From positions 1-64,000 of IMG/VR virus record IMGVR_UViG_3300017783_003463: a DNA stretch of 64,000 bases. The stretch is one strand, 5' to 3'. The translations under genes were made by a program, and so were the position numbers. The notes under the pieces were generated by a model. It worked only from the letters and a program-made list of their open reading frames with translations. It was not told the origin of the DNA and did no database searches. Below are positions 1-64,000 of this stretch, in pieces; the stretch's first letter is position 1; every line of letters starts with the position of its first letter. The stretch comes from an uncultured virus (IMG/VR IMGVR_UViG_3300017783_003463) (lineage: Duplodnaviria > Heunggongvirae > Uroviricota > Caudoviricetes).

Positions 1-542
1 CTGGTTTGTTGTGTTTGTAAAACTGTGCAGGTTTGTTTGCTGATTATTTTTCTTAATATGGTCAATACATGCGGACCTATATCTTCTAATACACTGATAG
101 TAGGATCACTTACATATGTGCTTCCGTGTCTTTGAACATTGTTTGCACTGTTCCATGTTATATCTATTGTTTTGGGTTGTTCAACTGTAGCGTCAGCTAT
201 CTCTTGTATGCGATTGCTGTATTCTAATTCTAACCCAACTACCAGTTTACATTTGTTTTTGTGTGCTAGGTCAACCAATTGATCATGTTGCTCCACGGAG
301 CGAACAAACGGTTTTTCAACCAGCAAGTGTCTACCATCTGCAAGTAATTCTACTGCACTAGCATAGTGATCATCTGGTAAGTTGGCAATCCACACATGTT
401 TGCCTGTGAGATTGAGCAAGTTATCCACACTCGCTAGTTTTGTGTTATGAGTATAATACTCGGTTTGATATTGATTGTTTGTTGCAACACGATCTATTAT
501 TTGAGCCCAACGTCCACCGCCTACTATTCCGAGGGTACGCAC
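1..542 (-). CDS. Gfo/Idh/MocA family NAD(P)-dependent oxidoreductase (runs off window edge; not in ORF track)
   Basis: Hand translation from GTG at 542: MRTLGIVGGGRWAQII (Rossmann motif)...HLLVEKPF (EKP motif)...LEDIGPHVL (DxGxH); open to position 1. Confidence 0.8.
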   Translation of the reverse strand, partial: MRTLGIVGGGRWAQIIDRVATNNQYQTEYYTHNTKLASVDNLLNLTGKHVWIANLPDDHYASAVELLADGRHLLVEKPFVRSVEQHDQLVDLAHKNKCKLVVGLELEYSNRIQEIADATVEQPKTIDITWNSANNVQRHGSTYVSDPTISVLEDIGPHVLTILRKIISKQTCTVLQTQQT

Positions 543-2005
543 ACTTCTACTCCGTACTGCTTGGTCCAACGATCAGCATCTTCTCTTGTGTTAACTAAAG
601 GTTCTCCCTTTATGTTTAAACTTGTATTCAATAACATAGGACAGCCTGTGTCTGCATACCAACGTTCTAGCAGTTTTCTGAATCCGCTATTATCAGTAGT
701 AGATACTGTTTGAACTCTGCTGGTGTCATCGTAGTGGACGATTGCTGGAAATTTGTCAGGTCTTTTACACGTTGAAGTATATTGCATGTATGGGCCTGTG
801 TAACCTGTGAAATAATCTCCGGCATGTTCAGCGAGTATGGCTGGGGCAAAGGGTCTGAAACTTTCTCTGTGTTTGATAGTGTTAACAAGGTCTTTGACAT
901 CATCTCCGCGGGGATCAGCAAGAATACTACGGTTGCCAAGAGCCCTAGGACCAAACTCAGCACGACCACTGGCAACTGCTGTAATTTTCTTTGACTGTAA
1001 ATTTTTGAGTATGTTTTCAACTGGATACTCTCCTTTAATATTATGTCCCAAATAAGGACCGGGCCATTCAATATGATGTCCCCAATGTGCTAGTACACAA
1101 CCTACTGCACTGCCACTATCACCTGGGTTTGGCATAATCCAAACATCTTTAAAGTACTTATATGCAATACTGTTGGCACTACAATTTAATGCACAGCCTC
1201 CCATCAGTACTAGGTTTTCTTTTTGAGTTGCATATTTTGTATACATAACTAAACCATCAAAAATTTCTTCGTATATACGCTGTACTGCGGCGGCAATGTC
1301 AGCATAGTCTTGTGGTGTGTTTAGATCAGGTCTCCAATCTAAACAACCTCTATGACAGTTGCGTTTGAATAGTGTATAAGGGCTCCAACGTGTAGGTGAA
1401 AATTCAATAAAATCATTCTTTATGTCCTGGTACAACCTATCTGGATCGCCCACAGCCGCCATACCCATGAGTATGTATTCATGTTCTTGTGGCTTTAGTC
1501 CTATACGCTGTGTCATAGCACTGTACCATATACCTATACTGTGTGGATAACGTTGACTCCAAGTTTTTTTAAGACTATCACCTTCGCCTGTCCATATACT
1601 AACAGTATCCCATTCACCTATACTATCTATATTCAATATAGCCGCATCAGTATAAGGTGATGTATAATATCCTGCGCCAGCATGGGCATGATGATGACTA
1701 GTTGTAGTGCATTTAGGCGCATCTTTTAGGAACTTGCGTACATATGTAGTAGGTGATTCTTTGCCTAGTAGTGCGTATTGCTTTGAATACAGTTGGCGTG
1801 TCTTTTTAAGTAATGGTTTCTCATAAAAATATATTTTGTATGGCTCGCCATAATCAAGAGCTTCATCGATTAAGTCTTGATTTAAGTTTTTATCATTCTT
1901 AACTCTACTGTAGCGTTCTGCATGTGCCGCAAACACTAGTTTTTTATCTCCAAATACTGCTAGGCTGGCATCATGTGCCATGCCTGTCCAGCCCCATGTG
2001 ATCAT
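524..2005 (-). CDS. Carbamoyltransferase, NodU/CmcH family
   Basis: HDASLA, ERYSRVK, HHHAHA, GGCALNC, EFGPRALGNRSILADP, RESFRPFAP, LLNTSLN motifs. Confidence 0.92.
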   Translation of the reverse strand: MITWGWTGMAHDASLAVFGDKKLVFAAHAERYSRVKNDKNLNQDLIDEALDYGEPYKIYFYEKPLLKKTRQLYSKQYALLGKESPTTYVRKFLKDAPKCTTTSHHHAHAGAGYYTSPYTDAAILNIDSIGEWDTVSIWTGEGDSLKKTWSQRYPHSIGIWYSAMTQRIGLKPQEHEYILMGMAAVGDPDRLYQDIKNDFIEFSPTRWSPYTLFKRNCHRGCLDWRPDLNTPQDYADIAAAVQRIYEEIFDGLVMYTKYATQKENLVLMGGCALNCSANSIAYKYFKDVWIMPNPGDSGSAVGCVLAHWGHHIEWPGPYLGHNIKGEYPVENILKNLQSKKITAVASGRAEFGPRALGNRSILADPRGDDVKDLVNTIKHRESFRPFAPAILAEHAGDYFTGYTGPYMQYTSTCKRPDKFPAIVHYDDTSRVQTVSTTDNSGFRKLLERWYADTGCPMLLNTSLNIKGEPLVNTREDADRWTKQYGVEVCVPSE

Positions 2006-2190
2006 AATTCGGTCTCATTCATATTAATACATATAGCCTGTTGTCCTGCTTTGAAGTATCCTGCACCTCTGCCTACTTCTTCACTGAGAGCTTCTCTTGC
2101 ATAAAAACATTCGTTCATATCTCTATGTTGACTTACTTTTTCTACATAAGGAGTTGCATCATAAAAATATACAAATACCAATACCCACAT
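2002..2190 (-). CDS. Small hypothetical protein
   Basis: 62 aa ORF coupled to both neighbours (ATGA and TAATG overlaps). Confidence 0.6.
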   Translation of the reverse strand: MWVLVFVYFYDATPYVEKVSQHRDMNECFYAREALSEEVGRGAGYFKAGQQAICINMNETEL

Positions 2191-2582
2191 TAAAGGTCGC
2201 CTCGCTCTCTCATTTCAGCACGAATTTTTGTAGCACTTATGTTGTGTACACGTTCGCCCAAGTCATGCTCAGTAAAAGTATAACCTACTCCTCTGCCATA
2301 ACTGATATCCACAATATTAGGAACTAGCATTACTTCAAAGTCTTCGCCAATAATATAACCTTTTGTATATAGACTACCAGCAATATCATTTTCTACTTGT
2401 TTAAAATCAAACGGATTATCTACGTTTCCCATTCCGGCATCAGCACCTTGTACATCACGAACCATAATTAATACTTGTCCTGTAATCCCTAGTGCCTTTT
2501 CAAAAAGTATTGTATGCCCTTCATGCCAAGGTTGCCATCTTCCTAGTAGTTGTACTGTTGGTTTTTTATAATCAAATACCAT
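2190..2582 (-). CDS. HxGH-family nucleotidyltransferase (cytidylyltransferase-like)
   Basis: GRWQPWHEGH motif, C-terminal ISATKIR. Confidence 0.8.
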   Translation of the reverse strand: MVFDYKKPTVQLLGRWQPWHEGHTILFEKALGITGQVLIMVRDVQGADAGMGNVDNPFDFKQVENDIAGSLYTKGYIIGEDFEVMLVPNIVDISYGRGVGYTFTEHDLGERVHNISATKIRAEMRERGDL

Positions 2583-3006
2583 TACGTTTTCTCCATCTTT
2601 CGACTACAGGTTTAAGTTGCTCAGCTGTGTCTGTAAACCATTGTGCTACATGGTAGTCACATGCAGGCGGTTTTTCAAACATAGCATTTGTATCCGCATA
2701 GCGTCCTTGTTCAATAGTATCCATCCACACTGTGTAGTCAGGTGCAAATTCTTGTCTTGCACGTTCTGTTGGACAAACAAAGTCTGCCACAGCTATTCCA
2801 CCTTTAGCAACAACACCATCTGCTAAGTCTCGCATACGTTTTGCTTGACGCATTCTACCTTCGGGTGTAAAGTCCCAATCGTTAGCTTGTTCTCTTACTC
2901 GATCAGCATTGATCCATACTGCGCCAATTAACTCAGCAAAGGGTTCTGCTAGTGTGCTTTTACCACTACCTGGTAGTCCAAATATCAATATTTTCATCTT
3001 GTACAT
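2572..3006 (-). CDS. P-loop kinase, adenylylsulfate (APS) kinase-like; likely start at 2997
   Basis: GLPGSGKST Walker A, NADRVR, DFTPEGRMRQ, FEKP resemble CysC motifs. Confidence 0.75.
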   Translation of the reverse strand: MYKMKILIFGLPGSGKSTLAEPFAELIGAVWINADRVREQANDWDFTPEGRMRQAKRMRDLADGVVAKGGIAVADFVCPTERARQEFAPDYTVWMDTIEQGRYADTNAMFEKPPACDYHVAQWFTDTAEQLKPVVERWRKRNGI

Positions 3007-3511
3007 CCTTTATTAGTTTGTATGGTATTCCAATACTTTCTAATAATCGTATGAGTCTTATCTCACTGCCTTTCATTATTGTATCTATAGAGTTATTATC
3101 TATAAATCTTTCTAAGTATTTTATTTGTCCATCGGTTAAATTCATATCCCATCTTTTTTGTATGTTATCACCTAGCTCAGTTTCAAATATGCCATTGGCC
3201 CATAACAAATCATCCTCTACTGCATGATTGCAGTAGTAGAATTCAAAATTCTCTTGCTCAAGTCGCCACAAATGTTCTTTCCAGTCAAACTTGTAAAAAC
3301 AAAGATCTTGGACATTTGCACCTTGTATAACAATATGTTCATACTTCTTTATTATATCATCTTTATGTAAATGTGTCAAGATATCATAATAGTTGATGTA
3401 GTTTCCGTAATCCAAAGTATACACAGTATATAGATGTTCATCAGACAACTTTTCTAACCAAGTTGATCCTGGTTTGCTTGCACCGTCACCAATTATCAGT
3501 ACATCTTTCAT
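2966..3511 (-). CDS. Hypothetical protein, possibly degenerate SGNH-like
   Basis: N-terminal VLIIGDG resembles GDS block; in operon. Confidence 0.45.
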   Translation of the reverse strand: MKDVLIIGDGASKPGSTWLEKLSDEHLYTVYTLDYGNYINYYDILTHLHKDDIIKKYEHIVIQGANVQDLCFYKFDWKEHLWRLEQENFEFYYCNHAVEDDLLWANGIFETELGDNIQKRWDMNLTDGQIKYLERFIDNNSIDTIMKGSEIRLIRLLESIGIPYKLIKDVQDENIDIWTTR

Positions 3512-4353
3512 CTCAGTTTTTCCAATGCTTTGCGTACAGCCTTTCCAACTTTTTTATTACCTGCTTTATTAAAATGTCCAATAAAAGTATCTTTACCATC
3601 TCTGCTTATTTTAGGATCTATAGGAGCAAATATATGATACTTTTTATTGAGGAACATGTTCATACTACCTTTACCTACTCCCCAAGGATACGGAATATCT
3701 AAACATATACCGTGTTCAAATTGAGGTGTGACTTCTTCAGCTTCTTCTACCCATTTAAAATAATACAGTGGTGTTTCAGTTTCTCTGCATCTTTCATCTA
3801 TTAGTGTAGCACAACTTTGTATCACATGTTTATTGGTCATGCCATGAAACATCATTTTTCGCCATTCAATAGCTTCGTTTATGTTTCCTCCAAAGTCACC
3901 TTTGCCGTTAGCACTAATAAAATTAAAGTATCTAGCAGTGCCTTTACCTTGATATAAATCAACGTTTTCTGCTTGCACTTCATACTCATGCCAAAATCTA
4001 TCACCTATATGTCCTGGTTCATTCCATGTGAGTCTAGGTTCATATGTTAATTGTACTAATACATAATCGAAATCTTTGAGACGATTTTTATTGTAATAGT
4101 GTTCGAGTACTGTAGCATGTTGTACTATGCCTCCACCACTAACTGCATAAAGTGTGTGATAGTTTTTTGGATCTAAACTCTCAACCCAACCGCCATTTAC
4201 ATCAAGTGTTTCTCTGCCTAGTCCGTTGTCTACTTTCTTTGTAGTGCCGTCAGGTTGTAGCACATCACTATACATAATATAGTTTGGATCATATGTATAG
4301 CTTCCTGCACTAAAACTACAGCCAAACACCAATACATTTTCATTGTAGTCCAT
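3508..4353 (-). CDS. SGNH/GDSL hydrolase-like protein
   Basis: VFGCSFS near N-terminus, GHFNKAGN near C-terminus. Confidence 0.6.
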   Translation of the reverse strand: MDYNENVLVFGCSFSAGSYTYDPNYIMYSDVLQPDGTTKKVDNGLGRETLDVNGGWVESLDPKNYHTLYAVSGGGIVQHATVLEHYYNKNRLKDFDYVLVQLTYEPRLTWNEPGHIGDRFWHEYEVQAENVDLYQGKGTARYFNFISANGKGDFGGNINEAIEWRKMMFHGMTNKHVIQSCATLIDERCRETETPLYYFKWVEEAEEVTPQFEHGICLDIPYPWGVGKGSMNMFLNKKYHIFAPIDPKISRDGKDTFIGHFNKAGNKKVGKAVRKALEKLR

Positions 4354-4999
4354 CGCCTAAACCTTTTTTAATCATCTGTCCTAAAACAGTGTTTCCTTTT
4401 TGTGTAAAGTGTAAATCCGGATTGTGTAAATCTTTTTTGTAAAACAGTTGTTCAGTTGCAGGCTTTACATCTAAGTATTTAATATATTTATATGGGTACT
4501 TAACTCCAGTAAAACTGTAGCTGTATGTGGGCAATCCTGTTTGTTGGGCTAGACGATCCAAGTGACTTGCACATGCTTTAGTTAGTATATTCCAACTGTT
4601 TTCCATTTGCCAAAACCAATCACTCATTCCTTGTTGCCATTTGAAATTATATTGGTTAGCAATTTTGTTTTGCACTTTAGGTAATCCTCCTAGTCTATTA
4701 TGAAATGCATTATCTATTGTCCATGCAAAAACATTGAGTCTAGATGTATAATACTCAAGTTGTTTTTGTATTACAATTCTAGGTTCCCATGTCTCTTGTA
4801 TAATTATAGCACTATATTTTTTTATGTCAATTGATTCTAAACATGCACAGTAGCTCATAATGCCACCTCCTGGATGTGCATAAACTTGATATGGCCGATC
4901 AAGTTCATCATACCAGCAATAGTCTGTGTGTAGTGTTTCTGTTGTATTGTCGTAGCTGTACCAGCCCATACTAAAACTACAACCTAATATTAATATCAT
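4340..4999 (-). CDS. SGNH/GDSL hydrolase-like protein (paralogue of 3508-4353)
   Basis: ILGCSFS and DLHFTQKGN (DxH); shared TxEPR segment. Confidence 0.6.
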   Translation of the reverse strand: MILILGCSFSMGWYSYDNTTETLHTDYCWYDELDRPYQVYAHPGGGIMSYCACLESIDIKKYSAIIIQETWEPRIVIQKQLEYYTSRLNVFAWTIDNAFHNRLGGLPKVQNKIANQYNFKWQQGMSDWFWQMENSWNILTKACASHLDRLAQQTGLPTYSYSFTGVKYPYKYIKYLDVKPATEQLFYKKDLHNPDLHFTQKGNTVLGQMIKKGLGDGLQ

Positions 5000-6270
5000 G
5001 CGTTAGCCTGTTCAACCAGTGTTTTCATATTTCCAAAGTTTACACTTTTATGATTTGCATTTGCTACTCTAGGATCACGTAGCACTTGTAAAAAGTTTTC
5101 GTATTCAGGATGATCGGGTTTCCAAATAGCTCTAATATTAAAGTCAATCATGTGTCCCCAATCAACAATAAGTGTAAATGTTGCTCTACTATACTTTCCA
5201 GGTCCTGACCAACGATCTGTTACCATTTGTATAAAGTCTGGTATCTCTTTATAGTTACATGTTTGTACAACAAAGTTATGACTCATTGCTCCGCTGAGTA
5301 GATTACCTGTATTGTAACTATTTTTAGTTTTTGTAAAACTAGGTATTTGACTGTAAACATAATCTACATTACTGACTAGTTGATCCCAGTGACCTCCTAG
5401 TCTTGTTTCTTTTTCATATGTTTCTTTTTTACCAGCATCAAAACTAAAAACAATTTGTTTAATTTGTTTATGAACTTTGCTTATACTATCCCAAACCTTA
5501 GGAGTAAGCATTACACCGTTTGTTTGAAAGTTAAGCCATGTGTTTGGTCTGTCAGTAAGATCCATTTCTTGTAAACGTTCTCTAAATATTTTACTACCAA
5601 AAGGATCACCACCACCTGTTATCCATATATCAAATTGATAATCTTTAGGTGCCTTCATTATTTCATCAAATAACTTATCTGTAAGTGATTTTCTTTGATC
5701 ATATTTTTCACCTTTAGAATGAATAATTTTACTATTTCTACAGCTAGGACAATATAAGTTACAACTTTCATCTGTACCAACTTGTATATCGTGTGGCAAG
5801 TAACTGGCTTGCGTACTACGGTTTTTTAATGACTCAATAATAATTGGATCTACATTATATTTTTTAGGATTATCTATTACATTAGTTATTAGTGGCAATG
5901 CTGTTTCTGCATACTGAATTTTAGGACAAGTGTTGTGTTTGCAATGGGGCCAGTTCGCTCCGTCATACAACTGGTTACGAATTTCCTGCGCCTTAGATCC
6001 ATTCCATATCTCTTCCATTGTGTTTACATTTAGATCACCTATGACTACTGGTAGCCAAAAAGGACAACACATGAAAACCAAACCCATGTTATTGATTTCT
6101 GCTCTATTAAAAAAATAACTGCAATATCTTCCGTTAAGATCTTTTTTGGTACCCGCAATAAGACTATCGTCTTGGTGGAAACCTTTGGGCTTCCATCCCT
6201 TAGGTTTACCTTTTATTACAATGTCAGGCGTTGAAGACTGCACTGCATCTACTACAGAGGTCAATGTCAC
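4996..6270 (-). CDS. Radical SAM protein with N-terminal SPASM/twitch-like Cys domain (start may be GTG at 6243)
   Basis: CNLYCPSC, GGGDPF, QTNG; N-terminal C...CC...IGDL...EIWN...C..C. Confidence 0.85.
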   Translation of the reverse strand: MTLTSVVDAVQSSTPDIVIKGKPKGWKPKGFHQDDSLIAGTKKDLNGRYCSYFFNRAEINNMGLVFMCCPFWLPVVIGDLNVNTMEEIWNGSKAQEIRNQLYDGANWPHCKHNTCPKIQYAETALPLITNVIDNPKKYNVDPIIIESLKNRSTQASYLPHDIQVGTDESCNLYCPSCRNSKIIHSKGEKYDQRKSLTDKLFDEIMKAPKDYQFDIWITGGGDPFGSKIFRERLQEMDLTDRPNTWLNFQTNGVMLTPKVWDSISKVHKQIKQIVFSFDAGKKETYEKETRLGGHWDQLVSNVDYVYSQIPSFTKTKNSYNTGNLLSGAMSHNFVVQTCNYKEIPDFIQMVTDRWSGPGKYSRATFTLIVDWGHMIDFNIRAIWKPDHPEYENFLQVLRDPRVANANHKSVNFGNMKTLVEQANA

Positions 6271-7018
6271 AGCGTTTTCCTTTTGCTAATAATGATTTAT
6301 AGTCATTGTACTTTTTGCTATTCCAAACGTCTACAGGACTTGTATTCATGTCAACTTTGCCCACAGGATTGCGTTTACCAAAGTCCCATGGACACAAATA
6401 CATTGTACCGTCGATATATATAAATGCTTCATTTTCAACTTTTTTACAAGGCAAGTTTAAACTTTCGGTCTGATCTTCCCAAGGATGAGAATACAGTTCA
6501 GTAATTTTAGCACATCCTGGTCTTACATTATTCCAATAATCTAAAAACATTTCCTGTTCAGCTTCGGTATCTGGCAAGTTAATCATTCTCACCTCACAAT
6601 CTATTTCAGGATGATTGTCTACAAATCTAGTTACGTTTTCATATACTCTATCAAAGCTAATACCTCTTGTTTCATCAAAAGTTTTTTTAGTAAATCCATC
6701 AACACTAAAACGCATTATGTCAACAAACGGTGCAATCTTTCGTTCTGTTTTCAGCGTCATGGGTTCACCATTGCTGTTGAGTTCTACTTTGGCTGTAGGA
6801 TCTTCTTTGATATATCTTGCTATGTCCGGAAGTCTTGTATCAACTAGCGGCTCGCCTAGTCCAAAAGGTCTATACGTTATGCCTAGGTCTCTTGTATCAT
6901 CTATAATTTTATAGATCAATTCAGGTTCCATGTGTTCTTTAGGAACCAAATGATTTGGACAAAACCAACAAGTTGCATTACAAAATGTAGTTGTTTCTAT
7001 TTGGAGGTATTTAAACAT
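6224..7018 (-). CDS. Radical SAM protein with C-terminal SPASM domain
   Basis: CNATCWFC, GLGEPL, NSNG; C-terminal C...CPWD...CSRC. Confidence 0.88.
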   Translation of the reverse strand: MFKYLQIETTTFCNATCWFCPNHLVPKEHMEPELIYKIIDDTRDLGITYRPFGLGEPLVDTRLPDIARYIKEDPTAKVELNSNGEPMTLKTERKIAPFVDIMRFSVDGFTKKTFDETRGISFDRVYENVTRFVDNHPEIDCEVRMINLPDTEAEQEMFLDYWNNVRPGCAKITELYSHPWEDQTESLNLPCKKVENEAFIYIDGTMYLCPWDFGKRNPVGKVDMNTSPVDVWNSKKYNDYKSLLAKGKRCDIDLCSRCSAVFNA

Positions 7019-8097
7019 ATTAGTTTCTCAAATTGATCCTTGGGCAATGTAGTTAATCTGATAGCTGTGCTACTAAATTCTGGTGCTTTGCCATACAGTA
7101 TCTTTTGAGAATCTAATCTACTGATTATTTCGTCAGTTGGCTCAAACACAACATGATTGATCGTTGGCTCGCTATATATTTTACAATTACTAAAATATTT
7201 ATGTGCAAACTCAATACCTTCTCTATTGCGTTCCAAGCTCTTTTCTACTATATAATGATGTTTGTGCAGGTATTCTGCAAGTCTAAGTGTAATACTGCTT
7301 ACACTCATAATTGGTCTTATCTTTGTAATTTGACTAATTGTATTTGCATGTCCTTGTAGTATGCCAAGTCTAGCACCTGCAAGTCCCCAACTTTTGCTAT
7401 AACTAAATGCTAATAAACAATTTTCATAATTGCATAAGTCAAAATAATCTTCTGTACAAAAATGTCTGTATGTATTATCTATTAGCACAGTCATTTTTGG
7501 ATATGCTCCACAGATATAATCTATAAACTTTGCACTGTAAACTCGACCACTTGGATTATTTGGACTACAAATGTAAAATACATCTGGTCGATGCTGTTCT
7601 ATACTAGCTGTGATACTATCTTCATCTTCGTTGCATTCAATTATATTTGTAGTAAGGTCTATTGCATTTGTAACACTGCCTCTGTATGTTGGTGCTATTG
7701 TTAAGAACGTTTTACTATTATCAAGTGTTGCTTCAAATGTTAAACGTATTGCTTCGTCACAACCTCCAGTAATTAATATATTGTCCATTGTTGTGTTGTA
7801 GTAGTCGGCAAATATTTCATAGTACCTATAGTAATCTTCATACTTCATTGAACTTGACAAATCCAAAAAGTGTTTTATAGCTTTTTGTATATGACCACAC
7901 AGTACTTCGTCTTGGTTTTCATTTCTATCTAAGTTTATGTAGCCAGCTTCGATCTTTTCTACTCTATTAAGTAAGCCACTCCAATGTGGTCTTTGTAGTT
8001 GTTTTATACTATCTCTAATCACTGAACACAACCTCAGCCTCAGCTTTTTGCTCTTCAGTTCTTTCAAAATAATATTTGTGTTCAATGTCTCTACCAT
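6997..8097 (-). CDS. PLP-dependent class I/II aminotransferase-like enzyme (HisC/CobD-like); likely start GTG at 8022
   Basis: LDRNEN, GGCDEAI, SPNNPSG, DNTY, SYSKSWGLAGARLG (PLP lysine). Confidence 0.85.
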   Translation of the reverse strand: MVETLNTNIILKELKSKKLRLRLCSVIRDSIKQLQRPHWSGLLNRVEKIEAGYINLDRNENQDEVLCGHIQKAIKHFLDLSSSMKYEDYYRYYEIFADYYNTTMDNILITGGCDEAIRLTFEATLDNSKTFLTIAPTYRGSVTNAIDLTTNIIECNEDEDSITASIEQHRPDVFYICSPNNPSGRVYSAKFIDYICGAYPKMTVLIDNTYRHFCTEDYFDLCNYENCLLAFSYSKSWGLAGARLGILQGHANTISQITKIRPIMSVSSITLRLAEYLHKHHYIVEKSLERNREGIEFAHKYFSNCKIYSEPTINHVVFEPTDEIISRLDSQKILYGKAPEFSSTAIRLTTLPKDQFEKLICLNTSK

Positions 8098-9388
8098 AGA
8101 TAGGATAGTAAAAAATATCTTTATCTTTGGGTATTATTTTTTGCACTTTTTCAGCAAAAGGTGTATCTTCAAAACTCATACACTTAACATTAATTTGATC
8201 TTGTGGATAGTCTGCAACTAAATTGCTAACTTTTTGTAACACTTTATCTATTGTAAACTCTACATGAAAACTAAATTCTAAGAACACACCTTTGTCTAAT
8301 AGATCTCTATATTTTTTCTCACTGCCTGTTCCGTTTGTGCTTATTCTAGTTTCATATCCTTTTTTAAACGCTATGTCTACTAGGTCTGCTATCTGTGGAT
8401 TGAGTGTTGGTTCTCCTCCGGTAATATAAAGTCGTCGACTGGGTTTTTTAGGAACATAAGGATCAACTAAATTTAATCCATGTGTAAACTCATCTACAGT
8501 CATATGTGGGCTTGCGTTATCATGTACACCATTTATTAACTTGCCTGTATCATCAAAAGTTGGTCCAGGACAATATGCACAATCATAATTGCAACGTAAT
8601 CCAATATGAAAATGTACTTCAGCCATTGGCATTGCCATACCTCTACCCATTGCTACAATGTTATCATCTGTTTTTGCAACTGGTAATTCTTCTAACTGCC
8701 AATGATTAAACTGTTTATTTGTAGTAAAATATTCTAACAATTCTTCTGTTTTTGCTTTTGGTTGTAGTAAGTCAGCATCACAAAAACATGCTTTGGTTTT
8801 ACACAAAGTTTCTGTATTAAGATCTAACTTGTTATAATCTTTCCAATGTCCTTCGTGACTTGCAATATGTCTCACATTTGCACAAACACCACTACAAATT
8901 TCACCAACTGGATTAATACTAAAGTTAGTTTTATATATAGGACAATGCCAGCCTCGCATGTCCATTTGACGCATTTTTAAGTCTACCATGCTTATGCGTT
9001 TGTATTCCATTTTGTCTGTTAATACATAAACTGGATTCTCTACATACACAGGCTTTTTATAACCAATAGTGCCATCATCTCGTATTAGTATGCCGGTATT
9101 ACCTGTACCAATCCATACGTTACCATTCATATTTCTTGTTACAAGTTGTTCAACAATTTGTCCATCTTCGTAACGGTTAATATTACGAGTAACTTTGCTT
9201 ACAGCATAACCATGTAACTTGTCGTCTTTATACTGTCCTGCATATGTTTTGTCAACACCCAATCCGTTGCGTTTACCGTCAGTATATTCAGCAACCGAAT
9301 CTTCCATCTCGCCCGGACCCGAGTAACCATTTCTAAGCATTTTTTTAGTTACTTTCATGGTACTCGCTTCCTTGTCTGAAGAAATCAT
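8015..9388 (-). CDS. Radical SAM protein with N-terminal MORN-like repeats and auxiliary Cys domain
   Basis: CNYDCAYC, TGGEPT, STNG; YAGQYKDDKLHGYA; CKTKACFCDAD. Confidence 0.8.
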   Translation of the reverse strand: MISSDKEASTMKVTKKMLRNGYSGPGEMEDSVAEYTDGKRNGLGVDKTYAGQYKDDKLHGYAVSKVTRNINRYEDGQIVEQLVTRNMNGNVWIGTGNTGILIRDDGTIGYKKPVYVENPVYVLTDKMEYKRISMVDLKMRQMDMRGWHCPIYKTNFSINPVGEICSGVCANVRHIASHEGHWKDYNKLDLNTETLCKTKACFCDADLLQPKAKTEELLEYFTTNKQFNHWQLEELPVAKTDDNIVAMGRGMAMPMAEVHFHIGLRCNYDCAYCPGPTFDDTGKLINGVHDNASPHMTVDEFTHGLNLVDPYVPKKPSRRLYITGGEPTLNPQIADLVDIAFKKGYETRISTNGTGSEKKYRDLLDKGVFLEFSFHVEFTIDKVLQKVSNLVADYPQDQINVKCMSFEDTPFAEKVQKIIPKDKDIFYYPIYGRDIEHKYYFERTEEQKAEAEVVFSD

Positions 9389-10001
9389 ATTCTGGGTATC
9401 CAGTAACTTCTTTTAGTATAAAGTTATCCTTTTTAAAAACCAGATCAACCTGGTGCAGGTTTCCACGTTCATAATCCATGTTTACAATATCCCACAAGTG
9501 AAAACCTATATCTTCTAGTTCTATTTTTATAAAACCAATAGTGTCTAATTGACTTTCTACTACTATCAGATTAAATTTAGCCAGTGTCTCTAATCCGCCA
9601 ACTATTACATCTAATTCATAACCATCGACGTCAATTTTACACAAACTATGCAAAGGTGGGTCAATACCTAAACTATCCAAAGTTTTTATGTTAGACTTTA
9701 TATCAAAAGTTTCGCCTTCGTGTACGCACCTTAAACTTGCTTGTGTTTGATTAGTGTTACCAACTGCTACATTTATAAGTTCATAACTGTAGTTTTTATA
9801 GTTTTCGTATATTACATTATTATGATTTGTATCTGGTTCAACTAAAACATAATGTGCTTTAGGAAAACTATACTGTAACCACGGAGTTCCCGAATGTACT
9901 CCAATATCCAAACAATATTCAACGTGACAACCCGACTCTTTTAAAAATTGCAAGCTATCTTTTATTCTAGGAATACGATGTCTAATCATTTCCGACCTCA
10001 T
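9345..10001 (-). CDS. FkbM-family SAM-dependent methyltransferase
   Basis: LDIGVHSG, VEP, NVAVG, KIDVDGYELDVIVG. Confidence 0.85.
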   Translation of the reverse strand: MRSEMIRHRIPRIKDSLQFLKESGCHVEYCLDIGVHSGTPWLQYSFPKAHYVLVEPDTNHNNVIYENYKNYSYELINVAVGNTNQTQASLRCVHEGETFDIKSNIKTLDSLGIDPPLHSLCKIDVDGYELDVIVGGLETLAKFNLIVVESQLDTIGFIKIELEDIGFHLWDIVNMDYERGNLHQVDLVFKKDNFILKEVTGYPEYDFFRQGSEYHESN

Positions 10002-11433
10002 ATAATCCTAGTTCGTCAGCTTCAAAGTTTTCCGGCTTGGGAGACCATATTCCTATTAGTGCATTTTTATATTGCCAATAGCTCTGAGGACGCATGTCCC
10101 ATATTCTCCATTTACCCTTTCTTGCAAGATCCAGTTGTGGTTGATCTAATGTTTCATGCGAGTATATGTCAGGAGTGCAACACATTTCTTCACTAACTAA
10201 AATTCCTCTTTGTGGATTCATTAGGTTCTTTACAGCATGTAATTTCTTCCATGCTGTGACTCCGTGTGTTGCATCATGTATTGCAAAATCTACCGGACCA
10301 TACTTGTTCATTAACTGTTTACAAGTATTAGGTGAATAGCAATTTACACCAAGCTCTAGTTTTACTCCTTCAATTTTACTAGCAATTTTTAAATCTTCTA
10401 CTTGCTGTCTCTCTAGTGCATTTTCAGGTATACTAGTTGGTGTTAGTTTATCAACTCCGATTATAGTTGCTTGTGGAAATAATTTTTGTAAAAACTGTAA
10501 ATGTTCGCCTCTACCAATTCCAAGTTCAACAATAGTATAATTTTCATTTAATCCAAATATTTTATTTGTTCTTTTAAGATGTTTAACTATCAAATCATAT
10601 ACTGCACAGTATCTTCTTTGCATTCTGCGTTCAACACTTCTAGTAGTATTGTCTACCATATCAAATGCAATGCTACTATATGTTTCAAAGTCTACCGGAG
10701 TGCCTAGTAAAAAGTTGCTCTCATAATCTCCTTGCCCTAACTGTTGAACTTGTATTCTTCCATGGTGTCTCCCACTTAAGAAATGTCCTTTTGCAGTTCT
10801 AATCCAATCTCCGTAGTGTGTTGTATCTCTTTTTCCTTGTATAAAGTTATATGGAGGTACATGTTTAGTTTCAGTAACAAAGTTTTTCTCTTCATGCCTA
10901 GTTACATCAAACTCTTGTTCATCTTTATAAGTTGTAGTTCTACCACCTACTGCATTTACTATTGTGCCATCATCGAGTGTTCTACAACCTAAACCATCTA
11001 TGTTGCATTCTTCTAATCCACATGGTACATCATTTAGATACCACTGTCCTTCTCTTGGTTCAGCAATCATTCCATCTACACGACCTATAAACTTTACACC
11101 TTCGTGTACTGTTTCAAGTACACCGTAGCCGCAAGGTTTGTTATTACTAAACTGTCCATAATATCTTGCACCAGTGGGCCATACATGCACACCATATCCT
11201 TGTTTTTTATCCAACAAGTATTGTCCTACATAAGTTTCACCATGATCCCATTCTTTAGAGGCCATGCCAGTAACTTTACTGTGATCAAAATCAGCCGCAC
11301 ACTTGCCTGTCAATGGCAGATTATAAAATCCTAAGCCATGTTCAAACTGTGTTCCATGTCGGTCTTGCACGACTTGTCCTATGTATGTTCTAGATGGCTT
11401 ATAGTAGTCCCTCATGCAAAATGTTCCTTGCAA
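9982..11433 (-). CDS. MORN-repeat / class I SAM methyltransferase fusion
   Basis: GETYVGQYLLDKKQGYG, GARYYGQFSNNKPCGYG; VELGIGRG, GVD, IHDATH. Confidence 0.7.
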   Translation of the reverse strand: MQGTFCMRDYYKPSRTYIGQVVQDRHGTQFEHGLGFYNLPLTGKCAADFDHSKVTGMASKEWDHGETYVGQYLLDKKQGYGVHVWPTGARYYGQFSNNKPCGYGVLETVHEGVKFIGRVDGMIAEPREGQWYLNDVPCGLEECNIDGLGCRTLDDGTIVNAVGGRTTTYKDEQEFDVTRHEEKNFVTETKHVPPYNFIQGKRDTTHYGDWIRTAKGHFLSGRHHGRIQVQQLGQGDYESNFLLGTPVDFETYSSIAFDMVDNTTRSVERRMQRRYCAVYDLIVKHLKRTNKIFGLNENYTIVELGIGRGEHLQFLQKLFPQATIIGVDKLTPTSIPENALERQQVEDLKIASKIEGVKLELGVNCYSPNTCKQLMNKYGPVDFAIHDATHGVTAWKKLHAVKNLMNPQRGILVSEEMCCTPDIYSHETLDQPQLDLARKGKWRIWDMRPQSYWQYKNALIGIWSPKPENFEADELGLYEVGND

Positions 11434-12158
11434 TAATTGTAGAACTCTATGTCCTTTGTTGTTGTTTCTTTCACTAGTTGTTTCTCAACGTCTGTTAGTT
11501 CCTCATAATTTACATAGTCAATACCATGTTGACTTAAATTAAACTTTGTATTATGCTCATAGCTAATACTTAGATTGGGTTTCAGATCATACTGCTTGGC
11601 TACTTTATCAAACTGTTTTAAGTAATTATCCTCCATAAAGAACATATGATCTAGTTTTTGTATATTCTCAATAGCTTGATCATATAGTTCTTGTTCATAA
11701 ACGGTATCAATTTTCCTTCCGTAATCAATACGCAAACATTGTTCATTACTGAACTTCTGATATTGTGCATATACAGGAGTTGGATGTAATCTACTACAAT
11801 TAATAATCCAAGTTGTAAAGTCAATATCAGTAATACAACTATGCACGTTAATTATTTCTAACTTGAAATAATTGTATGCACTCATGATCCGTCTGACAGG
11901 ATCTCTTAGTATAGTAGCATACTTTACAGGATTTTGCAAGTGTTTATCTAAATCAAAGCTAACGCCATGTCCAATTATCAAACTAACCTTTTGATCTTTG
12001 CAATCTTCTATTAGAACTTTATACTGATTGGGTTGTCTAAAATTAAACACTAGTTCTTGAGCAACACGTTGATAAGCAAATGTACTATTTGTTCTATATC
12101 TGTTTACTAGAGTGGTTCCTCCATTTTTAAGTATATGAAATACTGCTAGTGTTTCCAT
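11412..12158 (-). CDS. Sulfotransferase family protein
   Basis: FHILKNGGTT (5'-PSB) and LRDPVRRIMSAYNY (3'-PB). Confidence 0.8.
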   Translation of the reverse strand: METLAVFHILKNGGTTLVNRYRTNSTFAYQRVAQELVFNFRQPNQYKVLIEDCKDQKVSLIIGHGVSFDLDKHLQNPVKYATILRDPVRRIMSAYNYFKLEIINVHSCITDIDFTTWIINCSRLHPTPVYAQYQKFSNEQCLRIDYGRKIDTVYEQELYDQAIENIQKLDHMFFMEDNYLKQFDKVAKQYDLKPNLSISYEHNTKFNLSQHGIDYVNYEELTDVEKQLVKETTTKDIEFYNYCKEHFA

Positions 12159-12982
12159 TTGTCTTCACACCTTTTGAAAAATTCTATGTCTGCTTGTAAA
12201 TCTAATTCAACAAGATATTTTAAGTCTTCGTCTAGTTGATGATACTTAACATATTCTAAATTGTGTTTGCTTAAATCATGGCTTGTTTCATTTGTATAAA
12301 TCATTTCTTCCCATGCATCTAAATCTAATTTATAGTGTGCTAGTAAATCGTCAAACCTTTCAACTATGTCGTCTTCTTGGAAAAACACATGATCCATTTT
12401 ACTCATTACTCTTTCCCAAGTGATATTCATATTGTGTGTTTCAATTTGATTTTTTTCTTTTATCTTCTGCTGTATTTTTGCGTTGTCAACATAGCTTGTG
12501 TCTTTTTCAACGTCCCATGTAAGCACTGTGTTTAGATACATGTCGTTCATTGTAAACGTATTTTTTAACGTTCCGGCGTCGAACCAATCAGTGTGTTCTA
12601 CATGTTGATACAAATAGTATTCGTACTGTTTTGTAACTGGCATTGGACGTAGCACATCTTTGTTTATAAACCACATATAAAAATCAATGTCAGGACTGTC
12701 TGGGTTCATATACAGCATTTGTGTACGATAAAAATTGTACATGCTCATTATTCTACTGATAGGATCTCTCACACAAGTTATATAAACTAAGTTGTTAGAA
12801 AGTTTTTCTTCGTAGTATCCTATTTGTACACTGTGTCCAAAAACTACACTTGCTTGTTCTGTAACTTTATCACCAAGGTCAGTAATTCTAAAACTACTGT
12901 TGGTATTTCTGTATCTTTCTTTGAGTGTTGTTCCGCCTGTTTTAGGACAATGAGGAAAGATGATAATATTACTTTGATTCAT
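12146..12982 (-). CDS. Sulfotransferase family protein
   Basis: HCPKTGGTT and VRDPISRIMSMYNF. Confidence 0.82.
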   Translation of the reverse strand: MNQSNIIIFPHCPKTGGTTLKERYRNTNSSFRITDLGDKVTEQASVVFGHSVQIGYYEEKLSNNLVYITCVRDPISRIMSMYNFYRTQMLYMNPDSPDIDFYMWFINKDVLRPMPVTKQYEYYLYQHVEHTDWFDAGTLKNTFTMNDMYLNTVLTWDVEKDTSYVDNAKIQQKIKEKNQIETHNMNITWERVMSKMDHVFFQEDDIVERFDDLLAHYKLDLDAWEEMIYTNETSHDLSKHNLEYVKYHQLDEDLKYLVELDLQADIEFFKRCEDKWKH

Positions 12983-13526
12983 TGTACACTCCGGTTTGTA
13001 TTTTTCTTTTACACTTTCTTAAAAAATTATAATCTATACTGTTAGCTACTTGATAGTCTCCTCGTAGTGCAGTGTCGAGCTCATTACTTTCAAATCTAGT
13101 GTTAAAGTTCAAAAGTGGATAATCTGTTTTTAAATACTTGCTGAGTCTTTGTGAAAGAATTTCCAAAGTAAAATCATCATGATTCATAACTTGTTCTTTT
13201 GGATAAAGAGATCCTTTAGTAGGGTTCCATGTGATATAATTAATAAACCCTATAAATTTGTAATTTTTTTCTTCAATTTCTTTAGTTTCACTAGTGTGTA
13301 TATCTAAACTTGTAGTAATTACATTTCTTTCTTGAAACACTAACTCTTCAAAAGTTTTACCCTTAGAATCTCCTCCACTGTCTAAAAAATCCATTGTTTG
13401 TTCTATAGCTCTATCAAACGGATCTCTGAATATTAAAATGTCAGCATTTTCTGTTACTAGCTCTAAGTTGTATATGTTTGCAATCTGTTCATGCCAGCAG
13501 TTTGGAATATAATGTAATTTATTCAT
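12969..13526 (-). CDS. Degenerate sulfotransferase-like protein
   Basis: HYIP N-terminus, FRDPFDRAI, C-terminal NSIDYNF; KxGGT loop absent. Confidence 0.45.
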   Translation of the reverse strand: MNKLHYIPNCWHEQIANIYNLELVTENADILIFRDPFDRAIEQTMDFLDSGGDSKGKTFEELVFQERNVITTSLDIHTSETKEIEEKNYKFIGFINYITWNPTKGSLYPKEQVMNHDDFTLEILSQRLSKYLKTDYPLLNFNTRFESNELDTALRGDYQVANSIDYNFLRKCKRKIQTGVYNESK

Positions 13527-14560
13527 ACAGCTACCGCTTCTTTAAACTTGCTTAGTATCAAATCAGTATTGCAAAAACAACTTGTCTTTTCACATGTGTA
13601 TGCATAAGCAGGCATTCTAAAAGTCCTAAGATTCTCTATATGTCCAAGCCACCTTATAGTACCATTTTCATCTTTACCTTCAGGTAAACATGCGGCTCCA
13701 CTAATATATCCAAGTTCATTGACAAATAAACCATCTATACCAGCATTACACTTCCATCCTTTGAATTGATTTTTCTTTGAAGCATATAGTCCGTTTGTAT
13801 CTAATATAGTTTCTTCTTTGTATCTGCCATCAGCCATTTTATAAACTGCTGTAGCATCAATTGGCATACTGTACTGTTCAAAACTAACATCTGGGTTACC
13901 AGTTTTTCTTTTGAATGCTAGTTTCTCATCAATCTTTGCTTGCTGTTCTTTTGTGTATACATGTGGTCTTTCTTTCTCTGTTAACCAATCAGCAACAATA
14001 GGAACTTTCTCTACAAAAAACTGTCCCATATATGGTTGTGTTTTTAGTATTTCAAAAAACTCAATACACTTATCAAAGTATACTTGTTGTGGGTGCATCA
14101 TAATACGCACTCCTAATAGTGTATAAGGCCAAAGTGTATCAATAACTTTAACACAATGTTTTAAACTTGTTTTCTCACTGTGAAAACTAAAACTTACCCA
14201 ACGAAAACTTTCTTTGTGCTTTTCCCAAAATTTAAGACTTTTGCTTCCGTTTGTTGTCAATCCAATTTGTACCTTTTCTTCTACTAACCAGGTTAGGAAA
14301 TCATCGAATACAGGCAATGCTGTAGGTTCACCGCCAGTAAAACTTATAACAAGTTCTTCATCTTCATTGAGATAACTTTTAATTTTAGTTACAAATGCTT
14401 TGTATACTTCTAAGTCAAAAGCAGGACTACTACCTTCGTAATTGTAAGGGTGGCAGTATGCACAACTGAAATTACACTTGTTGGTCAAGTTCCAGTTTAC
14501 ATGAAAGTATTTGTTATACTTTTGTTTGATCTCAATAAGTTCTGCACTATCCGACAGCAT
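13523..14560 (-). CDS. Radical SAM protein with C-terminal auxiliary Cys domain
   Basis: CNFSCAYC, TGGEPT, TTNG; WKCNAG...AAC...CEKTSCFCNTD. Confidence 0.88.
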   Translation of the reverse strand: MLSDSAELIEIKQKYNKYFHVNWNLTNKCNFSCAYCHPYNYEGSSPAFDLEVYKAFVTKIKSYLNEDEELVISFTGGEPTALPVFDDFLTWLVEEKVQIGLTTNGSKSLKFWEKHKESFRWVSFSFHSEKTSLKHCVKVIDTLWPYTLLGVRIMMHPQQVYFDKCIEFFEILKTQPYMGQFFVEKVPIVADWLTEKERPHVYTKEQQAKIDEKLAFKRKTGNPDVSFEQYSMPIDATAVYKMADGRYKEETILDTNGLYASKKNQFKGWKCNAGIDGLFVNELGYISGAACLPEGKDENGTIRWLGHIENLRTFRMPAYAYTCEKTSCFCNTDLILSKFKEAVAV

Positions 14561-15590
14561 CTACTTTTCCCTCGGTAAGTTTATAGCCGCTAACTTGATT
14601 AAAGTCTGGATCTGGAACTATATCAAAACTTCCAACTTTTAACATTCCCCAGGTTAGCATATCAAATTTGTTACGAGTATCAGTCTTTTTAATTTTATAA
14701 CCACCCCAGTAGTTGTCTAAACTATAATTTAAATGATCTACTGCTTCTTCATGTGTTCTTGGATCGCCACACCAAAACATTAGTTGACTGGTGTAACAGC
14801 AACATTGTTCTAGTAAATCAAAACTACTACTGGTCATTTTGATAGCATTGTATTTGTCATCATCATACATTTCGATCATCACGTTATCATAATCGTACCC
14901 TATTTGTGTAGGATATAAAAATATCTCGCCTGGATTTCGTTCCATACTAAAACGATCAACCCATTCATCTTCTAAATAATGAAACTGTTCACCAAACTTC
15001 AATCCAAAATTTTGTAGATTTGTTTCTTGTGTAACAGTTGTTGTTACGTCTCTTAATACTTTGAGTGAATGGAAAATATCAACCAACTTTTCAATATGTC
15101 TCGTAAGTCCTTGGTCATTTAGAACACGATAGATTAGTATACATTGTGTTTGCATAGGATTAAGTATATCCTGGTGTACTATTAGCCCCCATTGGTGATC
15201 TATTTTTCCAGCATCCATTTTATACCATTCTTGTAATGGAATAAACTTTTGCAAAGTATTATCAATCTTAGTAAATGCTTGTCCACTACTCATTACGGTG
15301 TGTCCTAGTATGTCACTCAACGGTATGTTGTCAGTTTTGTATGCATCTGCAATTTCATTCCATTCTTCTATTTTATCATTGAGAGCAGGAATGATTTCGT
15401 ATAATCTTTCTAATGCTTGATGAACCAGATACACATTCCAATGTGTTATATATGGTTTACCGATAATATCTAACTCCAACTCAAACCAGTCTGCAAAGAT
15501 ATCGCATTTGATTAGTTGTTTTTCTTTTTTATCGTTTTGTAATTCAAGCTCAAACTTCATACTTGCTCCATAGTTTATAAAGCTCTGCAA
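14547..15590 (-). CDS. Hypothetical protein
   Basis: Long ORF within operon; no motif recognised. Confidence 0.6.
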   Translation of the reverse strand: MQSFINYGASMKFELELQNDKKEKQLIKCDIFADWFELELDIIGKPYITHWNVYLVHQALERLYEIIPALNDKIEEWNEIADAYKTDNIPLSDILGHTVMSSGQAFTKIDNTLQKFIPLQEWYKMDAGKIDHQWGLIVHQDILNPMQTQCILIYRVLNDQGLTRHIEKLVDIFHSLKVLRDVTTTVTQETNLQNFGLKFGEQFHYLEDEWVDRFSMERNPGEIFLYPTQIGYDYDNVMIEMYDDDKYNAIKMTSSSFDLLEQCCCYTSQLMFWCGDPRTHEEAVDHLNYSLDNYWGGYKIKKTDTRNKFDMLTWGMLKVGSFDIVPDPDFNQVSGYKLTEGKVDAVG

Positions 15591-16848
15591 AGTCAGAATT
15601 GAAGTCTGTTTTACGCATTGTATCTATACTGCGAATATATTTGTTGAGGGCGGGCCACTTGTCGCTCCAATCCTCGCTATTCATAAAGTTTGTCATATTC
15701 TTTAATTCTTGCACTTTATTCTTTTCTGGGTATTTCAGCATGAAGTTATCAATTTTTTCTGTTATAATTTGTTTCATTTCCTTAGGTAATACTTTAGCAC
15801 ACATGTACTGTGGATAGTGTAACACGCCAGGATGAAACATTCCTTGGTGATCATGTATTCCAATTTTTTTATAGTTTTGATCAAACAAAAACTGTGCAAA
15901 GTCTGGCAAATACCAAATGTTTAATGCACTTACAGTACACAATACTTTACCAACAATATGGTCAGCCGCGTTTTCTACTTTGTCCAGTGTTTCGTGTACA
16001 GTTTTCCAATTAGTTGGATAGCGTAACCATTTGTTCATTTCGCCTATGCCATCTATACTAAGCATAAGTTCTACAAACTTAAAGTGACCCCAAAGTTCTA
16101 ATATATCATCTGGCATAATAGTACCATTGGTATGATAGCGTAGTTCTATATGTTCAGCATGTCCACTTTCGACACATTTCTTTAAGAAACGTCTGTGGTT
16201 CTTTAAATATAAAGGCTCGCCGCCTGCAAATATAAAGTGACGCATTCCGGCTAACAATGGATCTATCTCTTGTTCCCAAAACTCATCATCAGCGGCCCAG
16301 TCATATTTGTTGTTGCAATGGTCTTGTATTTTCCAATCCCAGTCACCTTTTACTTCAGGATTGTCGTGACTTAGATCTCTAATCTTTTCTGCATCTTTGA
16401 CCCATTTACTAGAGTCAGTTGGTCTACACATAACACATTGTACATTACAAGTATTACCTAACCGTAAATCTAATGTAATAACATCTTGATCCAAACTGCC
16501 ATCTTCGTTAGTGCTGGCTATTAGTTCGTCAACATATTCTCTTGTTAATTTCTTTACCCATAGATTGTTTTCATTCATTCTATGACTACGAATACCTGCC
16601 GCTTCTTCTTTCCAGCAATGCATACATGCTTTTAGTGCTTTGCCGCTGAGCATATCTTTTCTAGCATTTTTCCAATAGTAACTGTTCCATACTGCATTTA
16701 TATCAGCATTGTTTAAGTTAATACGTTGGTCTTGTGTAGGCTGAGCTAGACAGCAAAGCAAAGCTGTGCCGTCTGTATAAGTTGCCATGTGCATCCATGG
16801 AAGAATACAAAATTTCTTTCCATAGTCTTCCAAAAAATCTTGTGCCAT
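15550..16848 (-). CDS. Radical SAM protein with N-terminal twitch/SPASM domain
   Basis: FCILPW...LCC...CMHC; CNVQCVMC; AGGEPL; HTNG; SIDG. Confidence 0.9.
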   Translation of the reverse strand: MAQDFLEDYGKKFCILPWMHMATYTDGTALLCCLAQPTQDQRINLNNADINAVWNSYYWKNARKDMLSGKALKACMHCWKEEAAGIRSHRMNENNLWVKKLTREYVDELIASTNEDGSLDQDVITLDLRLGNTCNVQCVMCRPTDSSKWVKDAEKIRDLSHDNPEVKGDWDWKIQDHCNNKYDWAADDEFWEQEIDPLLAGMRHFIFAGGEPLYLKNHRRFLKKCVESGHAEHIELRYHTNGTIMPDDILELWGHFKFVELMLSIDGIGEMNKWLRYPTNWKTVHETLDKVENAADHIVGKVLCTVSALNIWYLPDFAQFLFDQNYKKIGIHDHQGMFHPGVLHYPQYMCAKVLPKEMKQIITEKIDNFMLKYPEKNKVQELKNMTNFMNSEDWSDKWPALNKYIRSIDTMRKTDFNSDFAELYKLWSKYEV

Positions 16849-18200
16849 TATTCTACCAACTTTCTAACATTTTGATACAAGTCATCATCAACAATACTAA
16901 AGTTGGTATTACGCTGTCTGTCCCATACTTCTGTCATCTTCACAAAGTCTTGTAATTGTTCTTTCCAATTATCTAACTGTGGTTGTTCCAAATATCCTAC
17001 GATACCATCTACACTATTCTTAATTAACCAGTTCTTCTCATATAATATATTACACTGTTCTTTAAATTCAAGCAATCTATTTTTTGCATTCTGTCTCATT
17101 TCAACAGGAAGATTTCTCACATCTAAATACGGAGGATGTGTATTAATTAATATGTCAACACCAATACTTTTCCATTCTATTTCTGGCTTTCCTGCATAAA
17201 ATTCTTCGCCTAACTCGTGTGCAAGCCATAGTATTTCGTGTATTCGATTTATGTTGTAGATTTGTAGTACAGGACTTATATTGCTAGAAACGTTTGGTAA
17301 ACTTAATATGCTTCTATAGTTTCTAAGTATAATGTCCCAACTCTTAGTGCCTCGTATAAATTCATTTACAACGCCTACACCATCTAAACTAGCATTGATG
17401 TCTACACTTTCAAATTTACCAATACTATCCAAAAACTTTTGATTAGCATTTGTACAGTTGGTATTCATAAACACATTAATATGTTTACTATGACCTTGTT
17501 CAGCGGCATAGTTTAAAAACTGCATGTTGTTTTGAATCATAGTTGGCTCACCACCTGTCATGTAAACTTTTCTTAGTTTAGGCATCCATTCGTATATGTC
17601 TTTCCAAAAATCATCAGCATCAAACTTTTCTCTGTATTCTTTGCTGTTGATCCAGTCTGGACGTTTGCCGTATGTTTTCTCTTGTATTCTGGTATAGTCC
17701 TCTTCAACATCTGTGAGCTTGGCATCTTCTTTAGCAATAGTACTACTGTTAAAACTGTTGCACATTCTACAACTAAGATTACACAAGTTACCCAAACGCA
17801 GGTCCAAGTAAAGAGGATCGTGTTCTGGTAATGCAAAGTCATTATTATAGCTTGCTTCAATGCGTTCATGAATAGCTTCTTCGCCTATACGGCGTTCCCA
17901 TTCCTCATTGTGCATTTGTCTGAAACTTTTTTTACCTACTTCTTCTTGCAGGTAACAGTGTTTACAACTACTAACTTGTTCTCCTTGAATCATAGTCATG
18001 CGTATATCACGCATGTCTTTATCATTCCATGCTTGCTTTAGTGTTGTACTATTGATATCTAAAATTTTGCCATCATCGCCACGTAGTACACTGGGTTTGG
18101 CAATACAGCAAAAGTCAATACTTCCACTGGTATTCACCATCATGCTTAACCAAGGGTAAACACAAAATGTTTCCCCGTACAATTCATCCCAGTCTGCCAT
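16848..18200 (-). CDS. Radical SAM protein with N-terminal twitch/SPASM domain (paralogue of 15550-16848)
   Basis: FCVYPW...FCC...CKHC; CNLSCRMC; TGGEPT; SLDG. Confidence 0.9.
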   Translation of the reverse strand: MADWDELYGETFCVYPWLSMMVNTSGSIDFCCIAKPSVLRGDDGKILDINSTTLKQAWNDKDMRDIRMTMIQGEQVSSCKHCYLQEEVGKKSFRQMHNEEWERRIGEEAIHERIEASYNNDFALPEHDPLYLDLRLGNLCNLSCRMCNSFNSSTIAKEDAKLTDVEEDYTRIQEKTYGKRPDWINSKEYREKFDADDFWKDIYEWMPKLRKVYMTGGEPTMIQNNMQFLNYAAEQGHSKHINVFMNTNCTNANQKFLDSIGKFESVDINASLDGVGVVNEFIRGTKSWDIILRNYRSILSLPNVSSNISPVLQIYNINRIHEILWLAHELGEEFYAGKPEIEWKSIGVDILINTHPPYLDVRNLPVEMRQNAKNRLLEFKEQCNILYEKNWLIKNSVDGIVGYLEQPQLDNWKEQLQDFVKMTEVWDRQRNTNFSIVDDDLYQNVRKLVE

Positions 18201-18202
18201 GC

Positions 18203-19180
18203 TTACTCAATACTATCATCGACTTGATCTTCTCTTACCATAGCACCTAGTCTGTGTGGATTTTTATAAACAGTTTTAAAGAATCTACTTCCGATATGAT
18301 CCATATCTGTAATTTCAAAATCTAACACACTCCTAAGTTCGTCACCTAGTTCTATAGTTTTAGCTTTGAGTTTATTCCAATCCCAACTTACACCAGTATT
18401 CACGCACATTTCTTTGCCGCCTTCAAATTGAGGGAACAGTTCTTCATTAAACATTTTGCTTAACCAATCAAAGTCTCTCACATTACGCCAATCCCATTTG
18501 CGTCTTTCTATGTTAGTCATGTGACAACCTAATCTAGCACCATATATTGCCCATAAACCATTTGTAGCATCTTCACCTACTGTCATCCACACCAACAGTC
18601 TTTTATAGTTCTCGTAATGTATTCTTTTGATATCAGCAGGATCAACTACATCACCGCCTTCTAATCCCATTTTTACACCTTCACGGAAACCTGCTCTCCA
18701 TGCCTGTAGTGGGCTACCATTATTAGCTACATCACAATAAACATTGTTCATCTGTATATAACGTATATTCCAACAAAAGTCAACTTGTGCCGCTTTGTCA
18801 CTTTCAGGAGCCGCTTCATGTGTACGCATTTTATTAACAACGTCTACGGGCCAGCACTTAATACCGCCATTTCCATATACCAATCCGTTTACTGCATTTT
18901 TTCCTGCCCAGCTAATTACATCAGTCGGAGTAACTCTATCCATGTTTAGTTCAGCATTAAAAAATTCTTCTCTTACAATATTATCTGCATCAATTGTAAT
19001 AAATCTATCCGTTTCAGCTATTGCCGCGGCGGCTTTGTGTGCGGCATCACTACCCCATACTCCGTGACTGCGTTTTGCCCACGGACATTTATCTTGTAAG
19101 TCTGCCCAATTTTGTTCTGCGTTAGGCTCGTCATAGCTGATATATATTATATCGAACTCTGTAACTGGCGTTAGTGTCAT
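18203..19180 (-). CDS. Putative GT-A fold glycosyltransferase-like protein
   Basis: ISYDEP, FITIDADN (DxD), YGNGGIK, AWRAGFREG. Confidence 0.55.
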   Translation of the reverse strand: MTLTPVTEFDIIYISYDEPNAEQNWADLQDKCPWAKRSHGVWGSDAAHKAAAAIAETDRFITIDADNIVREEFFNAELNMDRVTPTDVISWAGKNAVNGLVYGNGGIKCWPVDVVNKMRTHEAAPESDKAAQVDFCWNIRYIQMNNVYCDVANNGSPLQAWRAGFREGVKMGLEGGDVVDPADIKRIHYENYKRLLVWMTVGEDATNGLWAIYGARLGCHMTNIERRKWDWRNVRDFDWLSKMFNEELFPQFEGGKEMCVNTGVSWDWNKLKAKTIELGDELRSVLDFEITDMDHIGSRFFKTVYKNPHRLGAMVREDQVDDSIE

Positions 19181-19183
19181 AGT

Positions 19184-20191
19184 TTACTCCGGTTGGTTAA
19201 TGTAGTCGAATGTTAAGTCAACATTACTTTCTCTGCATAAAATTCCACATTTAGTTAAGTCTAAACCTGGGGTTGGTATTTCTAAAGTTCTATCCCATCC
19301 TATGCTATTTAATGGAAGAACAATATGATCTAGTAACTGACTTGGATTACGTGGATCTGTTATATACAGTCCTATATCAGTATATATTTTACTGTCCTGT
19401 GGATTTTGGAAATTACTTTTAATTTGTGTGACATCGCCTTTCTTAATTATTGTAAAGTCTGTTGCAACGTCTTGAGTTGGTTGAGTAGGTTTAGCAAATG
19501 ATCTTCTCCTACTGTATCTTGTTCTATAATCTATTCCTGTGAAGTTTGCTTTTCTCTGTAGTCTATAACTTTGAAATATTTTCTTAGTCATAACACTCAT
19601 TTCTCCTAGCCCACATATTCTTCGCAATGGCGCCATATCGAAAATCATATAACCTTCTTCGATCAGTTCTCCAGGATCAATCTCAATAGTTTTTACTAGA
19701 AAGTTTGGATCATTGTCTTTAATTAAAAAAAGTGTAATCGGATCGTATACTCCGTCTTGTTCAGGATTCAAACTTATATTTCTAAAAAAACGTTTACCTG
19801 TCATTCTATACAGTGTGTCTTGATTAAAGTTTACTTCCATTTTCCAACTGTTGATGTACAGTATAATATTGATATCAGCTTTAGTTTTTTGATTAAGTGG
19901 AACTACACTTAATCGTCTCTCAGCTTCTTTGATTCTCAAAACTGCTGACTTCTCAACTAGTTTTAGTTCATGATTAACATCGACTACTGCAAATTTTTTA
20001 GGGTCAACATGACCCATTAGTATTTGTCTAGCGTCATCACTATCTGTTACAATAAAAGGATTTTTTATTTGATCCTTTTCTCTATTTGTAACCGTGACTA
20101 CATCACCATTTTCGTCGTCATAATAAACACACCATTTAGGTGCAGGTTTATCGCTCTTGTAATCTCTGAGTAAGGTTGGTTCTGAAGACAT
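19184..20191 (-). CDS. Hypothetical protein
   Basis: 335 aa ORF in operon; no motif recognised. Confidence 0.6.
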   Translation of the reverse strand: MSSEPTLLRDYKSDKPAPKWCVYYDDENGDVVTVTNREKDQIKNPFIVTDSDDARQILMGHVDPKKFAVVDVNHELKLVEKSAVLRIKEAERRLSVVPLNQKTKADINIILYINSWKMEVNFNQDTLYRMTGKRFFRNISLNPEQDGVYDPITLFLIKDNDPNFLVKTIEIDPGELIEEGYMIFDMAPLRRICGLGEMSVMTKKIFQSYRLQRKANFTGIDYRTRYSRRRSFAKPTQPTQDVATDFTIIKKGDVTQIKSNFQNPQDSKIYTDIGLYITDPRNPSQLLDHIVLPLNSIGWDRTLEIPTPGLDLTKCGILCRESNVDLTFDYINQPE

Positions 20192-21062
20192 CTACTATTT
20201 CATCTGTTAAAAACGTTTCATCACTATAATGAATAATTCCACTGCTGATAACGCTATTTTCTATTTGTATTTTCTTATTATTAGTTACCCAATAGTTTAA
20301 CATATCAGTCCAGTTACCCGGAGCTTCTTCTGGATTGTTAAACACACCATGTGATAATGTATGTAAGTCATAATGATTACTAAGTTTTACACCAATGTCG
20401 TCTGTGTGATCAACAAAGTGTGTAATTACATTACCTAAAACATTTTTTTGAAAATACTCTGGTTTCTTATTTGGAAACACATGATTGTATACGTCTCTCC
20501 AGTTTTGCAATACAGGGTCAGCCATTTTAAACCATTCTGCAACTGTTTCATCTTTTTTATCAAAATACATCAAGTTATAAAAATATTTAGGTAACTTGTA
20601 TTGTATTTCGTATTCGAATCGATTAACTCTTGGAATAGGAAAGTTTCTATAAGCAAGTGCGTCATTCGGAACACTAATGCCGTTCTTAGATGACATTACC
20701 GCCCAAAGATCATTTATATCAACATTTACAAATAGTGTATCATAATCAACATATATTGTTTCTTCGTAAGGAGTTGCGTGATAAACTTGCCATAAGTTCA
20801 TGCCATGAAATCCGTCTTTGTGAGCACTGTTTCCGTATGGTAATTCTATCATATAGTCAAAAGCATGTTCATAAAAACTTTGAACATTACCTAATTGACC
20901 TTTATCTACAATCAGTGTAATACTTGCATCTGGGTCGCATACTTTTATACTACATGCAAGTGCATAACAATATCGAATATTGTCTTCGCCTGTATTAATA
21001 CCTAAGGTTACAAAACCTCTATTAGGTGCATCATTGTTTTCAATTTCAATTTCTTCAGACAC
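20148..21062 (-). CDS. Putative glycosyltransferase (GT-A, GT8-like)
   Basis: YALACSIK, TPYEETIYVDYD (DxD), IIHY. Confidence 0.6.
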   Translation of the reverse strand: MSEEIEIENNDAPNRGFVTLGINTGEDNIRYCYALACSIKVCDPDASITLIVDKGQLGNVQSFYEHAFDYMIELPYGNSAHKDGFHGMNLWQVYHATPYEETIYVDYDTLFVNVDINDLWAVMSSKNGISVPNDALAYRNFPIPRVNRFEYEIQYKLPKYFYNLMYFDKKDETVAEWFKMADPVLQNWRDVYNHVFPNKKPEYFQKNVLGNVITHFVDHTDDIGVKLSNHYDLHTLSHGVFNNPEEAPGNWTDMLNYWVTNNKKIQIENSVISSGIIHYSDETFLTDEIVDVFRTNLTQRLQER

Positions 21063-21966
21063 TGGTTTCTTCTTTCGCTAAATTTAACAAAGTTTGATAG
21101 TGCCTATCTAATGCACGTTTGTTCATAATATGTAAGTTTTGATCTGTATGTCTACACAATATATTTTTCCATTGCTCTGCTCTATTGTGTTTTAAAAACA
21201 CAACATCATTCAATCCATTTACTTGTGCAATATCATCTTTTTGATCCATGTTTAGCAACGGCTGTCCCATAAAATCATGTATAAAGTCATCATTGTTCAT
21301 ACCATTCATTAGGTGTGTTGCAATGCTAACACAAAAGTCTGTTCTAAATAACATTTTAGGAAATTGGTAAAGCAGGCTATAATATTCCCAATTCTCTTTT
21401 ACATGAGCCCATATATCAAAAAATAACTTGCTTTCTTCACTTTGATCAAAATAAACTATTGTACTCCACCAATGATGTATTCCTGCTTCATTCAAAGTAA
21501 TTTCGTTTGTGTAAGGCATTTCTCCACCCACATACTGTGCGTATCTATGCATTGCAATAGGTAAATCAGTTTCAAAAATATAATTGTAAAAGTCGTTCAT
21601 TAACAAATAGTCAGTGTCTAGTAACAGTGTACGCTCGTAAGGCGTATGATTGAAAACTGTGTGTTTGTTACTATTCCAAAAAGGTGCATTAAATTCACTC
21701 CACGGACTATCCATGTGCCTTCTTATATTAGTTCTCTTTTCTGTTACACTACCGTCGATAACAACGTTATCAAATGAATCATTGACTAAACCTTTATCAT
21801 GGCTTTGATTCATCCATTCCATTGTGCCTTCGTCAGTAATAAGTGTAACAGGCATGTTTAGTTGCTTTTTTGCATAATGCGATGCTAGTATAGCAAACTT
21901 AGCATAATCTAGTTCTTCATTGTTATAGCAAAATAAACAAATGCCATTTCCTTGTTTTTCTGACAT
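21055..21966 (-). CDS. Putative glycosyltransferase (GT-A, paralogue of 20148-21062)
   Basis: TPYERTLLLDTD (DxD), FRTDFCVSIA, HIMNK. Confidence 0.6.
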   Translation of the reverse strand: MSEKQGNGICLFCYNNEELDYAKFAILASHYAKKQLNMPVTLITDEGTMEWMNQSHDKGLVNDSFDNVVIDGSVTEKRTNIRRHMDSPWSEFNAPFWNSNKHTVFNHTPYERTLLLDTDYLLMNDFYNYIFETDLPIAMHRYAQYVGGEMPYTNEITLNEAGIHHWWSTIVYFDQSEESKLFFDIWAHVKENWEYYSLLYQFPKMLFRTDFCVSIATHLMNGMNNDDFIHDFMGQPLLNMDQKDDIAQVNGLNDVVFLKHNRAEQWKNILCRHTDQNLHIMNKRALDRHYQTLLNLAKEETSV

Positions 21967-21969
21967 TCA

Positions 21970-22317
21970 CTACCAATCCATTAAACTTTTAATATTTCGA
22001 GCTTTCTTAATTTTTTCTGCTTGTACTTTGTAGGCATTACTTGCCTCGGTATACGCACTTACCATTGTTTCTAAAAATTCACTAAGATTATCTATTAATA
22101 TTGGATTCTCTTTGGTGTCTATTAGAATAGCTTCTTTCCTGTCCATATCAAGTAAAGTCTTTACGAAGCTAATGGTAACTGCATCAGCGAAAAATACGCC
22201 CTTTGCATAATGCACGGTTTGCAAAACTTGAGTTCGTTGTTTTAGAGTGCGTTTTTGATTACCTAATGTAATTCGATAATTTGCAAACTCTAACGCTTTT
22301 TCGAGTCTCTCGTCCAT
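21970..22317 (-). CDS. Hypothetical protein, first gene of modification operon
   Basis: 115 aa ORF with AAGGAG RBS upstream. Confidence 0.65.
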   Translation of the reverse strand: MDERLEKALEFANYRITLGNQKRTLKQRTQVLQTVHYAKGVFFADAVTISFVKTLLDMDRKEAILIDTKENPILIDNLSEFLETMVSAYTEASNAYKVQAEKIKKARNIKSLMDW

Positions 22318-22344
22318 ACTGAGTTTCTCCTTTAGTTATATACT

Positions 22345-22374
22345 ACTATAACTTATTTATGTGAGTTTTGTCAA
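22345..22374 (-). promoter_or_regulatory. Sigma70-like promoter (TTGACA-N18-TATAGT) with nested late-like element CATAAATA (22361-22354)
   Basis: Read on minus strand in the gap upstream of 22317. Confidence 0.6.
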
Positions 22375-22381
22375 CAGTTTT

Positions 22382-23539
22382 TTAGTAATCATCTATACTT
22401 GTGAAATCATTTACAATAGCAAATGTCGGAGCAGGTGTTACATCAAAACTAGTTGTGCCAATGGTAAGTGTATCAGGCATCAAATAACTTACAGTAGGTG
22501 TTATTGTACCGTCAACAAAGTTGTTGTGTGTAGTGTCATCTAGTACCATTTTAAATTGAACACCAGCTCCGTTATTAATATACTTTCCGTATATTTTAAA
22601 TTTTAACTGTTGATAGGTGCTATAAGCACTGTATGCACTAACATATATTGTGCTACTGTATGATCCGCCGATAATTGCAGGATCTGCCCAACCAGGATAG
22701 TTTCCAGGTCCAGTAATATATCCGTAGCCATATCCATAAGATCCATATCCATATGTACCAACTTTTCTACCTAGTGTAACGCCACTAGATGTAAACAATA
22801 GTCCTTCGTTAGTGTTTGTGTCTGATCCATCACCGTAATTTGCAGTGAGATCATAAAAGCCTTTGCCTTCACTAGTTCCACTTGTTGTTGCGGCACTTTG
22901 CGTCATAGTGTCCCAATTAAAGTTTAGTACACCCATTTCGTTAATGACATCACTCCAGTTGTAGTAACCAGCAGTCGAACCGCTTGTCATGTTTAGTGCT
23001 ACTCGTAATTGCCCACCGCCATTGAAAAAATACCTAGCTGAGTTATAATCAGCCCATTCAAATTTATGTTCACCATTCAGCTGATTATTCCAAGTTGTTG
23101 TTCTTTCATATCCTGTAGAAGTGGCGTTAAAAGCACTTGCATTGGTCGCATCTATTGTTAAATGTTTGTTGTTTAGTATAACAGTGTTAAACTTTGTTCT
23201 AACTAAGTTTAAATCTTCAGCTCTAATAGCTGTACCTGCAGAAATAGTAGTTCTATTAGCTGGTATTGCAAAAACTAAAACGTTGTCTGTCAGATCTGTG
23301 TGATTAATACTAATATTTGTTCTAGATACTAGTTCTTGTAGTCTTTCTGCTGTAATAAGAGTACCGTCAACTAGTGCATCAGCTATATTAACTGCACCCC
23401 AGCCAAATTTATGTGTTGCTATTCTATTAGCATCAGTAACAGCCGCAGTCGGATACTTGTCGCCAAAAACTTTGTTTACATCAACGGCTACAAGATTGTA
23501 TTCTTCGTTTGTTACTAAATCACCAACAGCACCAACCAT
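22382..23539 (-). CDS. Virion structural protein (baseplate/fibre-associated) with Gly/Tyr-rich insert
   Basis: Thr/Gly/Asn-rich; ARYFFNGGG; GYGSYGYGYGY insert; in tail module. Confidence 0.6.
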   Translation of the reverse strand: MVGAVGDLVTNEEYNLVAVDVNKVFGDKYPTAAVTDANRIATHKFGWGAVNIADALVDGTLITAERLQELVSRTNISINHTDLTDNVLVFAIPANRTTISAGTAIRAEDLNLVRTKFNTVILNNKHLTIDATNASAFNATSTGYERTTTWNNQLNGEHKFEWADYNSARYFFNGGGQLRVALNMTSGSTAGYYNWSDVINEMGVLNFNWDTMTQSAATTSGTSEGKGFYDLTANYGDGSDTNTNEGLLFTSSGVTLGRKVGTYGYGSYGYGYGYITGPGNYPGWADPAIIGGSYSSTIYVSAYSAYSTYQQLKFKIYGKYINNGAGVQFKMVLDDTTHNNFVDGTITPTVSYLMPDTLTIGTTSFDVTPAPTFAIVNDFTSIDDY

Positions 23540-23540
23540 C

Positions 23541-24452
23541 TTACTTCGATCCTACTACTACTTCTATTGTACCTACTTCTTCGGTAGCTTTTTCTTCTAA
23601 GGATCTACCTACTACTTCTTTCCAACTGTAGTCGTCTGGTGCAACCATTCCAACTCCGTCTGTGCCACTAGATACTACTCTATCGCCTTTACCAATTTTT
23701 CCAATAATTTTACATGGAACTCTACCTGATAGTGCTACAAATGGATGTGTAGCGTCTGTACCTGCGGAAGCATTCATTTCAAAGCCTGGTGCTGTACTAA
23801 TAATTCCAAAAACTTTGATATCGCTTGCTTCTGTTGTTTGTGTAATTTCTTTTGTGCCGCCAATTTTTACTATTGTTCCAGCCTCATATTCTGCATCTGC
23901 TTCATAACGCTCTGCAAGGTCAGCATATTCTGCACTTGTAGCAATACCTCTAAATTTATAATGTGTTGTATTGTTCATTGTTACACCGGATTGAATAGTG
24001 GGAAACTGTGTACTGAGTGCAGTAGTACCATCTTCTAGTTTTTCATCTATATGAGGTGTCCAAGCTGTTGTATCATCGCATGTGATTGTTACAATATTGC
24101 TATCAACAATCATTTCTATTGTTTTATGGAAATTTCCGCCAGTGTCTTTTCTGTTGCGGAATTCAATTTTTGTTGTACCTGCGCCACTTAACAATACACT
24201 CCAAACACCATTGTCGTAAACTTTCATTTGACTATTAGCTGTATCGTACCAAAGTTGACCTTCAGTTGGATTGCTTGGAGCAGTTCCATTGGCAAAATGT
24301 TCTAATAGGTGCAACATATTTTCGTTTAATGTTTCTCCAAAGCGTGTGTAGTTTTTACCAATCAATCCAATACTAGTACTGGTATCAATTGTTCCGTCGT
24401 TTACAACTATTGCTGTTTTACTACTTTGACTATAATCTATTGTATATGGCAT
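23541..24452 (-). CDS. Tail/baseplate protein with C-terminal intramolecular-chaperone autocleavage (peptidase G2-like) domain
   Basis: GKNYTRFGE..NEN..HLLEHFA, PTEGQLWYD; SAEYADLAERYEAD...VALSGRVPCK. Confidence 0.65.
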   Translation of the reverse strand: MPYTIDYSQSSKTAIVVNDGTIDTSTSIGLIGKNYTRFGETLNENMLHLLEHFANGTAPSNPTEGQLWYDTANSQMKVYDNGVWSVLLSGAGTTKIEFRNRKDTGGNFHKTIEMIVDSNIVTITCDDTTAWTPHIDEKLEDGTTALSTQFPTIQSGVTMNNTTHYKFRGIATSAEYADLAERYEADAEYEAGTIVKIGGTKEITQTTEASDIKVFGIISTAPGFEMNASAGTDATHPFVALSGRVPCKIIGKIGKGDRVVSSGTDGVGMVAPDDYSWKEVVGRSLEEKATEEVGTIEVVVGSK

Positions 24453-24462
24453 ATCTTATTCC

Positions 24463-25077
24463 TTACAAGTCTGCAAAACTTGATCTAATTCTTAATGTAT
24501 AAATTACCTGTATCTTTCTATTTGCACTTTTTTGTACAGGATGAAATACTACATGAGTTAACAAATCGTTGTTACCACTGTAAATTCCAAGTTCGTCAAA
24601 AACGTAATCACCGTTCATACTTGTAGCTGTATCTGTTGAATCTTGTCCAGTTACGCTACCATAATCTAATGTGCATGTTGTAACTACATCACTGAAAGTG
24701 TTAGGCGCTGTGTGAGCGATCTCTGTGCCATTTGTAGCACTTCCGCTTACAGATTCGTCAACTGCTTGACTAAATGTTTGATTGTATAAAACACCGCTAG
24801 CGGTATTAGTATTGGTTGCTTTATATGTTACTGTTCCTAATCCGTCAATGGTTGTACCGCCATTGCCAAATCGCATTGTAGCGATGTGATGTGTTCCGGA
24901 GTTACCCGCTTCGTTTGCAAGCAAACTAGCAATAGCAATACTCATATTTTCATAATTAATTGCATTTCTTCTGCGTACTAATACTTCGCCAGATTTGGGA
25001 TCCCATATTTTAATATGTCCCTCGATTCCTATTAGTGATGTATCATTTAAATTATCTAGACTCATTGTTCTTTCCAT
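24463..25077 (-). CDS. Baseplate/tail structural protein
   Basis: FGNGGT, FDELGI, LTHVVFHPVQKS..R.IQVIYTLRI; in tail module. Confidence 0.6.
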   Translation of the reverse strand: MERTMSLDNLNDTSLIGIEGHIKIWDPKSGEVLVRRRNAINYENMSIAIASLLANEAGNSGTHHIATMRFGNGGTTIDGLGTVTYKATNTNTASGVLYNQTFSQAVDESVSGSATNGTEIAHTAPNTFSDVVTTCTLDYGSVTGQDSTDTATSMNGDYVFDELGIYSGNNDLLTHVVFHPVQKSANRKIQVIYTLRIRSSFADL

Positions 25078-25084
25078 TATAATG

Positions 25085-25092
25085 TATTTATA
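25085..25092 (-). promoter_or_regulatory. T4-type late promoter TATAAATA
   Basis: Exact TATAAATA on minus strand, 7 nt before ATG at 25077. Confidence 0.65.
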
Positions 25093-28000
25093 TCGTTCCT
25101 TTGCCTACATTTCTAATGAAAGCATGTTCTGGCGTAGTTCCTGTTGCTGATAGGCTTATGCCACTATCATTATATGCTAGGCGTAGTCCATCACCATAAT
25201 GTGAGAACTTATCTACTGTTGGAATTTTTGTTGTTTGTCCACTGTTGATAACACTTGCACCGCTAGTGTGTTCTACTGCACTTGTGCCTAATGTGCCTCT
25301 TGTACAGAATAACAAGTTATTTCCGTCTACTGCATTGTATTCGATTCTTTCATTTCCAATATATACTACTCCGGGATTTGCACCTAAGGTAATATTTGGA
25401 TCATCTAGTACAGTTGCATCTGTCACTGGTATTGTTGTATCGGTTGTATTAATATCAGCAGTAGTTGTTGTTTTTTGTGCATCTACAATAGCATTACTTT
25501 CTTGTATGTTTGTTGGCATATAGTAAGCCATTCTAAACGCTCTACTATCAGATGTCACTGTACTACCACTAGCATTTGTTTGTACTAGTATGTTGATATT
25601 CTCTGTGAAATCTGTAGCTACTAGTTCTTCGCCAAAGCCTTCTAATACAGCTTGTTGGAATACATTACCGTTGTAATCATCTGAGAAACTTGCATTTGCA
25701 GTTGTAAATTCTGATTGATCAATATCACCGGTCGGTGTGCTGGTAAAGTCACCGCCAAGTAGTATAGTGTCACCTTCCCAACTTCTAATACTGTGATCTT
25801 CATAGTTGAGTGTAATAACACTGTTTCGTTCAATATCTTCTATTTCAATATTTGTAGATTCGCCATGTGTATTGCTTTCCATACTGCTTAATAATTTAGT
25901 GTGGAAAGGTTTGATACTGTTTACATATTCTTCTACAACATTTATATCGTATGATTGATACTTGTCTTTGTTTATTAGCAATGGTCTCTTAATTCCTAAA
26001 TGTGCAAATGTAGTTTTGAAAGCAAAATCGTCTGCTGTATTTTGTAATATTGCTGTAAATAATAACTTAAACCACATCTGATTATACTTAACATGATGTG
26101 TTCCAATAAAGATTTCACTTCTAAGTAGATCCATTAGTCTGCTTATAACGTTGTCGCTACATGCATCAAATGGTGTTACATCTAATCCAATAGCATCAAA
26201 TCCGTTGCCAAACTTTGACTGATTCCATATCTCTTCACTTAGTTGTACAGTTGCTTTTTCTTTAAACACAAGTTTGTCTTCACCATTGATATAATAATAC
26301 ATTTCACTTCTGTCTATGTCTGCTCCTGGGCTTGTACTTTTAACTAAAATATAACTACCATCAACTGGATCTCCAGCATTGACATAGTCTGTTCTAGTAT
26401 TGTACACAATATCAGCTACTGTGTTTGGATTAAATCTAAATGTTTCGTTTCCGTCTGTATCTGTTTCGACCAAGTGCCAGTCTACTAAGTTAGTATAATC
26501 TTTAATTTTATAGGTTACTACTCCTTCTGTAAATGCGTCGGTAAATGCATTTTCCCAATTATTAATCTCGTCAATAACATTTACAGTACTCAATAATGAG
26601 TTTACACTATGTACAAAGTTTTGTCTAGCCTCTTTTACATCTCTGAACAAACTTTGTCTTGGACGAGTTTGAAATCCATATCTGTTGTATTTGTGCAGTT
26701 TAAGATCAGGTACTGGTTGACCTCTCCAAACACTGATGTCATCAGCTTGTGTATCTTCTATAAAGTTATAATCATATACTCTACTCCAGTGACTCATATC
26801 TGTGTCTAAACTAGGTTGATTGCCTTGGTTGTTTGCTTGTAGACTTATGTAAAAGTCTGTGCCTTCTTTTACTACTTGATCATCAGCATAAACTGTTGTA
26901 TTGTTCCAAGTTGTATAAGGTTTATCGACACTAAATCTATTAAATCCAGCTAAACTATCTCTAATCTTTACATGCAAATATTCGGGTATAGTTATGTTAG
27001 GATCTTTTTCAGCAAGCATTACCCAGTCTTGCATTGGTAATGCAAGGTCAACATTTTTCTGATTAAGTTGTGCTACTGTATCTTTGTTAACGAAATTTCT
27101 AATGTTTGCCAATAATAAAGTATCATCGCCTGCTTGTGCCGACCAACTTAGGTCAAATGCATTTGGATTAAGCATTATTTGTGCTAGTTGGAAAACATTG
27201 TAATTGCTATTTCTAATACTGTTAGTTTTGTTTTTAATCCAGAAATAGTAAACAGTTTCAGTTTGTTTACTTGCTTCGTTGTAATAATTTTCTTCAGTCC
27301 AGTTGTATACGGTTTGTCCGTTTATTGTAACACTATATGCTTCACCGCTAGCTTCTTTATTATCAACTATCGCTTTTTGTGTTACTAACTCGCTCCACTG
27401 TTCTGGAGGTACAGGACTTGCTGTCCATTCGTAAATGTCTATACTTGATCCATCAAACAGTTTTCCCCAGTTATTTTGTTGATAATCTACTGTACTTTGC
27501 TCGTAGTCTAAATACACTGCGGTGCTGGTATTCCACCATCTTGCACCCAAGTATTCTCTTCCCCACTGCTCGTCATTTGTAATACTACCATCTATGTTAT
27601 TAAAATTATAGTTTGCAATATCGTTTGTAATTTTATAGTCAATCTCTTTGTCAACAAAACCAAATATAATTCCTTTAGCTGGATCGAAAACTTCTAATGT
27701 TGTGATAGTGCTTTGTTTCTCTGCATCATATAATTTAATATTTTCTATTAGATCATTTCTCGCTTGTGCAATACCTGTTCTCACTTGCTTCCAAGAACCA
27801 ATGTGACCATTGGTATCACTCCAAGTACCAGTCCAACTGTATACTGCACTTTGTCCGGTTCCATCATCATCTACATAAGCATAAATTGGATTTGCTGATA
27901 ATGCTTGCCTAACTCCTGCAAAATTGTATTTGTAAACATCATTTATTTTAATTTGTCTATCAGCTTCTAGTGCGGCATAAGTTGGGAAACGCATTTTTCT

Positions 28001-31000
28001 TAAAGGATAAATGTTACCAGTACTGCCGTTCTGTTCAATAAATTCATCAATGTAAAACTTGTTAGTTTGATTTGATACTTTGGTTACTTTGTGTATTCCG
28101 TCAATATTAGGAACGCTGTTACTTCCTCTTATTAAAATATAATCTCCAACACTCAAGTTATGTGCTTGCACATCACCTGTTTGTCTATTAACTTTTATCT
28201 CTGCATCATCTCCAGCGTCTGGACCTGCACAAATATCAAATGTGTATATACCAAAGTCCATTGTTTGATAAACTTGATATCCTAAGTTATAACTGCCAAA
28301 TTCACTGTCATCTGCAACCCATATCGCAAAAATATTTGGATCATTTGTGTCTTTTGTAAACACTGGATTGCCATTTGAATCTACTATTGCCTCAAATACT
28401 GCACTAGTTGCACTTTGCGTTGCACTCAGCGTTTGTGCAGTTATACCCACAGTTGTGTTTGCTGTACCTGCACCAATTACCATTGTACTATTTGTACTTG
28501 TAAGTCTTAGTTTGTTGCTGGCATTTGTTGCACTTACTCCGATAATGTTTGCATTATTAATTTTCTCTACAATATCAATAATATTCAACCCTACATTACT
28601 TGTAGCAGTTGTTGTACTGGCTGGTACAAGTCCACTTGGTAAACCTATTGGACTATTTGCTGTTCCTATGCCAATGAACAAGTTAGCCAGCGTTGAATTA
28701 ATTTGTAGTACGTTAGTATTACTTGTTCCCGCCGATGCAGTAATACCTGATATGCCTGCATCATTGATTTGATCTATTGTTTGTTGTAGTGATAAAGGTA
28801 GTTCTAAGTTTTGTGTATTTGATGATGAACTTATACTTTCAGTTGCTGTGCTAAATCCAACATTTGCATTTTCAGTTCCAACACTTATTGTTAATGTAAA
28901 CGTTACTGCTGGAGTGTTTGTTGTTTTAGTAATTTTTAGTCTACTACTAGCATCAGCACTTGCTGTTACATTACTAATTCCTGCATCATTTATTTCTTGT
29001 ACTATATCAGTTAGTGTATACAATTTAAAGCCGGGTGTAGTTATACTTACTACTACTGTGCTTGGTGCAAATGTAGTTGATGCATTTGCACTATCTTTGA
29101 GATATGTTGCAATATCATCAGTATATGTACCGTTGTTCATTGCGCCTTGTGAATCAGTAATATCACTGGATCCAACAATTTGAGCTCCTGATATAACTTG
29201 TGTACCTACATAGCTCGTACCTTTTATATTATTAATAATAACTAAGTCCTGGTCTAACAAAAACTCTGCAGGTTGTTGTGTACTACCGCCACCTTGAATA
29301 AGTGTAAGTAAATGACTTATATTCAATCCTGCATTATTTGTATAGTATGTTGTAATCCAAGTTGTCCATGCCGCCGCACTATTAGATGCAATGTATGCCG
29401 CTCTTAAGCCTTCTATTCTTTGTATTCTAGTTGTAGCTGAACTTGATATAGATGATTGATTTTGTATCCAACTAGTATTAAAACTATTTTCGTATGCCTG
29501 CTGGGCCGTAATGTTTGTATTTGCACTCTGTGGATCATTGAAGTTAACTGTAGTACCATCAATAATTAGTGTAGCAGTTGCACTACCTTGTATAGTTGGA
29601 TTAATAGTTGACCCTATTTTTTCAATGTCTACAAAAGTAGTTGTAGAGACAATATTAGAAAAAGTAACTGTAGTATTGATAGTAGAACTAGAACCTAGTA
29701 TTAATGTTGAACCGTGTGGCACCACATTGGTACTAGCAATGTTTACTGTACCTGGCACTTGTATAACATTTGTAGTTGTACTGGTAGCACTCTTGCTTAA
29801 TGTTATAGTGTTACCATCAATAACTAAAGTTTGCCCTGTACTTGGAATTACCGGTAATTGCACTGTACCTTTCAGTTCAATAGGATCACTAGCAGTTGCT
29901 ATTCCACTGGCGCCATCTTCATCTATCATTGACCAAGTCTTACCTTTATGTAAAACTTTTTCGTTAAACTTGTAACTTACATTACTATCCCATATACCAA
30001 TGTCCTGCCAGTCACCACTGTGGTCATATGATTCTTTTACTTCCTCTGGAAACTGTTCAAAATCTTCTTTGTTTATAACTTTGTAGTCTGCTTCACTCAG
30101 CAACGGTAAACCAGCAGTTGTATAATCTTGTGCAAATAGTTCGTCACTTGAATCTTTAAAAGTGTTTACTGGTCTTGTTAAGAAGTTATTTTCAGTACTA
30201 TCATGTACTTTAAGAGGACTAGTTGCATCAATATCAATTACGATATCACTGAGTACATCAAACTTTTGTCCTGCACTAATCCTGACAGGCTGTGGACTTG
30301 TTTTTAGTAAATCAGGAGTAATTTGAAATTCTAGTGTGCCTCTAGTAGATGTGTCTCCAAAGTCAGCAGTTCTGATTGCCCATTGCTCTAGTAGCTCTGC
30401 ACTTGCTTGACCGTCAAATAATTCTTGGTTACGCATAAATGCAGTAAGTGCATGATCTGTACCTCTGTATTTGTAACTGCCTTTGACAAATTCGTAAAGA
30501 GTGTCATCGTCAAAGTCTAAATTTTTGCTCCAGTCTGGTTTGTTATATCCTGCATTGAATCTTGCAATATCACTTAATTGTTTATTGCTTAGTGTATTTG
30601 TTCTACCTAAGTATTGATCCACTTCTCTAGCAACGGTATCATAGTTTGGTATTACAGTATTCTCATCGACAATATAACCCGGTGAATATAATTTACCATT
30701 CCAATCTTTAGTTCTACTACCTCTCCAAACTATTCTGTTGTGTCTTTGTGCAATACTAGAATCGTATATTACATCATCAAAGTTAGTAATATTATCAAAT
30801 ACAAATGCATGTTCTAGTTGTACTTTGTACAATCTTATTCCGTATAATCTAACACTGTCGGCGTCTTTAACTTGAAATACAGTTTCGCTATCAGGCTCCA
30901 TGCTTTTACGATCAATTATTAAATCTGTGCTAGATATTTGCTTGCCTTTTTCGTTAATAATATTATACACACCGTCATATTTCTTGTTAATATTATCAAA

Positions 31001-34000
31001 GTATCCGTCTGCTCCGTCGTTAACTATTATTTTAGTATCGTTTGGAATAAGTGTGATATCAGTTGTACTGTTTCCTATTGCCCAAGTTACAAAGTTAGCC
31101 GCTGAACTTCTCCATTGCTGTGTGAAGCCTAAGTTGTTTAAATAATGACCATACCCGCTTATAAAGTTATAAACTTCTTGAATTGATCTAAGTTCTGTAT
31201 TGTAATCCAACTGAGTTGTAATTTCTTCAAACGTCCTATAACGTAAAACTGTTATTTTATTAGTTCCCTGAAACTGTACACTAATACCTGGTGTTGCTGT
31301 TTTTGGTTTGTTATATACAAAATACGATAAACTATTATCAAATCCATTTAAGGTATAACCGTTTGCTGTTTTGCTAATTTTAATGCCGCCAAAGAAAAAC
31401 TCTACATCTGGTTTGCTAGTGTACATAACAGTTGAAATATTTTCCTCAGGAACAAATACTCGACCTTTGTCCTGACTGCTTTCTAATATAAACTGATTGT
31501 TTCTGTTTACAAAGCCGCCTGCTTTGATCATTGGTTGAAAACTTAAATTTTCTAATCTATTTCTTAAAGTATCTGCACCAGTTCCATACAAATTACTAAA
31601 TTCAATAACTGCATTGCTAAGTCCATTATAATAGTGTGTGGCATTTTCAGCAAGTATAGGATCTAGTTCTGCACCACCTGTTGCAATGCCTAGTAATGGT
31701 CTGTTAAAATACTGTTCTCCTTGCTTAGTTACACTAGCACTGCGAATACTACCATTTTCTACAAATACTGTTACTTCACCATTAATTCCAAAGTTATCAT
31801 TTACTGTAACATCAGGTGCAATGGTATAACCACTACCAGGATTAATAATTTTAATGCTTTCAATAATCTTTCCTGTAATTGAGCTTCCGCTAAGATTAGT
31901 GTTTTTCCAACTATCTAATTTAAGTTTATCTGTATCAATTTCTTGTGGATGATCATATCCTGCTAGATTTTTTACTTGTCTTCTAGCTGTTCTAAAATAG
32001 TTGTTCAGCACAATTAGTGGTCTTGTTCTTAAAAATGCAAGTACAAGTGCAAGTTTACCTGCACTTGATCTGCGCCATTCAGCTTCTACTGGTCCGAAGT
32101 CACCATAAACAAAATCTTCAGATGCCTTATCTGAACTAGGCGTTGGCACAACATTTGCTGTGTCTGGATCGTTCATTACACCACCAGTTGTTACAAGTGT
32201 ATTGTTATTCCAATCATAGTTTTTATATGCGTAATTGATATCATAAGTTTGATTGTTAGCACCCAATGCAGGATCACTTGTTTGTCCATCTTGTAGCGCC
32301 AATAACAGTGCCGCACGTTTTGTTAAGTCTATCCAGCTGTAGTTTGCGTCCCACCATGTAGGTTTTGAGTTGTGACCTAACATTTCCCATGGATGGGTAT
32401 GTGGTCTTTCTGTATTAAAGTAATAGGTGTATATTCCTCTCCAGCCGCCAATGCCAGGACCTACACTGCTATAATTCCAAGTCCATTTGTCATTGATGTC
32501 ATAATATGTGCTACTGTTCAACACTGTAATATTGTTTTCAGACTTATATTTGTTGAACTCACTTCTAATAGAATTGTTTAGTTCATCCCATGTGTACACT
32601 GCTGGTCTGTGTGCATTAGGAAAGTATGTGCTAACATTAACAGTTTGAGATAGATCTGCTCCTAAATTATTATAGATCCTATTCTCAAGATCCCATATTC
32701 CTGCATCGACAGGATTAAATCCTGCTTGCTGTCTATTATACATTTCTGTACCTTGTCTGACATACACACTTCCGTCATGTCCTAAGACTACATTACCAGT
32801 AAATGATCCGTCGCTATCAACGCTGTAGTCTGCTCTAAGTTCTGGTACATATGGTTTAATCAATCCTAATTTAACTGCACTAGGAGGAACAAAGCTAACA
32901 CTATTTCTCTTGTACCATCTTATGTGTGCATTATTCAAACCTGTGCCTGGAAAACTATTAATGCCTGGTGCAATAATAGTAACTCTATTTTGATTGATAA
33001 GATAATCTAAACCTTTAACAAGTGACTTCCAGGAGTGATTACCATTACTGTCTGGAATTTGAATCCAAACTTGTACATGATTAAATGTGTCATCATAATT
33101 ATTAACTGCTTCTGGTAAATCAAAAACTGGTGTTTGATCTAGTATCCAGCTAACATCTATACTTTTATAATCTCTATACATAGCCATTTCACTGTGTGCA
33201 AATGAACTGTCTGCATTTTTACCTAAGTTTAGTGCTTCTAGTGTTTTATCAACTAGAGTATAAATTGGTAGTGTTTGATCTAAACTTTCATGTAGTTGTA
33301 CAATTTTACGTTTAAATTTTTCTTTGAATTGTTCATAGTTCGAACTTGCAAATTGTAATGCACTGTATGGATTGGTTGACACATCTACTAGTAACTGATT
33401 TAACAATTCAGTACTGTAAGGTTGTTGTCTAATTGTACCGCCTATATCATTTACTTGTACTATGTTTCTATAGTTGTTTGTTCCATACCAATTACCAGTA
33501 AACAATGGATTACTAGTCATCTGATTACTAAAGTGTTGAATTAAATCTCCGTAACTTATTTTGCTAAAATCTAAATTTTGTGCATTATGTACTTGTGTAT
33601 GTGCTGGTTCAAAATCGCCTTCACCTGTTGTTCTGTAATTTTTCTTTGAAAAGAAACTAAATTCGTATATGTCATCTTTAGTTAACCCACTAGTAATACT
33701 GATAATGTCTCCAGTATGACTGAAGTTTGTAAATGGCTCACCATTTTTTAGTACAGTAACGTTTGTCTCACTTGGATTATCATTTAAAAATATTACACCA
33801 AAGTTTGTTGGGTCAGCGACAAGTCTATACTTGATACTGTTAACTGTAGGAGTTCCTACTTGTATTTCAAATTTATTATTAGTTCCAGCTGTCCTAGTAA
33901 GTCCTGTGCTGATCGCTGTACCGTCCATGTTTACAAATTCTATTTCAGCTTGCGGAAATAGTGTGTTTATTGTGTAGGTGTTGCTGTAGTGAAAGAATAG

Positions 34001-36382
34001 TGTAGGTAATTTACCACCAATTCTTTGTACTCTGCCAGACAACACAGACGAACTTGGTTGACTGCTTACTCCTAACAATCCAAATTCTTTGAATATATTA
34101 TAGTATCTATCACCAACAAAACTTTCATGTCCAACATCTACCCTCAGAGGTACGCTAGAATCACTAATTACTTTTCTAATTTGTTTGCTTATTTGTTGTC
34201 CATTTCTCAGAGGTGTCCAACCATTATGATAACGACTATTTGTAAAGTATTTGTAATAGTAATAGCCTTTAATTTCTTCTTGGTTACTCTTAGATAAGTC
34301 TGTGCTTTGATTTACATATGTAAATCTTTTGTTTAGTAAATCTGCATCAAAGTTAAGTCCTGGATTATTTCCATAGTCAACATATTCTGGAACAAAACCC
34401 AATGCATCATCATAGCTTCCAGTATCACTGTGTACAAAGTCAAATATAGTACTACCAAAAAAGTCACTGTTTGGATATGTGTTATCATCATCTAGTTTAA
34501 CTAGATTAGTATCATATAGCTGTACTTTCATACCTTGACTTCTATGTTGTTTTTGTTGACCGTAAATCCATGTTGTGCCATTCCAAAATATTTCAGAGCC
34601 GCTAAACGGAAAAGTTCGATCACTTATACCACCGTCAGTGTCTTCGTAATTATATCCGTTTAATATTACAATTTTATCTCCACTGAGTAACTGTGTTGCA
34701 CTGTTAGTTCCATCATCATTATATCTTTCAGTGAGAACAATACTTGTTCCTACACCAGATACTTCAAATATTTTGTCTTTGTATGCGTTGTTTGTGGATT
34801 CTAAGAACAATATAAAATCGCCATCTTCTAATTCAACTGGAACAATTTGTTCCCAAAATTGTCTGTTTTCTCCATGTATTGGATTGCGTAATTCACCATG
34901 TGCTTGTACACATTCCCAGAATGTAATTACTAAGTTAGGTGCTACACCACTAGTAACTTTAACTTTGTCTCTGAAACTATAACCTTTGTTGGACCATTCT
35001 TCAGTAAATGATCCGGGTTTTAAATTGTATGATGTTTTTCCTACTATAAGTGTTGCAGGATCAATGTCGTCATTTAGTACATGATCTACATTTAAAATAT
35101 GCCTTGTACCTGTATTATATTTTTCTAATCCAGCTTTGTATTCAATAATAGGTCTTACTGCTCTATATCTGTCTAGTGCATAAAGATCGTCCTTAACATT
35201 TGCATAGCCATCGTATATTAAACTATTAGCAATAGTTTGTTCATGTACCCAAAGATTTGAACGTGACCATGCATTCTTGTCTGGACCAGTACGCTGTTCA
35301 CATGTATAATCTCTAGTGGTCATTCTATGTTCTCTGAGATCGTACTTTTTAAAGTCAAATGCAAATTGGTCAGCATCAAAGCCAGCCGGTTCTTGGCTAC
35401 TATAAGTTGTTATATTAGCCCATACTCTTTTTCCTTGTGTTCCTTCATATTGTCCTGGTTCAAACTGTTTTGTTAATTGAATACCGTCGGGATCACCTAC
35501 TCCGTCTACAATATAAATTGCATCGTTCAAATAATCGCCTGATGTAGAGAACGAATAGAATGTGTGTATTTCTACTTCTTCATTAAGTGCCGGAGCAGTT
35601 GTCAATGTTACTACACCAGTTACTGAATTATATGTATATGCACTTGTTGGTTGTCTTACGTTATTAACATATACTTTGTTTCTAACGGCACCAGTTACCG
35701 AGGCTGTAAAAGTCTGATTACCTAATACAGTTTGTATAAATCTGTCAACGGTGTGTGGATTAAATCTAATACGCATGCCATTTTCAAACGCAAGTGCTCT
35801 ACCATTTTTCTGTATAGGAGTTGTATATGTAGTTTCTCCAATAATAGTATCAATATCAAATGAGCTTGTATAATGTAAAGGACTTGGGGGTAGCACGTCT
35901 AATACCCAATAATACCTATGATGATTTATAAACATATCTAAGTTAATTGGTAAGTCAAGTGTAAATGCAGTTTCATTTAGTATTTTGTTATGATTATTTG
36001 TATTGACTTCATTGTACTTTAAACTGCGAATTAAATCATCATAAGCTAGTGCTTGGTCAATACTAGAATCGTCATTTTTGTTAATCATACCTGGAGTAAA
36101 TTGATAAGTGTCATTGCTTCTACCATCAACTAGATAGCTATCATCTAAACTAGGAGTAAATTTATCATTACCTACAGTTTTACCAACAAAATGTTTGACA
36201 GGTTCTAAGCTACCACTTGCCATCAACTGTTCAAATGTACTATCAAAAAATTGCTTGTTTACGGTTGTTTGTAAAATATCAGGTAATAGTTCACTTACTC
36301 TTCTACTTCCAGTTTTTTGTAAACTTTCTCCAGGTCGAGTAATTTTAGGAACTATAGTTGGATTAGTTTTGCGTTCGCTCAT
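25088..36382 (-). CDS. Giant (3764 aa) virion structural protein, probable baseplate wedge component
   Basis: 11.3 kb uninterrupted ORF coupled to gp6-like gene; Ser/Thr-rich middle; KPFHTK and RGTLGT motifs near C-terminus. Confidence 0.7.
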   Translation of the reverse strand: MSERKTNPTIVPKITRPGESLQKTGSRRVSELLPDILQTTVNKQFFDSTFEQLMASGSLEPVKHFVGKTVGNDKFTPSLDDSYLVDGRSNDTYQFTPGMINKNDDSSIDQALAYDDLIRSLKYNEVNTNNHNKILNETAFTLDLPINLDMFINHHRYYWVLDVLPPSPLHYTSSFDIDTIIGETTYTTPIQKNGRALAFENGMRIRFNPHTVDRFIQTVLGNQTFTASVTGAVRNKVYVNNVRQPTSAYTYNSVTGVVTLTTAPALNEEVEIHTFYSFSTSGDYLNDAIYIVDGVGDPDGIQLTKQFEPGQYEGTQGKRVWANITTYSSQEPAGFDADQFAFDFKKYDLREHRMTTRDYTCEQRTGPDKNAWSRSNLWVHEQTIANSLIYDGYANVKDDLYALDRYRAVRPIIEYKAGLEKYNTGTRHILNVDHVLNDDIDPATLIVGKTSYNLKPGSFTEEWSNKGYSFRDKVKVTSGVAPNLVITFWECVQAHGELRNPIHGENRQFWEQIVPVELEDGDFILFLESTNNAYKDKIFEVSGVGTSIVLTERYNDDGTNSATQLLSGDKIVILNGYNYEDTDGGISDRTFPFSGSEIFWNGTTWIYGQQKQHRSQGMKVQLYDTNLVKLDDDNTYPNSDFFGSTIFDFVHSDTGSYDDALGFVPEYVDYGNNPGLNFDADLLNKRFTYVNQSTDLSKSNQEEIKGYYYYKYFTNSRYHNGWTPLRNGQQISKQIRKVISDSSVPLRVDVGHESFVGDRYYNIFKEFGLLGVSSQPSSSVLSGRVQRIGGKLPTLFFHYSNTYTINTLFPQAEIEFVNMDGTAISTGLTRTAGTNNKFEIQVGTPTVNSIKYRLVADPTNFGVIFLNDNPSETNVTVLKNGEPFTNFSHTGDIISITSGLTKDDIYEFSFFSKKNYRTTGEGDFEPAHTQVHNAQNLDFSKISYGDLIQHFSNQMTSNPLFTGNWYGTNNYRNIVQVNDIGGTIRQQPYSTELLNQLLVDVSTNPYSALQFASSNYEQFKEKFKRKIVQLHESLDQTLPIYTLVDKTLEALNLGKNADSSFAHSEMAMYRDYKSIDVSWILDQTPVFDLPEAVNNYDDTFNHVQVWIQIPDSNGNHSWKSLVKGLDYLINQNRVTIIAPGINSFPGTGLNNAHIRWYKRNSVSFVPPSAVKLGLIKPYVPELRADYSVDSDGSFTGNVVLGHDGSVYVRQGTEMYNRQQAGFNPVDAGIWDLENRIYNNLGADLSQTVNVSTYFPNAHRPAVYTWDELNNSIRSEFNKYKSENNITVLNSSTYYDINDKWTWNYSSVGPGIGGWRGIYTYYFNTERPHTHPWEMLGHNSKPTWWDANYSWIDLTKRAALLLALQDGQTSDPALGANNQTYDINYAYKNYDWNNNTLVTTGGVMNDPDTANVVPTPSSDKASEDFVYGDFGPVEAEWRRSSAGKLALVLAFLRTRPLIVLNNYFRTARRQVKNLAGYDHPQEIDTDKLKLDSWKNTNLSGSSITGKIIESIKIINPGSGYTIAPDVTVNDNFGINGEVTVFVENGSIRSASVTKQGEQYFNRPLLGIATGGAELDPILAENATHYYNGLSNAVIEFSNLYGTGADTLRNRLENLSFQPMIKAGGFVNRNNQFILESSQDKGRVFVPEENISTVMYTSKPDVEFFFGGIKISKTANGYTLNGFDNSLSYFVYNKPKTATPGISVQFQGTNKITVLRYRTFEEITTQLDYNTELRSIQEVYNFISGYGHYLNNLGFTQQWRSSAANFVTWAIGNSTTDITLIPNDTKIIVNDGADGYFDNINKKYDGVYNIINEKGKQISSTDLIIDRKSMEPDSETVFQVKDADSVRLYGIRLYKVQLEHAFVFDNITNFDDVIYDSSIAQRHNRIVWRGSRTKDWNGKLYSPGYIVDENTVIPNYDTVAREVDQYLGRTNTLSNKQLSDIARFNAGYNKPDWSKNLDFDDDTLYEFVKGSYKYRGTDHALTAFMRNQELFDGQASAELLEQWAIRTADFGDTSTRGTLEFQITPDLLKTSPQPVRISAGQKFDVLSDIVIDIDATSPLKVHDSTENNFLTRPVNTFKDSSDELFAQDYTTAGLPLLSEADYKVINKEDFEQFPEEVKESYDHSGDWQDIGIWDSNVSYKFNEKVLHKGKTWSMIDEDGASGIATASDPIELKGTVQLPVIPSTGQTLVIDGNTITLSKSATSTTTNVIQVPGTVNIASTNVVPHGSTLILGSSSTINTTVTFSNIVSTTTFVDIEKIGSTINPTIQGSATATLIIDGTTVNFNDPQSANTNITAQQAYENSFNTSWIQNQSSISSSATTRIQRIEGLRAAYIASNSAAAWTTWITTYYTNNAGLNISHLLTLIQGGGSTQQPAEFLLDQDLVIINNIKGTSYVGTQVISGAQIVGSSDITDSQGAMNNGTYTDDIATYLKDSANASTTFAPSTVVVSITTPGFKLYTLTDIVQEINDAGISNVTASADASSRLKITKTTNTPAVTFTLTISVGTENANVGFSTATESISSSSNTQNLELPLSLQQTIDQINDAGISGITASAGTSNTNVLQINSTLANLFIGIGTANSPIGLPSGLVPASTTTATSNVGLNIIDIVEKINNANIIGVSATNASNKLRLTSTNSTMVIGAGTANTTVGITAQTLSATQSATSAVFEAIVDSNGNPVFTKDTNDPNIFAIWVADDSEFGSYNLGYQVYQTMDFGIYTFDICAGPDAGDDAEIKVNRQTGDVQAHNLSVGDYILIRGSNSVPNIDGIHKVTKVSNQTNKFYIDEFIEQNGSTGNIYPLRKMRFPTYAALEADRQIKINDVYKYNFAGVRQALSANPIYAYVDDDGTGQSAVYSWTGTWSDTNGHIGSWKQVRTGIAQARNDLIENIKLYDAEKQSTITTLEVFDPAKGIIFGFVDKEIDYKITNDIANYNFNNIDGSITNDEQWGREYLGARWWNTSTAVYLDYEQSTVDYQQNNWGKLFDGSSIDIYEWTASPVPPEQWSELVTQKAIVDNKEASGEAYSVTINGQTVYNWTEENYYNEASKQTETVYYFWIKNKTNSIRNSNYNVFQLAQIMLNPNAFDLSWSAQAGDDTLLLANIRNFVNKDTVAQLNQKNVDLALPMQDWVMLAEKDPNITIPEYLHVKIRDSLAGFNRFSVDKPYTTWNNTTVYADDQVVKEGTDFYISLQANNQGNQPSLDTDMSHWSRVYDYNFIEDTQADDISVWRGQPVPDLKLHKYNRYGFQTRPRQSLFRDVKEARQNFVHSVNSLLSTVNVIDEINNWENAFTDAFTEGVVTYKIKDYTNLVDWHLVETDTDGNETFRFNPNTVADIVYNTRTDYVNAGDPVDGSYILVKSTSPGADIDRSEMYYYINGEDKLVFKEKATVQLSEEIWNQSKFGNGFDAIGLDVTPFDACSDNVISRLMDLLRSEIFIGTHHVKYNQMWFKLLFTAILQNTADDFAFKTTFAHLGIKRPLLINKDKYQSYDINVVEEYVNSIKPFHTKLLSSMESNTHGESTNIEIEDIERNSVITLNYEDHSIRSWEGDTILLGGDFTSTPTGDIDQSEFTTANASFSDDYNGNVFQQAVLEGFGEELVATDFTENINILVQTNASGSTVTSDSRAFRMAYYMPTNIQESNAIVDAQKTTTTADINTTDTTIPVTDATVLDDPNITLGANPGVVYIGNERIEYNAVDGNNLLFCTRGTLGTSAVEHTSGASVINSGQTTKIPTVDKFSHYGDGLRLAYNDSGISLSATGTTPEHAFIRNVGKGTI

Positions 36383-39300
36383 TAGTAACCTCCGCCGGAT
36401 GAAGAACCAGAACTGGATGTTGATGAAGTATTACCAGTAATATTTTCACCTATTGTTGTTAGGTTTGCTATACTAGTACCAGTTACTGAAATATTATTTG
36501 ATTTTACAACTGGAAGAAATAGTTCATCACTGCTACTGCTTATTTCAAATAGTGCAATACTATTATTTGGATTAGCAACACTTTCGATTGTAATTTGACT
36601 GATCTCGCCGATCATGTTATTGTGAATAAATGCCGCCATTTCAGTAAAGTAAAAATCTTCTCCAAAGTCCCAATTATCAATATTAAAGTATGTATCAATT
36701 AAATTGATTACTCTTTGTTTAATTTCTGTATCACTAAGTGTAGTGTTTGAAGTTTTAGTTACATTAAATTTAGCTTGTAGTTCTCCACTTGCTAAATCTC
36801 CAAACAGTATTTTATATTTAACAGGTCTGTATATCACTTGATCACTGATACTCTTTTTGCTGTTTAAGCTGTCAAATGTATCAGTAAGTTCACTTATAGT
36901 TGGTGCATTAGGTCTAGTTTCAGGTCTAGTATCATATAACGCCCAATTTCTAAATCTAGTATTATAACTGTCTAATAACACATAGGTATCTATAATATTA
37001 GTTGTGCTTGGGTCAATCAATTGATTGATGTCGGCTATTCTATTATACTGTGTATGCAAACTACCTACGCCACTTACAACTGTGGTTCCATCTACTTCAT
37101 CTTGCACAGTATAATTAAAACCATCTACAGTTTTAGTACCCAGCTTAATTGTCTGTGATCCTACAATTTTTTCAAATGCTTCTGGGTCATTTGGGTATCC
37201 GTCATTGTTCGGATCTGAAAGTGTAACTCTTAAATTGTGAGGATCCGAATATCCGTCTGCGTATGTAAAGTATCCATAAGCATTAAATTGAAAATCTCTA
37301 CCAATTGGATTGGGATCTATTTCACTTGTAGGATTGATACTTAATATTTTTACGTTATCTCTGAGAGGTTTAAGTGTTTCGCTACTAAATGTTTCTGAAA
37401 AATTTAAATTAGTAAATTTAAGTTTCTTAGGACTTCCAACTACAAACTGTGTTTTTCTAGTTAGCATTTCCCATTCGTTTACACCATAGTTAAGTCTAAT
37501 TACCCAGCTGTTATCAATACCAGTACTGCTTCCATCACCTGCGTATTGTAAACTAAAGTTAGATGCATCATTTAATAATTCACTGTTAACTGATAAGTTA
37601 GCACTTTCAATTATAATCCATTTTTGACTTGCCGCATTATAACGCAACCCAAAACTATTGTTGCTGTTAATCTTAGCAATAACATTTGTTCTTGTTGTTG
37701 CATCTAAATCTGTACTGAGTCTCGGAACTAGTCGGCGTATTCTACTGCCACTTCCTACTACTTCACTTAAAACAATACTACCTTTTCCTGTATTGTCAAT
37801 ACCTGTTGGAGTACCAGCACTATCATCGTCTCCTAATCCATCTTTATAAAGTCTATCTACTTTAACCCATTTTGTTTTTGCATCAAGTATTGTACCTTTT
37901 ATAGTTGCGCCTGTTCCGCCGCCGCCTGTGATACTAATATTAGTACTTTGATCGTATCCACTACCAGCGTCTGTAATAGCTACAGTAGTTACTGCACCAT
38001 TTGCTATTGTGCAAGTTGCTGTAGCACCTGTACCTTTACCAGTAATAGTAACTGTTGGTGTGCTGGTATATCCACTTCCTCCGGAGGTTACACTAGCACT
38101 ACTGATATATCCTATCTTATATGGTGCATCGATAAATTCTACCAATCCGTTAATGTCTGCTTTTTTAAGTACACTGGTAGTTGTTTGTCCTATTCTTTGA
38201 ATAATACTGTTATAAGTTATATAACCACTACAAGTCCCGCTTCCTTTTGTTATTTGATTCCATCGGTATACATTATTGTCAGTGCCATCATTATTAAAAA
38301 ATACTATACCGTCGGTAGTATCATTAAAGTCTTTAAATGCATTGTGCGTTGCTGAACTATATCCTTGTCTATTGTAATAAAAATTAAATATTTCTGGATC
38401 AGCTAGTACTGGTTTAACAAACTTGTCATATATTTGTGTGCCGTTTAAACTTGTAGGCAAACTTACAACACTTCTAGTTGTAGCTCCTTTATCATAAAGA
38501 TACACATCATCAGCATACTGTGTTGCATCACTATATGTTGCTGTAGGATCATATATGTCACGGAATCTGCTGTGACCGCTGTGTACTCTGTTTACACTTT
38601 TAATTTTGCGAATGTTTTCACTAGCTGTAAGAGGAGCAATAGAATAATCATCTGCTGTTACCATTCTATCTTGTGTTGTAAAGAAGCGAGGAGCGTTTGC
38701 TTTAATACTAGCAAGACTTTCTCTTTCACTTGCGTTACTTACTACACTTTTCAAACTACATTTAAATTTTGCTTGATGTGTATTTCCACTTCTGCTAAGA
38801 TATGTAACATTAAATCCAATACTGTTAAAACTGTCAGGTGTTAGATTGTATGTTCTGTTTAATCCTGTTCTATACCAAACTCTGATAATTCCACGTGGAA
38901 TATTACCAAATCTACCATCTGCAAAGAGTATGCTAATCTGATCATTCTCTCTGCTACTGATACTGTAAATATCTCTAATTTTATTTTGTCTTGCATTAAA
39001 CAATGTGTTAGCGCCAAACAGTCTATCAACTCTACTCCATGTTTTTAATACTTGACCTACTTCGTCTACAGTCTGAACCCACACTTCACCGTTAGCAACA
39101 TTATCACTGTTAATATCAACTGCTAAATTTGGTAGTCCGTTGTCAATTTGAAAGTCTTTAAAGTTTAGTGTTCCTTGTTTAAAGCCTACAAAGAAACCAG
39201 TGTTTGGTGAACCAAACCCACTATTGTCATTTCTATAAAGTAAGTCAACGTTTGTGTAAGGATCAGGATCTTTTTCTATCACTGCATTTGTAGTACTGTT

Positions 39301-39954
39301 GATAGTTGGATTGTACAAACTAAATGTTGCATTAGCATTATTAATTTTATTTGAAAACTCTCTATTGATTTTGTTGTTTGTACTATTTGTTCTATAGACT
39401 TCGTTTGAGATTCCTTCAATTATTGTTTTACTAAAAGGCGATCCAAACTGACTACTGCTTTGAAAAATGCTGTTCATAATAGCTAAAAAGTTTTGATAGC
39501 TTGCAGGGTTTGTTACATCTTCAAATTGTGTAACAACATTTGCAAGACTTTCTCCAGTAGCGTCAAATACTTGTTCGTCTGTTTGTACACTATCAATCTT
39601 TAAAAAGCCATTTGCAACAACATTTCTAGTAGGAGTATAACCTAAAAATTCAGCAATACGCAAGGCGCTTTCTCTACGTTCTGCTGTACTTAGATAATTT
39701 TCTCTTTGACCTAAATCTGCTCTAAATGCTAGGTTGTGTCCTAGGAATGCAATCAATTCAATGAGAGCTATAAATTCACTACTATTAATATAGTCATTAA
39801 AGTTTTCTGGATAGTTTGTGCTGATGTAATCGACCATTGCTGATCTGATTGTTTCAAAATCATATGCTTTGAGATTTGCTTGAGCAAAACTTTCGTATGC
39901 TACTGTAAAATCCTCTGCGGCAAATAAACTACTTTGACGTGCGCCTTGTGCCAT
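36382..39954 (-). CDS. gp6: Baseplate wedge protein, T4 gp6-like
   Basis: DFETIR..MVDY, FNDYINSS, ENYLSTAERRES, FADGRFGNIP, QDRMVTADDY; follows gp25. Confidence 0.8.
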   Translation of the reverse strand: MAQGARQSSLFAAEDFTVAYESFAQANLKAYDFETIRSAMVDYISTNYPENFNDYINSSEFIALIELIAFLGHNLAFRADLGQRENYLSTAERRESALRIAEFLGYTPTRNVVANGFLKIDSVQTDEQVFDATGESLANVVTQFEDVTNPASYQNFLAIMNSIFQSSSQFGSPFSKTIIEGISNEVYRTNSTNNKINREFSNKINNANATFSLYNPTINSTTNAVIEKDPDPYTNVDLLYRNDNSGFGSPNTGFFVGFKQGTLNFKDFQIDNGLPNLAVDINSDNVANGEVWVQTVDEVGQVLKTWSRVDRLFGANTLFNARQNKIRDIYSISSRENDQISILFADGRFGNIPRGIIRVWYRTGLNRTYNLTPDSFNSIGFNVTYLSRSGNTHQAKFKCSLKSVVSNASERESLASIKANAPRFFTTQDRMVTADDYSIAPLTASENIRKIKSVNRVHSGHSRFRDIYDPTATYSDATQYADDVYLYDKGATTRSVVSLPTSLNGTQIYDKFVKPVLADPEIFNFYYNRQGYSSATHNAFKDFNDTTDGIVFFNNDGTDNNVYRWNQITKGSGTCSGYITYNSIIQRIGQTTTSVLKKADINGLVEFIDAPYKIGYISSASVTSGGSGYTSTPTVTITGKGTGATATCTIANGAVTTVAITDAGSGYDQSTNISITGGGGTGATIKGTILDAKTKWVKVDRLYKDGLGDDDSAGTPTGIDNTGKGSIVLSEVVGSGSRIRRLVPRLSTDLDATTRTNVIAKINSNNSFGLRYNAASQKWIIIESANLSVNSELLNDASNFSLQYAGDGSSTGIDNSWVIRLNYGVNEWEMLTRKTQFVVGSPKKLKFTNLNFSETFSSETLKPLRDNVKILSINPTSEIDPNPIGRDFQFNAYGYFTYADGYSDPHNLRVTLSDPNNDGYPNDPEAFEKIVGSQTIKLGTKTVDGFNYTVQDEVDGTTVVSGVGSLHTQYNRIADINQLIDPSTTNIIDTYVLLDSYNTRFRNWALYDTRPETRPNAPTISELTDTFDSLNSKKSISDQVIYRPVKYKILFGDLASGELQAKFNVTKTSNTTLSDTEIKQRVINLIDTYFNIDNWDFGEDFYFTEMAAFIHNNMIGEISQITIESVANPNNSIALFEISSSSDELFLPVVKSNNISVTGTSIANLTTIGENITGNTSSTSSSGSSSGGGY

Positions 39955-40316
39955 TATTCTTCACCTGTAAAGTTAAGCAACAGTTCTTCTGCTGTTCCTG
40001 TATCAATGTATTCTAATCTAACCTTTATCTCTAAACTATGTTCAGTGGGTTTGCTTAATAGCGTTTCCAGCACATTCCAACGTGGATCATTATTAACTAT
40101 TTTGTCAACATCATCTTTTGCTTCTTGCTCGGTTATTTCATCTAAGGGTTCAAATACTAATTCAGGTAGTATACTACCAAAAGTAGGATTACCTACTCTT
40201 TCTCCACGACGAGTATAAAAGTGATTGAGTAAATCACGCTTTGCAAGGTCAGCATCTGTAAGTGTTTTTGCACCGCTGATACTGTCTATTGTGCTATATC
40301 CGATATAGGTTACCAT
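39954..40316 (-). CDS. gp25: Baseplate wedge subunit, gp25-like
   Basis: TRRGERVGNPTFGS..LVFEP, DPR. Confidence 0.85.
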   Translation of the reverse strand: MVTYIGYSTIDSISGAKTLTDADLAKRDLLNHFYTRRGERVGNPTFGSILPELVFEPLDEITEQEAKDDVDKIVNNDPRWNVLETLLSKPTEHSLEIKVRLEYIDTGTAEELLLNFTGEE

Positions 40317-40321
40317 ACTAT

Positions 40322-40329
40322 TATTTATG
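40322..40329 (-). promoter_or_regulatory. Late-promoter-like element CATAAATA
   Basis: One mismatch to TATAAATA, 5 nt before gp25 ATG. Confidence 0.5.
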
Positions 40330-40348
40330 GTAAAATTAAGTACTCGGT

Positions 40349-41245
40349 TTATATTTTTATTGTAGTTTTTATCATATCACCTGTATTCATGCTTTCAGTG
40401 ATCGTAAGTGTAGTTCCATCAACAGTAAAGTCAAATAAATGCTGTTGAATATTATCATTTATGGTTACTGTAAGTTTTTCTATAGGAGTCATACTAGCAG
40501 ATTTAGACAGTGTAAACGTATTAGTACCGCTGTATACAAAATTTTGTACTATAAGTGTATCATTATAGTCTTTAACTATTTGTCTTTGCTTTCCTTCTGG
40601 TGTAAACGGTAAAAACTTCAATGTTTCAGCATAATAAGAAAATCTCGCTCTTCGAAGCTGATCTGTATTGAGTATGGCTTTTTCATTAACCTCTCTCATA
40701 TTAAAAACGCCTCTACTTCTATACCAGGCTCTAGTTTTTGGATTTCCATAGTCTGCTAATCTTAATACAGTTGCAATTTTTATACATAATTCTTTATTAA
40801 TGGTACTGTTTACTATCATGTTTGCAACAGTATCATAATCAAGTAATCTCAAGGGTTTTAGCAAATTGTATTCAATAGCGCCTTGTATACTTTGAAATAA
40901 TTTGCCTGTTGCCCAATGATACAATATTATTGCGTCATATGCACTTCTACTCATAGTAGTAACATTATTAGCTATTAACTGACTTTTAGCAAGTAACTCT
41001 TGTTTATTATACGCTTCTTGCCAAAGATCAAATGCTTGCTGTTCTGTTAGTCCTATATCATATTCACCTTCGCCGTATGCTGTAGTATCAAATCCGTTGT
41101 AACTACTGAAAAAACCTAATGCTAATAATCTTGCATTTTCACTAGAAGTAACATTTTCTAAAGACAGTTGTGTACTGTATGCTGTTTCATCTTTAACAGT
41201 AAAATCATTCCATATCTTTTTAAATTTGTTTTCAACTGTATCCAT
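40349..41245 (-). CDS. Baseplate-associated protein with degenerate GH24 lysozyme-like domain
   Basis: TTAYG...LTEQQAFDL...SAYDAIILYHWATG resembles phage lysozyme pattern; follows spike gene. Confidence 0.45.
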   Translation of the reverse strand: MDTVENKFKKIWNDFTVKDETAYSTQLSLENVTSSENARLLALGFFSSYNGFDTTAYGEGEYDIGLTEQQAFDLWQEAYNKQELLAKSQLIANNVTTMSRSAYDAIILYHWATGKLFQSIQGAIEYNLLKPLRLLDYDTVANMIVNSTINKELCIKIATVLRLADYGNPKTRAWYRSRGVFNMREVNEKAILNTDQLRRARFSYYAETLKFLPFTPEGKQRQIVKDYNDTLIVQNFVYSGTNTFTLSKSASMTPIEKLTVTINDNIQQHLFDFTVDGTTLTITESMNTGDMIKTTIKI

Positions 41246-42654
41246 TATGTAAATGTTCCTGCTTTTCTCGGATTAACTGAACTTGCATTAGAGCTTGTGG
41301 CTTTTGCACTTGAGTTAGGAGATTGATTGTTGTTTATTTTACTCATATCTATATCTTTAGCAGTAAATTCAGTAGTAGCACTTGCAACCTGTGGCAACAT
41401 TTCTTGTTCTTCTGCATGTCCTCCCCAAGGTTCAGCTTCTGGAACTCGACTGTTTATACTTTCTTTAACTGAGTTATTCACTGTTAAATTATTTGCTACA
41501 GTTTTAGTTGCCTCGGTAGCTTCCGGGCCGTTCAAATCAATTAATGCCGCTGTAGTCCTCATATTACCTTTAGCTCTGATATGTCCATTTAAATCTGTCG
41601 TTAATTTAATATCTTTGTTGGCATGCAAATTAAACTCACCTGTTGCAGTTTCTATTGTTGCGCCATCTTCTCCTCTTGCTTTCATGGTAATTTTATCTGC
41701 ATCTAAATTAAAATCTCCTTCACAATACAGATTGAAATCTGTTTTAGTATGCATACTAACAGCTTCTTCGGCATATATGTCTATTTTACCATCGTTGCTC
41801 ATTTGAATCCAGCTACTTCCACTTTGATTGATTATATAAATCATTCCAGTGCCGTCATGCATTAGTATTTGTGCGCCGCCTTGACTTGCAAGTCTTACTA
41901 AATTACTCAGCCCACCTTTTCTCTCCTTGTCTGGTGTTAAACAAGTATCGCTATTCGGAAGTGTTCCGTCATCCATTACAAAACTATGTCCACCGGGCGT
42001 GTTAAATCCAAAAACCTGGGTTGGGCTTTCTCTTCGTTGACTACTACTGCTTAATCCTCTGAGGCTATCTATGCCAACACCTTGTCCAGTAAGAGCTTCT
42101 CCGTCTTTGGTTTTATCACTTTGTTCTTCACTGTTTTTAACAGTCATACTAGATGCTCGAGGTCTTTTATTTTTATCTTGTACTTTCTTAACACTAGGGT
42201 CTAGTGTAGGTCCTATTGTATCCGCTTCGCTGTCTACAAATGCCGCCGCATTACTAGGCACACTAGCATTCCTGGTAACGTCAGGAAGCACACCTACCAT
42301 TACACCTACATCACTGTTATTAGGAAAAGCCACTAGTATTTGACTTCCTGGTGCAGGAGGATGACTGCTCATACCGTAACTATTTGTAGCGTTTGCGTAT
42401 TGATATGATCCTCCGTATGGAGTTGCACGTCTTATACGATGATATTGCTGTCTTTCATCTTTACTATCAACGTCACCTGCATAGTTTTCACCAACAAGTT
42501 CAACATACATAAACCCTTCATATCTATCATCTACAGTATCAATAACTTTTGCGATAAACAAACCTGTGTACTTTTGAAGGCCGTTTACAGATTTAGACAT
42601 ATCATAACCTTTTTCAAAAGTTTGATTTATGTCGTTCATTCCTTTATATCTCAT
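41245..42654 (-). CDS. Baseplate hub/spike protein, gp5/VgrG-like
   Basis: AKVIDTVD..., PPAPGSQILVAF, GHSFVMDDG, beta-helix-like repeats, IDLNG, VPEAEPWGGH. Confidence 0.75.
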   Translation of the reverse strand: MRYKGMNDINQTFEKGYDMSKSVNGLQKYTGLFIAKVIDTVDDRYEGFMYVELVGENYAGDVDSKDERQQYHRIRRATPYGGSYQYANATNSYGMSSHPPAPGSQILVAFPNNSDVGVMVGVLPDVTRNASVPSNAAAFVDSEADTIGPTLDPSVKKVQDKNKRPRASSMTVKNSEEQSDKTKDGEALTGQGVGIDSLRGLSSSSQRRESPTQVFGFNTPGGHSFVMDDGTLPNSDTCLTPDKERKGGLSNLVRLASQGGAQILMHDGTGMIYIINQSGSSWIQMSNDGKIDIYAEEAVSMHTKTDFNLYCEGDFNLDADKITMKARGEDGATIETATGEFNLHANKDIKLTTDLNGHIRAKGNMRTTAALIDLNGPEATEATKTVANNLTVNNSVKESINSRVPEAEPWGGHAEEQEMLPQVASATTEFTAKDIDMSKINNNQSPNSSAKATSSNASSVNPRKAGTFT

Positions 42655-42658
42655 ACTG

Positions 42659-45412
42659 TTATCCTAACATAATATCTTTTAAAAATTGTGGTGCATTTTT
42701 AGCTCTTATTCTACCACTAGCATCTGGTAGTCCGCCCCAATAAGCACTACCTCCTGGTGCTTGTCCAAATTGTTTAGCAATGTCTATATGAAATCCATTA
42801 TTTCCCATATATCCATTACCAGCACCTATGCCAGTTGCGCCTGCACGTTTAGCTTCAGCTAAAAAGTTTTGTATTAGTGGAACGTCTGCCGGATTGCTTA
42901 AACTTAAATTTCTACCAGAGGCATTTTGTATTCTAATATCAGCCGCCGCTCCGTTGTCGTGTCGTCTTGTACCTGTTCTATTTCCACCAGAAGCTATATC
43001 AGGTTGTCCTCCACTGTATACAACTACACTTAGCCCGCTATTATCAGCCGCAGTTTGTAATATACTTTTAAGTTCAGGTTTGATTTCTTGATTTCGTATT
43101 GTACCACTAGAATTAATTTGAGATTCTATTACATTAGGATTAGCTACATCACCATCTTCTACTTCACCTAAGCTAGACCCGGGTTGCTGTTCTGTTTCTG
43201 AACCTGATTGTTCGCCTTCACCTTGCTCTTCTGGAGTTTTCAATGCTGGTCTTTGTTTTTCTTGTTCCATATCTATTTCACCAGAATTCAAATACTCCCA
43301 CATCATACCTACATTTGTATTTGTATCTCTGTAACTTTGCAATGTCATTGTAAACTGTCCTTCAGAATAACTTGCATCTACTGTGTGAACTCTAAATAAT
43401 CCTACGATACCATAGTTTGCTTCTGGTATACGCATAAGACCTGTGTCTTGGTCTGGATAAGTTGGAAAATCTAAATTTAAAAAGTAACTAACACCTCCTC
43501 TAGTATAGTCTGCGCCTTCTAGTGTTGCTTTTCGACTTTTAGGTCTACCTAACCAATAAGGATCTCCTCTTACTGTAATTTGTTGTTGTACTAGATCACC
43601 TAAACTTTCTAAATTCAGTTCTACCGCCCCTAAGAATACTGCACCAGCTGTATCACCTTCATCTGGCCCATTGGTTGCTTTACTATTAATAGGCGCAATA
43701 TCGTGTGTAAGAGGAAAATTAGTATATTCTTCATTATTTTTATTAACACCAAATAGCTCGCTTTGTGTTAAGTATCTTCCAGTCTGGTTATTAAATGCTC
43801 CGTTGTTTACACGATTCTCTGCTTTTATTTGTTGTTCAAGTGCTATAACTTGATCTTCTATTGGACCTTTACTAGCTTCTAGTGATTTTATTTCGTCCTC
43901 TGCACTTTTAATATCTTGCTGTACTGATTCAATTTTAGCTTCGCCTCTTTTTGCTTCATTTGGATTAAGTAGTACAAGGTCATCTTGGAAATTTTTAAGT
44001 TGACCTTGGTTTTCTCTGATGAGAGCTTTTTGTGCATCAATTTGTTCATTAATCTCTAATAGTGCAGTTTTTTTAATATTAAATTCACTACCAGGTGTAC
44101 CTTCTCCGCCGAATGTATTAGCTACAAATCTACCAGCACCTTGATTCAATGCTTGTATTTGATAATAAGTTGTGTTGAGATAGATATCTAAATTTAAAAC
44201 TTCAGTATTAAGACCTGTATGATAATAATCAAATCGTTTCTTTAAAAGATCTTTTCTAATAATATTTTGTAAACGTTCTTTTTGTATACTTCGACTTTTA
44301 ATAACTTCTTCGTATGAATCAACATCGTGATGAAGTTCAGGTACAGCAATAGCATGTACATTAATTGTTATTTCTTTAGCCCAATCTCTTGATATTGGAT
44401 CGTACATTTGATACACAGTATCGGTATCGAACACAATCCATTGACTTAAATCTTTCCATGTAGTTGCTTTAGCTTTTGGATCATCGGGATTGTCTTTGTG
44501 AAAGCCTCCTTCATCTGTTGGAAGTTTTCTGTATTCTGTTGTTTGAAATAAAGCCATTACAATAAGGTCAGTAAGTCTTGTACCCTTTGGTATAGTAAAA
44601 GTTAAATTTCCAGTACCAGTTACACTAACATTTCCTAAGTCAACATTACCTGCACTTGAATTTTGACCAGCTGGTCCTTCAGATGAGTCTGGACTTGCTC
44701 CAAAAGACCATTCTAAGAATGGGCTAGCTTTTTCAGTAACACCAAATACATAGTCATGTGATAAAGATCTACCTGAGCTATTTGCAACTTGTTTATCTTC
44801 TTGAAGATTAACTTGTTTTTGCAGTCCTTCTAAGAATCCTCCAAAAGTACTTGCCGCTACAGTCATATCTTGTTTTGTAGTAAGTATTAGTTTTTTGAAA
44901 GCATCTTGTGTTGTTTCAATTAAATCTGCTCTATACTGTGTAGCGCCTTCACTGTATGCAAAGTCTAAAGCTGTCATCGTACACATCCAATAGTAAGGAG
45001 GTGTAATATTCTGTGTCGGTGCTCCGTCTTGTTCGTATCCTATAAACTTTAGTTCTAACAAATATGCGGCTTTTAAATGATTTACAATTCCTAAGTCTTG
45101 AGCGGCTTGAGCAATTCTTGTATATAGTGTAGCACCACCTGGTTCAACTAAATTAAAACTAAAAACATTTGCTACTGCTTCTCTGTTAACAGCTTGTTTG
45201 TTAAATGCTAGTTTTAGATTTTGTTGCACACTTTGGATATTAATCTCAGCTTCTACACCGCTTTGAGCAATTATTTTTACATTGTTCGAGTTAATAACTT
45301 GATCATACTTGTTCACATCTTCTGGACGTACCATATACATGGTCCAGTTATAAGTTACATTGTCATACCCATTGAGTATATTATCTTCGTAAAATTGAAC
45401 TTTTCCAGCCAT
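42659..45412 (-). CDS. Baseplate hub-like protein with C-terminal M15/LAS-type Zn peptidase domain
   Basis: ITVRGDPYWL; coiled-coil middle; C-terminal RHDNGAAADI...FHIDI. Confidence 0.6.
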   Translation of the reverse strand: MAGKVQFYEDNILNGYDNVTYNWTMYMVRPEDVNKYDQVINSNNVKIIAQSGVEAEINIQSVQQNLKLAFNKQAVNREAVANVFSFNLVEPGGATLYTRIAQAAQDLGIVNHLKAAYLLELKFIGYEQDGAPTQNITPPYYWMCTMTALDFAYSEGATQYRADLIETTQDAFKKLILTTKQDMTVAASTFGGFLEGLQKQVNLQEDKQVANSSGRSLSHDYVFGVTEKASPFLEWSFGASPDSSEGPAGQNSSAGNVDLGNVSVTGTGNLTFTIPKGTRLTDLIVMALFQTTEYRKLPTDEGGFHKDNPDDPKAKATTWKDLSQWIVFDTDTVYQMYDPISRDWAKEITINVHAIAVPELHHDVDSYEEVIKSRSIQKERLQNIIRKDLLKKRFDYYHTGLNTEVLNLDIYLNTTYYQIQALNQGAGRFVANTFGGEGTPGSEFNIKKTALLEINEQIDAQKALIRENQGQLKNFQDDLVLLNPNEAKRGEAKIESVQQDIKSAEDEIKSLEASKGPIEDQVIALEQQIKAENRVNNGAFNNQTGRYLTQSELFGVNKNNEEYTNFPLTHDIAPINSKATNGPDEGDTAGAVFLGAVELNLESLGDLVQQQITVRGDPYWLGRPKSRKATLEGADYTRGGVSYFLNLDFPTYPDQDTGLMRIPEANYGIVGLFRVHTVDASYSEGQFTMTLQSYRDTNTNVGMMWEYLNSGEIDMEQEKQRPALKTPEEQGEGEQSGSETEQQPGSSLGEVEDGDVANPNVIESQINSSGTIRNQEIKPELKSILQTAADNSGLSVVVYSGGQPDIASGGNRTGTRRHDNGAAADIRIQNASGRNLSLSNPADVPLIQNFLAEAKRAGATGIGAGNGYMGNNGFHIDIAKQFGQAPGGSAYWGGLPDASGRIRAKNAPQFLKDIMLG

Positions 45413-45711
45413 TAGTTTGTCCCGGTAGGTCTGTAATTCTTAGGTACAACTATCCTAGTTCCTGAGATAAAATCCATGATCGGGTCAGTGAGTTTATCTC
45501 TATTGTAATGTGCAAACACCCACCATAGTCTTGAACTTCCATACATATCAAACGCTAACAAATCTGGTCGTTTATTGTACTTTGGTTGTATTATCAAAGT
45601 AGTTGTTTCTTCTGTCAGATTTTCAATAGTCAATGGAGGTTGATACAAGTCAAGGTACTTTTTATTGACAGAAGTTAAAGCATAGTTACTTTTATTATCG
45701 TATCTCTTCAT
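45412..45711 (-). CDS. gp53: Baseplate wedge protein, gp53/LysM-like
   Basis: RPDLLAFDMYGSSRLWWVFAHYN motif. Confidence 0.7.
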   Translation of the reverse strand: MKRYDNKSNYALTSVNKKYLDLYQPPLTIENLTEETTTLIIQPKYNKRPDLLAFDMYGSSRLWWVFAHYNRDKLTDPIMDFISGTRIVVPKNYRPTGTN

Positions 45712-46313
45712 TAAATAAATCCATTTTGATATGCACGACCGCTAATAAAATCGTTAGTAGTAAACTTACTTTTTTGTCTGTCTGGGTTTTGTTGTACTGC
45801 TAATCCAACAAACATGTTCATCATTACAGGTATTTGTGTATCTCCATCAAATAATTTTAAATCTACATTACTATCATATGTTGTACTAAACTGTGTTACT
45901 ACGACCGGAATATTATTAAACTGTTTCTGTCCAAATGCACTAAAATTTAATACTGGAGGAGGAGTACCTGCTACAGGTGAGTTTTGATTAAGCCCAAAAA
46001 ACATTTTTGAAACACTTCTCAAAAAATGTAATACAGCATATGTATATCTAGCTTCGTCGTCTGTAACACTAGCAAATTGACAAGTCAATTGTATGTCTGG
46101 ACTTGGCGTATTTCTATACGCTTGGTATGTATAATTTGTGTGTGTTAGATCATATGCTGAATATGATACACTTTGCGAATATGTAATATCAGGCTGTATA
46201 GGGAACATGATACCTCTATGTACCTGTAATGGAGCCGCAGGTCCATTAAAGTAAAGCGAAGGAGCATTTCTTTTTAAGGTCAATTTAACACGGTTTTTAC
46301 TTAGCACTGTCAT
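45711..46313 (-). CDS. Tail tube initiator / baseplate protein (gp48/gp54-like)
   Basis: THTNY, GTPPPVLNFSAFG..F.NIPVVV; first structural gene of module. Confidence 0.55.
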   Translation of the reverse strand: MTVLSKNRVKLTLKRNAPSLYFNGPAAPLQVHRGIMFPIQPDITYSQSVSYSAYDLTHTNYTYQAYRNTPSPDIQLTCQFASVTDDEARYTYAVLHFLRSVSKMFFGLNQNSPVAGTPPPVLNFSAFGQKQFNNIPVVVTQFSTTYDSNVDLKLFDGDTQIPVMMNMFVGLAVQQNPDRQKSKFTTNDFISGRAYQNGFI

Positions 46314-46890
46314 TAAGTTTGTCCTTTATAAATTCGTACATTTTGGGCTCAATAGTGCCAAAAAATTCTCTAAAAATCATCATCTTTTGATTGTCATTTA
46401 GGTTGTCCATCTTCATTGCATTCCTAAAATCAGTAGCACTCATGCCGCCTTCTTGTATCCCTACTTCTAGTATATAAGCGCCTTGGTCACTGGGTACCAT
46501 TTCTTGTCCTACAACGTAATCTCTGAGAAAACCACCTCGCTTTAGTCTACCTGCATCTTTAGCACTAAACACTAATACCACCGCTGTATCATCAGGGTTT
46601 TTGCCTGTTAGTTTTACATCTGGTCTGTATGGTTGTGTTTGTACAACTTTGTCCATTGGTATATTAAACATGCCATTCATAATCTGTTTCTTCTCATCAA
46701 AGCTAAATGGATCACGTTCTGGAGTAGCAGTCTTGCTAACTGTAGTAGCGATAAATACGTTAGAGGAACCAAACTGTTCCACTAGATCCATATACACTTT
46801 GTGATGACCTTTATGCATTGGCTGAAATCTTCCACCATAAAATACAGCAACGTCTTTTGCTATATCTTCTGTCAGTTGCGTTAATCTCAT
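46297..46890 (-). CDS. HxGH-family nucleotidyltransferase (cytidylyltransferase-like)
   Basis: YGGRFQPMHKGH, PFSFDEK, MSATDFR. Confidence 0.8.
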   Translation of the reverse strand: MRLTQLTEDIAKDVAVFYGGRFQPMHKGHHKVYMDLVEQFGSSNVFIATTVSKTATPERDPFSFDEKKQIMNGMFNIPMDKVVQTQPYRPDVKLTGKNPDDTAVVLVFSAKDAGRLKRGGFLRDYVVGQEMVPSDQGAYILEVGIQEGGMSATDFRNAMKMDNLNDNQKMMIFREFFGTIEPKMYEFIKDKLNDSAK

Positions 46891-46908
46891 GGTCTTCTCC
46901 TATAGTTG

Positions 46909-46916
46909 TATTTATA
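46909..46916 (-). promoter_or_regulatory. T4-type late promoter TATAAATA for tail/baseplate operon
   Basis: Exact match, followed by AGGAG RBS and ATG at 46890. Confidence 0.75.
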
Positions 46917-46937
46917 GAATAATTATATGTGTAGTTA

Positions 46938-46966
46938 TTGACAAGTGTACATTAATTGTGTATACT
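46938..46966 (+). promoter_or_regulatory. Sigma70-type promoter of gp55-like gene
   Basis: TTGACA-N17-TATACT, with TG upstream of the -10. Confidence 0.8.
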
Positions 46967-46987
46967 AGCTTTAGATAAGGAATTAAA

Positions 46988-47866
46988 ATGAGGAAACAAA
47001 ATTATTTAAACAACAAAGATATGCTTAAAGAAATTCATAAAAGTAAACTTAGTTACTGTTATGTATTAGATGACGAATATAGTAGATTTGATACAATCGT
47101 TGAAGACATTGAAGATGTTAAAAAACCTGAAGTTATTCAAACAGCAAAAGAAAATAGAGCCAGACAATTAAGTATTCAAGCATATGAAACTGCTTATTTA
47201 GACTGGTACGATAATACCAGTAGAAAACAAAGTCAAAAACCCAAACAAGTAAATTATAAAATTGATCCAAACACAATAGACGAAAAAAGTCTAGTGTTTA
47301 GAGTAATGACCTACGAACATGTTCCGCTAGAACCTGGTAGAAAAAACAAACCAAAAACTGTAGCAGATCATCATAGTAAATGTAACTTTCCTCCATTTAA
47401 ACATTATGCATATGTTAATGATGAAATTAAAGAATGTTTGCGTAGTCATTGGGAAGGTGGTATTGATAATGGAAAATTTAATACACAACACGGAACTATT
47501 ACAAATAACCTAGCAAAAATGTATATCAAACTGTGCGAACGTTATAGTATGCGTAGCAACTGGCGTGGATATACATATGTAGATGAAATGCGTAGTCATG
47601 CACTATTGCAACTATCGCAAATTGGATTACAGTTCAACGAACTAAAAAGTGAAAATCCATTTGCATATTATACAGCCGCAGTTACTAATAGTTTTACAAG
47701 AGTACTAAACCTTGAGAAACGCAATCAAAACATAAGAGATGACCTACTGCAAGAAGCAGGTCAAATGCCTAGCTGGACCCGACAAATTGAACATGAAATG
47801 GCAGAAAGAGCTAAGTGGGACGAAAAAACCGACAAAGAACGTAAAGAACATGGTTACAACGTTTAG
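46988..47866 (+). CDS. gp55: Late transcription sigma factor, T4 gp55-like
   Basis: NYLNNKDML, NWRGYTYVDEM, SENPFAYYT; upstream of gp47/gp46 as in T4-like phages. Confidence 0.8.
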   Translation: MRKQNYLNNKDMLKEIHKSKLSYCYVLDDEYSRFDTIVEDIEDVKKPEVIQTAKENRARQLSIQAYETAYLDWYDNTSRKQSQKPKQVNYKIDPNTIDEKSLVFRVMTYEHVPLEPGRKNKPKTVADHHSKCNFPPFKHYAYVNDEIKECLRSHWEGGIDNGKFNTQHGTITNNLAKMYIKLCERYSMRSNWRGYTYVDEMRSHALLQLSQIGLQFNELKSENPFAYYTAAVTNSFTRVLNLEKRNQNIRDDLLQEAGQMPSWTRQIEHEMAERAKWDEKTDKERKEHGYNV

Positions 47867-47869
47867 GCG

Positions 47870-47898
47870 TTGACAAGGTATAGTTATGAAGCTATACT
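47870..47898 (+). promoter_or_regulatory. Sigma70-type promoter of gp47
   Basis: TTGACA-N17-TATACT. Confidence 0.78.
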
Positions 47899-47931
47899 AA
47901 GTGAAAGTTTAAACTGAGTGAACGGAGTTCC

Positions 47932-48948
47932 ATGACATTCTTTAACCGTGCGGCTTGTTTTACGGATATACATTTCGGAAACAAGAATAATAGCAAACAA
48001 CACAATCGTGACTGTGTAGACTTTATTGATTGGTTTGTTGAGCAAGCCAAAGAAAAAAACTGTGAAACTTGCATATTCTTAGGAGATTGGCACCATCATC
48101 GTGCCAGTGTAAACGTGAGTACACTTAACTATAGTGTGGAAAACGTAGCAAAGCTCAGTAAAGCATTTAAACAAGTTTATATGATTACTGGCAACCATGA
48201 TTTATATTACAGAGAAAAACGTGACTATAACAGTTTGCCTTATGCAGAACTTTTTGATAATGTGCATCTTATAAACGAGCAAACACTAGTACAAGATGAT
48301 GTAGCACTTGTTCCTTGGTTAGTTGGAGATGAGTGGACACAAGTAAGCAAGACCAAATGTAGATATATGTTTGGTCATTTTGAATTGCCTTACTTTAAGA
48401 TGAATGCCATGGTAGAAATGCCAGATCACGGACAACTGAATGCAGAACACTTGCAAGGGCCTGAGTATGTGTTTACTGGACACTTTCACAAAAGGCAAAA
48501 CAAAGGCAATGTACACTACTTAGGATCACCTTTTCCACACAACTATGCTGATGCTTGGGATGATGAGCGTGGCATGATGGTATTAGAATGGGGAGGTAAG
48601 CCTGAGTATATTGACTTTGCAGGTCCACGATATAGAACTGTACCATTGAGTAGATTGATTGACGAACCAGATGTAATACTTAATGATAAAACTTATTGTA
48701 GAGCTACATTGGATATTGCAATAAGTTACGAAGAAGCAACTTTTATTAAAGAAACGTTTAGTCAACAGTATGGTGTAAGAGAGATAACACTTATGCCTAC
48801 TAAGAAAGAAGAACATGCACAAGACTGGCGGGTAGTAGACGATATTGAAGTTGAAAATGTAGACCAGATAGTGTATAATAGCTTAAATGCTGTGGACAGC
48901 GATTTAATAGATAAGAAACTGCTAGTGGACATATATAACAACTTATGA
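47932..48948 (+). CDS. gp47: Recombination endonuclease subunit, Mre11/SbcD-like
   Basis: DIHFG, LGDW, GNHD, GHFE, GHFH metallophosphoesterase motifs. Confidence 0.92.
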   Translation: MTFFNRAACFTDIHFGNKNNSKQHNRDCVDFIDWFVEQAKEKNCETCIFLGDWHHHRASVNVSTLNYSVENVAKLSKAFKQVYMITGNHDLYYREKRDYNSLPYAELFDNVHLINEQTLVQDDVALVPWLVGDEWTQVSKTKCRYMFGHFELPYFKMNAMVEMPDHGQLNAEHLQGPEYVFTGHFHKRQNKGNVHYLGSPFPHNYADAWDDERGMMVLEWGGKPEYIDFAGPRYRTVPLSRLIDEPDVILNDKTYCRATLDIAISYEEATFIKETFSQQYGVREITLMPTKKEEHAQDWRVVDDIEVENVDQIVYNSLNAVDSDLIDKKLLVDIYNNL

Positions 48949-50714
48949 TTACAATTAAAGACTTAACAGTTAAAAACTTTATGAGTGTCGGCAACGTTAC
49001 ACAGGCTGTACGTTTTACTAACAATGGACTAACACTTGTACTTGGAAACAATGTAGACTTAGGCGGAGACGGCAGTCGTAATGGTACTGGCAAGACTACT
49101 ATTATCAATGCACTTAGCTATGCTATCTACGGAAATGCACTTACAAATATAAGAAAAGATAATTTAATAAACAAAACCAACGGCAAAAGTATGTTAGTTA
49201 CACTGGATTTTGTTAAAGATGGTATACAATACCGCATTGAACGAGGTAGAAAGCCTAATGTGCTTAAATACTATGTCAACAATGAAAATGTTGAAGAAGA
49301 TGAAGCACAAGGTGAGAATCGTCAAACTCAAGCACAAATAGAAAAACTGTTTGGTATGAGTCATGACATGTTCAAACACATTGTTGCACTCAATACATAC
49401 ACAGAACCTTTTCTCAGTATGCGAGCAAATGACCAGCGAGCAATTATTGAGCAGTTACTAGGTATAACAATGCTTAGTGAAAAAGCAGAGGTTCTCAAAG
49501 AACAACAAAGGTTAACGAGAGATGCAATTAAAGAAGAAGAGTATCGAATTAGTGCAGTTGAAGAGGCAAATTCCAGGATTGAGAAAAGTATCAGTGATTT
49601 GGAACGCAGGCAGAAAATTTGGAGGGATCAGCAAAAAATTACTATCGAAGAACTCCAACAAAAAATCAACACACTAGAGAAAATAGATATCCAAACAGAA
49701 CTTAACAACCACACACAGTTAAGTGATTACCTAGAGAAGAAAAAGCTGAAAGACGAAGCAGAACGTTGGTTATCTAATATTCAAACTGACAATACAAAGC
49801 AAGAAAAACTTATTACAAAGTTAGATAAAGAGCTTGCACTACTAGAAGATCACAAGTGTCATGCATGTGGACAAGAAATACATGATACTAAACAAGAAGA
49901 GATACTGTCTAGTAAACAAAGTTTGCGTAAAGAAGCTAGCGAGCAAATAGCAGTGAACGCTTTAGAAGAACAAGAATGGGCAGATGCGTTAGAGTCATTA
50001 GGCGAGTTAGGTCAAATGCCAGTAACACACTACAATACTGAAACTGAAGCACACAAACATAATATGGAATTGGAAAACTTGCGTAGTCAAGTAGACACCA
50101 AGGAAAAAGAAAGTGATACATACCAGGAGCAAATAGATAGTCTGCGTGAAACTGGTGTACAAGAAATAACCTGGGATACTATTAATCAGTTGAACACGGT
50201 AAAAGACCATCAGGACTTTTTATACAAACTGTTGACAAACAAAGACAGTTTTATTAGAAAACGTATTATTGAACAGAACTTACAATACTTAAATAGCAGA
50301 CTAGCTTATTATTTGACCAAGTTAGGATTGCCACATGAGGTTGCATTCCAACCTGATTTAACTGTTGAAATTACAGAGCTTGGCAGAGATTTAGACTTTG
50401 ACAATCTTAGTAGAGGAGAACGCAATAGATTGATACTAGGATTGAGTTGGAGTTTTAGAGATGTATTTGAAAGTATGAACACACCTATAAACTTTTTAGC
50501 AATAGATGAACTTATAGACAGTGGTATGGACACTAATGGTGTTGATGGTGCATTGGGTGTTCTTAAAAAGATAGAACGTGAACGCAACAAAAACATCTTC
50601 TTAATCTCACACAGAGATGAACTAGTAGGTCGTGTAAACACAATACTACAAGTTATTAAAGAAGGTGGCTTTACTACGTTCAGTACTGATACGGAGTTTG
50701 TAGATGCCTCCTAA
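48945..50714 (+). CDS. gp46: Recombination ATPase subunit, Rad50/SbcC-like
   Basis: NGTGKTT Walker A, CHAC zinc hook, LSRGE signature, IDE Walker B, ISH. Confidence 0.93.
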   Translation: MITIKDLTVKNFMSVGNVTQAVRFTNNGLTLVLGNNVDLGGDGSRNGTGKTTIINALSYAIYGNALTNIRKDNLINKTNGKSMLVTLDFVKDGIQYRIERGRKPNVLKYYVNNENVEEDEAQGENRQTQAQIEKLFGMSHDMFKHIVALNTYTEPFLSMRANDQRAIIEQLLGITMLSEKAEVLKEQQRLTRDAIKEEEYRISAVEEANSRIEKSISDLERRQKIWRDQQKITIEELQQKINTLEKIDIQTELNNHTQLSDYLEKKKLKDEAERWLSNIQTDNTKQEKLITKLDKELALLEDHKCHACGQEIHDTKQEEILSSKQSLRKEASEQIAVNALEEQEWADALESLGELGQMPVTHYNTETEAHKHNMELENLRSQVDTKEKESDTYQEQIDSLRETGVQEITWDTINQLNTVKDHQDFLYKLLTNKDSFIRKRIIEQNLQYLNSRLAYYLTKLGLPHEVAFQPDLTVEITELGRDLDFDNLSRGERNRLILGLSWSFRDVFESMNTPINFLAIDELIDSGMDTNGVDGALGVLKKIERERNKNIFLISHRDELVGRVNTILQVIKEGGFTTFSTDTEFVDAS

Positions 50715-50940
50715 ACAATTCTGGGAACATTACTGTGAGTATCAGCAAGATATTATGGGATTTCCATTAGGCAAAGAATGTGATTGGTGTGGAGAAACAG
50801 AACCTACATATAATCATAAACAACACAAGCGAGAAAAATCTGCTTATGAAAAGTTATACGGATATCACCCGCAAGAATTATTAACAAAGAAGATATTACC
50901 TGTAGACGTATTTTATAAACTTTTTGGAAAAAAACTATGA
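50704..50940 (+). CDS. Small hypothetical protein, possible Zn-binding
   Basis: HYC...CDWC; overlaps both neighbours. Confidence 0.55.
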   Translation: MPPKQFWEHYCEYQQDIMGFPLGKECDWCGETEPTYNHKQHKREKSAYEKLYGYHPQELLTKKILPVDVFYKLFGKKL

Positions 50941-51260
50941 AAGATCACAACGAAGACCAATACACAATACACATTGATAGCTTTAATAACAAAGGTCAAA
51001 AAGGTGACGATGATTTTGAAACATGGTTAGAGCACGAAGCACCTCTTGTTTCTACCTCTACTATTACAGCAATTGATAACTCATATTCAGTTGATTTATC
51101 ACAACAGGCTACATGCACAAGTACAATAATGTCATCAAATGTTGGAACTATAACTTTAACAGGAACAGGACATCATGCATTAAGAAAACAAAAAAAGTTG
51201 CCAATTGACTTACTATACAAATGGTATCCTGAACAAATGAAAGAACAAAATGAAGAATAA
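50937..51260 (+). CDS. Hypothetical protein
   Basis: 107 aa; C-terminal KKLPIDLLYKWY resembles KILPVDVFYKLF of preceding ORF. Confidence 0.55.
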   Translation: MKDHNEDQYTIHIDSFNNKGQKGDDDFETWLEHEAPLVSTSTITAIDNSYSVDLSQQATCTSTIMSSNVGTITLTGTGHHALRKQKKLPIDLLYKWYPEQMKEQNEE

Positions 51261-51942
51261 AATTTTTATGTTCGATGTTGACGGCACACTTACAGACCCA
51301 AGACGTACAATAGTACCAGAGTTTAAGGAGTTTATGTTTGACTTTGTTGCAAACAATACATGTATGATTGTAACAGGAAGTGATAGACCTAAGACTGTAG
51401 AACAAATTGGGGAAGATCTCACTAACAGTTTTGCAAGAGTATATCATTGCAGTGGCAACCATGTGTTTGTTAGCGGTGAGGAAGTATACAAAAGCGATTG
51501 GACATTAACAGAAGCTCAACAAACTTTTTTACAAACTATACTACCTAGTTTTGGTTATCCTGAAATGACTGGTAATCATATCGAACAGCGTACAGGAACC
51601 GCAAACTTTAGTATAGTAGGGCGTAATGCTGATTGGGATCAACGTGCTAGATATGCTGATTGGGAAAAGTCTAATCGAGGTAGAGATACAGTAGCAATGT
51701 ATTACAATCAAGAATTCGATGATAGCATTGCTCAAGTAGCTGGACAGACCAGCATAGATATTTTTAAGAAAGGCTGTGACAAGAGTCAAGCTATAAGAGA
51801 ACATGAAGGTACAACAATTTATTTTGGTGACCATTGTAACCCAGGCGGTAATGATTTTACAGCCGCACAAGCAAGCACAAGTTTTCATCAGATTGACCAA
51901 GGATATAAACAAACTTGGGAAATCTTAAAAAACATGTACTAA
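51250..51942 (+). CDS. HAD-IIB phosphomannomutase-like enzyme
   Basis: FDVDGTLT, VTGSD, IEQRTG..NFSIVGR, GQTSIDI, FGD...GGND. Confidence 0.82.
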   Translation: MKNKIFMFDVDGTLTDPRRTIVPEFKEFMFDFVANNTCMIVTGSDRPKTVEQIGEDLTNSFARVYHCSGNHVFVSGEEVYKSDWTLTEAQQTFLQTILPSFGYPEMTGNHIEQRTGTANFSIVGRNADWDQRARYADWEKSNRGRDTVAMYYNQEFDDSIAQVAGQTSIDIFKKGCDKSQAIREHEGTTIYFGDHCNPGGNDFTAAQASTSFHQIDQGYKQTWEILKNMY

Positions 51943-51947
51943 ACCGG

Positions 51948-51977
51948 TTGACAAAGGGTAGAAAAGATATATATAAT
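51948..51977 (+). promoter_or_regulatory. Sigma70-type promoter of GIY-YIG gene
   Basis: TTGACA-N18-TATAAT. Confidence 0.7.
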
Positions 51978-51995
51978 TGTTGCTAATAAACAAAT

Positions 51996-52424
51996 ATGCA
52001 ATGGACTTATCAAGGCAAAATAGTAGAAGAAATAAGTGAGGAATACATAGGGTTTGTATATCTTATTACTAATCTCACAAACGGCAAAAAGTATATTGGC
52101 AAAAAACTAGCAAAGTTTAAAGTAACTAAAAAACCACTCAAAGGCAAGAAAAATAAAAGACGTTCAACTAAAGAAAGTGACTGGAGAACTTATTGGGGAA
52201 GCAGTGACCATTTAAACGCAGATGTTGAACAATTAGGCCCAGAAAACTTCACAAGAGAAATACTGTACTACTGCACCAGCAGAGGCGAACTAAGTTACTT
52301 AGAAGCCAAAGAACAGTTTGACCGTGAAGTTCTTAAAACTGATGAATACTATAACGGCATTATAAACGTAAGAGTTGGCAGTTCCAAGGCACTTGTAGAA
52401 TCACTAAACAGACACCAGTCGTAA
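51996..52424 (+). CDS. Minimal GIY-YIG family nuclease
   Basis: GFVYLITNLTNGKKYIGKK, YWGSS, LSYLEAKEQ (catalytic Glu), YYN; Lys-rich insert. Confidence 0.85.
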   Translation: MQWTYQGKIVEEISEEYIGFVYLITNLTNGKKYIGKKLAKFKVTKKPLKGKKNKRRSTKESDWRTYWGSSDHLNADVEQLGPENFTREILYYCTSRGELSYLEAKEQFDREVLKTDEYYNGIINVRVGSSKALVESLNRHQS

Positions 52425-52712
52425 CATACCCTCTTTGTTAAAAGCATTGAGATTGTTCGCAGTAATGCGGGCCGTCGGAACTTGCTCGAGGGAAACAAAC
52501 CAAAAGAGTGGGCTCTACTGTGCCATTGTAACCCACGGATAGCTCAAAAGTCGGCGTTATGGCTTAGAGTGTTTCTGCGTTTTAAGCAGTATGTAAAGGG
52601 GTATAGCAAAACCGCCTCTGCCTAGCAATAGGTTATACTATAACGATGCGAACTGTAGACGGGGTAATGACCGTTTCTTTTTTTGCACTTGGCTGTAACA
52701 AGCTAAGTGCGA
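52425..52712 (+). ncRNA. Putative large structured non-coding RNA, family not recognised
   Basis: No ORF >=60 aa; about 45% GC by hand count; at least 8 stems, two GNRA loops, G-U pairs favour plus strand, two possible pseudoknots. Confidence 0.6.
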
Positions 52713-52814
52713 CTGAAAACAAGGTAATAACGTATCATATAAAATATGTTTAAAAAAATTATCATACGAAATGAAATGAGTATGACGATGAGCTTTAGCT
52801 CTTCGAAAGAATGT

Positions 52815-53078
52815 TTAAAATGTTCTACGATTAGTACCTTTTGCACTTTCTAAAGCTTCTTTCTGCTTTTCATTCTTGGTTTGCATAGCATCATTAATAT
52901 CACTAATCAATCGCATAGGATATTGTTCTAAGTTAGAATAGTTAAATGCTCCTTCTGAGTAAAGCACAATATTCAATAAAGCTAATCTGATTTCTTTAGA
53001 TGCATTTTCGTAGCGTTTTACGAGGTCATTTATCTCATCGCTGGTTTTCCTTCGACGGAGGGTGTTGTGAAAAAAAAA
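52815..53078 (-). CDS. -1 frameshift extension of gp26-like gene (gp51-like / tail chaperone GT-type), 84 aa
   Basis: Open from T9 run to TAA at 52817-52815: HNTLRRRKTSDEINDLVKRYEN...YSEGAFNYSNLEQYPMRL...RRTF; no ATG until codon 52. Confidence 0.7.
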   Translation of the reverse strand, partial: FFFHNTLRRRKTSDEINDLVKRYENASKEIRLALLNIVLYSEGAFNYSNLEQYPMRLISDINDAMQTKNEKQKEALESAKGTNRRTF

Positions 53079-53896
53079 CTTGGGTTAAACTCTACTAGTG
53101 AACTAAAGCCTTTTTGGCAGTCCTCTATACCACATGTAAATTTAAATTCTTTAGGTATTCCATTTGAGTTTAATTTAAATTGTTGCCCGCTTAATATTTC
53201 GATAGTTCTGCGATTAGAGTTGCTTAACCAATCTATAATATGTTGATTTTCGCTAACTATTTGTCCGTCTGGCATTGTAACTTTAACAATAGCATCTGCT
53301 ACTAGTACTAGATTTGCCGCCGCAATTTGTTGTATGTTTTCGCTGTATCTACCTCTGAGGTCTTCGGTTATATCTTGTTTATCTGCTCTAATACCTTGTA
53401 GTATTCTTCCAGTTTCGCTGGTCACAATGTTATTTGCATTTACAGCTGAAAGTGTATTAGGTTTCATTTCAACTACAAGACCATCTACTTCTATTTCTAC
53501 TTGATCTGTTACTGATACAATTTGACCTAATACTTTTTGTAAATCGATATCAAACATTTGTGAATTTTCACAATGTGGACATGTGGCTTCTACTGGATAA
53601 GTTTTTTCATAACTGGTTGCCCTACTAGCAAGCATTACTACATCTACATCAGGTAAACTCATATCACTAGCATCTGTGATATCTGGGCAGATGCTTTCTA
53701 TTAATTCGAAGATTGATTGCCCGTTGTATAGTGCATCAGGAATGTTAAGTAACAATTCATCTCTAACATTCATTGCTCTTACACCTATTTCACCGTCTTG
53801 TGACAGTTTAGGTGGAGATTTCATCCATCTGCCTTTAGTAGGAAGTTTAACGTAGATATCTTTGGTTCTATAATACCCCTGAAGTGGATTTTCCAT
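53030..53896 (-). CDS. gp26: Baseplate hub assembly / tail chaperone protein, T4 gp26-like
   Basis: NPLQGYYR..IYVKLPT, AMNVRDEL, CPHC, C-terminal FNPSFFF. Confidence 0.7.
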   Translation of the reverse strand: MENPLQGYYRTKDIYVKLPTKGRWMKSPPKLSQDGEIGVRAMNVRDELLLNIPDALYNGQSIFELIESICPDITDASDMSLPDVDVVMLASRATSYEKTYPVEATCPHCENSQMFDIDLQKVLGQIVSVTDQVEIEVDGLVVEMKPNTLSAVNANNIVTSETGRILQGIRADKQDITEDLRGRYSENIQQIAAANLVLVADAIVKVTMPDGQIVSENQHIIDWLSNSNRRTIEILSGQQFKLNSNGIPKEFKFTCGIEDCQKGFSSLVEFNPSFFFTTPSVEGKPAMR

Positions 53897-53906
53897 ATTT
53901 TTTACC

Positions 53907-53938
53907 TATAAATACAATATATGTTAAAGTTATTTATC
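53907..53938. promoter_or_regulatory. Late promoters for divergent genes: TATAAATA (+, 53907-53914) and GATAAATA (-, 53938-53931)
   Basis: Read in the 61-nt gap between gp26-like and tape-measure-like genes. Confidence 0.6.
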
Positions 53939-53957
53939 ATAGTTAAGTGAGTAGTTA

Positions 53958-55811
53958 ATGTCAATAATTACAATTAATATGGGCGGTAAGCCAATGGTAG
54001 TAGATGTTCCAGACTTTGCAATGGAACAAACACAACAGGATATTCGTAATATTATGAGTGATTTGCAAGCTACTATGTCGGGTGTTCAAACAGCTACTCA
54101 GCAAGGCACTGTTGGTGATCAACAAATAAAACAAGCTATTGCAAACTTACAAGCTAATGACAACAAATTAGATTCAAAAGAAGATCGAAGACAAAGCAAG
54201 TTTGCTGAAGGTGTAGGCAAAGCTAGTGCTTTAGGTATGATGCAAAGTGTAGCTAAACCCGGAATGTTGACTAGTTTTATGAAGTCGATCGGACTAGGCA
54301 CAATGGGTGTTGCCTTAGGTATGGTTACAGGTCTTGCTAAAGAACTTAGCAGTACTTTCAGTTTTGCTGGAGACGTTGGTGTTAGTTTTGGCGGTGACAT
54401 AATGAAGACCAGTGAACGTTTAGCAACAATAGGTTTACAGTTAGATCAATTCGGAGATGTAATAGCACAAAATACAGGAATGATGTTTGAGCTTGCAGGT
54501 AATGTTGAAGACGGCAGTCAACAGTTCATTGGTATAGTTGAAAATTTTAGAAAAGGATCTGAAGAGTTTGGTTATTTTGGATTAGCCAGCAGTGAAATGG
54601 CACAGTTTATGGCAGAAGAACTGGACATTAGAAGAAAAAGTATGAATGCAGAACAGCTACGTTTGTTTATCCAAAATGATCTAAATGATGCAATGGTCAA
54701 AAACTTTAACGAGCAAACAAAAATGGCTCAAATTACAGGACAAAATGTTAGAGATAGAATTAGAGCTCAGATGGCGGCAAAAGAAGATGCTAGATTACAA
54801 GCCGCAATGATTGGAATGACACAAGACCAGCGTACAGCTATTGACGGAGTGTTTTCAAATCTCACTGAAAACTTAGGCAGTGCAGGTAAAGAAATTACGA
54901 ATGCTATTATTCAAGAAGTTGCAGTTGAAGGAACTGGACTAGCAACTGCTGGTGGTAGAATGGCACAGCTAGATACAAGTGGAAACCTAATGAGAATAAT
55001 ACAACAAGGTGCCTCTATGATTAGAAGTGGAGCAACTCAAGAAGAAGCCAATAATGCTATAGCTCAAGCGTTACAAGACTTTAAGCAGACTGCTGATTTA
55101 AGTACTTTCCAAATTCAAGCATTTGGGGGAAATGAAGATGCAATGAAACTAATGCAGATGGCACTTGGTATAAATGAAAAGACCAACACCATAGCTGATG
55201 CTCGTAATGAATTAATGAACGAAGAGAATCAAGAACGTAGAAAATACATAGACTTTATGAGAGGGCTAAATGCTGATTTAGATGTACAACAAGCAACAGC
55301 CGCTAATTTGACTCTTAGATCTATTTTAAAACTAGGTGGAGCTGATGCACAAGATGTTGTAAAAGGCATGAGAGATTTTACTAAAAACATGACTGGGGCT
55401 TTAAGCAGTGATTTTACAAAAGGTTTATTTGAAGGACTTGGTGCAATTATGAATCAACTTACAATAAGTCCACTATTGAATGCTATAAATGGTGATGCAA
55501 ATAAATCTGAGATGGCTTTCCTTATAGCAGAAATTATGAAAGCAACTGGTGTATTTCCTAGTTTAATGACCAGTGCAATGCAATTACCACAACAGGGTGT
55601 AGCGGCATTATACGGAGGTGAAACATTCTTAAAACAAGCCTTTGGCGACCAATATATGAAATCGAGACCAGATGGTGCAGGAGGGCGTGAACAATACTTT
55701 GATTATGATGCATTTGCTAAAGACCAAGGACAGATGCTTATTAATGGTTCTGAAAATTTCTTTCTTAGGATGGAAAGCATATTCAAAAGAGCAGTTGACA
55801 AAGAAACTTGA
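53958..55811 (+). CDS. Tape-measure-like helical protein
   Basis: Ala/Gln/Met/Gly-rich, helical-looking, hydrophobic GLGTMGVALGMV segment; next to frameshifted chaperone-like gene. Confidence 0.55.
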   Translation: MSIITINMGGKPMVVDVPDFAMEQTQQDIRNIMSDLQATMSGVQTATQQGTVGDQQIKQAIANLQANDNKLDSKEDRRQSKFAEGVGKASALGMMQSVAKPGMLTSFMKSIGLGTMGVALGMVTGLAKELSSTFSFAGDVGVSFGGDIMKTSERLATIGLQLDQFGDVIAQNTGMMFELAGNVEDGSQQFIGIVENFRKGSEEFGYFGLASSEMAQFMAEELDIRRKSMNAEQLRLFIQNDLNDAMVKNFNEQTKMAQITGQNVRDRIRAQMAAKEDARLQAAMIGMTQDQRTAIDGVFSNLTENLGSAGKEITNAIIQEVAVEGTGLATAGGRMAQLDTSGNLMRIIQQGASMIRSGATQEEANNAIAQALQDFKQTADLSTFQIQAFGGNEDAMKLMQMALGINEKTNTIADARNELMNEENQERRKYIDFMRGLNADLDVQQATAANLTLRSILKLGGADAQDVVKGMRDFTKNMTGALSSDFTKGLFEGLGAIMNQLTISPLLNAINGDANKSEMAFLIAEIMKATGVFPSLMTSAMQLPQQGVAALYGGETFLKQAFGDQYMKSRPDGAGGREQYFDYDAFAKDQGQMLINGSENFFLRMESIFKRAVDKET

Positions 55812-55820
55812 AGTTGATGG

Positions 55821-55848
55821 TTGACAAATCCTATAAATACGTTATAAT
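55821..55848 (+). promoter_or_regulatory. Nested promoters before portal: TTGACA-N16-TATAAT with TATAAATA (55832-55839) in the spacer
   Basis: Read directly from sequence. Confidence 0.7.
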
Positions 55849-55869
55849 AAAACAAGAATCGAGTACTCA

Positions 55870-57549
55870 ATGAGTTGGAAAAAACATTTTACCGCATACG
55901 GAGCACAGGGCACAGATAGTATGAAGCCTAGTAGTGCTAGCCGTTTTCAAAGCTGGTTACCTGAAGTCTACAGTGGTCAACCCAATCGTGTTGAAAGATA
56001 CACACAGTATGACCAAATGGACATGGACAGCGAAATCAATGCGGCCCTTGACATTATAAGTGAATTTAGTACACAAGTAGATGAAAACGGTAATGTTCCG
56101 TTTAAAATTGAATACAAAGAACAATCTACTGAAAGTGAAACAAAAATCCTTGAGCAAACATTACGACAATGGTGTGCATTGCAAAATTGGGATAAACGTA
56201 TTTTCCGTATGTTTAGAAACACAATCAAATACGGGGATCAATTTTTTATCAGAGATCCAGAAACATGGGAACTATATTATGTTAATCCTGCTGATGTGAC
56301 CAAAGCAGTTGTTAATGAAGCAAAAGGTAAAAAGCCTGAGCAGTATATTGTTAAAAACATTGACGTAAACATGCAAGAAAAGACTGTGAGTAAACCTGTA
56401 CAACATGCACAAACATATGGTACGGTTAACAGTATGATGCGTGGGCAAACAATGGATAGAAGTGCATATGGAGGAGCACCTGGAGATTATGGTGGTAACT
56501 TAGGCAACATACAAGAATATACTGTAGATGCTGAACATATAGTACACATGGGTATGACAGAAGGTATGGACGGTAATTGGCCTTTTGGTAGCAGTATACT
56601 TGATCCTATTTTTAAAACATACAAGCAAAAAGAACTGCTTGAAGATTCAATTATTATATACAGAGTACAACGTGCTCCAGAACGTAGAGTTTTTTATGTT
56701 GATGTAGGTAATATGCCTCCTAACAAAGCTATGGGTTTTGTAGAGCGTGTTAAAAACGAAATTCATCAAAAACGTATTCCTAACAAAACAGGTGGTGGCA
56801 CAACTATTATGGATGCGGCTTACAATCCGTTGAGCATTATGGAAGACTACTTTTTTGCACAAACTGCTGAAGGCAGAGGCAGTAAAGTTGAAGTTCTTCC
56901 TGGCGGAGAAAACTTAGGTCAAATTGATGACCTACGTTATTTTACAAATAAAATGCTAAGAGCATTGCGTGTACCTAGCAGTTACTTACCAACAGGTCCA
57001 GATGATGGAACGGCTAGCTATGTAGACGGTAGAGTAGGCACAGCATTTATACAAGAATACAGATTTAATCAATACTGTATGAGATTACAAAATGCAGTTG
57101 CTCCTGTAATGGACAAAGAGTTTAAACTGTTTATGAAAAACAAAGGCATTAATATTGATGCTGGATTGTTTGATCTAAAATTTGTAGAACCACAGAGCTT
57201 TAGTCAATACAAAGAAATTGAAGTACATGCCGCAAGGGCAAATGTGTTTAGTGGACTCGAAGGAGTTCAGTATATGAGTAGACGTTTCTTAATGGAGAAA
57301 TATCTAGGACTAACTGAAGACGAAATCCTTAAAAACGAGCGTATGTGGGAAGAAGAAAACACAAGTGGTACAACACCAAACTCAGATAGTATACCTGGAT
57401 TAGGTAATATTGGTGTAAGAGGATTTGACGTTCCAGATGGCGGAGCAGACTTGGATATTCCAGATGTAGACGGCAGTGAAGGAACAGAAGAAGGTGCAAG
57501 CCCAATTAGTGGTGCTGAAGCGGCACCTACGGGAGATGAAAATGCGTAG
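55870..57549 (+). CDS. gp20: Portal protein
   Basis: LLEDSIIIYRVQRAPERRVFYVDVGNMP, EDYFF...GRGSKVEVLPGG.NLG. Confidence 0.95.
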   Translation: MSWKKHFTAYGAQGTDSMKPSSASRFQSWLPEVYSGQPNRVERYTQYDQMDMDSEINAALDIISEFSTQVDENGNVPFKIEYKEQSTESETKILEQTLRQWCALQNWDKRIFRMFRNTIKYGDQFFIRDPETWELYYVNPADVTKAVVNEAKGKKPEQYIVKNIDVNMQEKTVSKPVQHAQTYGTVNSMMRGQTMDRSAYGGAPGDYGGNLGNIQEYTVDAEHIVHMGMTEGMDGNWPFGSSILDPIFKTYKQKELLEDSIIIYRVQRAPERRVFYVDVGNMPPNKAMGFVERVKNEIHQKRIPNKTGGGTTIMDAAYNPLSIMEDYFFAQTAEGRGSKVEVLPGGENLGQIDDLRYFTNKMLRALRVPSSYLPTGPDDGTASYVDGRVGTAFIQEYRFNQYCMRLQNAVAPVMDKEFKLFMKNKGINIDAGLFDLKFVEPQSFSQYKEIEVHAARANVFSGLEGVQYMSRRFLMEKYLGLTEDEILKNERMWEEENTSGTTPNSDSIPGLGNIGVRGFDVPDGGADLDIPDVDGSEGTEEGASPISGAEAAPTGDENA

Positions 57550-57745
57550 TACAGACATTTTAAATGAATATTATGATGCAGAAAATGACAATTATAACAA
57601 TAGAAAAGCAGATGATGTGCGTAAGCAAAGACTTACTTTAAAGCATATAAATCGTCTTAGAAAGCAAAGAGAAGTACATAATATTGAACATGCTACTAGA
57701 GTTGAAAAGATCAAACAGATCTACGCAAAACCACCTGCACAATAA
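57542..57745 (+). CDS. Small prohead-associated hypothetical protein (start likely 57542, MRSTDILNE)
   Basis: GGAG RBS before ATG at 57542; RLTLKHINRLRK; follows portal. Confidence 0.65.
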   Translation: MRSTDILNEYYDAENDNYNNRKADDVRKQRLTLKHINRLRKQREVHNIEHATRVEKIKQIYAKPPAQ

Positions 57746-57785
57746 GTTTTACAACTAAGATTTACTTATCTCAGAGAGATATTCA

Positions 57786-57813
57786 TAAAATACCCATTTT
57801 TTAGGGTATTTTA
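57786..57813. terminator. Inverted repeat, possible terminator
   Basis: TAAAATACCC-N8-GGGTATTTTA perfect 10-bp stem in intergenic gap. Confidence 0.55.
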
Positions 57814-57890
57814 GCAGTGAAACGTCTTGGTTTTGTAAATATAGATGTAAACCATCTTGGTAAGCCTGTAAATTTTTTAAGGAGAATGAT

Positions 57891-58718
57891 ATGAGCGAAC
57901 ATAAGGAATCTTTAGTAAAGGTCCTCGAGTATATCGTTAATGATGAGCAAGATAAAGCGGCTGATCTACTTCACAACGTGTTTGTAGAAAAAGCTAAAAA
58001 TCATTGGTCATCTCTACAAGAAACTGATGAAGTTGTAGAAGACGATATTAACGAAGAAGACCTAGACGAAACTATCGATCTGGACGAAGCTGACGATGAT
58101 TCTGAGGACGACACTGAAGTAGAAGAAGCGATTGACGCCTCTGATGCTGAAGAAGATTTCTTAGACGACATTGAAACAGCTGAAGAAGAGATTGACCAAG
58201 AAGAAATCATGGACGATGAGGACATGGACGAACCAGAAGCTGAAATGGATTTAGCTATGGACATGGAACCAGAAGCAGATGAAGGCGATGAGCCTGCAGA
58301 TGCTGAAGAAGCTATGGACAATGTTGAAGATGCGATTGCCGAACTTAGAGCCGCATTTGCAGAAATGCAAGGCGAAGAGCCAGGTGACGAAGACGAAGAC
58401 GACGATGACATGGAAGAAATGGAATCAGTTGAAGAAACTGACGAAGTAGAAGCTATGGAAGAAGGCGCTTCAATGAGTGCAGTTAGTGTATCACACAGTG
58501 ACACAGCTGACAAAGCATCACCAGTAGCAGGACAAGCTAAAGCACATAATGGTGCTAAAGCACATTCAGCACCAGGTGGCGAAGAAAAGGGTAGACCTGC
58601 TCCAGCCGCAAAAGATATGGGTGTTGACGGTCCACAAGAAGCTGGTTCACCAAGCCCAGCGCCTAAAGCAAAAGATGAAGACACAAAGTCAGAATCACCA
58701 ATTAAAGGCGTGAAGTAA
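57891..58718 (+). CDS. Highly acidic prohead core/scaffold-type protein
   Basis: Extreme Asp/Glu content, between portal and protease; AAGGAG RBS. Confidence 0.7.
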   Translation: MSEHKESLVKVLEYIVNDEQDKAADLLHNVFVEKAKNHWSSLQETDEVVEDDINEEDLDETIDLDEADDDSEDDTEVEEAIDASDAEEDFLDDIETAEEEIDQEEIMDDEDMDEPEAEMDLAMDMEPEADEGDEPADAEEAMDNVEDAIAELRAAFAEMQGEEPGDEDEDDDDMEEMESVEETDEVEAMEEGASMSAVSVSHSDTADKASPVAGQAKAHNGAKAHSAPGGEEKGRPAPAAKDMGVDGPQEAGSPSPAPKAKDEDTKSESPIKGVK

Positions 58719-58719
58719 T

Positions 58720-59361
58720 ATGATGACCTCGCTAAAAGAGCATCTTTCATTTAGTCAAGCTAATATTGTCACTGAGAGCATTGAAGAAGCAAACGGTGGT
58801 AAGAGCTTGTATATGAAGGGTATCTTCATTGAAGGCGATGTCAGAAACCAGAACAACCGTATCTACACAAAAGAAGAAATTCATAGTGCAGTTAAAAGCA
58901 TAAATGAAAAAATTAAAGGTGGATACAGTGTATTAGGCGAAGCTGATCACCCAGATGACCTCAATATCAATTTAGATCGTGTATCACACATGATCACTGA
59001 AATGGATACTGATGGTGCGAACGGTATTGGTAAGCTAAAACTATTGCCTACTCCAATGGGAAACATTTGTAAAACCCTTATTGAGAGTGGGTGTCATTTA
59101 GGCGTGTCAAGCCGAGGCAGTGGCAATGTTAACGATAGCGGCATAGTTAAAGATTTTGAAATCATTACAGTCGATATTGTTGCAAATCCGAGTGCTCCTA
59201 GTGCTTATCCCGATCCAATCTATGAAAGAATTATGAATCATAGCCGGGGTAATGTATTAATGGATGTCGCTGAAGCAACTAGACACGACAAAGGTGCACA
59301 ACGTTATCTCCAGGAAGAGGTGACTAACTTTATTAAAAACCTGAGATATAGGAGAGATTAA
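58720..59361 (+). CDS. gp21: Prohead protease
   Basis: NQNNRIY, LGEADHP, VSH, GVSSRGSG, DIVANPSAP. Confidence 0.93.
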   Translation: MMTSLKEHLSFSQANIVTESIEEANGGKSLYMKGIFIEGDVRNQNNRIYTKEEIHSAVKSINEKIKGGYSVLGEADHPDDLNINLDRVSHMITEMDTDGANGIGKLKLLPTPMGNICKTLIESGCHLGVSSRGSGNVNDSGIVKDFEIITVDIVANPSAPSAYPDPIYERIMNHSRGNVLMDVAEATRHDKGAQRYLQEEVTNFIKNLRYRRD

Positions 59362-59362
59362 T

Positions 59363-60463
59363 ATGGCTCATGCAATGGATGAACTATTAAACTCAAATAC
59401 GCTCTCTGAAGAGGTTAGATCTTCATTATCTGAAGCTTGGGAGACCCAACTAACAGAAGCTCGTGAGAATATCACAGCTGAACTTAGAGAAGAATTTGCT
59501 CAACGTTACGAAAGTGATAAAGAGCAGATGGTTGAAGCTATGGATAACATGATTGGTGATGTTATTTCAAAAGAACTCGCAGAGTTCCAAGAAGACAAAG
59601 CCAAAGTAAACGAAGATCGTGTTGCATATCGCAAGCACATGAAAGAACATGCAAAAGTTCTTGATAAGTTTGTGATGGAAACACTTGCGAAGGAAATTGA
59701 CGAACTTCGCAGTGATCGTAATGCCCAAGACGAAAACATGACCAAGTTGGAAGGTTTCGTAATGGGACAATTAACTAAAGAGCTCAATGAGTTTCATGAA
59801 GACAAACGCTCGCTAGTCGAAGCAAAAGTCAAAATGATCAAAGAAGGCAAAGAGGTTATTAATCAAACTAAAGCAGACTTTATTAAAACAGCCGCAAGTA
59901 AAGTAGAAGGCATAATGGAAAATACCATTAAGTCAGAACTTAACACATTGCGTGAAGATATCAAAGTAGCCAAAGAAAATACCTTTGGACGAAAGATATT
60001 TGAAACGTATGCCGCTGAGTTTATGTCAAGCTACTTAAACGAAGGAACTGAAGTTTCTAAGTTAAACAAAGTAGTTGAAAGTCTACAAAGTGAGATTGAA
60101 AACAAAGACAAAGCCATTGCTGAAAAGGAAGTGACAATAGCAGAAAGTGCAAAGACTGCACGAATTGCTAAAGACACAGCAGAAAGAAAGCAAGTTATGC
60201 AAGAAATGATGCAACCTTTAAGCAAAGATCACAAAGAAATAATGGGTGCGTTACTTGAAAGTGTTAAAACAGACAAGCTACAAAATGCATTCAACAAGTA
60301 TCTACCTTCAGTTATGAAAGAAGATGCTAAACCAAAGACCAATAAGAAGGTACTAAGTGAATCTAATACAGAAGTCACTGGAAACAAAGCAGAAGCCTCA
60401 GCATCAGCTGAATCGCAAACAGCTGATATTGTTTACCTTCAAAAATTAGCCGGTATAAGTTAA
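59363..60463 (+). CDS. gp22: Prohead scaffold/core protein
   Basis: Coiled-coil, Glu/Lys-rich, FGRKIFE; between protease and capsid genes. Confidence 0.85.
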   Translation: MAHAMDELLNSNTLSEEVRSSLSEAWETQLTEARENITAELREEFAQRYESDKEQMVEAMDNMIGDVISKELAEFQEDKAKVNEDRVAYRKHMKEHAKVLDKFVMETLAKEIDELRSDRNAQDENMTKLEGFVMGQLTKELNEFHEDKRSLVEAKVKMIKEGKEVINQTKADFIKTAASKVEGIMENTIKSELNTLREDIKVAKENTFGRKIFETYAAEFMSSYLNEGTEVSKLNKVVESLQSEIENKDKAIAEKEVTIAESAKTARIAKDTAERKQVMQEMMQPLSKDHKEIMGALLESVKTDKLQNAFNKYLPSVMKEDAKPKTNKKVLSESNTEVTGNKAEASASAESQTADIVYLQKLAGIS

Positions 60464-60474
60464 GGAGACCTAAA

Positions 60475-61635
60475 ATGGCAGACAATTTAATGGAAAATTG
60501 GAGCGAAACTAAAACCGCTCTTACTGACGGTCTTACTGGAACGAAAAAACAAGTAATGGAATCAGTTCTTGAAAACACTAAAACGTACCTCTCAGAGGCC
60601 GCGTCAGGTGGTGCAACAGGCGCAGGTAACATTGCAACCCTTAACAAGGTTATTCTTCCAGTGATCAGACGTGTTATGCCAACAGTGATCGCCAACGAAA
60701 TCGTTGGTGTTCAGCCTATGACAGGCCCTGTTGGACAAATTCACACTCTACGTGTACGTTATGCAGAAACTTTTGATTCAGCTGTAGCTGGTGATGAGGC
60801 ACTAAGCCCATTCCAAATTGCAACTGGATACGCAGGTGATGCGACAACAAATAGAGGTGCCGCTACTTCAGCCCTAGAGGGTACAGGTGGTAAGAAACTA
60901 TCAATCCAAGTATTGAAGCAAACAGTCGAAGCAAAAACCAGAAAGCTATCAGCTCGCTGGACTTTTGAAGCGGCTCAAGACGCACAGTCAATGCACGGAT
61001 TGGACGTAGAAGCAGAAATCATGCAAGCACTAGCCCAAGAGATTACTGCTGAAATCGACCAAGAGATCATTGCTAGCTTGAGTTCACTTGCTGGTGCCGC
61101 ATCTGATACATACGCACAAGGTAGCGTATCAGGTACAGCTACTTTCGTAGGTGACGAGCATGCCGCTCTTGCAGTTCTTATTAACAAGAACGCAAACACT
61201 ATCGCCGCAAGAACAAGACGTGGCGCTGGTAACTGGGCAGTTGTAAGCCCAACAGTACTAACAGTACTACAGAGTGCTACAACTTCAGCGTTCGCAAGAT
61301 CAACTGAAGGCGCTTTTGAAGCACCAACAAATACTAAATTTGTAGGTACTTTGAATGGCACAATGAGAATTTATGTAAACCAGTATGCGGCTAATGATGA
61401 CGTACTTGTTGGTTACAAAGGTGCAACAGAAACAGACGCCGCGGCGTTCTATTGCCCATACATTCCGTTGATGTCAAGCGGTACAGTACTTGACCCACAA
61501 ACATTTGAGCCAGTAGTAAGCTTCATGACACGTTATGGTTATGTAGAGCTTTCAAACCAAGCTAGCTCACTTGGTAACGCGGCTGATTACCTCAGCAAAA
61601 TCGCAGTTACAAGCGGTCAGCTTCAGTTTACCTAA
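60475..61635 (+). CDS. gp23: Major capsid protein
   Basis: GVQPMTGPVGQI, TRKLSARWTFEAAQD, EITAEIDQEI, FYCPYIPL, MTRYG. Confidence 0.96.
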   Translation: MADNLMENWSETKTALTDGLTGTKKQVMESVLENTKTYLSEAASGGATGAGNIATLNKVILPVIRRVMPTVIANEIVGVQPMTGPVGQIHTLRVRYAETFDSAVAGDEALSPFQIATGYAGDATTNRGAATSALEGTGGKKLSIQVLKQTVEAKTRKLSARWTFEAAQDAQSMHGLDVEAEIMQALAQEITAEIDQEIIASLSSLAGAASDTYAQGSVSGTATFVGDEHAALAVLINKNANTIAARTRRGAGNWAVVSPTVLTVLQSATTSAFARSTEGAFEAPTNTKFVGTLNGTMRIYVNQYAANDDVLVGYKGATETDAAAFYCPYIPLMSSGTVLDPQTFEPVVSFMTRYGYVELSNQASSLGNAADYLSKIAVTSGQLQFT

Positions 61636-61654
61636 TAGGTATTCTACTAAAAAG

Positions 61655-61681
61655 AAAACAGGGTCCAAGTGGCCCTGTTTT
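61655..61681 (+). terminator. Rho-independent terminator after capsid gene (possibly bidirectional)
   Basis: AAAACAGGGTC-CAAGT-GGCCCTGTTTT stem with A and T tails. Confidence 0.8.
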
Positions 61682-61723
61682 TGTGACTACAGTGAATAAA
61701 TATGTTTAGTAGGAGACGAGTAG

Positions 61724-62530
61724 ATGGCAACAAAATTTAAACAAGACATTGAAATTGATGGTACTCTCACAGCAACATCTTTTAGTGGATCAGGTGTTCC
61801 GAGTAACTTAGGTGATTTATCAGATGTAAGTACTGTTGGAGTAACAAGTGGACAGATACTAAAGTATAATGGTAGTAGTTGGGCACCAGCCGCAGACGGA
61901 GGCGGTGGTGGTGGAGGTGGATCCGGAGATATCGAAGGTGTAACAGCAGGTACAGGTTTAACTGGCGGCGGAACAACAGGTACAGTAACACTTGATGTAG
62001 ATGTAGGAACCACAGCAAATAAAATTATACAAGTAACTGCAACCGGAAAGTACCCAGCTATCGATGGATCAGACATTACTAATCTTCCAACAGGTGCAAC
62101 ATTTTTAAACGGTTTATCGGATGTAGATACAACTGGAGTAGCAAATGACAAAATTTTAAAATATAATGGAACTTCAAGCAAATGGGAAATAGCAGATGAT
62201 GCTTCGTCAGGTGGAAGTTCATTAGGAGATTTATCTATTACAGGAAGTACTATGTCAAGTAGCGGTGCAACGATTACACTAGATGATAATGTTACAGTAA
62301 CTGGTACACTAACTAGTAGTCAAGCAGGAGCTCCGGTATTAACAAGTGCCAGTACACTTACACTACAAGCAACAACAAGAACAACTATTGCAAATACTCC
62401 ACTAAAACTTCATAGTTTTACAACTACTGCCAGAGATGCATTAAGTTCAGCAGACGGAGATATGATTTATAATAGTACAACAAACAAATTCCAAGGCTTT
62501 GCAAACGGCTCTTGGGTAGATTTACATTAA
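61724..62530 (+). CDS. Fibre/decoration structural protein
   Basis: Two LSDV..GV...ILKYNG..W repeats, poly-Gly linker, AGTGLTGGG, C-terminal GDMIYNSTTNKFQG. Confidence 0.65.
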   Translation: MATKFKQDIEIDGTLTATSFSGSGVPSNLGDLSDVSTVGVTSGQILKYNGSSWAPAADGGGGGGGGSGDIEGVTAGTGLTGGGTTGTVTLDVDVGTTANKIIQVTATGKYPAIDGSDITNLPTGATFLNGLSDVDTTGVANDKILKYNGTSSKWEIADDASSGGSSLGDLSITGSTMSSSGATITLDDNVTVTGTLTSSQAGAPVLTSASTLTLQATTRTTIANTPLKLHSFTTTARDALSSADGDMIYNSTTNKFQGFANGSWVDLH

Positions 62531-62539
62531 GGATAAAAG

Positions 62540-64000
62540 ATGGCAGAATTTCATTATCAATTAGGTACATATACCAAAGAACAGTATGACGCATTAGATA
62601 TTAGTTTGCGTGATCCTGATGATCCAACATATATAGCAAGAGAAGTAGATCAAACTGATGATATATTACATAGTCCTACAAGAGGTGTATTTTGGTTAAG
62701 TGAAGAAGAAGCGGCAGAACTAGAAAAAGATCCGCAGATTGCTTTTATACATAAAGATCCAGATAACTATCCAGATGATTACCCTCAACCTCCTGAAGAT
62801 GAATTACATTGTATGATAACTGAAACATACAGATATAACGAACCAGTTAAACATAGGAATCAATATGCAAGTGCTAGTGATTTCCCTTCATCACCAGATG
62901 CAACTGACTTGAGAAGATGCGGATATCAATTACTAAGAACTACAAGTGAGAACGGACCAAAAGCAAAAAGAGATATATGGTCTAGTAATGCATTAACAGT
63001 AAGTGCTAATATTAGAAAAACTGGTACAGGAAAAGATGTTGATATTGTTTGCATGGACAACGGCACCTGGATAGGACATATTGAATTTATTAATAATAGA
63101 CCAGCTAGTGAATCACCAACAGACTATATAGGCGGAAATGTACTACCAGGAGATGGAATATGTGATTGTTTAGATTTGGTTCTTGATAGTCCTTATTATA
63201 TTGATCCAGCTTGGTTTGATGCCGCTCCTAGCAGTAGATTAGAAACTAGATGGGATGGAACTACAGTGCCTACTGAATCAGAAGCTAGAAGTTGGTGGGG
63301 AAGCACAAGTAATAGAAGTGCCGCTTTTTCTAGCTATGGAACAGTTTCAATACAAACATCATATACAAGATTAAGGGCTCATGGTGATTACGACACTGAT
63401 CCATATAGTGCTACACATGGTACTCAATGTGGTAGTCAAATTTTTGGAAGAACACACGGCTGGGCTTATAATGCAAACAAATGGATTATTGACGGATATA
63501 GTGGATACGGACTTGGACTTACAAAAGTATGGGACGTTCAAAAAATATTCCATCAAGCAAAGCCTGTTAATTCAAAATATGGTACAAAAGATCCAACACT
63601 AAGTTCTAACAGTTGGGGTTATAGAGCAACTCCTACTAGTAGTGCTTATGCATTTCATAGAACCGGTAGTGCAATAACTTATACATCAGATTCCAACAAA
63701 CCACAGTTTATGCGTTATGTAGGAGATGCTGGTGATTCCGGAAGAATGAAAAGTGAATTTCTAGATAGTAGTATTGTTACTAGTGCAAAAGAAATGGTAG
63801 ATGCTGGTGTTATTACAGTAGTTGCCTCAGGTAATAGTAATCAAAAGCAAACACGATGGGATCATCCAGACTATGACAACTATTGGCATACCAGTCAAAC
63901 AGGACACTTTGGAGATGGTGTCAGTATTTTTCAATTTGGATATCAAGTTATGCCTACAACTAATAGACCAGGGTTCCCACAACATGCAGGAGCCGCATTT
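62540..64000 (+). CDS. Subtilisin-like (S8) serine protease, runs off window edge (not in ORF track)
   Basis: Hand translation from ATG 62540 (MAEFHYQLG): GKDVDIVCMDNG (Asp), HGTQCGS (His), SNSWG, VASGNSN (oxyanion Asn). Confidence 0.8.
   Translation, partial: MAEFHYQLGTYTKEQYDALDISLRDPDDPTYIAREVDQTDDILHSPTRGVFWLSEEEAAELEKDPQIAFIHKDPDNYPDDYPQPPEDELHCMITETYRYNEPVKHRNQYASASDFPSSPDATDLRRCGYQLLRTTSENGPKAKRDIWSSNALTVSANIRKTGTGKDVDIVCMDNGTWIGHIEFINNRPASESPTDYIGGNVLPGDGICDCLDLVLDSPYYIDPAWFDAAPSSRLETRWDGTTVPTESEARSWWGSTSNRSAAFSSYGTVSIQTSYTRLRAHGDYDTDPYSATHGTQCGSQIFGRTHGWAYNANKWIIDGYSGYGLGLTKVWDVQKIFHQAKPVNSKYGTKDPTLSSNSWGYRATPTSSAYAFHRTGSAITYTSDSNKPQFMRYVGDAGDSGRMKSEFLDSSIVTSAKEMVDAGVITVVASGNSNQKQTRWDHPDYDNYWHTSQTGHFGDGVSIFQFGYQVMPTTNRPGFPQHAGAAF

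What the first reader, a model, noticed from the sequence alone, without database searches (positions are those of the whole stretch)
51948..52712. Minimal GIY-YIG nuclease followed immediately by a ~290-nt structured RNA: candidate RNA-associated nuclease system
Seen: a sigma70 promoter (51948-51977) precedes a 142-aa GIY-YIG protein. The largest non-coding gap in the window starts at its stop codon and is GC-enriched and densely paired, with no obvious terminator or separate promoter between them. The protein is just the catalytic domain plus a Lys/Arg-rich insert (KKLAKFKVTKKPLKGKKNKRRSTK). Known: I-TevI/Seg-type GIY-YIG homing nucleases use extra C-terminal DNA-binding domains for specificity, and these are absent here; IscB and TnpB use an adjacent structured RNA (omegaRNA/HEARO) as guide. 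Inference: protein and RNA may form a ribonucleoprotein, possibly RNA-guided, or the RNA may be a ribozyme or replication RNA acting with the nuclease. I do not recognise a described system of this kind, and I did not identify a guide segment.
Basis: partly seen in the sequence, partly recalled or inferred. Interest (0 to 1): 0.88.

Follow-up and report, generated by a model that had tools for sequence, protein, structure and literature searches.

The report
Candidate RNA-primed origin in jumbo phages
The folded RNA behind this small phage nuclease gene is real and shared by a whole group of giant phages, including ones that grow on E. coli, but it does not belong to this nuclease and most likely hooks onto its own DNA to start genome copying.

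Summary
The promoter, the 142-aa GIY-YIG gene and the structured RNA (about 52426-52730) are real: 17 of 53 pairs change on both sides, two pseudoknots included. An RNA-guided nuclease is not supported. Complete genomes carry the RNA without this protein and the protein without the RNA. The gene slot beside the RNA holds GIY-YIG, a RusA-like resolvase (25 of 25 loci) or endonuclease VII (cultured BF, 121Q, XaC1, GAP32), so the GIY-YIG is probably a substitute branch-DNA resolvase. A 6-7-nt direct repeat around the last hairpin varies freely yet stays identical between its copies (at least 16 of 16-17 changes on shared branches) and has no partner inside the RNA. An 84% A+T stretch and DNA-type hairpins follow. 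Best reading (about 0.5, inferred): a ColE1/T4-like RNA-primed origin in which RNA copy 1 pairs with the template strand at copy 2. The scan noted this RNA before on other DNA (e1-5735907); that note does not list the repeat, the nuclease swap or the cultured carriers. One variant's 5' domain matches Rfam Polynucleobacter-1.

The parts
51948..51977 (+). sigma70-type promoter, inferred to drive nuclease gene and RNA as one transcript
   Evidence: 12/12 match; a similar motif precedes 33 of 49 family-A genes but 1 of 99 B1 genes
51996..52424 (+). stand-alone SegE-like GIY-YIG nuclease (PHROG 447, labelled 'NAD synthetase' there); probable branched-DNA resolvase substitute
   Evidence: model pLDDT 87.6, best fold match I-TevI catalytic domain Z 8.0, rmsd 2.8, 82 aligned; slot shared with RusA-like resolvase and endonuclease VII
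52426..52730 (+). structured RNA core (family A): 5' domain closed by 52429-52433/52488-52492, hairpin 52508-52536, double-pseudoknot core, repeat module
   Evidence: covariation with G-U and not A-C on the + strand in the well-supported helices; 17 of 53 pairs with two-sided change, 0 of 500 shuffles as high
52555..52645 (+). pseudoknot 1 (52555-52560 with 52640-52645)
   Evidence: 100% of cells paired, 2 of 6 pairs change on both sides
52579..52612 (+). pseudoknot 2 (52579-52582 with 52609-52612); a GTTG/CAAC-type contact also seen in families B2, C and the cultured phages
   Evidence: 100% of cells paired, 2 of 4 pairs change on both sides
52663..52668 (+). [quoted passage not shown]
   Evidence: copies covary in homologues
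52683..52712 (+). last RNA hairpin, between the two repeat copies
   Evidence: 12 pairs, 100% of cells paired, 5 vary on one side by G-U
52723..52728 (+). direct repeat copy 2 (GGTAAT), 60 nt after copy 1; proposed DNA site whose template strand is bound by RNA copy 1
   Evidence: sequence; the pairing itself is inference
52728..52777 (.). A+T-rich stretch, candidate DNA unwinding element
   Evidence: 84% A+T, reached by 0.16% of the genome's 50-nt windows; 70-84% in all four marine families
52762..52807 (+). two conserved tail hairpins with tandem GA mismatches and short GNA-type loops, probably single-stranded-DNA structures
   Evidence: stem 52762-52767/52780-52785 paired in 270 of 270 cells with 5 extra pair types; z about -3 as DNA on either strand and as RNA; GNA-triloop enrichment in tails

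Best explanation
The element is an RNA-primed (R-loop) replication origin of RaK2-like jumbo phages. Host RNA polymerase transcribes it, here from the promoter before the nuclease gene. The transcript folds into a double-pseudoknot scaffold that displays a 6-7-nt segment (copy 1). When the polymerase has passed copy 2, about 60 nt further on, copy 1 pairs with the DNA template strand there and tethers the RNA, so that a persistent hybrid forms over the A+T-rich stretch. The freed DNA strands fold into the tail hairpins, where helicase or primase load, and the processed RNA end primes DNA synthesis. The GIY-YIG is not the RNA's partner but one of three interchangeable nucleases in this slot, most likely a junction or branch resolvase. 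Shown: structure, repeat covariation, A+T stretch, hairpins, independence from GIY-YIG, slot swap. Inferred: RNA-DNA pairing, R-loop, priming, hairpin role, resolvase activity.
For: Repeat: B1 copies identical in 80 of 81 distinct elements over 8 variants, at least 16 of 16-17 changes on shared branches; family C at least 11 of 13-15. Own-pair match of 7 nt or more in 0.99/0.86/0.74 of B1/B2/C elements against 0.50/0.24/0.25 for cross pairs. A G-U-tolerant partner inside the RNA in 64 of 162, 74 expected. 7-nt repeat in 6 of 6 parsed cultured phages, three variants. A+T stretch. GNA-triloop hairpins 117 in 19.8 kb of tails against 11 in 39.3 kb of control; in B they lie on the minus strand at +22 and the plus strand at +97. 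One copy in each of G000-G003. The element lies 5.5 kb from a large divergent switch of gene strand in G000 and within one 10-kb bin of it in G001-G003; T4 oriE/F/G lie at such switches and consist of promoter plus A+T-rich unwinding element with an R-loop (PMC3016281, passages). RNase H gene directly after the equivalent gap in Phosso. 46% along the CBB record, whose terminal repeat is annotated.
Against: No experiment or read data shows an R-loop or initiation. Fourfold-site skews show no switch at the element. PF00075 RNase H was not found in G011, G006, G001 or PA5oct and only weakly in Phosso. The four records with the strand switch are related and count as about one observation; CBB's element is about 14 kb off the midpoint. 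In family A, the window's own, the repeat hardly varies (0.74 own against 0.63 cross) and its first base differs between copies in 15 of 46. Among cultured phages cross pairs also reach 7 nt in 13 of 30. Sequence profiles link the cultured elements to the marine ones only weakly (best E 0.003), so that homology rests on position and layout. Repeats that covary could also be twin protein-binding sites. phiM12 has the GIY-YIG and a weak endonuclease VII hit, so the nucleases are not shown to exclude each other everywhere.
Confidence: 0.5

Rival explanations
1. The two repeat copies are twin binding sites for a phage protein (on DNA or RNA), and the element is another cis site: an iteron-type origin, a packaging or concatemer-resolution site, or a recombination hot spot served by whichever resolvase lies beside it.
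For: A nuclease gene is adjacent in nearly all loci: GIY-YIG in 86 of 89 A loci, the other 3 cut short, in 97 of 120 B1 loci with none lacking it where 1 kb of flank exists, a resolvase in 9 of the 10 GIY-free C loci read. It sits next to gp46/47. Contigs end in the first 300 nt after the gene in 36 of 144 loci against 0-4 per 300 nt upstream, and RNA cores are swapped between backgrounds (L006).
Against: The repeat sequence has no common consensus across families and differs between nearly identical C elements, which would need a protein that keeps changing specificity; copy spacing ranges from about 55 to 87 nt; the adjacent GIY-YIG does not follow the repeat.
Confidence: 0.22
2. A trans-acting RNA (ribozyme or scaffold) whose repeats mark two sites of RNA processing, joining or circularisation; the tail is a separate DNA feature.
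For: Large, multi-domain, pseudoknotted fold with variable 5' domains, one of which matches the orphan motif RF01718. Contigs of RNA libraries from four studies cover the core, two with no mismatch. A T-run lies between the copies in 30 of 39 A and 21 of 43 C elements, so shorter RNAs may be released.
Against: No internal guide complementary to the repeat. Core, repeat, A+T stretch and tail stay in one order in every family examined, also after inversion. The PA5oct RNA-seq paper lists four ncRNAs, none at the equivalent gap (PMC7318152, Table 1 passage).
Confidence: 0.15
3. One reading: the GIY-YIG binds the RNA and forms an RNA-guided or RNA-activated nuclease, with copy 1 as a short guide to the element's own DNA.
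For: One transcript in the window; tight adjacency in A and B1 and, RNA first, in 64 of 85 C loci; a basic beta-hairpin at residues 40-60.
Against: RNA without GIY-YIG in complete genomes; GIY-YIG without room for or trace of the RNA in Melnitz (80% identical), P-SSM2 and phiM12; unrelated folds fill the slot, on the opposite strand in BF, 121Q, XaC1, PA5oct and Phosso; RNA type is scattered on the protein tree.
Confidence: 0.07

Closest known systems
ColE1 RNA II preprimer origin
   Same: Host-polymerase transcript of several hundred nt that must fold and then forms a persistent hybrid that primes synthesis; helicase loads on the displaced strand (PMC5043065, passages). Pairing of an upstream RNA segment with the template strand near the origin is recalled from Masukata and Tomizawa 1990; searches gave no passage for it.
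   Different: No sequence match; here the tether would be a freely varying 6-7-mer, not a G-run; double pseudoknot; no antisense RNA I seen; a 350-kb phage; function not shown.
T4 oriF/oriG R-loop origins
   Same: [quoted passage not shown]
   Different: T4's minimal origins are about 100 bp and R-loop formation there does not depend on specific sequence; no large folded RNA or repeat is described in the passages read.
SegE-like GIY-YIG, PHROG 447 / PF19835 (T4-GC 213)
   Same: The protein is a plain member.
   Different: In this clade it fills the slot of endonuclease VII or a RusA-like resolvase, which suggests a housekeeping role and not homing.
Ssn family (SsnA), single-domain GIY-YIG that cuts single-stranded DNA at hairpins
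   Same: Minimal GIY-YIG next to DNA hairpins (PMC11893778, passages).
   Different: SsnA is 94 aa, family cd10448, with repeats in many copies; here the hairpins are single-copy and stay when the nuclease is replaced.
OMEGA nucleases (IscB/HEARO, TnpB)
   Same: Nuclease gene beside a structured RNA (recalled).
   Different: No obligate link, no free guide, no transposon context seen.
Rfam RF01718 Polynucleobacter-1 RNA
   Same: Full-length match (71.8 bits, gathering 37) to the 5' domain of the element in L345, directly after the GIY-YIG stop.
   Different: 1 of 17 loci scanned; no match in the window; the motif is 141 nt, from 16 sequences, and does not cover core, repeat or tail (PMC2864571, table and supplement passages).

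Membership tests
GIY-YIG superfamily, SegE-like (PF19835) | profile match above the curated cut-off and GIY-YIG fold | tested here: met
   124 bits against cut-off 25; I-TevI catalytic domain Z 8.0
GIY-YIG superfamily, SegE-like (PF19835) | complete catalytic set (Tyr, Arg, Glu, Asn; recalled from I-TevI) | tested here: inconclusive
   Y22, Y33, G35, E103, E106, N120 invariant in 24 of 24; the arginine's equivalent could not be placed, sequence searches of the PDB gave no GIY-YIG alignment
GIY-YIG homing endonucleases | C-terminal DNA-binding modules | tested here: not met
   142 aa, one domain
RNA-guided OMEGA-type nuclease | obligate linkage of RNA and cognate nuclease | tested here: not met
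   RNA without it; it without RNA
RNA-guided OMEGA-type nuclease | variable unpaired guide at an RNA end | tested here: inconclusive
   variable parts are paired hairpins or the A+T tail; RNA ends are not mapped
RNA-guided OMEGA-type nuclease | protein-RNA complex with guide-dependent cleavage | not testable with these tools
   needs pull-down and cleavage assays
R-loop primed origin (ColE1, T4 oriF/G) | promoter upstream and A+T-rich unwinding element downstream | tested here: met
R-loop primed origin (ColE1, T4 oriF/G) | folded preprimer with a segment able to pair with the template strand | tested here: inconclusive
   fold shown; covarying direct repeat fits but does not prove pairing
R-loop primed origin (ColE1, T4 oriF/G) | compositional switch at the site | tested here: inconclusive
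   gene-strand switch nearby, no switch in fourfold-site skew
R-loop primed origin (ColE1, T4 oriF/G) | persistent hybrid and autonomous replication | not testable with these tools
   needs plasmid assay, hybrid mapping, nascent-DNA sequencing
Holliday junction resolvase (functional class) | replaces a known resolvase gene | tested here: met
   same slot as PHROG 244 and PHROG 423 genes; complete G011 has only PHROG 244-type, 121Q endonuclease VII and no GIY-YIG, Melnitz only the GIY-YIG; phiM12 is a possible exception
Holliday junction resolvase (functional class) | symmetric cleavage of four-way junctions | not testable with these tools
   biochemistry needed
Ssn nucleases | multi-copy cognate hairpin repeats tied to the gene | tested here: not met
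   one element per record in 4 of 4; hairpins remain beside other nucleases
Rfam RF01718 Polynucleobacter-1 | score above gathering | tested here: not met
   window has no match; met only for L345

The most novel reading that the evidence does not exclude
A family of large pseudoknotted RNAs that aim themselves at their own locus through a reprogrammable 6-7-nt RNA-DNA pairing serves as the replication origin of RaK2-like jumbo phages, a protein-free 'self-guided' R-loop initiator whose core plus both repeat copies is exchanged between phages as a module, while three unrelated nucleases, one a GIY-YIG not known as a resolvase, process the resulting branched DNA.
Probability: 0.4. Interest if true: 0.88.

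Novelty: new variant of a known kind. Interest (0 to 1): 0.76.

Why it matters
It names a testable origin candidate for a group of 290-470-kb phages for which my searches found no origin described, and several carriers grow on E. coli. If copy 1 pairs with DNA, the element is a natural RNA that makes an R-loop at a site set by a short exchangeable sequence, which bears on the open question of what governs R-loop formation at phage origins (posed in PMC3016281). It also gives a likely function to PHROG 447, a T4-like gene with relatives in 812 phage records that is often labelled 'NAD synthetase'. It removes the locus from the list of RNA-guided nuclease candidates.

Tried and rejected
Rfam: no match in the window at gathering or in 51900-53100 at E up to 10 apart from a chance snoRNA hit, none in five cultured loci. 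blastn of the window's and a B1 element against cultured phages: nothing; the cultured carriers were reached through gp55 and synteny. K-turn or C/D-box reading of the repeat: dropped, the sequence is not kept across families. Internal RNA partner for the repeat: not found. Repeat read by the GIY-YIG: rejected by L006. Target-site duplication: unlikely, since the copies keep changing together on many branches. Fourfold-site skew: uninformative. RNA runs: 13 RNA runs hold part of the stretch, best share 0.37; four were laid, all contigs, so strand, ends and level are not shown; two contigs start at 52411, which may be a graph branch; lack of cover over flanking genes is no finding. The cross-family model R1 is weak: it finds G011 (E 0.001) but misses the B1 element of G001, so its blanks in Melnitz, P-SSM2 and phiM12 are soft. 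The PF02945 search missed its positive control 121Q and was replaced by PHROG 423. My recollection that RF01718 lies by a homologue of PSSM4_181 and that this is the GIY-YIG gene was wrong on the second point: the GIY-YIG gene is PSSM4_172.1. Four loci first counted as lacking the RNA have it upstream; 10 remain without it in the DNA fetched. Munch's element was not parsed by my anchor. Homology of the PA5oct and Phosso gaps to the family is by position and motifs seen by eye; profiles did not hit them. PMC10690425 mined IMG/VR for structured RNAs: its main text has no GIY-YIG passage, but supplements 1, 2 and 4 were not searched and mmc1-3 could not be read, so parts of this RNA may be among its unnamed candidates. 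No complex prediction was run.

Full report
1. Setting. The window is the first 64 kb of a 77-kb viral record estimated 21% complete. The locus reads gp55-gp47-gp46-small genes-GIY-YIG-gap, then a convergent small gene and gp26, then portal. Its gp55 has its best cultured matches in Phosso, PA5oct and the 121Q/GAP32/BF group (88 records, 42-48% in the rows shown), the RaK2-like jumbo phages.

2. Observation. Promoter, gene and gap are as described, with the corrections given under the observation check. The protein is PF19835/PHROG 447 and folds like the I-TevI catalytic domain with a basic beta-hairpin insert. Such stand-alone proteins are common in T4-like phages and lie inside operons in P-SSM2 and phiM12, with 0 and 28 nt before the next gene.

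3. The RNA is real. Of 73 downstream regions of close homologues, 58 link by blastn. They fall into families A (the window's), B1 and B2. In 45 distinct A sequences the helices covary and tolerate G-U rather than A-C on the + strand. On 32 A sequences a 53-pair structure with two pseudoknots is paired in 98.3% of cells; 17 pairs change on both sides against 8.3 in shuffles (0 of 500) and at most 3 in slid controls. The structure was derived from these sequences and the shuffle ignores kinship, so this is support and not a probability. Contigs from RNA libraries of four studies cover the core, but contigs show neither strand nor ends.

4. Linkage, then independence. Searched from the RNA side, 86 of 89 A loci and 97 of 120 B1 loci have the GIY-YIG upstream; all others are cut short. 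That is synteny within a clade. A further family C lies upstream of the gene with its own start: 64 of 85 loci have the GIY-YIG after it, 16 lack it in full flanks, 5 are cut short. In 9 of the 10 GIY-free loci read, the next gene is a PDDEXK_15 / RusA-like resolvase. All 25 loci of that resolvase, several of them redundant, have the RNA beside it: 19 before it and 6 after it in the window's own gene order. G006 (92% complete) and G011 (complete, terminal repeats) have RNA and resolvase and no PF19835. Cultured BF, 121Q, XaC1, GAP32 and UE-S1 have endonuclease VII in the slot, followed by a gap of about 800 nt; 62 records share BF's gap sequence. PA5oct and Phosso have the RusA-like gene and a 1-1.5-kb gap, Phosso with an RNase H gene after it. 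121Q, BF, PA5oct and Phosso lack PF19835. Melnitz has an 80% identical GIY-YIG, no adjacent RNA, and neither of the other two nucleases. L006 has the window's protein but a B1 core with its own repeat pair in front of an A-type tail. I infer non-orthologous displacement, with the GIY-YIG acting as resolvase (about 0.6); phiM12's weak endonuclease VII hit is a possible counter-example.

5. The repeat. Every family has a 6-7-nt direct repeat on both sides of the last hairpin. In B loci the 7-mers are identical in 94 of 97 (one mis-parsed, two differ at the last base). With the first copy removed from the tree input, B1 shows 16 changes in copy 1 and 17 in copy 2, at least 16 on the same branches (81 of 81 elements); C shows 15 and 13, at least 11 shared (41 of 43; two positions fixed by my anchor). 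Own pairs match better than cross pairs in B1, B2 and C but hardly in A, where the repeat barely varies. No complementary partner is enriched inside the RNA (64 of 162 against 74). Six of seven cultured elements parsed, each with a 7-nt repeat, in three variants; cross pairs reach 7 in 13 of 30. A sequence that is free to change but must equal a second copy, with no partner on its own strand, is what pairing between RNA and the complementary DNA strand would give. Twin sites for a protein would give it too, but the sequence differs among near-identical elements and does not follow the GIY-YIG.

6. The tail. Copy 2 is followed by an A+T-rich stretch (84% here) and by hairpins with tandem GA mismatches and GNA loops, about 20-fold enriched over control DNA in 131 elements and polarised by strand in family B. 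In family A the strict rule finds few, the tandem-GA form prevailing. That such motifs are stable in DNA rather than RNA is recalled, and the folding program does not tell the two apart. 121Q carries the same tandem-GA hairpin type as the window.

7. Mechanism. Promoter, folded transcript, a tether to the template, an unwinding element and hairpins on the freed strands match the layout of ColE1 and T4 R-loop origins (PMC5043065 and PMC3016281, passages). The element is single in four records, lies near a large divergent strand switch and at 46% of the CBB record. Skew gave nothing and RNase H is not a regular neighbour. No step of initiation is shown. I put the origin at 0.5, another protein-read cis site at 0.22, a trans RNA at 0.15, the RNA-guided nuclease at 0.07.

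8. Novelty. Rfam has no match for the window; the 5' domain of one variant, L345, matches RF01718, an orphan motif of 2010. Literature searches (listings, plus passages of PMC11893778, PMC7318152, PMC10690425) found no description of the element, the repeat or the slot swap; the library lacks most subscription journals, and unread supplements of PMC10690425 may hold pieces of it. I score it a new variant of a known kind, interest 0.76.

Noticed in passing
L006:3445-3740 (after the GIY-YIG stop); also L020, L197, L210 and, with other families, L044, L080, L178, L184, L208: Small ORFs of 76-95 aa inserted between nuclease and RNA; one type has His and Cys-x-x-Cys motifs and travels with a B1 core into an A background.
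   Followed up: partly
window 52425-53000 and homologues: Metagenomic contigs end in the element about ten times more often than upstream of the gene (36 of 144 in the first 300 nt); mosaic exchange or shared sequence between strains may break assemblies.
   Followed up: partly
L345:547-687: Rfam Polynucleobacter-1 RNA forms the 5' domain of one element variant, so that orphan motif may be part of this family; L494 has a similar-looking 5' part below threshold.
   Followed up: partly
L503:3987-5000 (Phosso): Unannotated 1-kb gap between resolvase and RNase H with an exact 11-nt complement about 400 nt apart (about 4442-4452 with 4044-4054), seen by eye.
   Followed up: no
L501:3480-4990 (PA5oct): A 12/12 sigma70 site at about 4860 (minus strand) opens a 1.3-kb stretch annotated as tiny hypothetical ORFs, ending in A+T-rich DNA with tandem-GA hairpins on both strands.
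   Followed up: partly
window 51250-51942: Phage gene of the eukaryote-type phosphomannomutase family (PF03332, E 6e-21) directly before the promoter in family-A phages.
   Followed up: no
window 57550-57890; G000 75562-75801 and 76371-76826: Further non-coding gaps of 341, 240 and 456 nt; the first holds an 89-aa overlapping ORF candidate.
   Followed up: no
L034, L048, L056 downstream of the GIY-YIG gene: A second conserved, structured-looking non-coding stretch about 270-450 nt after the stop, probably read on the minus strand; no Rfam match (for L034, L048).
   Followed up: no
L423:1772-2980; L511:1-758 (Munch): The slot beside the RNA holds yet other genes: a 402-aa ORF in L423 and a zinc-ribbon-repeat nuclease-like ORF in Munch.
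   Followed up: no

Follow-up and report, generated by a model that had tools for sequence, protein, structure and literature searches.

The window analyzed here, a 64,000-nt stretch of DNA from an uncultured virus (positions 1 to 64,000 of IMG/VR record IMGVR_UViG_3300017783_003463), carries a gene for a small nuclease and, directly behind it on the same strand, a region that folds as RNA. The gene (51996..52424, + strand) encodes a 142-aa single-domain GIY-YIG nuclease of the SegE type and is preceded by a sigma-70-type promoter, TTGACA-18-TATAAT (51948..51977, + strand), which matches the consensus at 12 of 12 positions. The nuclease aligned with Pfam family PF19835 over residues 3-123 at 124.3 bits (cut-off 25); Pfam detected no DNA-binding domain in it, and no solved structure matched it at E up to 1. 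Among nine sequences, the invariant columns included the tyrosines of the GIY and YIG motifs, R55/R56, E88, and N120, which we take to be catalytic by likeness to I-TevI. The RNA, designated type A, starts at the stop codon of this gene and is located between convergent genes. It occupies 52425..52737 (+ strand) as a block conserved in alignments, is present as a single copy in the 77-kb record, and has a GC content of 0.44-0.47, compared with 0.29-0.40 in the flanks. Its conservation reaches approximately position 52737, about 25 nt past the end given in the earlier note on this DNA (52712). The carriers of the RNA are abundant, uncultured marine T4-like phages.

The earlier note had proposed a single multi-helix RNA on the + strand, folded by hand from the letters of this one genome, and every sequence piece that it named was found where it had been placed. 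We evaluated the fold on two alignments, A3, which holds 36 distinct homologous sequences, and A4, which holds 23 sequences and includes the divergent A2 subgroup. In A3, 94.7% of the cells paired, compared with 38-43% when the partners were slid, and the covariation score of 0.190 (0.098 in shuffles) was reached by none of 500 shuffles; in A4, 94.3% paired and the covariation score was 0.343 versus 0.166. Covariation among homologs, which the note had named among the checks of its fold, was present, with compensatory changes on both sides in 25 of the 78 pairs of A3. The calculated folding energy was -87.6 kcal/mol with z = -1.70, a value that 10 of 200 shuffles equaled, and the minus strand gave z = -1.72, so that folding energy alone is weak evidence for structure. 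The strand was decided by the pairing of the homologs, in which G-U pairs fit the + strand only; a minus-strand RNA was ruled out because these pairs would turn into A-C mismatches there. A coding region was likewise ruled out, as the indels are not multiples of three and the substitutions keep the pairing. The region 52425-52737 thus encodes a + strand RNA of about 310 nt that folds into approximately eleven helices and has a three-way junction as well as a single loop pseudoknot. Most of the hand-derived fold, including its first pseudoknot, held, whereas the second pseudoknot, the proposed switch, and the AGGGGU/ACCGCCU register did not.

The 5' domain (52429..52492, + strand) is formed by helix H1 (52429-33 with 52488-92, CCCUC/GAGGG), in which three of five pairs changed on both sides in A3, around a variable GNRA hairpin (52455-72). 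Five of the seven pairs of this hairpin changed on both sides, and its sequence is swapped wholesale between variants; only 76% of its cells pair because the alignment is poor there. In variants with a 146-aa ORF, the stop codon lies inside the 5' strand of H1, so that the ORF overlaps the helix. The next hairpin, H4 (52508..52536, + strand), has an outer helix GUGGG/CCCAC that is invariant in A3, a consequence of using this very motif to collect the homologs. The A2 subgroup has two entirely different strands, UCAAG/CUUGA, in its place; the 81.7% pairing of H4 in A4 reflects a one-column register shift of the alignment, since the rows themselves show UCAAG/CUUGA. H4 also contains an inner helix UAC/GUA, at one pair of which 30 sequences of A3 have A-U and the other 6 have C-G, and its loop is otherwise near-invariant. 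The long hairpin H5 (52537..52575, + strand) showed both-sided changes in six pairs (A3), and its loop supplies the 5' strand of the pseudoknot, CGUUAU (52555-60), whose partner AUAACG lies at 52640..52645 (+ strand). This pairing, the first pseudoknot of the earlier note, was formed in 100% of the A4 cells with four of six pairs changed on both sides, and it passes through six covarying states, CGUUAU:AUAACG, UGUUAU:AUAACA, CUUUAU:AUAAGG, UAAUAU:AUAUUA, UACUAU:AUAGUA, and UACCAU:AUGGUG. The AGCA/UGCU and CUGC/GCAG pairings showed no variation in the alignment.

Downstream of H5 lies a three-way junction (52588..52639, + strand), in which a helix of 52588-93 with 52634-39 encloses H7 (52597-602 with 52614-19) and H8 (52620-33), both on the + strand. 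Three pairs of the junction helix changed on both sides. The earlier note had here drawn a second pseudoknot, GUAUAGC:GUUAUAC, but 17 of the 36 sequences cannot form its pair at A3 columns 198-232; column 232 instead covaries with column 186 (A-U in 19 sequences, G-C in 17), and the nested helix 52588-93/52634-39 replaces the pseudoknot. The register of H7 is fixed by the A2 subgroup: AGGGGU (52597-602) with GCCUCU (52614-19) was 100% paired with one compensatory pair in A4, whereas AGGGGU/ACCGCCU had two pairs broken in 7 of the 23 sequences. H8, the CCUA-GCAA-UAGG hairpin with its GCAA loop, was supported by the homologs, and the alternative GUUCGCA:UGCGAAC pairing suggested as a switch reached only 68.6%.

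The 3' part begins with H9 and a run of seven U (52657..52683, + strand), the sole terminator-like site in our scan. The H9 helix AGACGG/CCGUUU was 77% paired, and its loop contains X1, the first copy of a twin motif (GGUAAU, 52663-68). Hairpin H10 (52683..52720, + strand) follows, with 10-12 bp of near-invariant sequence and then GACUGAAAAC (52711-20). Its 10-bp stem at 52685-710 was 98.6-99.8% paired, and every one-sided change in it is compatible with G-U pairing if the + strand is read, but not on the minus strand. The A2 and type-B RNAs likewise have a hairpin with GA(C/A)U(G/A)AA(A)C behind it. The conserved block closes with a degenerate copy of H9 (52719..52737, + strand) that carries X2, the second copy of the motif (GGUAAU, 52723-28). 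A long-range helix of 52723-27 with UUGCU at 52482-86 is possible, being 100% paired with no both-sided change; it varies only in 8 of the 36 sequences, where a U facing G has become C, and this change breaks the rival AGCA/UGCU pair. The best-conserved parts (52685-710, GACUGAAAAC, and GGUAAU) are thus located downstream of the U-run, which 7 of the 36 sequences lack, in agreement with the earlier judgment that the element is more than a plain terminator.

X1 and X2 lie approximately 60 nt apart (57-63) and bracket H10, the most conserved hairpin. The two copies are identical in every lineage and change together, as in the variants GGUGAAG, UGUGAAG, UGUCAAG, UGCCAAG, ACGUGAA, ACAUGAU, and ACAUAAA, each altered in both copies; among 80 type-B loci, 43 of the 44 that could be parsed had identical copies. 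No consistent partner in cis was found for the motif in the A2 subgroup. H10 is a single hairpin, each half of which has one copy in the 77 kb, besides one reverse match of a half-site. The motif was also observed inside the nuclease ORF of one locus (L356), an occurrence that was not repeated in other loci.

We then considered the linkage of the RNA to the nuclease gene, a piece of context that the earlier note had missed, and for this we sampled at least 51 type-A, at least 19 A2, and at least 120 type-B loci. A nuclease ORF ending at the start of the RNA was present in all 48 type-A loci with at least 330 nt upstream (46 ORFs were uninterrupted, one was cut by the contig end, and one was interrupted at 72 aa), and a nuclease gene was linked in 19 of 19 A2 loci and in 75 of 75 type-B loci with at least 900 nt upstream. 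In locus L123, which shares a contig with L025, the RNA is kept and the ORF is interrupted. The promoter elements TTGACA...TATA(T/A)A were kept, as judged by eye, in most type-A cassettes, including one with a different upstream gene (L119); for type-B cassettes, a dedicated promoter was not seen within 90 nt. Comparison of the window with seven relatives revealed that in the five closer ones the ORF and the RNA were 90-97% and 90-100% identical, respectively, while the PMM gene was 73-91% and the hub gene 58-71% identical; in the two distant ones (L027 and L029), the ORF (71%) and the RNA (71-72%) again exceeded PMM (58-59%) and hub (54-56%). The cassette, in which an early-type promoter of consensus sequence, the 142-aa GIY-YIG gene, and the RNA as a fixed 3' module are joined, is therefore much better conserved than the surrounding phage genes, and because the RNA always lies directly behind the nuclease gene, the pair looks like one mobile unit. 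In locus L012, a 93%-identical nuclease gene occupies the same site but is accompanied by a type-B RNA. Because the RNA type is swapped at one site, we conclude that the RNA part behaves as an exchangeable module. There and in seven type-B loci, another ORF lies between the nuclease gene and the RNA.

The nuclease also occurs without this RNA. The cultured phage Melnitz encodes an 80%-identical nuclease with no such RNA behind the gene. Among the best 80 nuclease loci, type A was present in only 8, and 40 of the 57 with enough downstream DNA carried type B; the enzyme family therefore does not need the type-A RNA. Types A and B have only short motifs and the 3' layout in common, and nhmmer searches in both directions gave a best E of 0.86. 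The RNA family appears to comprise at least three related types (A, A2, and B), the sequence homology of A and B being unproven.

Searches for relatives among known RNAs were negative. With gathering thresholds, Rfam 15 gave no match anywhere in the window; when the limit was relaxed to E 10 on 51000-53500, the only hit was a spurious snoR110 match (E 1.9) at 52824-52900, and none of the 4227 families, including the ribozyme families, matched the RNA. Sixteen related loci gave nothing at E up to 0.1, and L156 gave only a spurious snoRNA match at E up to 10. No match was found in 50,697 phage records (blastn with the RNA and megablast with 3.3 kb), for the type-B RNA in cultured phages, or for the type-A core pattern in 185,579 species genomes. 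No account of such an RNA emerged from the literature, although PMC10690425 surveys more than ten thousand candidate viral RNAs and could include it in its supplements. The RNA described here is a previously undescribed, heavily folded RNA of approximately 310 bases. A 13-nt and an 8-nt identity link the RNA with the PMM gene (51831-43 and 51847-54); a guide to this gene was ruled out, as the 13-nt identity and GGTAATGA occur in this genome only and do not covary across genomes.

With regard to transcription, contigs from the RNA libraries of three runs span the border between the ORF and the RNA, although such libraries can also hold DNA. These data are assembled contigs with a depth of 2-24 and carry neither ends nor strand. 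The flanks were uncovered, perhaps merely through strain divergence, and no joints were seen in the contigs, in which rare forms would be invisible.

It is rare for a large RNA with an intricate fold to have no known function, and earlier examples beside the nuclease genes of mobile elements proved to be either self-splicing introns or guide RNAs (HEARO, later omega-RNA). The reading that we favor, tentatively and with somewhat less than an even chance of being right, is that the RNA is a nuclease-coupled module of a mobile cassette, made with the nuclease and working with it. The RNA would form the tail end of the nuclease transcript, and with the stop codon at its start or inside its first helix, ribosomes finishing the nuclease gene would have to open helix H1. 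It would then work together with the nuclease or the homing cassette, either as a bound partner that offers a structured nucleic-acid handle to a bare nuclease domain or as a gate on the expression or activity of the nuclease. H10 and GACUGAAAAC, placed between the copies of the twin motif, would be the likely recognition or processing unit. The locus with a type-A-like nuclease beside a type-B RNA (L012) argues against a tight type-specific fit between protein and RNA. A stronger version, which we regard as quite unlikely, is that the 142-aa protein and the RNA form an RNP in which the RNA provides target recognition or activation to a nuclease without a DNA-binding domain, a GIY-YIG counterpart of OMEGA/HEARO that drives homing of the cassette, the twin motif around H10 being the unit that the protein recognizes or excises. 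If the link is functional, it would represent a new way to target or control homing nucleases and may yield a nuclease of very small size that is programmable or gated by RNA; should the RNA act alone, it would be a new, highly expressed early phage RNA. In either case, the rule that both copies of the twin motif change together is a concrete experimental handle.

The RNA could also be an autonomous non-coding RNA of the phage, directed for example against the host or its defense systems and expressed from a strong early promoter, with the nuclease as a selfish hitch-hiker or a leader ORF. We consider this rather unlikely, even though homing nuclease genes rarely have a promoter as strong as the 12/12 consensus one, the RNA is kept in L123 beside an interrupted ORF, nuclease homologs occur without the RNA, and T4 offers a precedent in segB, a GIY-YIG gene that is followed by tRNA-Arg, rnaD, and rnaC, stable RNAs in 333 nt. 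In intronless homing of the T4 type, target genes also exist without the nuclease, but no copy of the RNA without a nuclease gene was found in the 48, 19, and 75 testable loci, and the type-B cassettes show no separate promoter within 90 nt. Alternatively, the element may belong to the nuclease mRNA as a 3' untranslated domain acting in cis, where it would block 3' exonucleases, terminate or insulate transcription between the convergent genes, or limit nuclease expression by coupling folding to translation. Such a role would suit its start at the stop codon, the overlap of H1 with the ORF in some variants, the terminator-like hairpin with its U-run, the position between convergent genes, and the contigs that join ORF and RNA. 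However, known stabilizers need far less than the eleven helices, the pseudoknot, and the long invariant loops present here, the best-conserved parts come after a U-run that is missing in 7 of 36 variants, and a separate ORF intervenes in L012 and seven type-B loci, so we judge this reading to be unlikely.

The size, the pseudoknot, and the invariant joining regions of the RNA would also be in keeping with a ribozyme, which the earlier note had suggested as an alternative to an RNP scaffold. Homing nuclease genes are typical intron passengers, and the RNA might derive from, or be related to, a group I intron in which the nuclease gene formerly resided. In addition, its order of hairpin, G(C)GACUGAAAAC, and a strand pairing far upstream resembles the order of hairpin, GUGACUCGAAAC, and P3 strand in the T4 introns of td, nrdB, and nrdD. 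Nevertheless, the group I model RF00028 gave no match at E up to 10 (51000-53500 of the window; 1250-2800 of L156), while the same model recovered the T4 introns of nrdD (105.3 bits), td (40.3 bits), and nrdB (35.7 bits). Exons are missing, with a complete PMM gene upstream (Pfam positions 3-216 of 221) and an equally complete upstream gp46 at the type-B loci, and no + strand ORF follows, all three frames stopping within 14 codons. Type A has no counterpart of P8, the 3' strand of P7, or P9, because conservation ends right after the P3-like helix 52482-86/52723-27, and in type B the S-like motif is a local hairpin by covariation. A ribozyme is thus improbable, and an intron in PMM, gp46, or the nuclease gene was ruled out, given complete genes, no exons, and no RF00028 match. 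Finally, the structure might act at its own DNA locus, as ssDNA or as an R-loop-forming transcript, and be the place where the nuclease acts, recombination occurs, or replication is primed. H10 is conserved in sequence beyond its shape, like the hairpins bound by the single-domain GIY-YIG Ssn nucleases (PMC11893778), and the twin motif, with its spacing of about 57-63 nt, could represent paired DNA sites or the footprint of a duplication. This possibility is the most doubtful. The nuclease belongs to PF19835 (SegE type, 142 aa) rather than to the cd10448 Ssn type with its 94 aa, the combination of GNRA loops, a three-way junction, and a covarying pseudoknot extending over 300 nt is characteristic of RNA, and the motif has just one further copy instead of forming repeats that flank the gene on both sides.

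Among known systems, H9 and its U7 fit the pattern of an intrinsic terminator but account for only about 27 of the roughly 310 conserved bases, with the best-conserved part following them. Ssn nucleases (PMC11893778) likewise consist of the catalytic domain alone and are encoded beside a sequence-specific hairpin; their hairpins (NTS/SRM) are 20-50-nt DNA repeats that flank the genes, are cut as ssDNA, and involve no RNA binding. Unlike that arrangement, with its cd10448 protein of about 94 aa, ours combines another GIY-YIG family and size with one 310-nt multi-helix element and a single H10. Group I introns with a GIY-YIG gene, such as T4 td with I-TevI, share a mobile GIY-YIG gene, a large pseudoknotted RNA, and a short R-like motif with the present cassette, whereas the latter has no exons, no P7/P8/P9, and no covariance-model match, and its ORF lies upstream of the RNA and not in an RNA loop.

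The order of segB, tRNA-Arg, rnaD, and rnaC in T4, in which a GIY-YIG gene precedes approximately 330 nt of stable structured RNAs on the same strand, is also similar, but no sequence likeness was seen by eye. T4 rnaC and rnaD end in a tRNA-like form, whereas the present RNA has no tRNA-like part; ARAGORN predicted no tRNA or tmRNA gene in the window and 10 related loci, and the alpha-, beta-, and cyano-tmRNA models of Rfam gave no match. Relatives of T4 reportedly carry the RNA genes of the segB region also without segB, unlike the present RNA, which was not seen without a nuclease gene in the testable loci. In comparison with the OMEGA systems, the nuclease is a GIY-YIG enzyme (PF19835) and not of the RuvC/HNH kind, no IscB, IsrB, or TnpB gene is a neighbor, Rfam HEARO does not match, close homologs of the nuclease occur without the RNA, and a search for guide-like segments against the flanking DNA of 80 type-B loci gave no recurrent match of at least 12 nt. 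Nevertheless, gene and RNA always occur together, as in OMEGA systems, and, like HEARO/omega-RNA with IscB and the omega-RNA of TnpB (PMC13565253), a large RNA lies beside a small nuclease gene in a mobile element, here overlapping the 3' end of that gene.

The RNA lies in a genome whose gene content (gp55 late sigma factor, gp47, gp46, baseplate hub, portal gp20, and prohead protease) is that of a T4-like marine myophage; the source record is 77,321 nt long, with a completeness of ~21% according to CheckV, and the window is its first 64 kb. The window RNA, referred to as type A, extends from 52425 to ~52737 on the plus strand, and the GC content across 52400-52699 is 0.44-0.47, compared with 0.29-0.40 in the surroundings. 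Directly 5' of it is an ORF (51996-52424, plus strand), preceded on the same strand by a perfect match to the promoter TTGACA-18-TATAAT (51948-77). The 142-aa product carries a SegE-type GIY-YIG domain at residues 3-123 (Pfam PF19835, 124.3 bits) and is, according to Pfam, a nuclease domain alone. Downstream, the hub gene (53030-53896) belongs to a minus-strand gene block, and no plus-strand ORF of at least 60 codons was found between the RNA and 53958. The segment between the RNA and the hub gene (52738-53029) is poorly conserved (50-75% identity); relatives have a minus-strand ORF of 62-80 aa at this site, and the window has only short ones of 47 and 53 aa on that strand, so that its copy may be degraded.

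Homologues were obtained from three sources, namely loci retrieved via neighboring proteins, loci with an exact 34-nt motif (51 loci, 32 distinct full-length copies), and a divergent subgroup, A2 (19 loci, 9 distinct copies). The earlier note had read a multi-stem fold from short sequence strings, all of which we found where it had placed them. The folding energy was better than that of shuffled sequences (z = -1.70), but 10 of 200 shuffles folded equally well, and the minus strand scored the same as the plus strand. Energy being unimpressive alone, the decisive evidence for the fold comes from comparison among homologues. In the refined structure of 36 distinct type-A sequences, 94.7% of cells were paired, compared with 38-43% when the partners were slid by 1-3 columns. 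Both sides had changed in 25 of 78 pairs, and the covariation score of 0.190 (0.098 for shuffles) was matched by none of 500. When A2 was added (n = 23), 94.3% of cells were paired and the score was 0.343 versus 0.166 for shuffles. Aligned rows showed that GUGGG/CCCAC of helix H4 was swapped for UCAAG/CUUGA; the apparent 81.7% pairing of H4 in the 23-sequence alignment is an artefact of a one-column alignment shift. The A2 subgroup accounts for most of the compensatory changes seen in H4, H7, and the pseudoknot. One-sided changes in H10 (52685-710) and elsewhere retained G-U pairs on the plus strand and would give A-C mismatches on the opposite strand.

The individual pairings of the earlier note fared differently. 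The pseudoknot formed by the H5 loop (52555-60; H5 spans 52537-75) and 52640-45 was borne out, being 100% paired with both-side changes in four of its six pairs, and six distinct complementary states could be read from the aligned rows. A second proposed pseudoknot failed, with one pair broken in 17 of 36 sequences; its variable bases instead pair in a nested helix formed by 52588-93 and 52634-39 (A-U in 19 sequences, G-C in 17), and this helix closes a three-way junction that includes H7 and H8. Likewise, an alternative pairing suggestive of a switch was paired in only 68.6%, and AGGGGU of H7 had been assigned the wrong register with ACCGCCU, its partner being GCCUCU (52614-19). Conservation extends 3' of the U-run through H10, GACUGAAAAC (52711-20), and GGUAAU (52723-28) to ~52737. 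RNAalifold paired 52723-27 with UUGCU at 52482-86. This long-range helix shows no compensatory changes and is likely real, because it is 100% paired and its sole variation, U to C opposite G in eight sequences, breaks the rival AGCA/UGCU pair.

The 3' region also contains a twin motif. X1 (52663-68), formed by the loop and 3' side of hairpin H9, is repeated 55-67 nt downstream as X2 (52723-28), which sits right after a conserved hairpin and GA(C/A)U(G/A)AA(A)C; in the window, the two copies read AGACGGGGUAAUGACCGUUUC and ACAAGGUAAUAAC-GUAUC. X1 equals X2 though the motif varies by lineage: GGUAAU in type A; GGUGAAG, UGUGAAG, UGUCAAG, or UGCCAAG in A2; and ACAUGAA in a second RNA group, type B, whose variants ACGUGAA, ACAUGAU, and ACAUAAA are each altered in both copies. 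The type-B copies were identical in 43 of 44 parsable loci, out of 80. No complementary partner for the motif was found in cis. The copies may serve a single factor or target as two sites, mark the processing borders of a ~60-nt unit, or take part in alternative pairing. The upstream PMM gene contains, at 51831-51854, CCATTGTAACCCA (identical to RNA 52523-35) and, 3 nt on, GGTAATGA (identical to 52663-70); this stretch encodes a conserved HCNPGGND motif, and the identity is probably due to chance because it does not track across other genomes.

Type B is a conserved, ORF-free sequence of ~490 nt with many covarying hairpins, found in other phages behind genes of the same nuclease family, in most cases downstream of gp46 and a 65-aa ORF (L156:1931-2450; also L012:4380-4790). 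Type B has no Rfam match. Its core motif occurs in at least 120 stretches. It is present on two contigs (L354 and L355; 335 kb and 153 kb) from a metagenome-assembled genome that carries the label Candidatus Neomarinimicrobiota; these could be phage contigs placed in the wrong bin, or could point to the host. A2 RNAs (L192:1923-2445; L356-L374), located after gp46, share the core of the window RNA and have a different 5' domain of ~260 nt, as deduced from the nuclease C-terminal signature YYNGII lying ~400-430 nt 5' of the search motif. Profile searches between types A and B gave no significant match (best E 0.86). Both types share UAGCAAUAGG, AACGAWGCG, GACUGAAAC, and the twin-motif layout, and the common 3' layout is the best argument for treating A, A2, and B as one class.

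Among type-A loci, 48 extend 330 nt or more upstream of the RNA, and in every one of them the nuclease ORF ends where the RNA starts. The reading frame is uninterrupted in 46 of these, is truncated by the contig edge in another, and breaks off at 72 aa in L123. L123, the same contig as L025, has its ORF broken within a lysine-rich A-tract next to an intact RNA (90% identical), which could reflect decay or a homopolymer sequencing error. ORF variants of 146 aa reach into the RNA, with their stop codon falling within the 5' strand of helix H1. The ORF is upstream in 19 of 19 A2 loci and, among the matches listed, on the same strand in all 75 type-B loci that extend 900 nt or more in that direction. 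The nuclease family is large (over 600 virus-collection stretches, 812 phage records), and many members are without such an RNA, including the closest cultured one, of phage Melnitz (80% identity).

By nucleotide identity to the window, five closer relatives retained 90-97% in the nuclease ORF and 90-100% in the RNA, with 73-91% in PMM and 58-71% in the hub gene; for two distant ones (L027 and L029) the values were 71%, 71-72%, 58-59%, and 54-56%. Mosaic variants occur within the RNA, and the promoter accompanies the cassette where the upstream gene differs (e.g., L119). In L012, the same PMM-hub site is occupied by a nuclease gene of 93% identity together with an additional small ORF, and type A is replaced by a short type-B RNA; flank homology restarts near window position 52770. 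Extra ORFs of ~75-103 aa between nuclease gene and RNA (L012:4150-4385, L243, L247, and L250) overlap the nuclease stop in another frame and have the pattern W-x-GK-x-G...L...YL-W.

None of 4227 Rfam families matched the RNA, whether gathering thresholds or a limit of E 10 were applied, and no tRNA or tmRNA was found in it. It was absent from 50,697 phage records and from 185,579 prokaryote species (one genome each), and a full-text literature search, with the supplements of PMC10690425 outside its scope, found no description of such an RNA. A group I intron model recovered all three T4 introns and nothing at this RNA. An intron with exons was also rejected; PMM is complete here, the upstream gp46 is complete at type-B loci, and nothing coding lies downstream. 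Thirteen RNA-labelled runs contain part of the stretch. Four runs of this kind, each from a different study, gave contigs covering 51860-52839 at low depth, where DNA carry-over is possible, and the ORF/RNA border is bridged in three runs by contigs that carry no end or strand information.

Linkage that is strict in one direction, an RNA that begins at the stop codon, the transfer of the cassette as a whole, and the lack of a DNA-binding domain in the nuclease lead us to favor, tentatively and at somewhat less than an even chance, a nuclease-coupled module. Counting against this are close nuclease homologues without the RNA, the exchange of one RNA type for another next to a single type of nuclease, and the locus with a broken ORF. 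The same position at the stop codon could be that of a cis-acting 3' domain of the nuclease mRNA, which we consider unlikely. A ribozyme, as the earlier note had entertained, or an intron relic is quite improbable. An element acting as DNA or as an R-loop would be modelled on Ssn nucleases, which bind hairpins of single-stranded DNA according to PMC11893778, and seems very improbable.

The RNA resembles the R element of the T4 group I introns over a short stretch, which serves as a lead only, and covariation shows the matching S-like motif of type B to be a local hairpin. An autonomous early RNA, with the nuclease gene as a hitch-hiker, is rather unlikely as an alternative to the nuclease-coupled module, and has its precedent in T4 (L353:1909-2919, corresponding to T4 70908-71918), whose record labels rnaC and rnaD 'small, stable RNA' without Rfam-style annotation. 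There, tRNA-Arg, rnaD, and rnaC come directly after the GIY-YIG gene segB, on its strand and without gaps, a parallel that is organizational.
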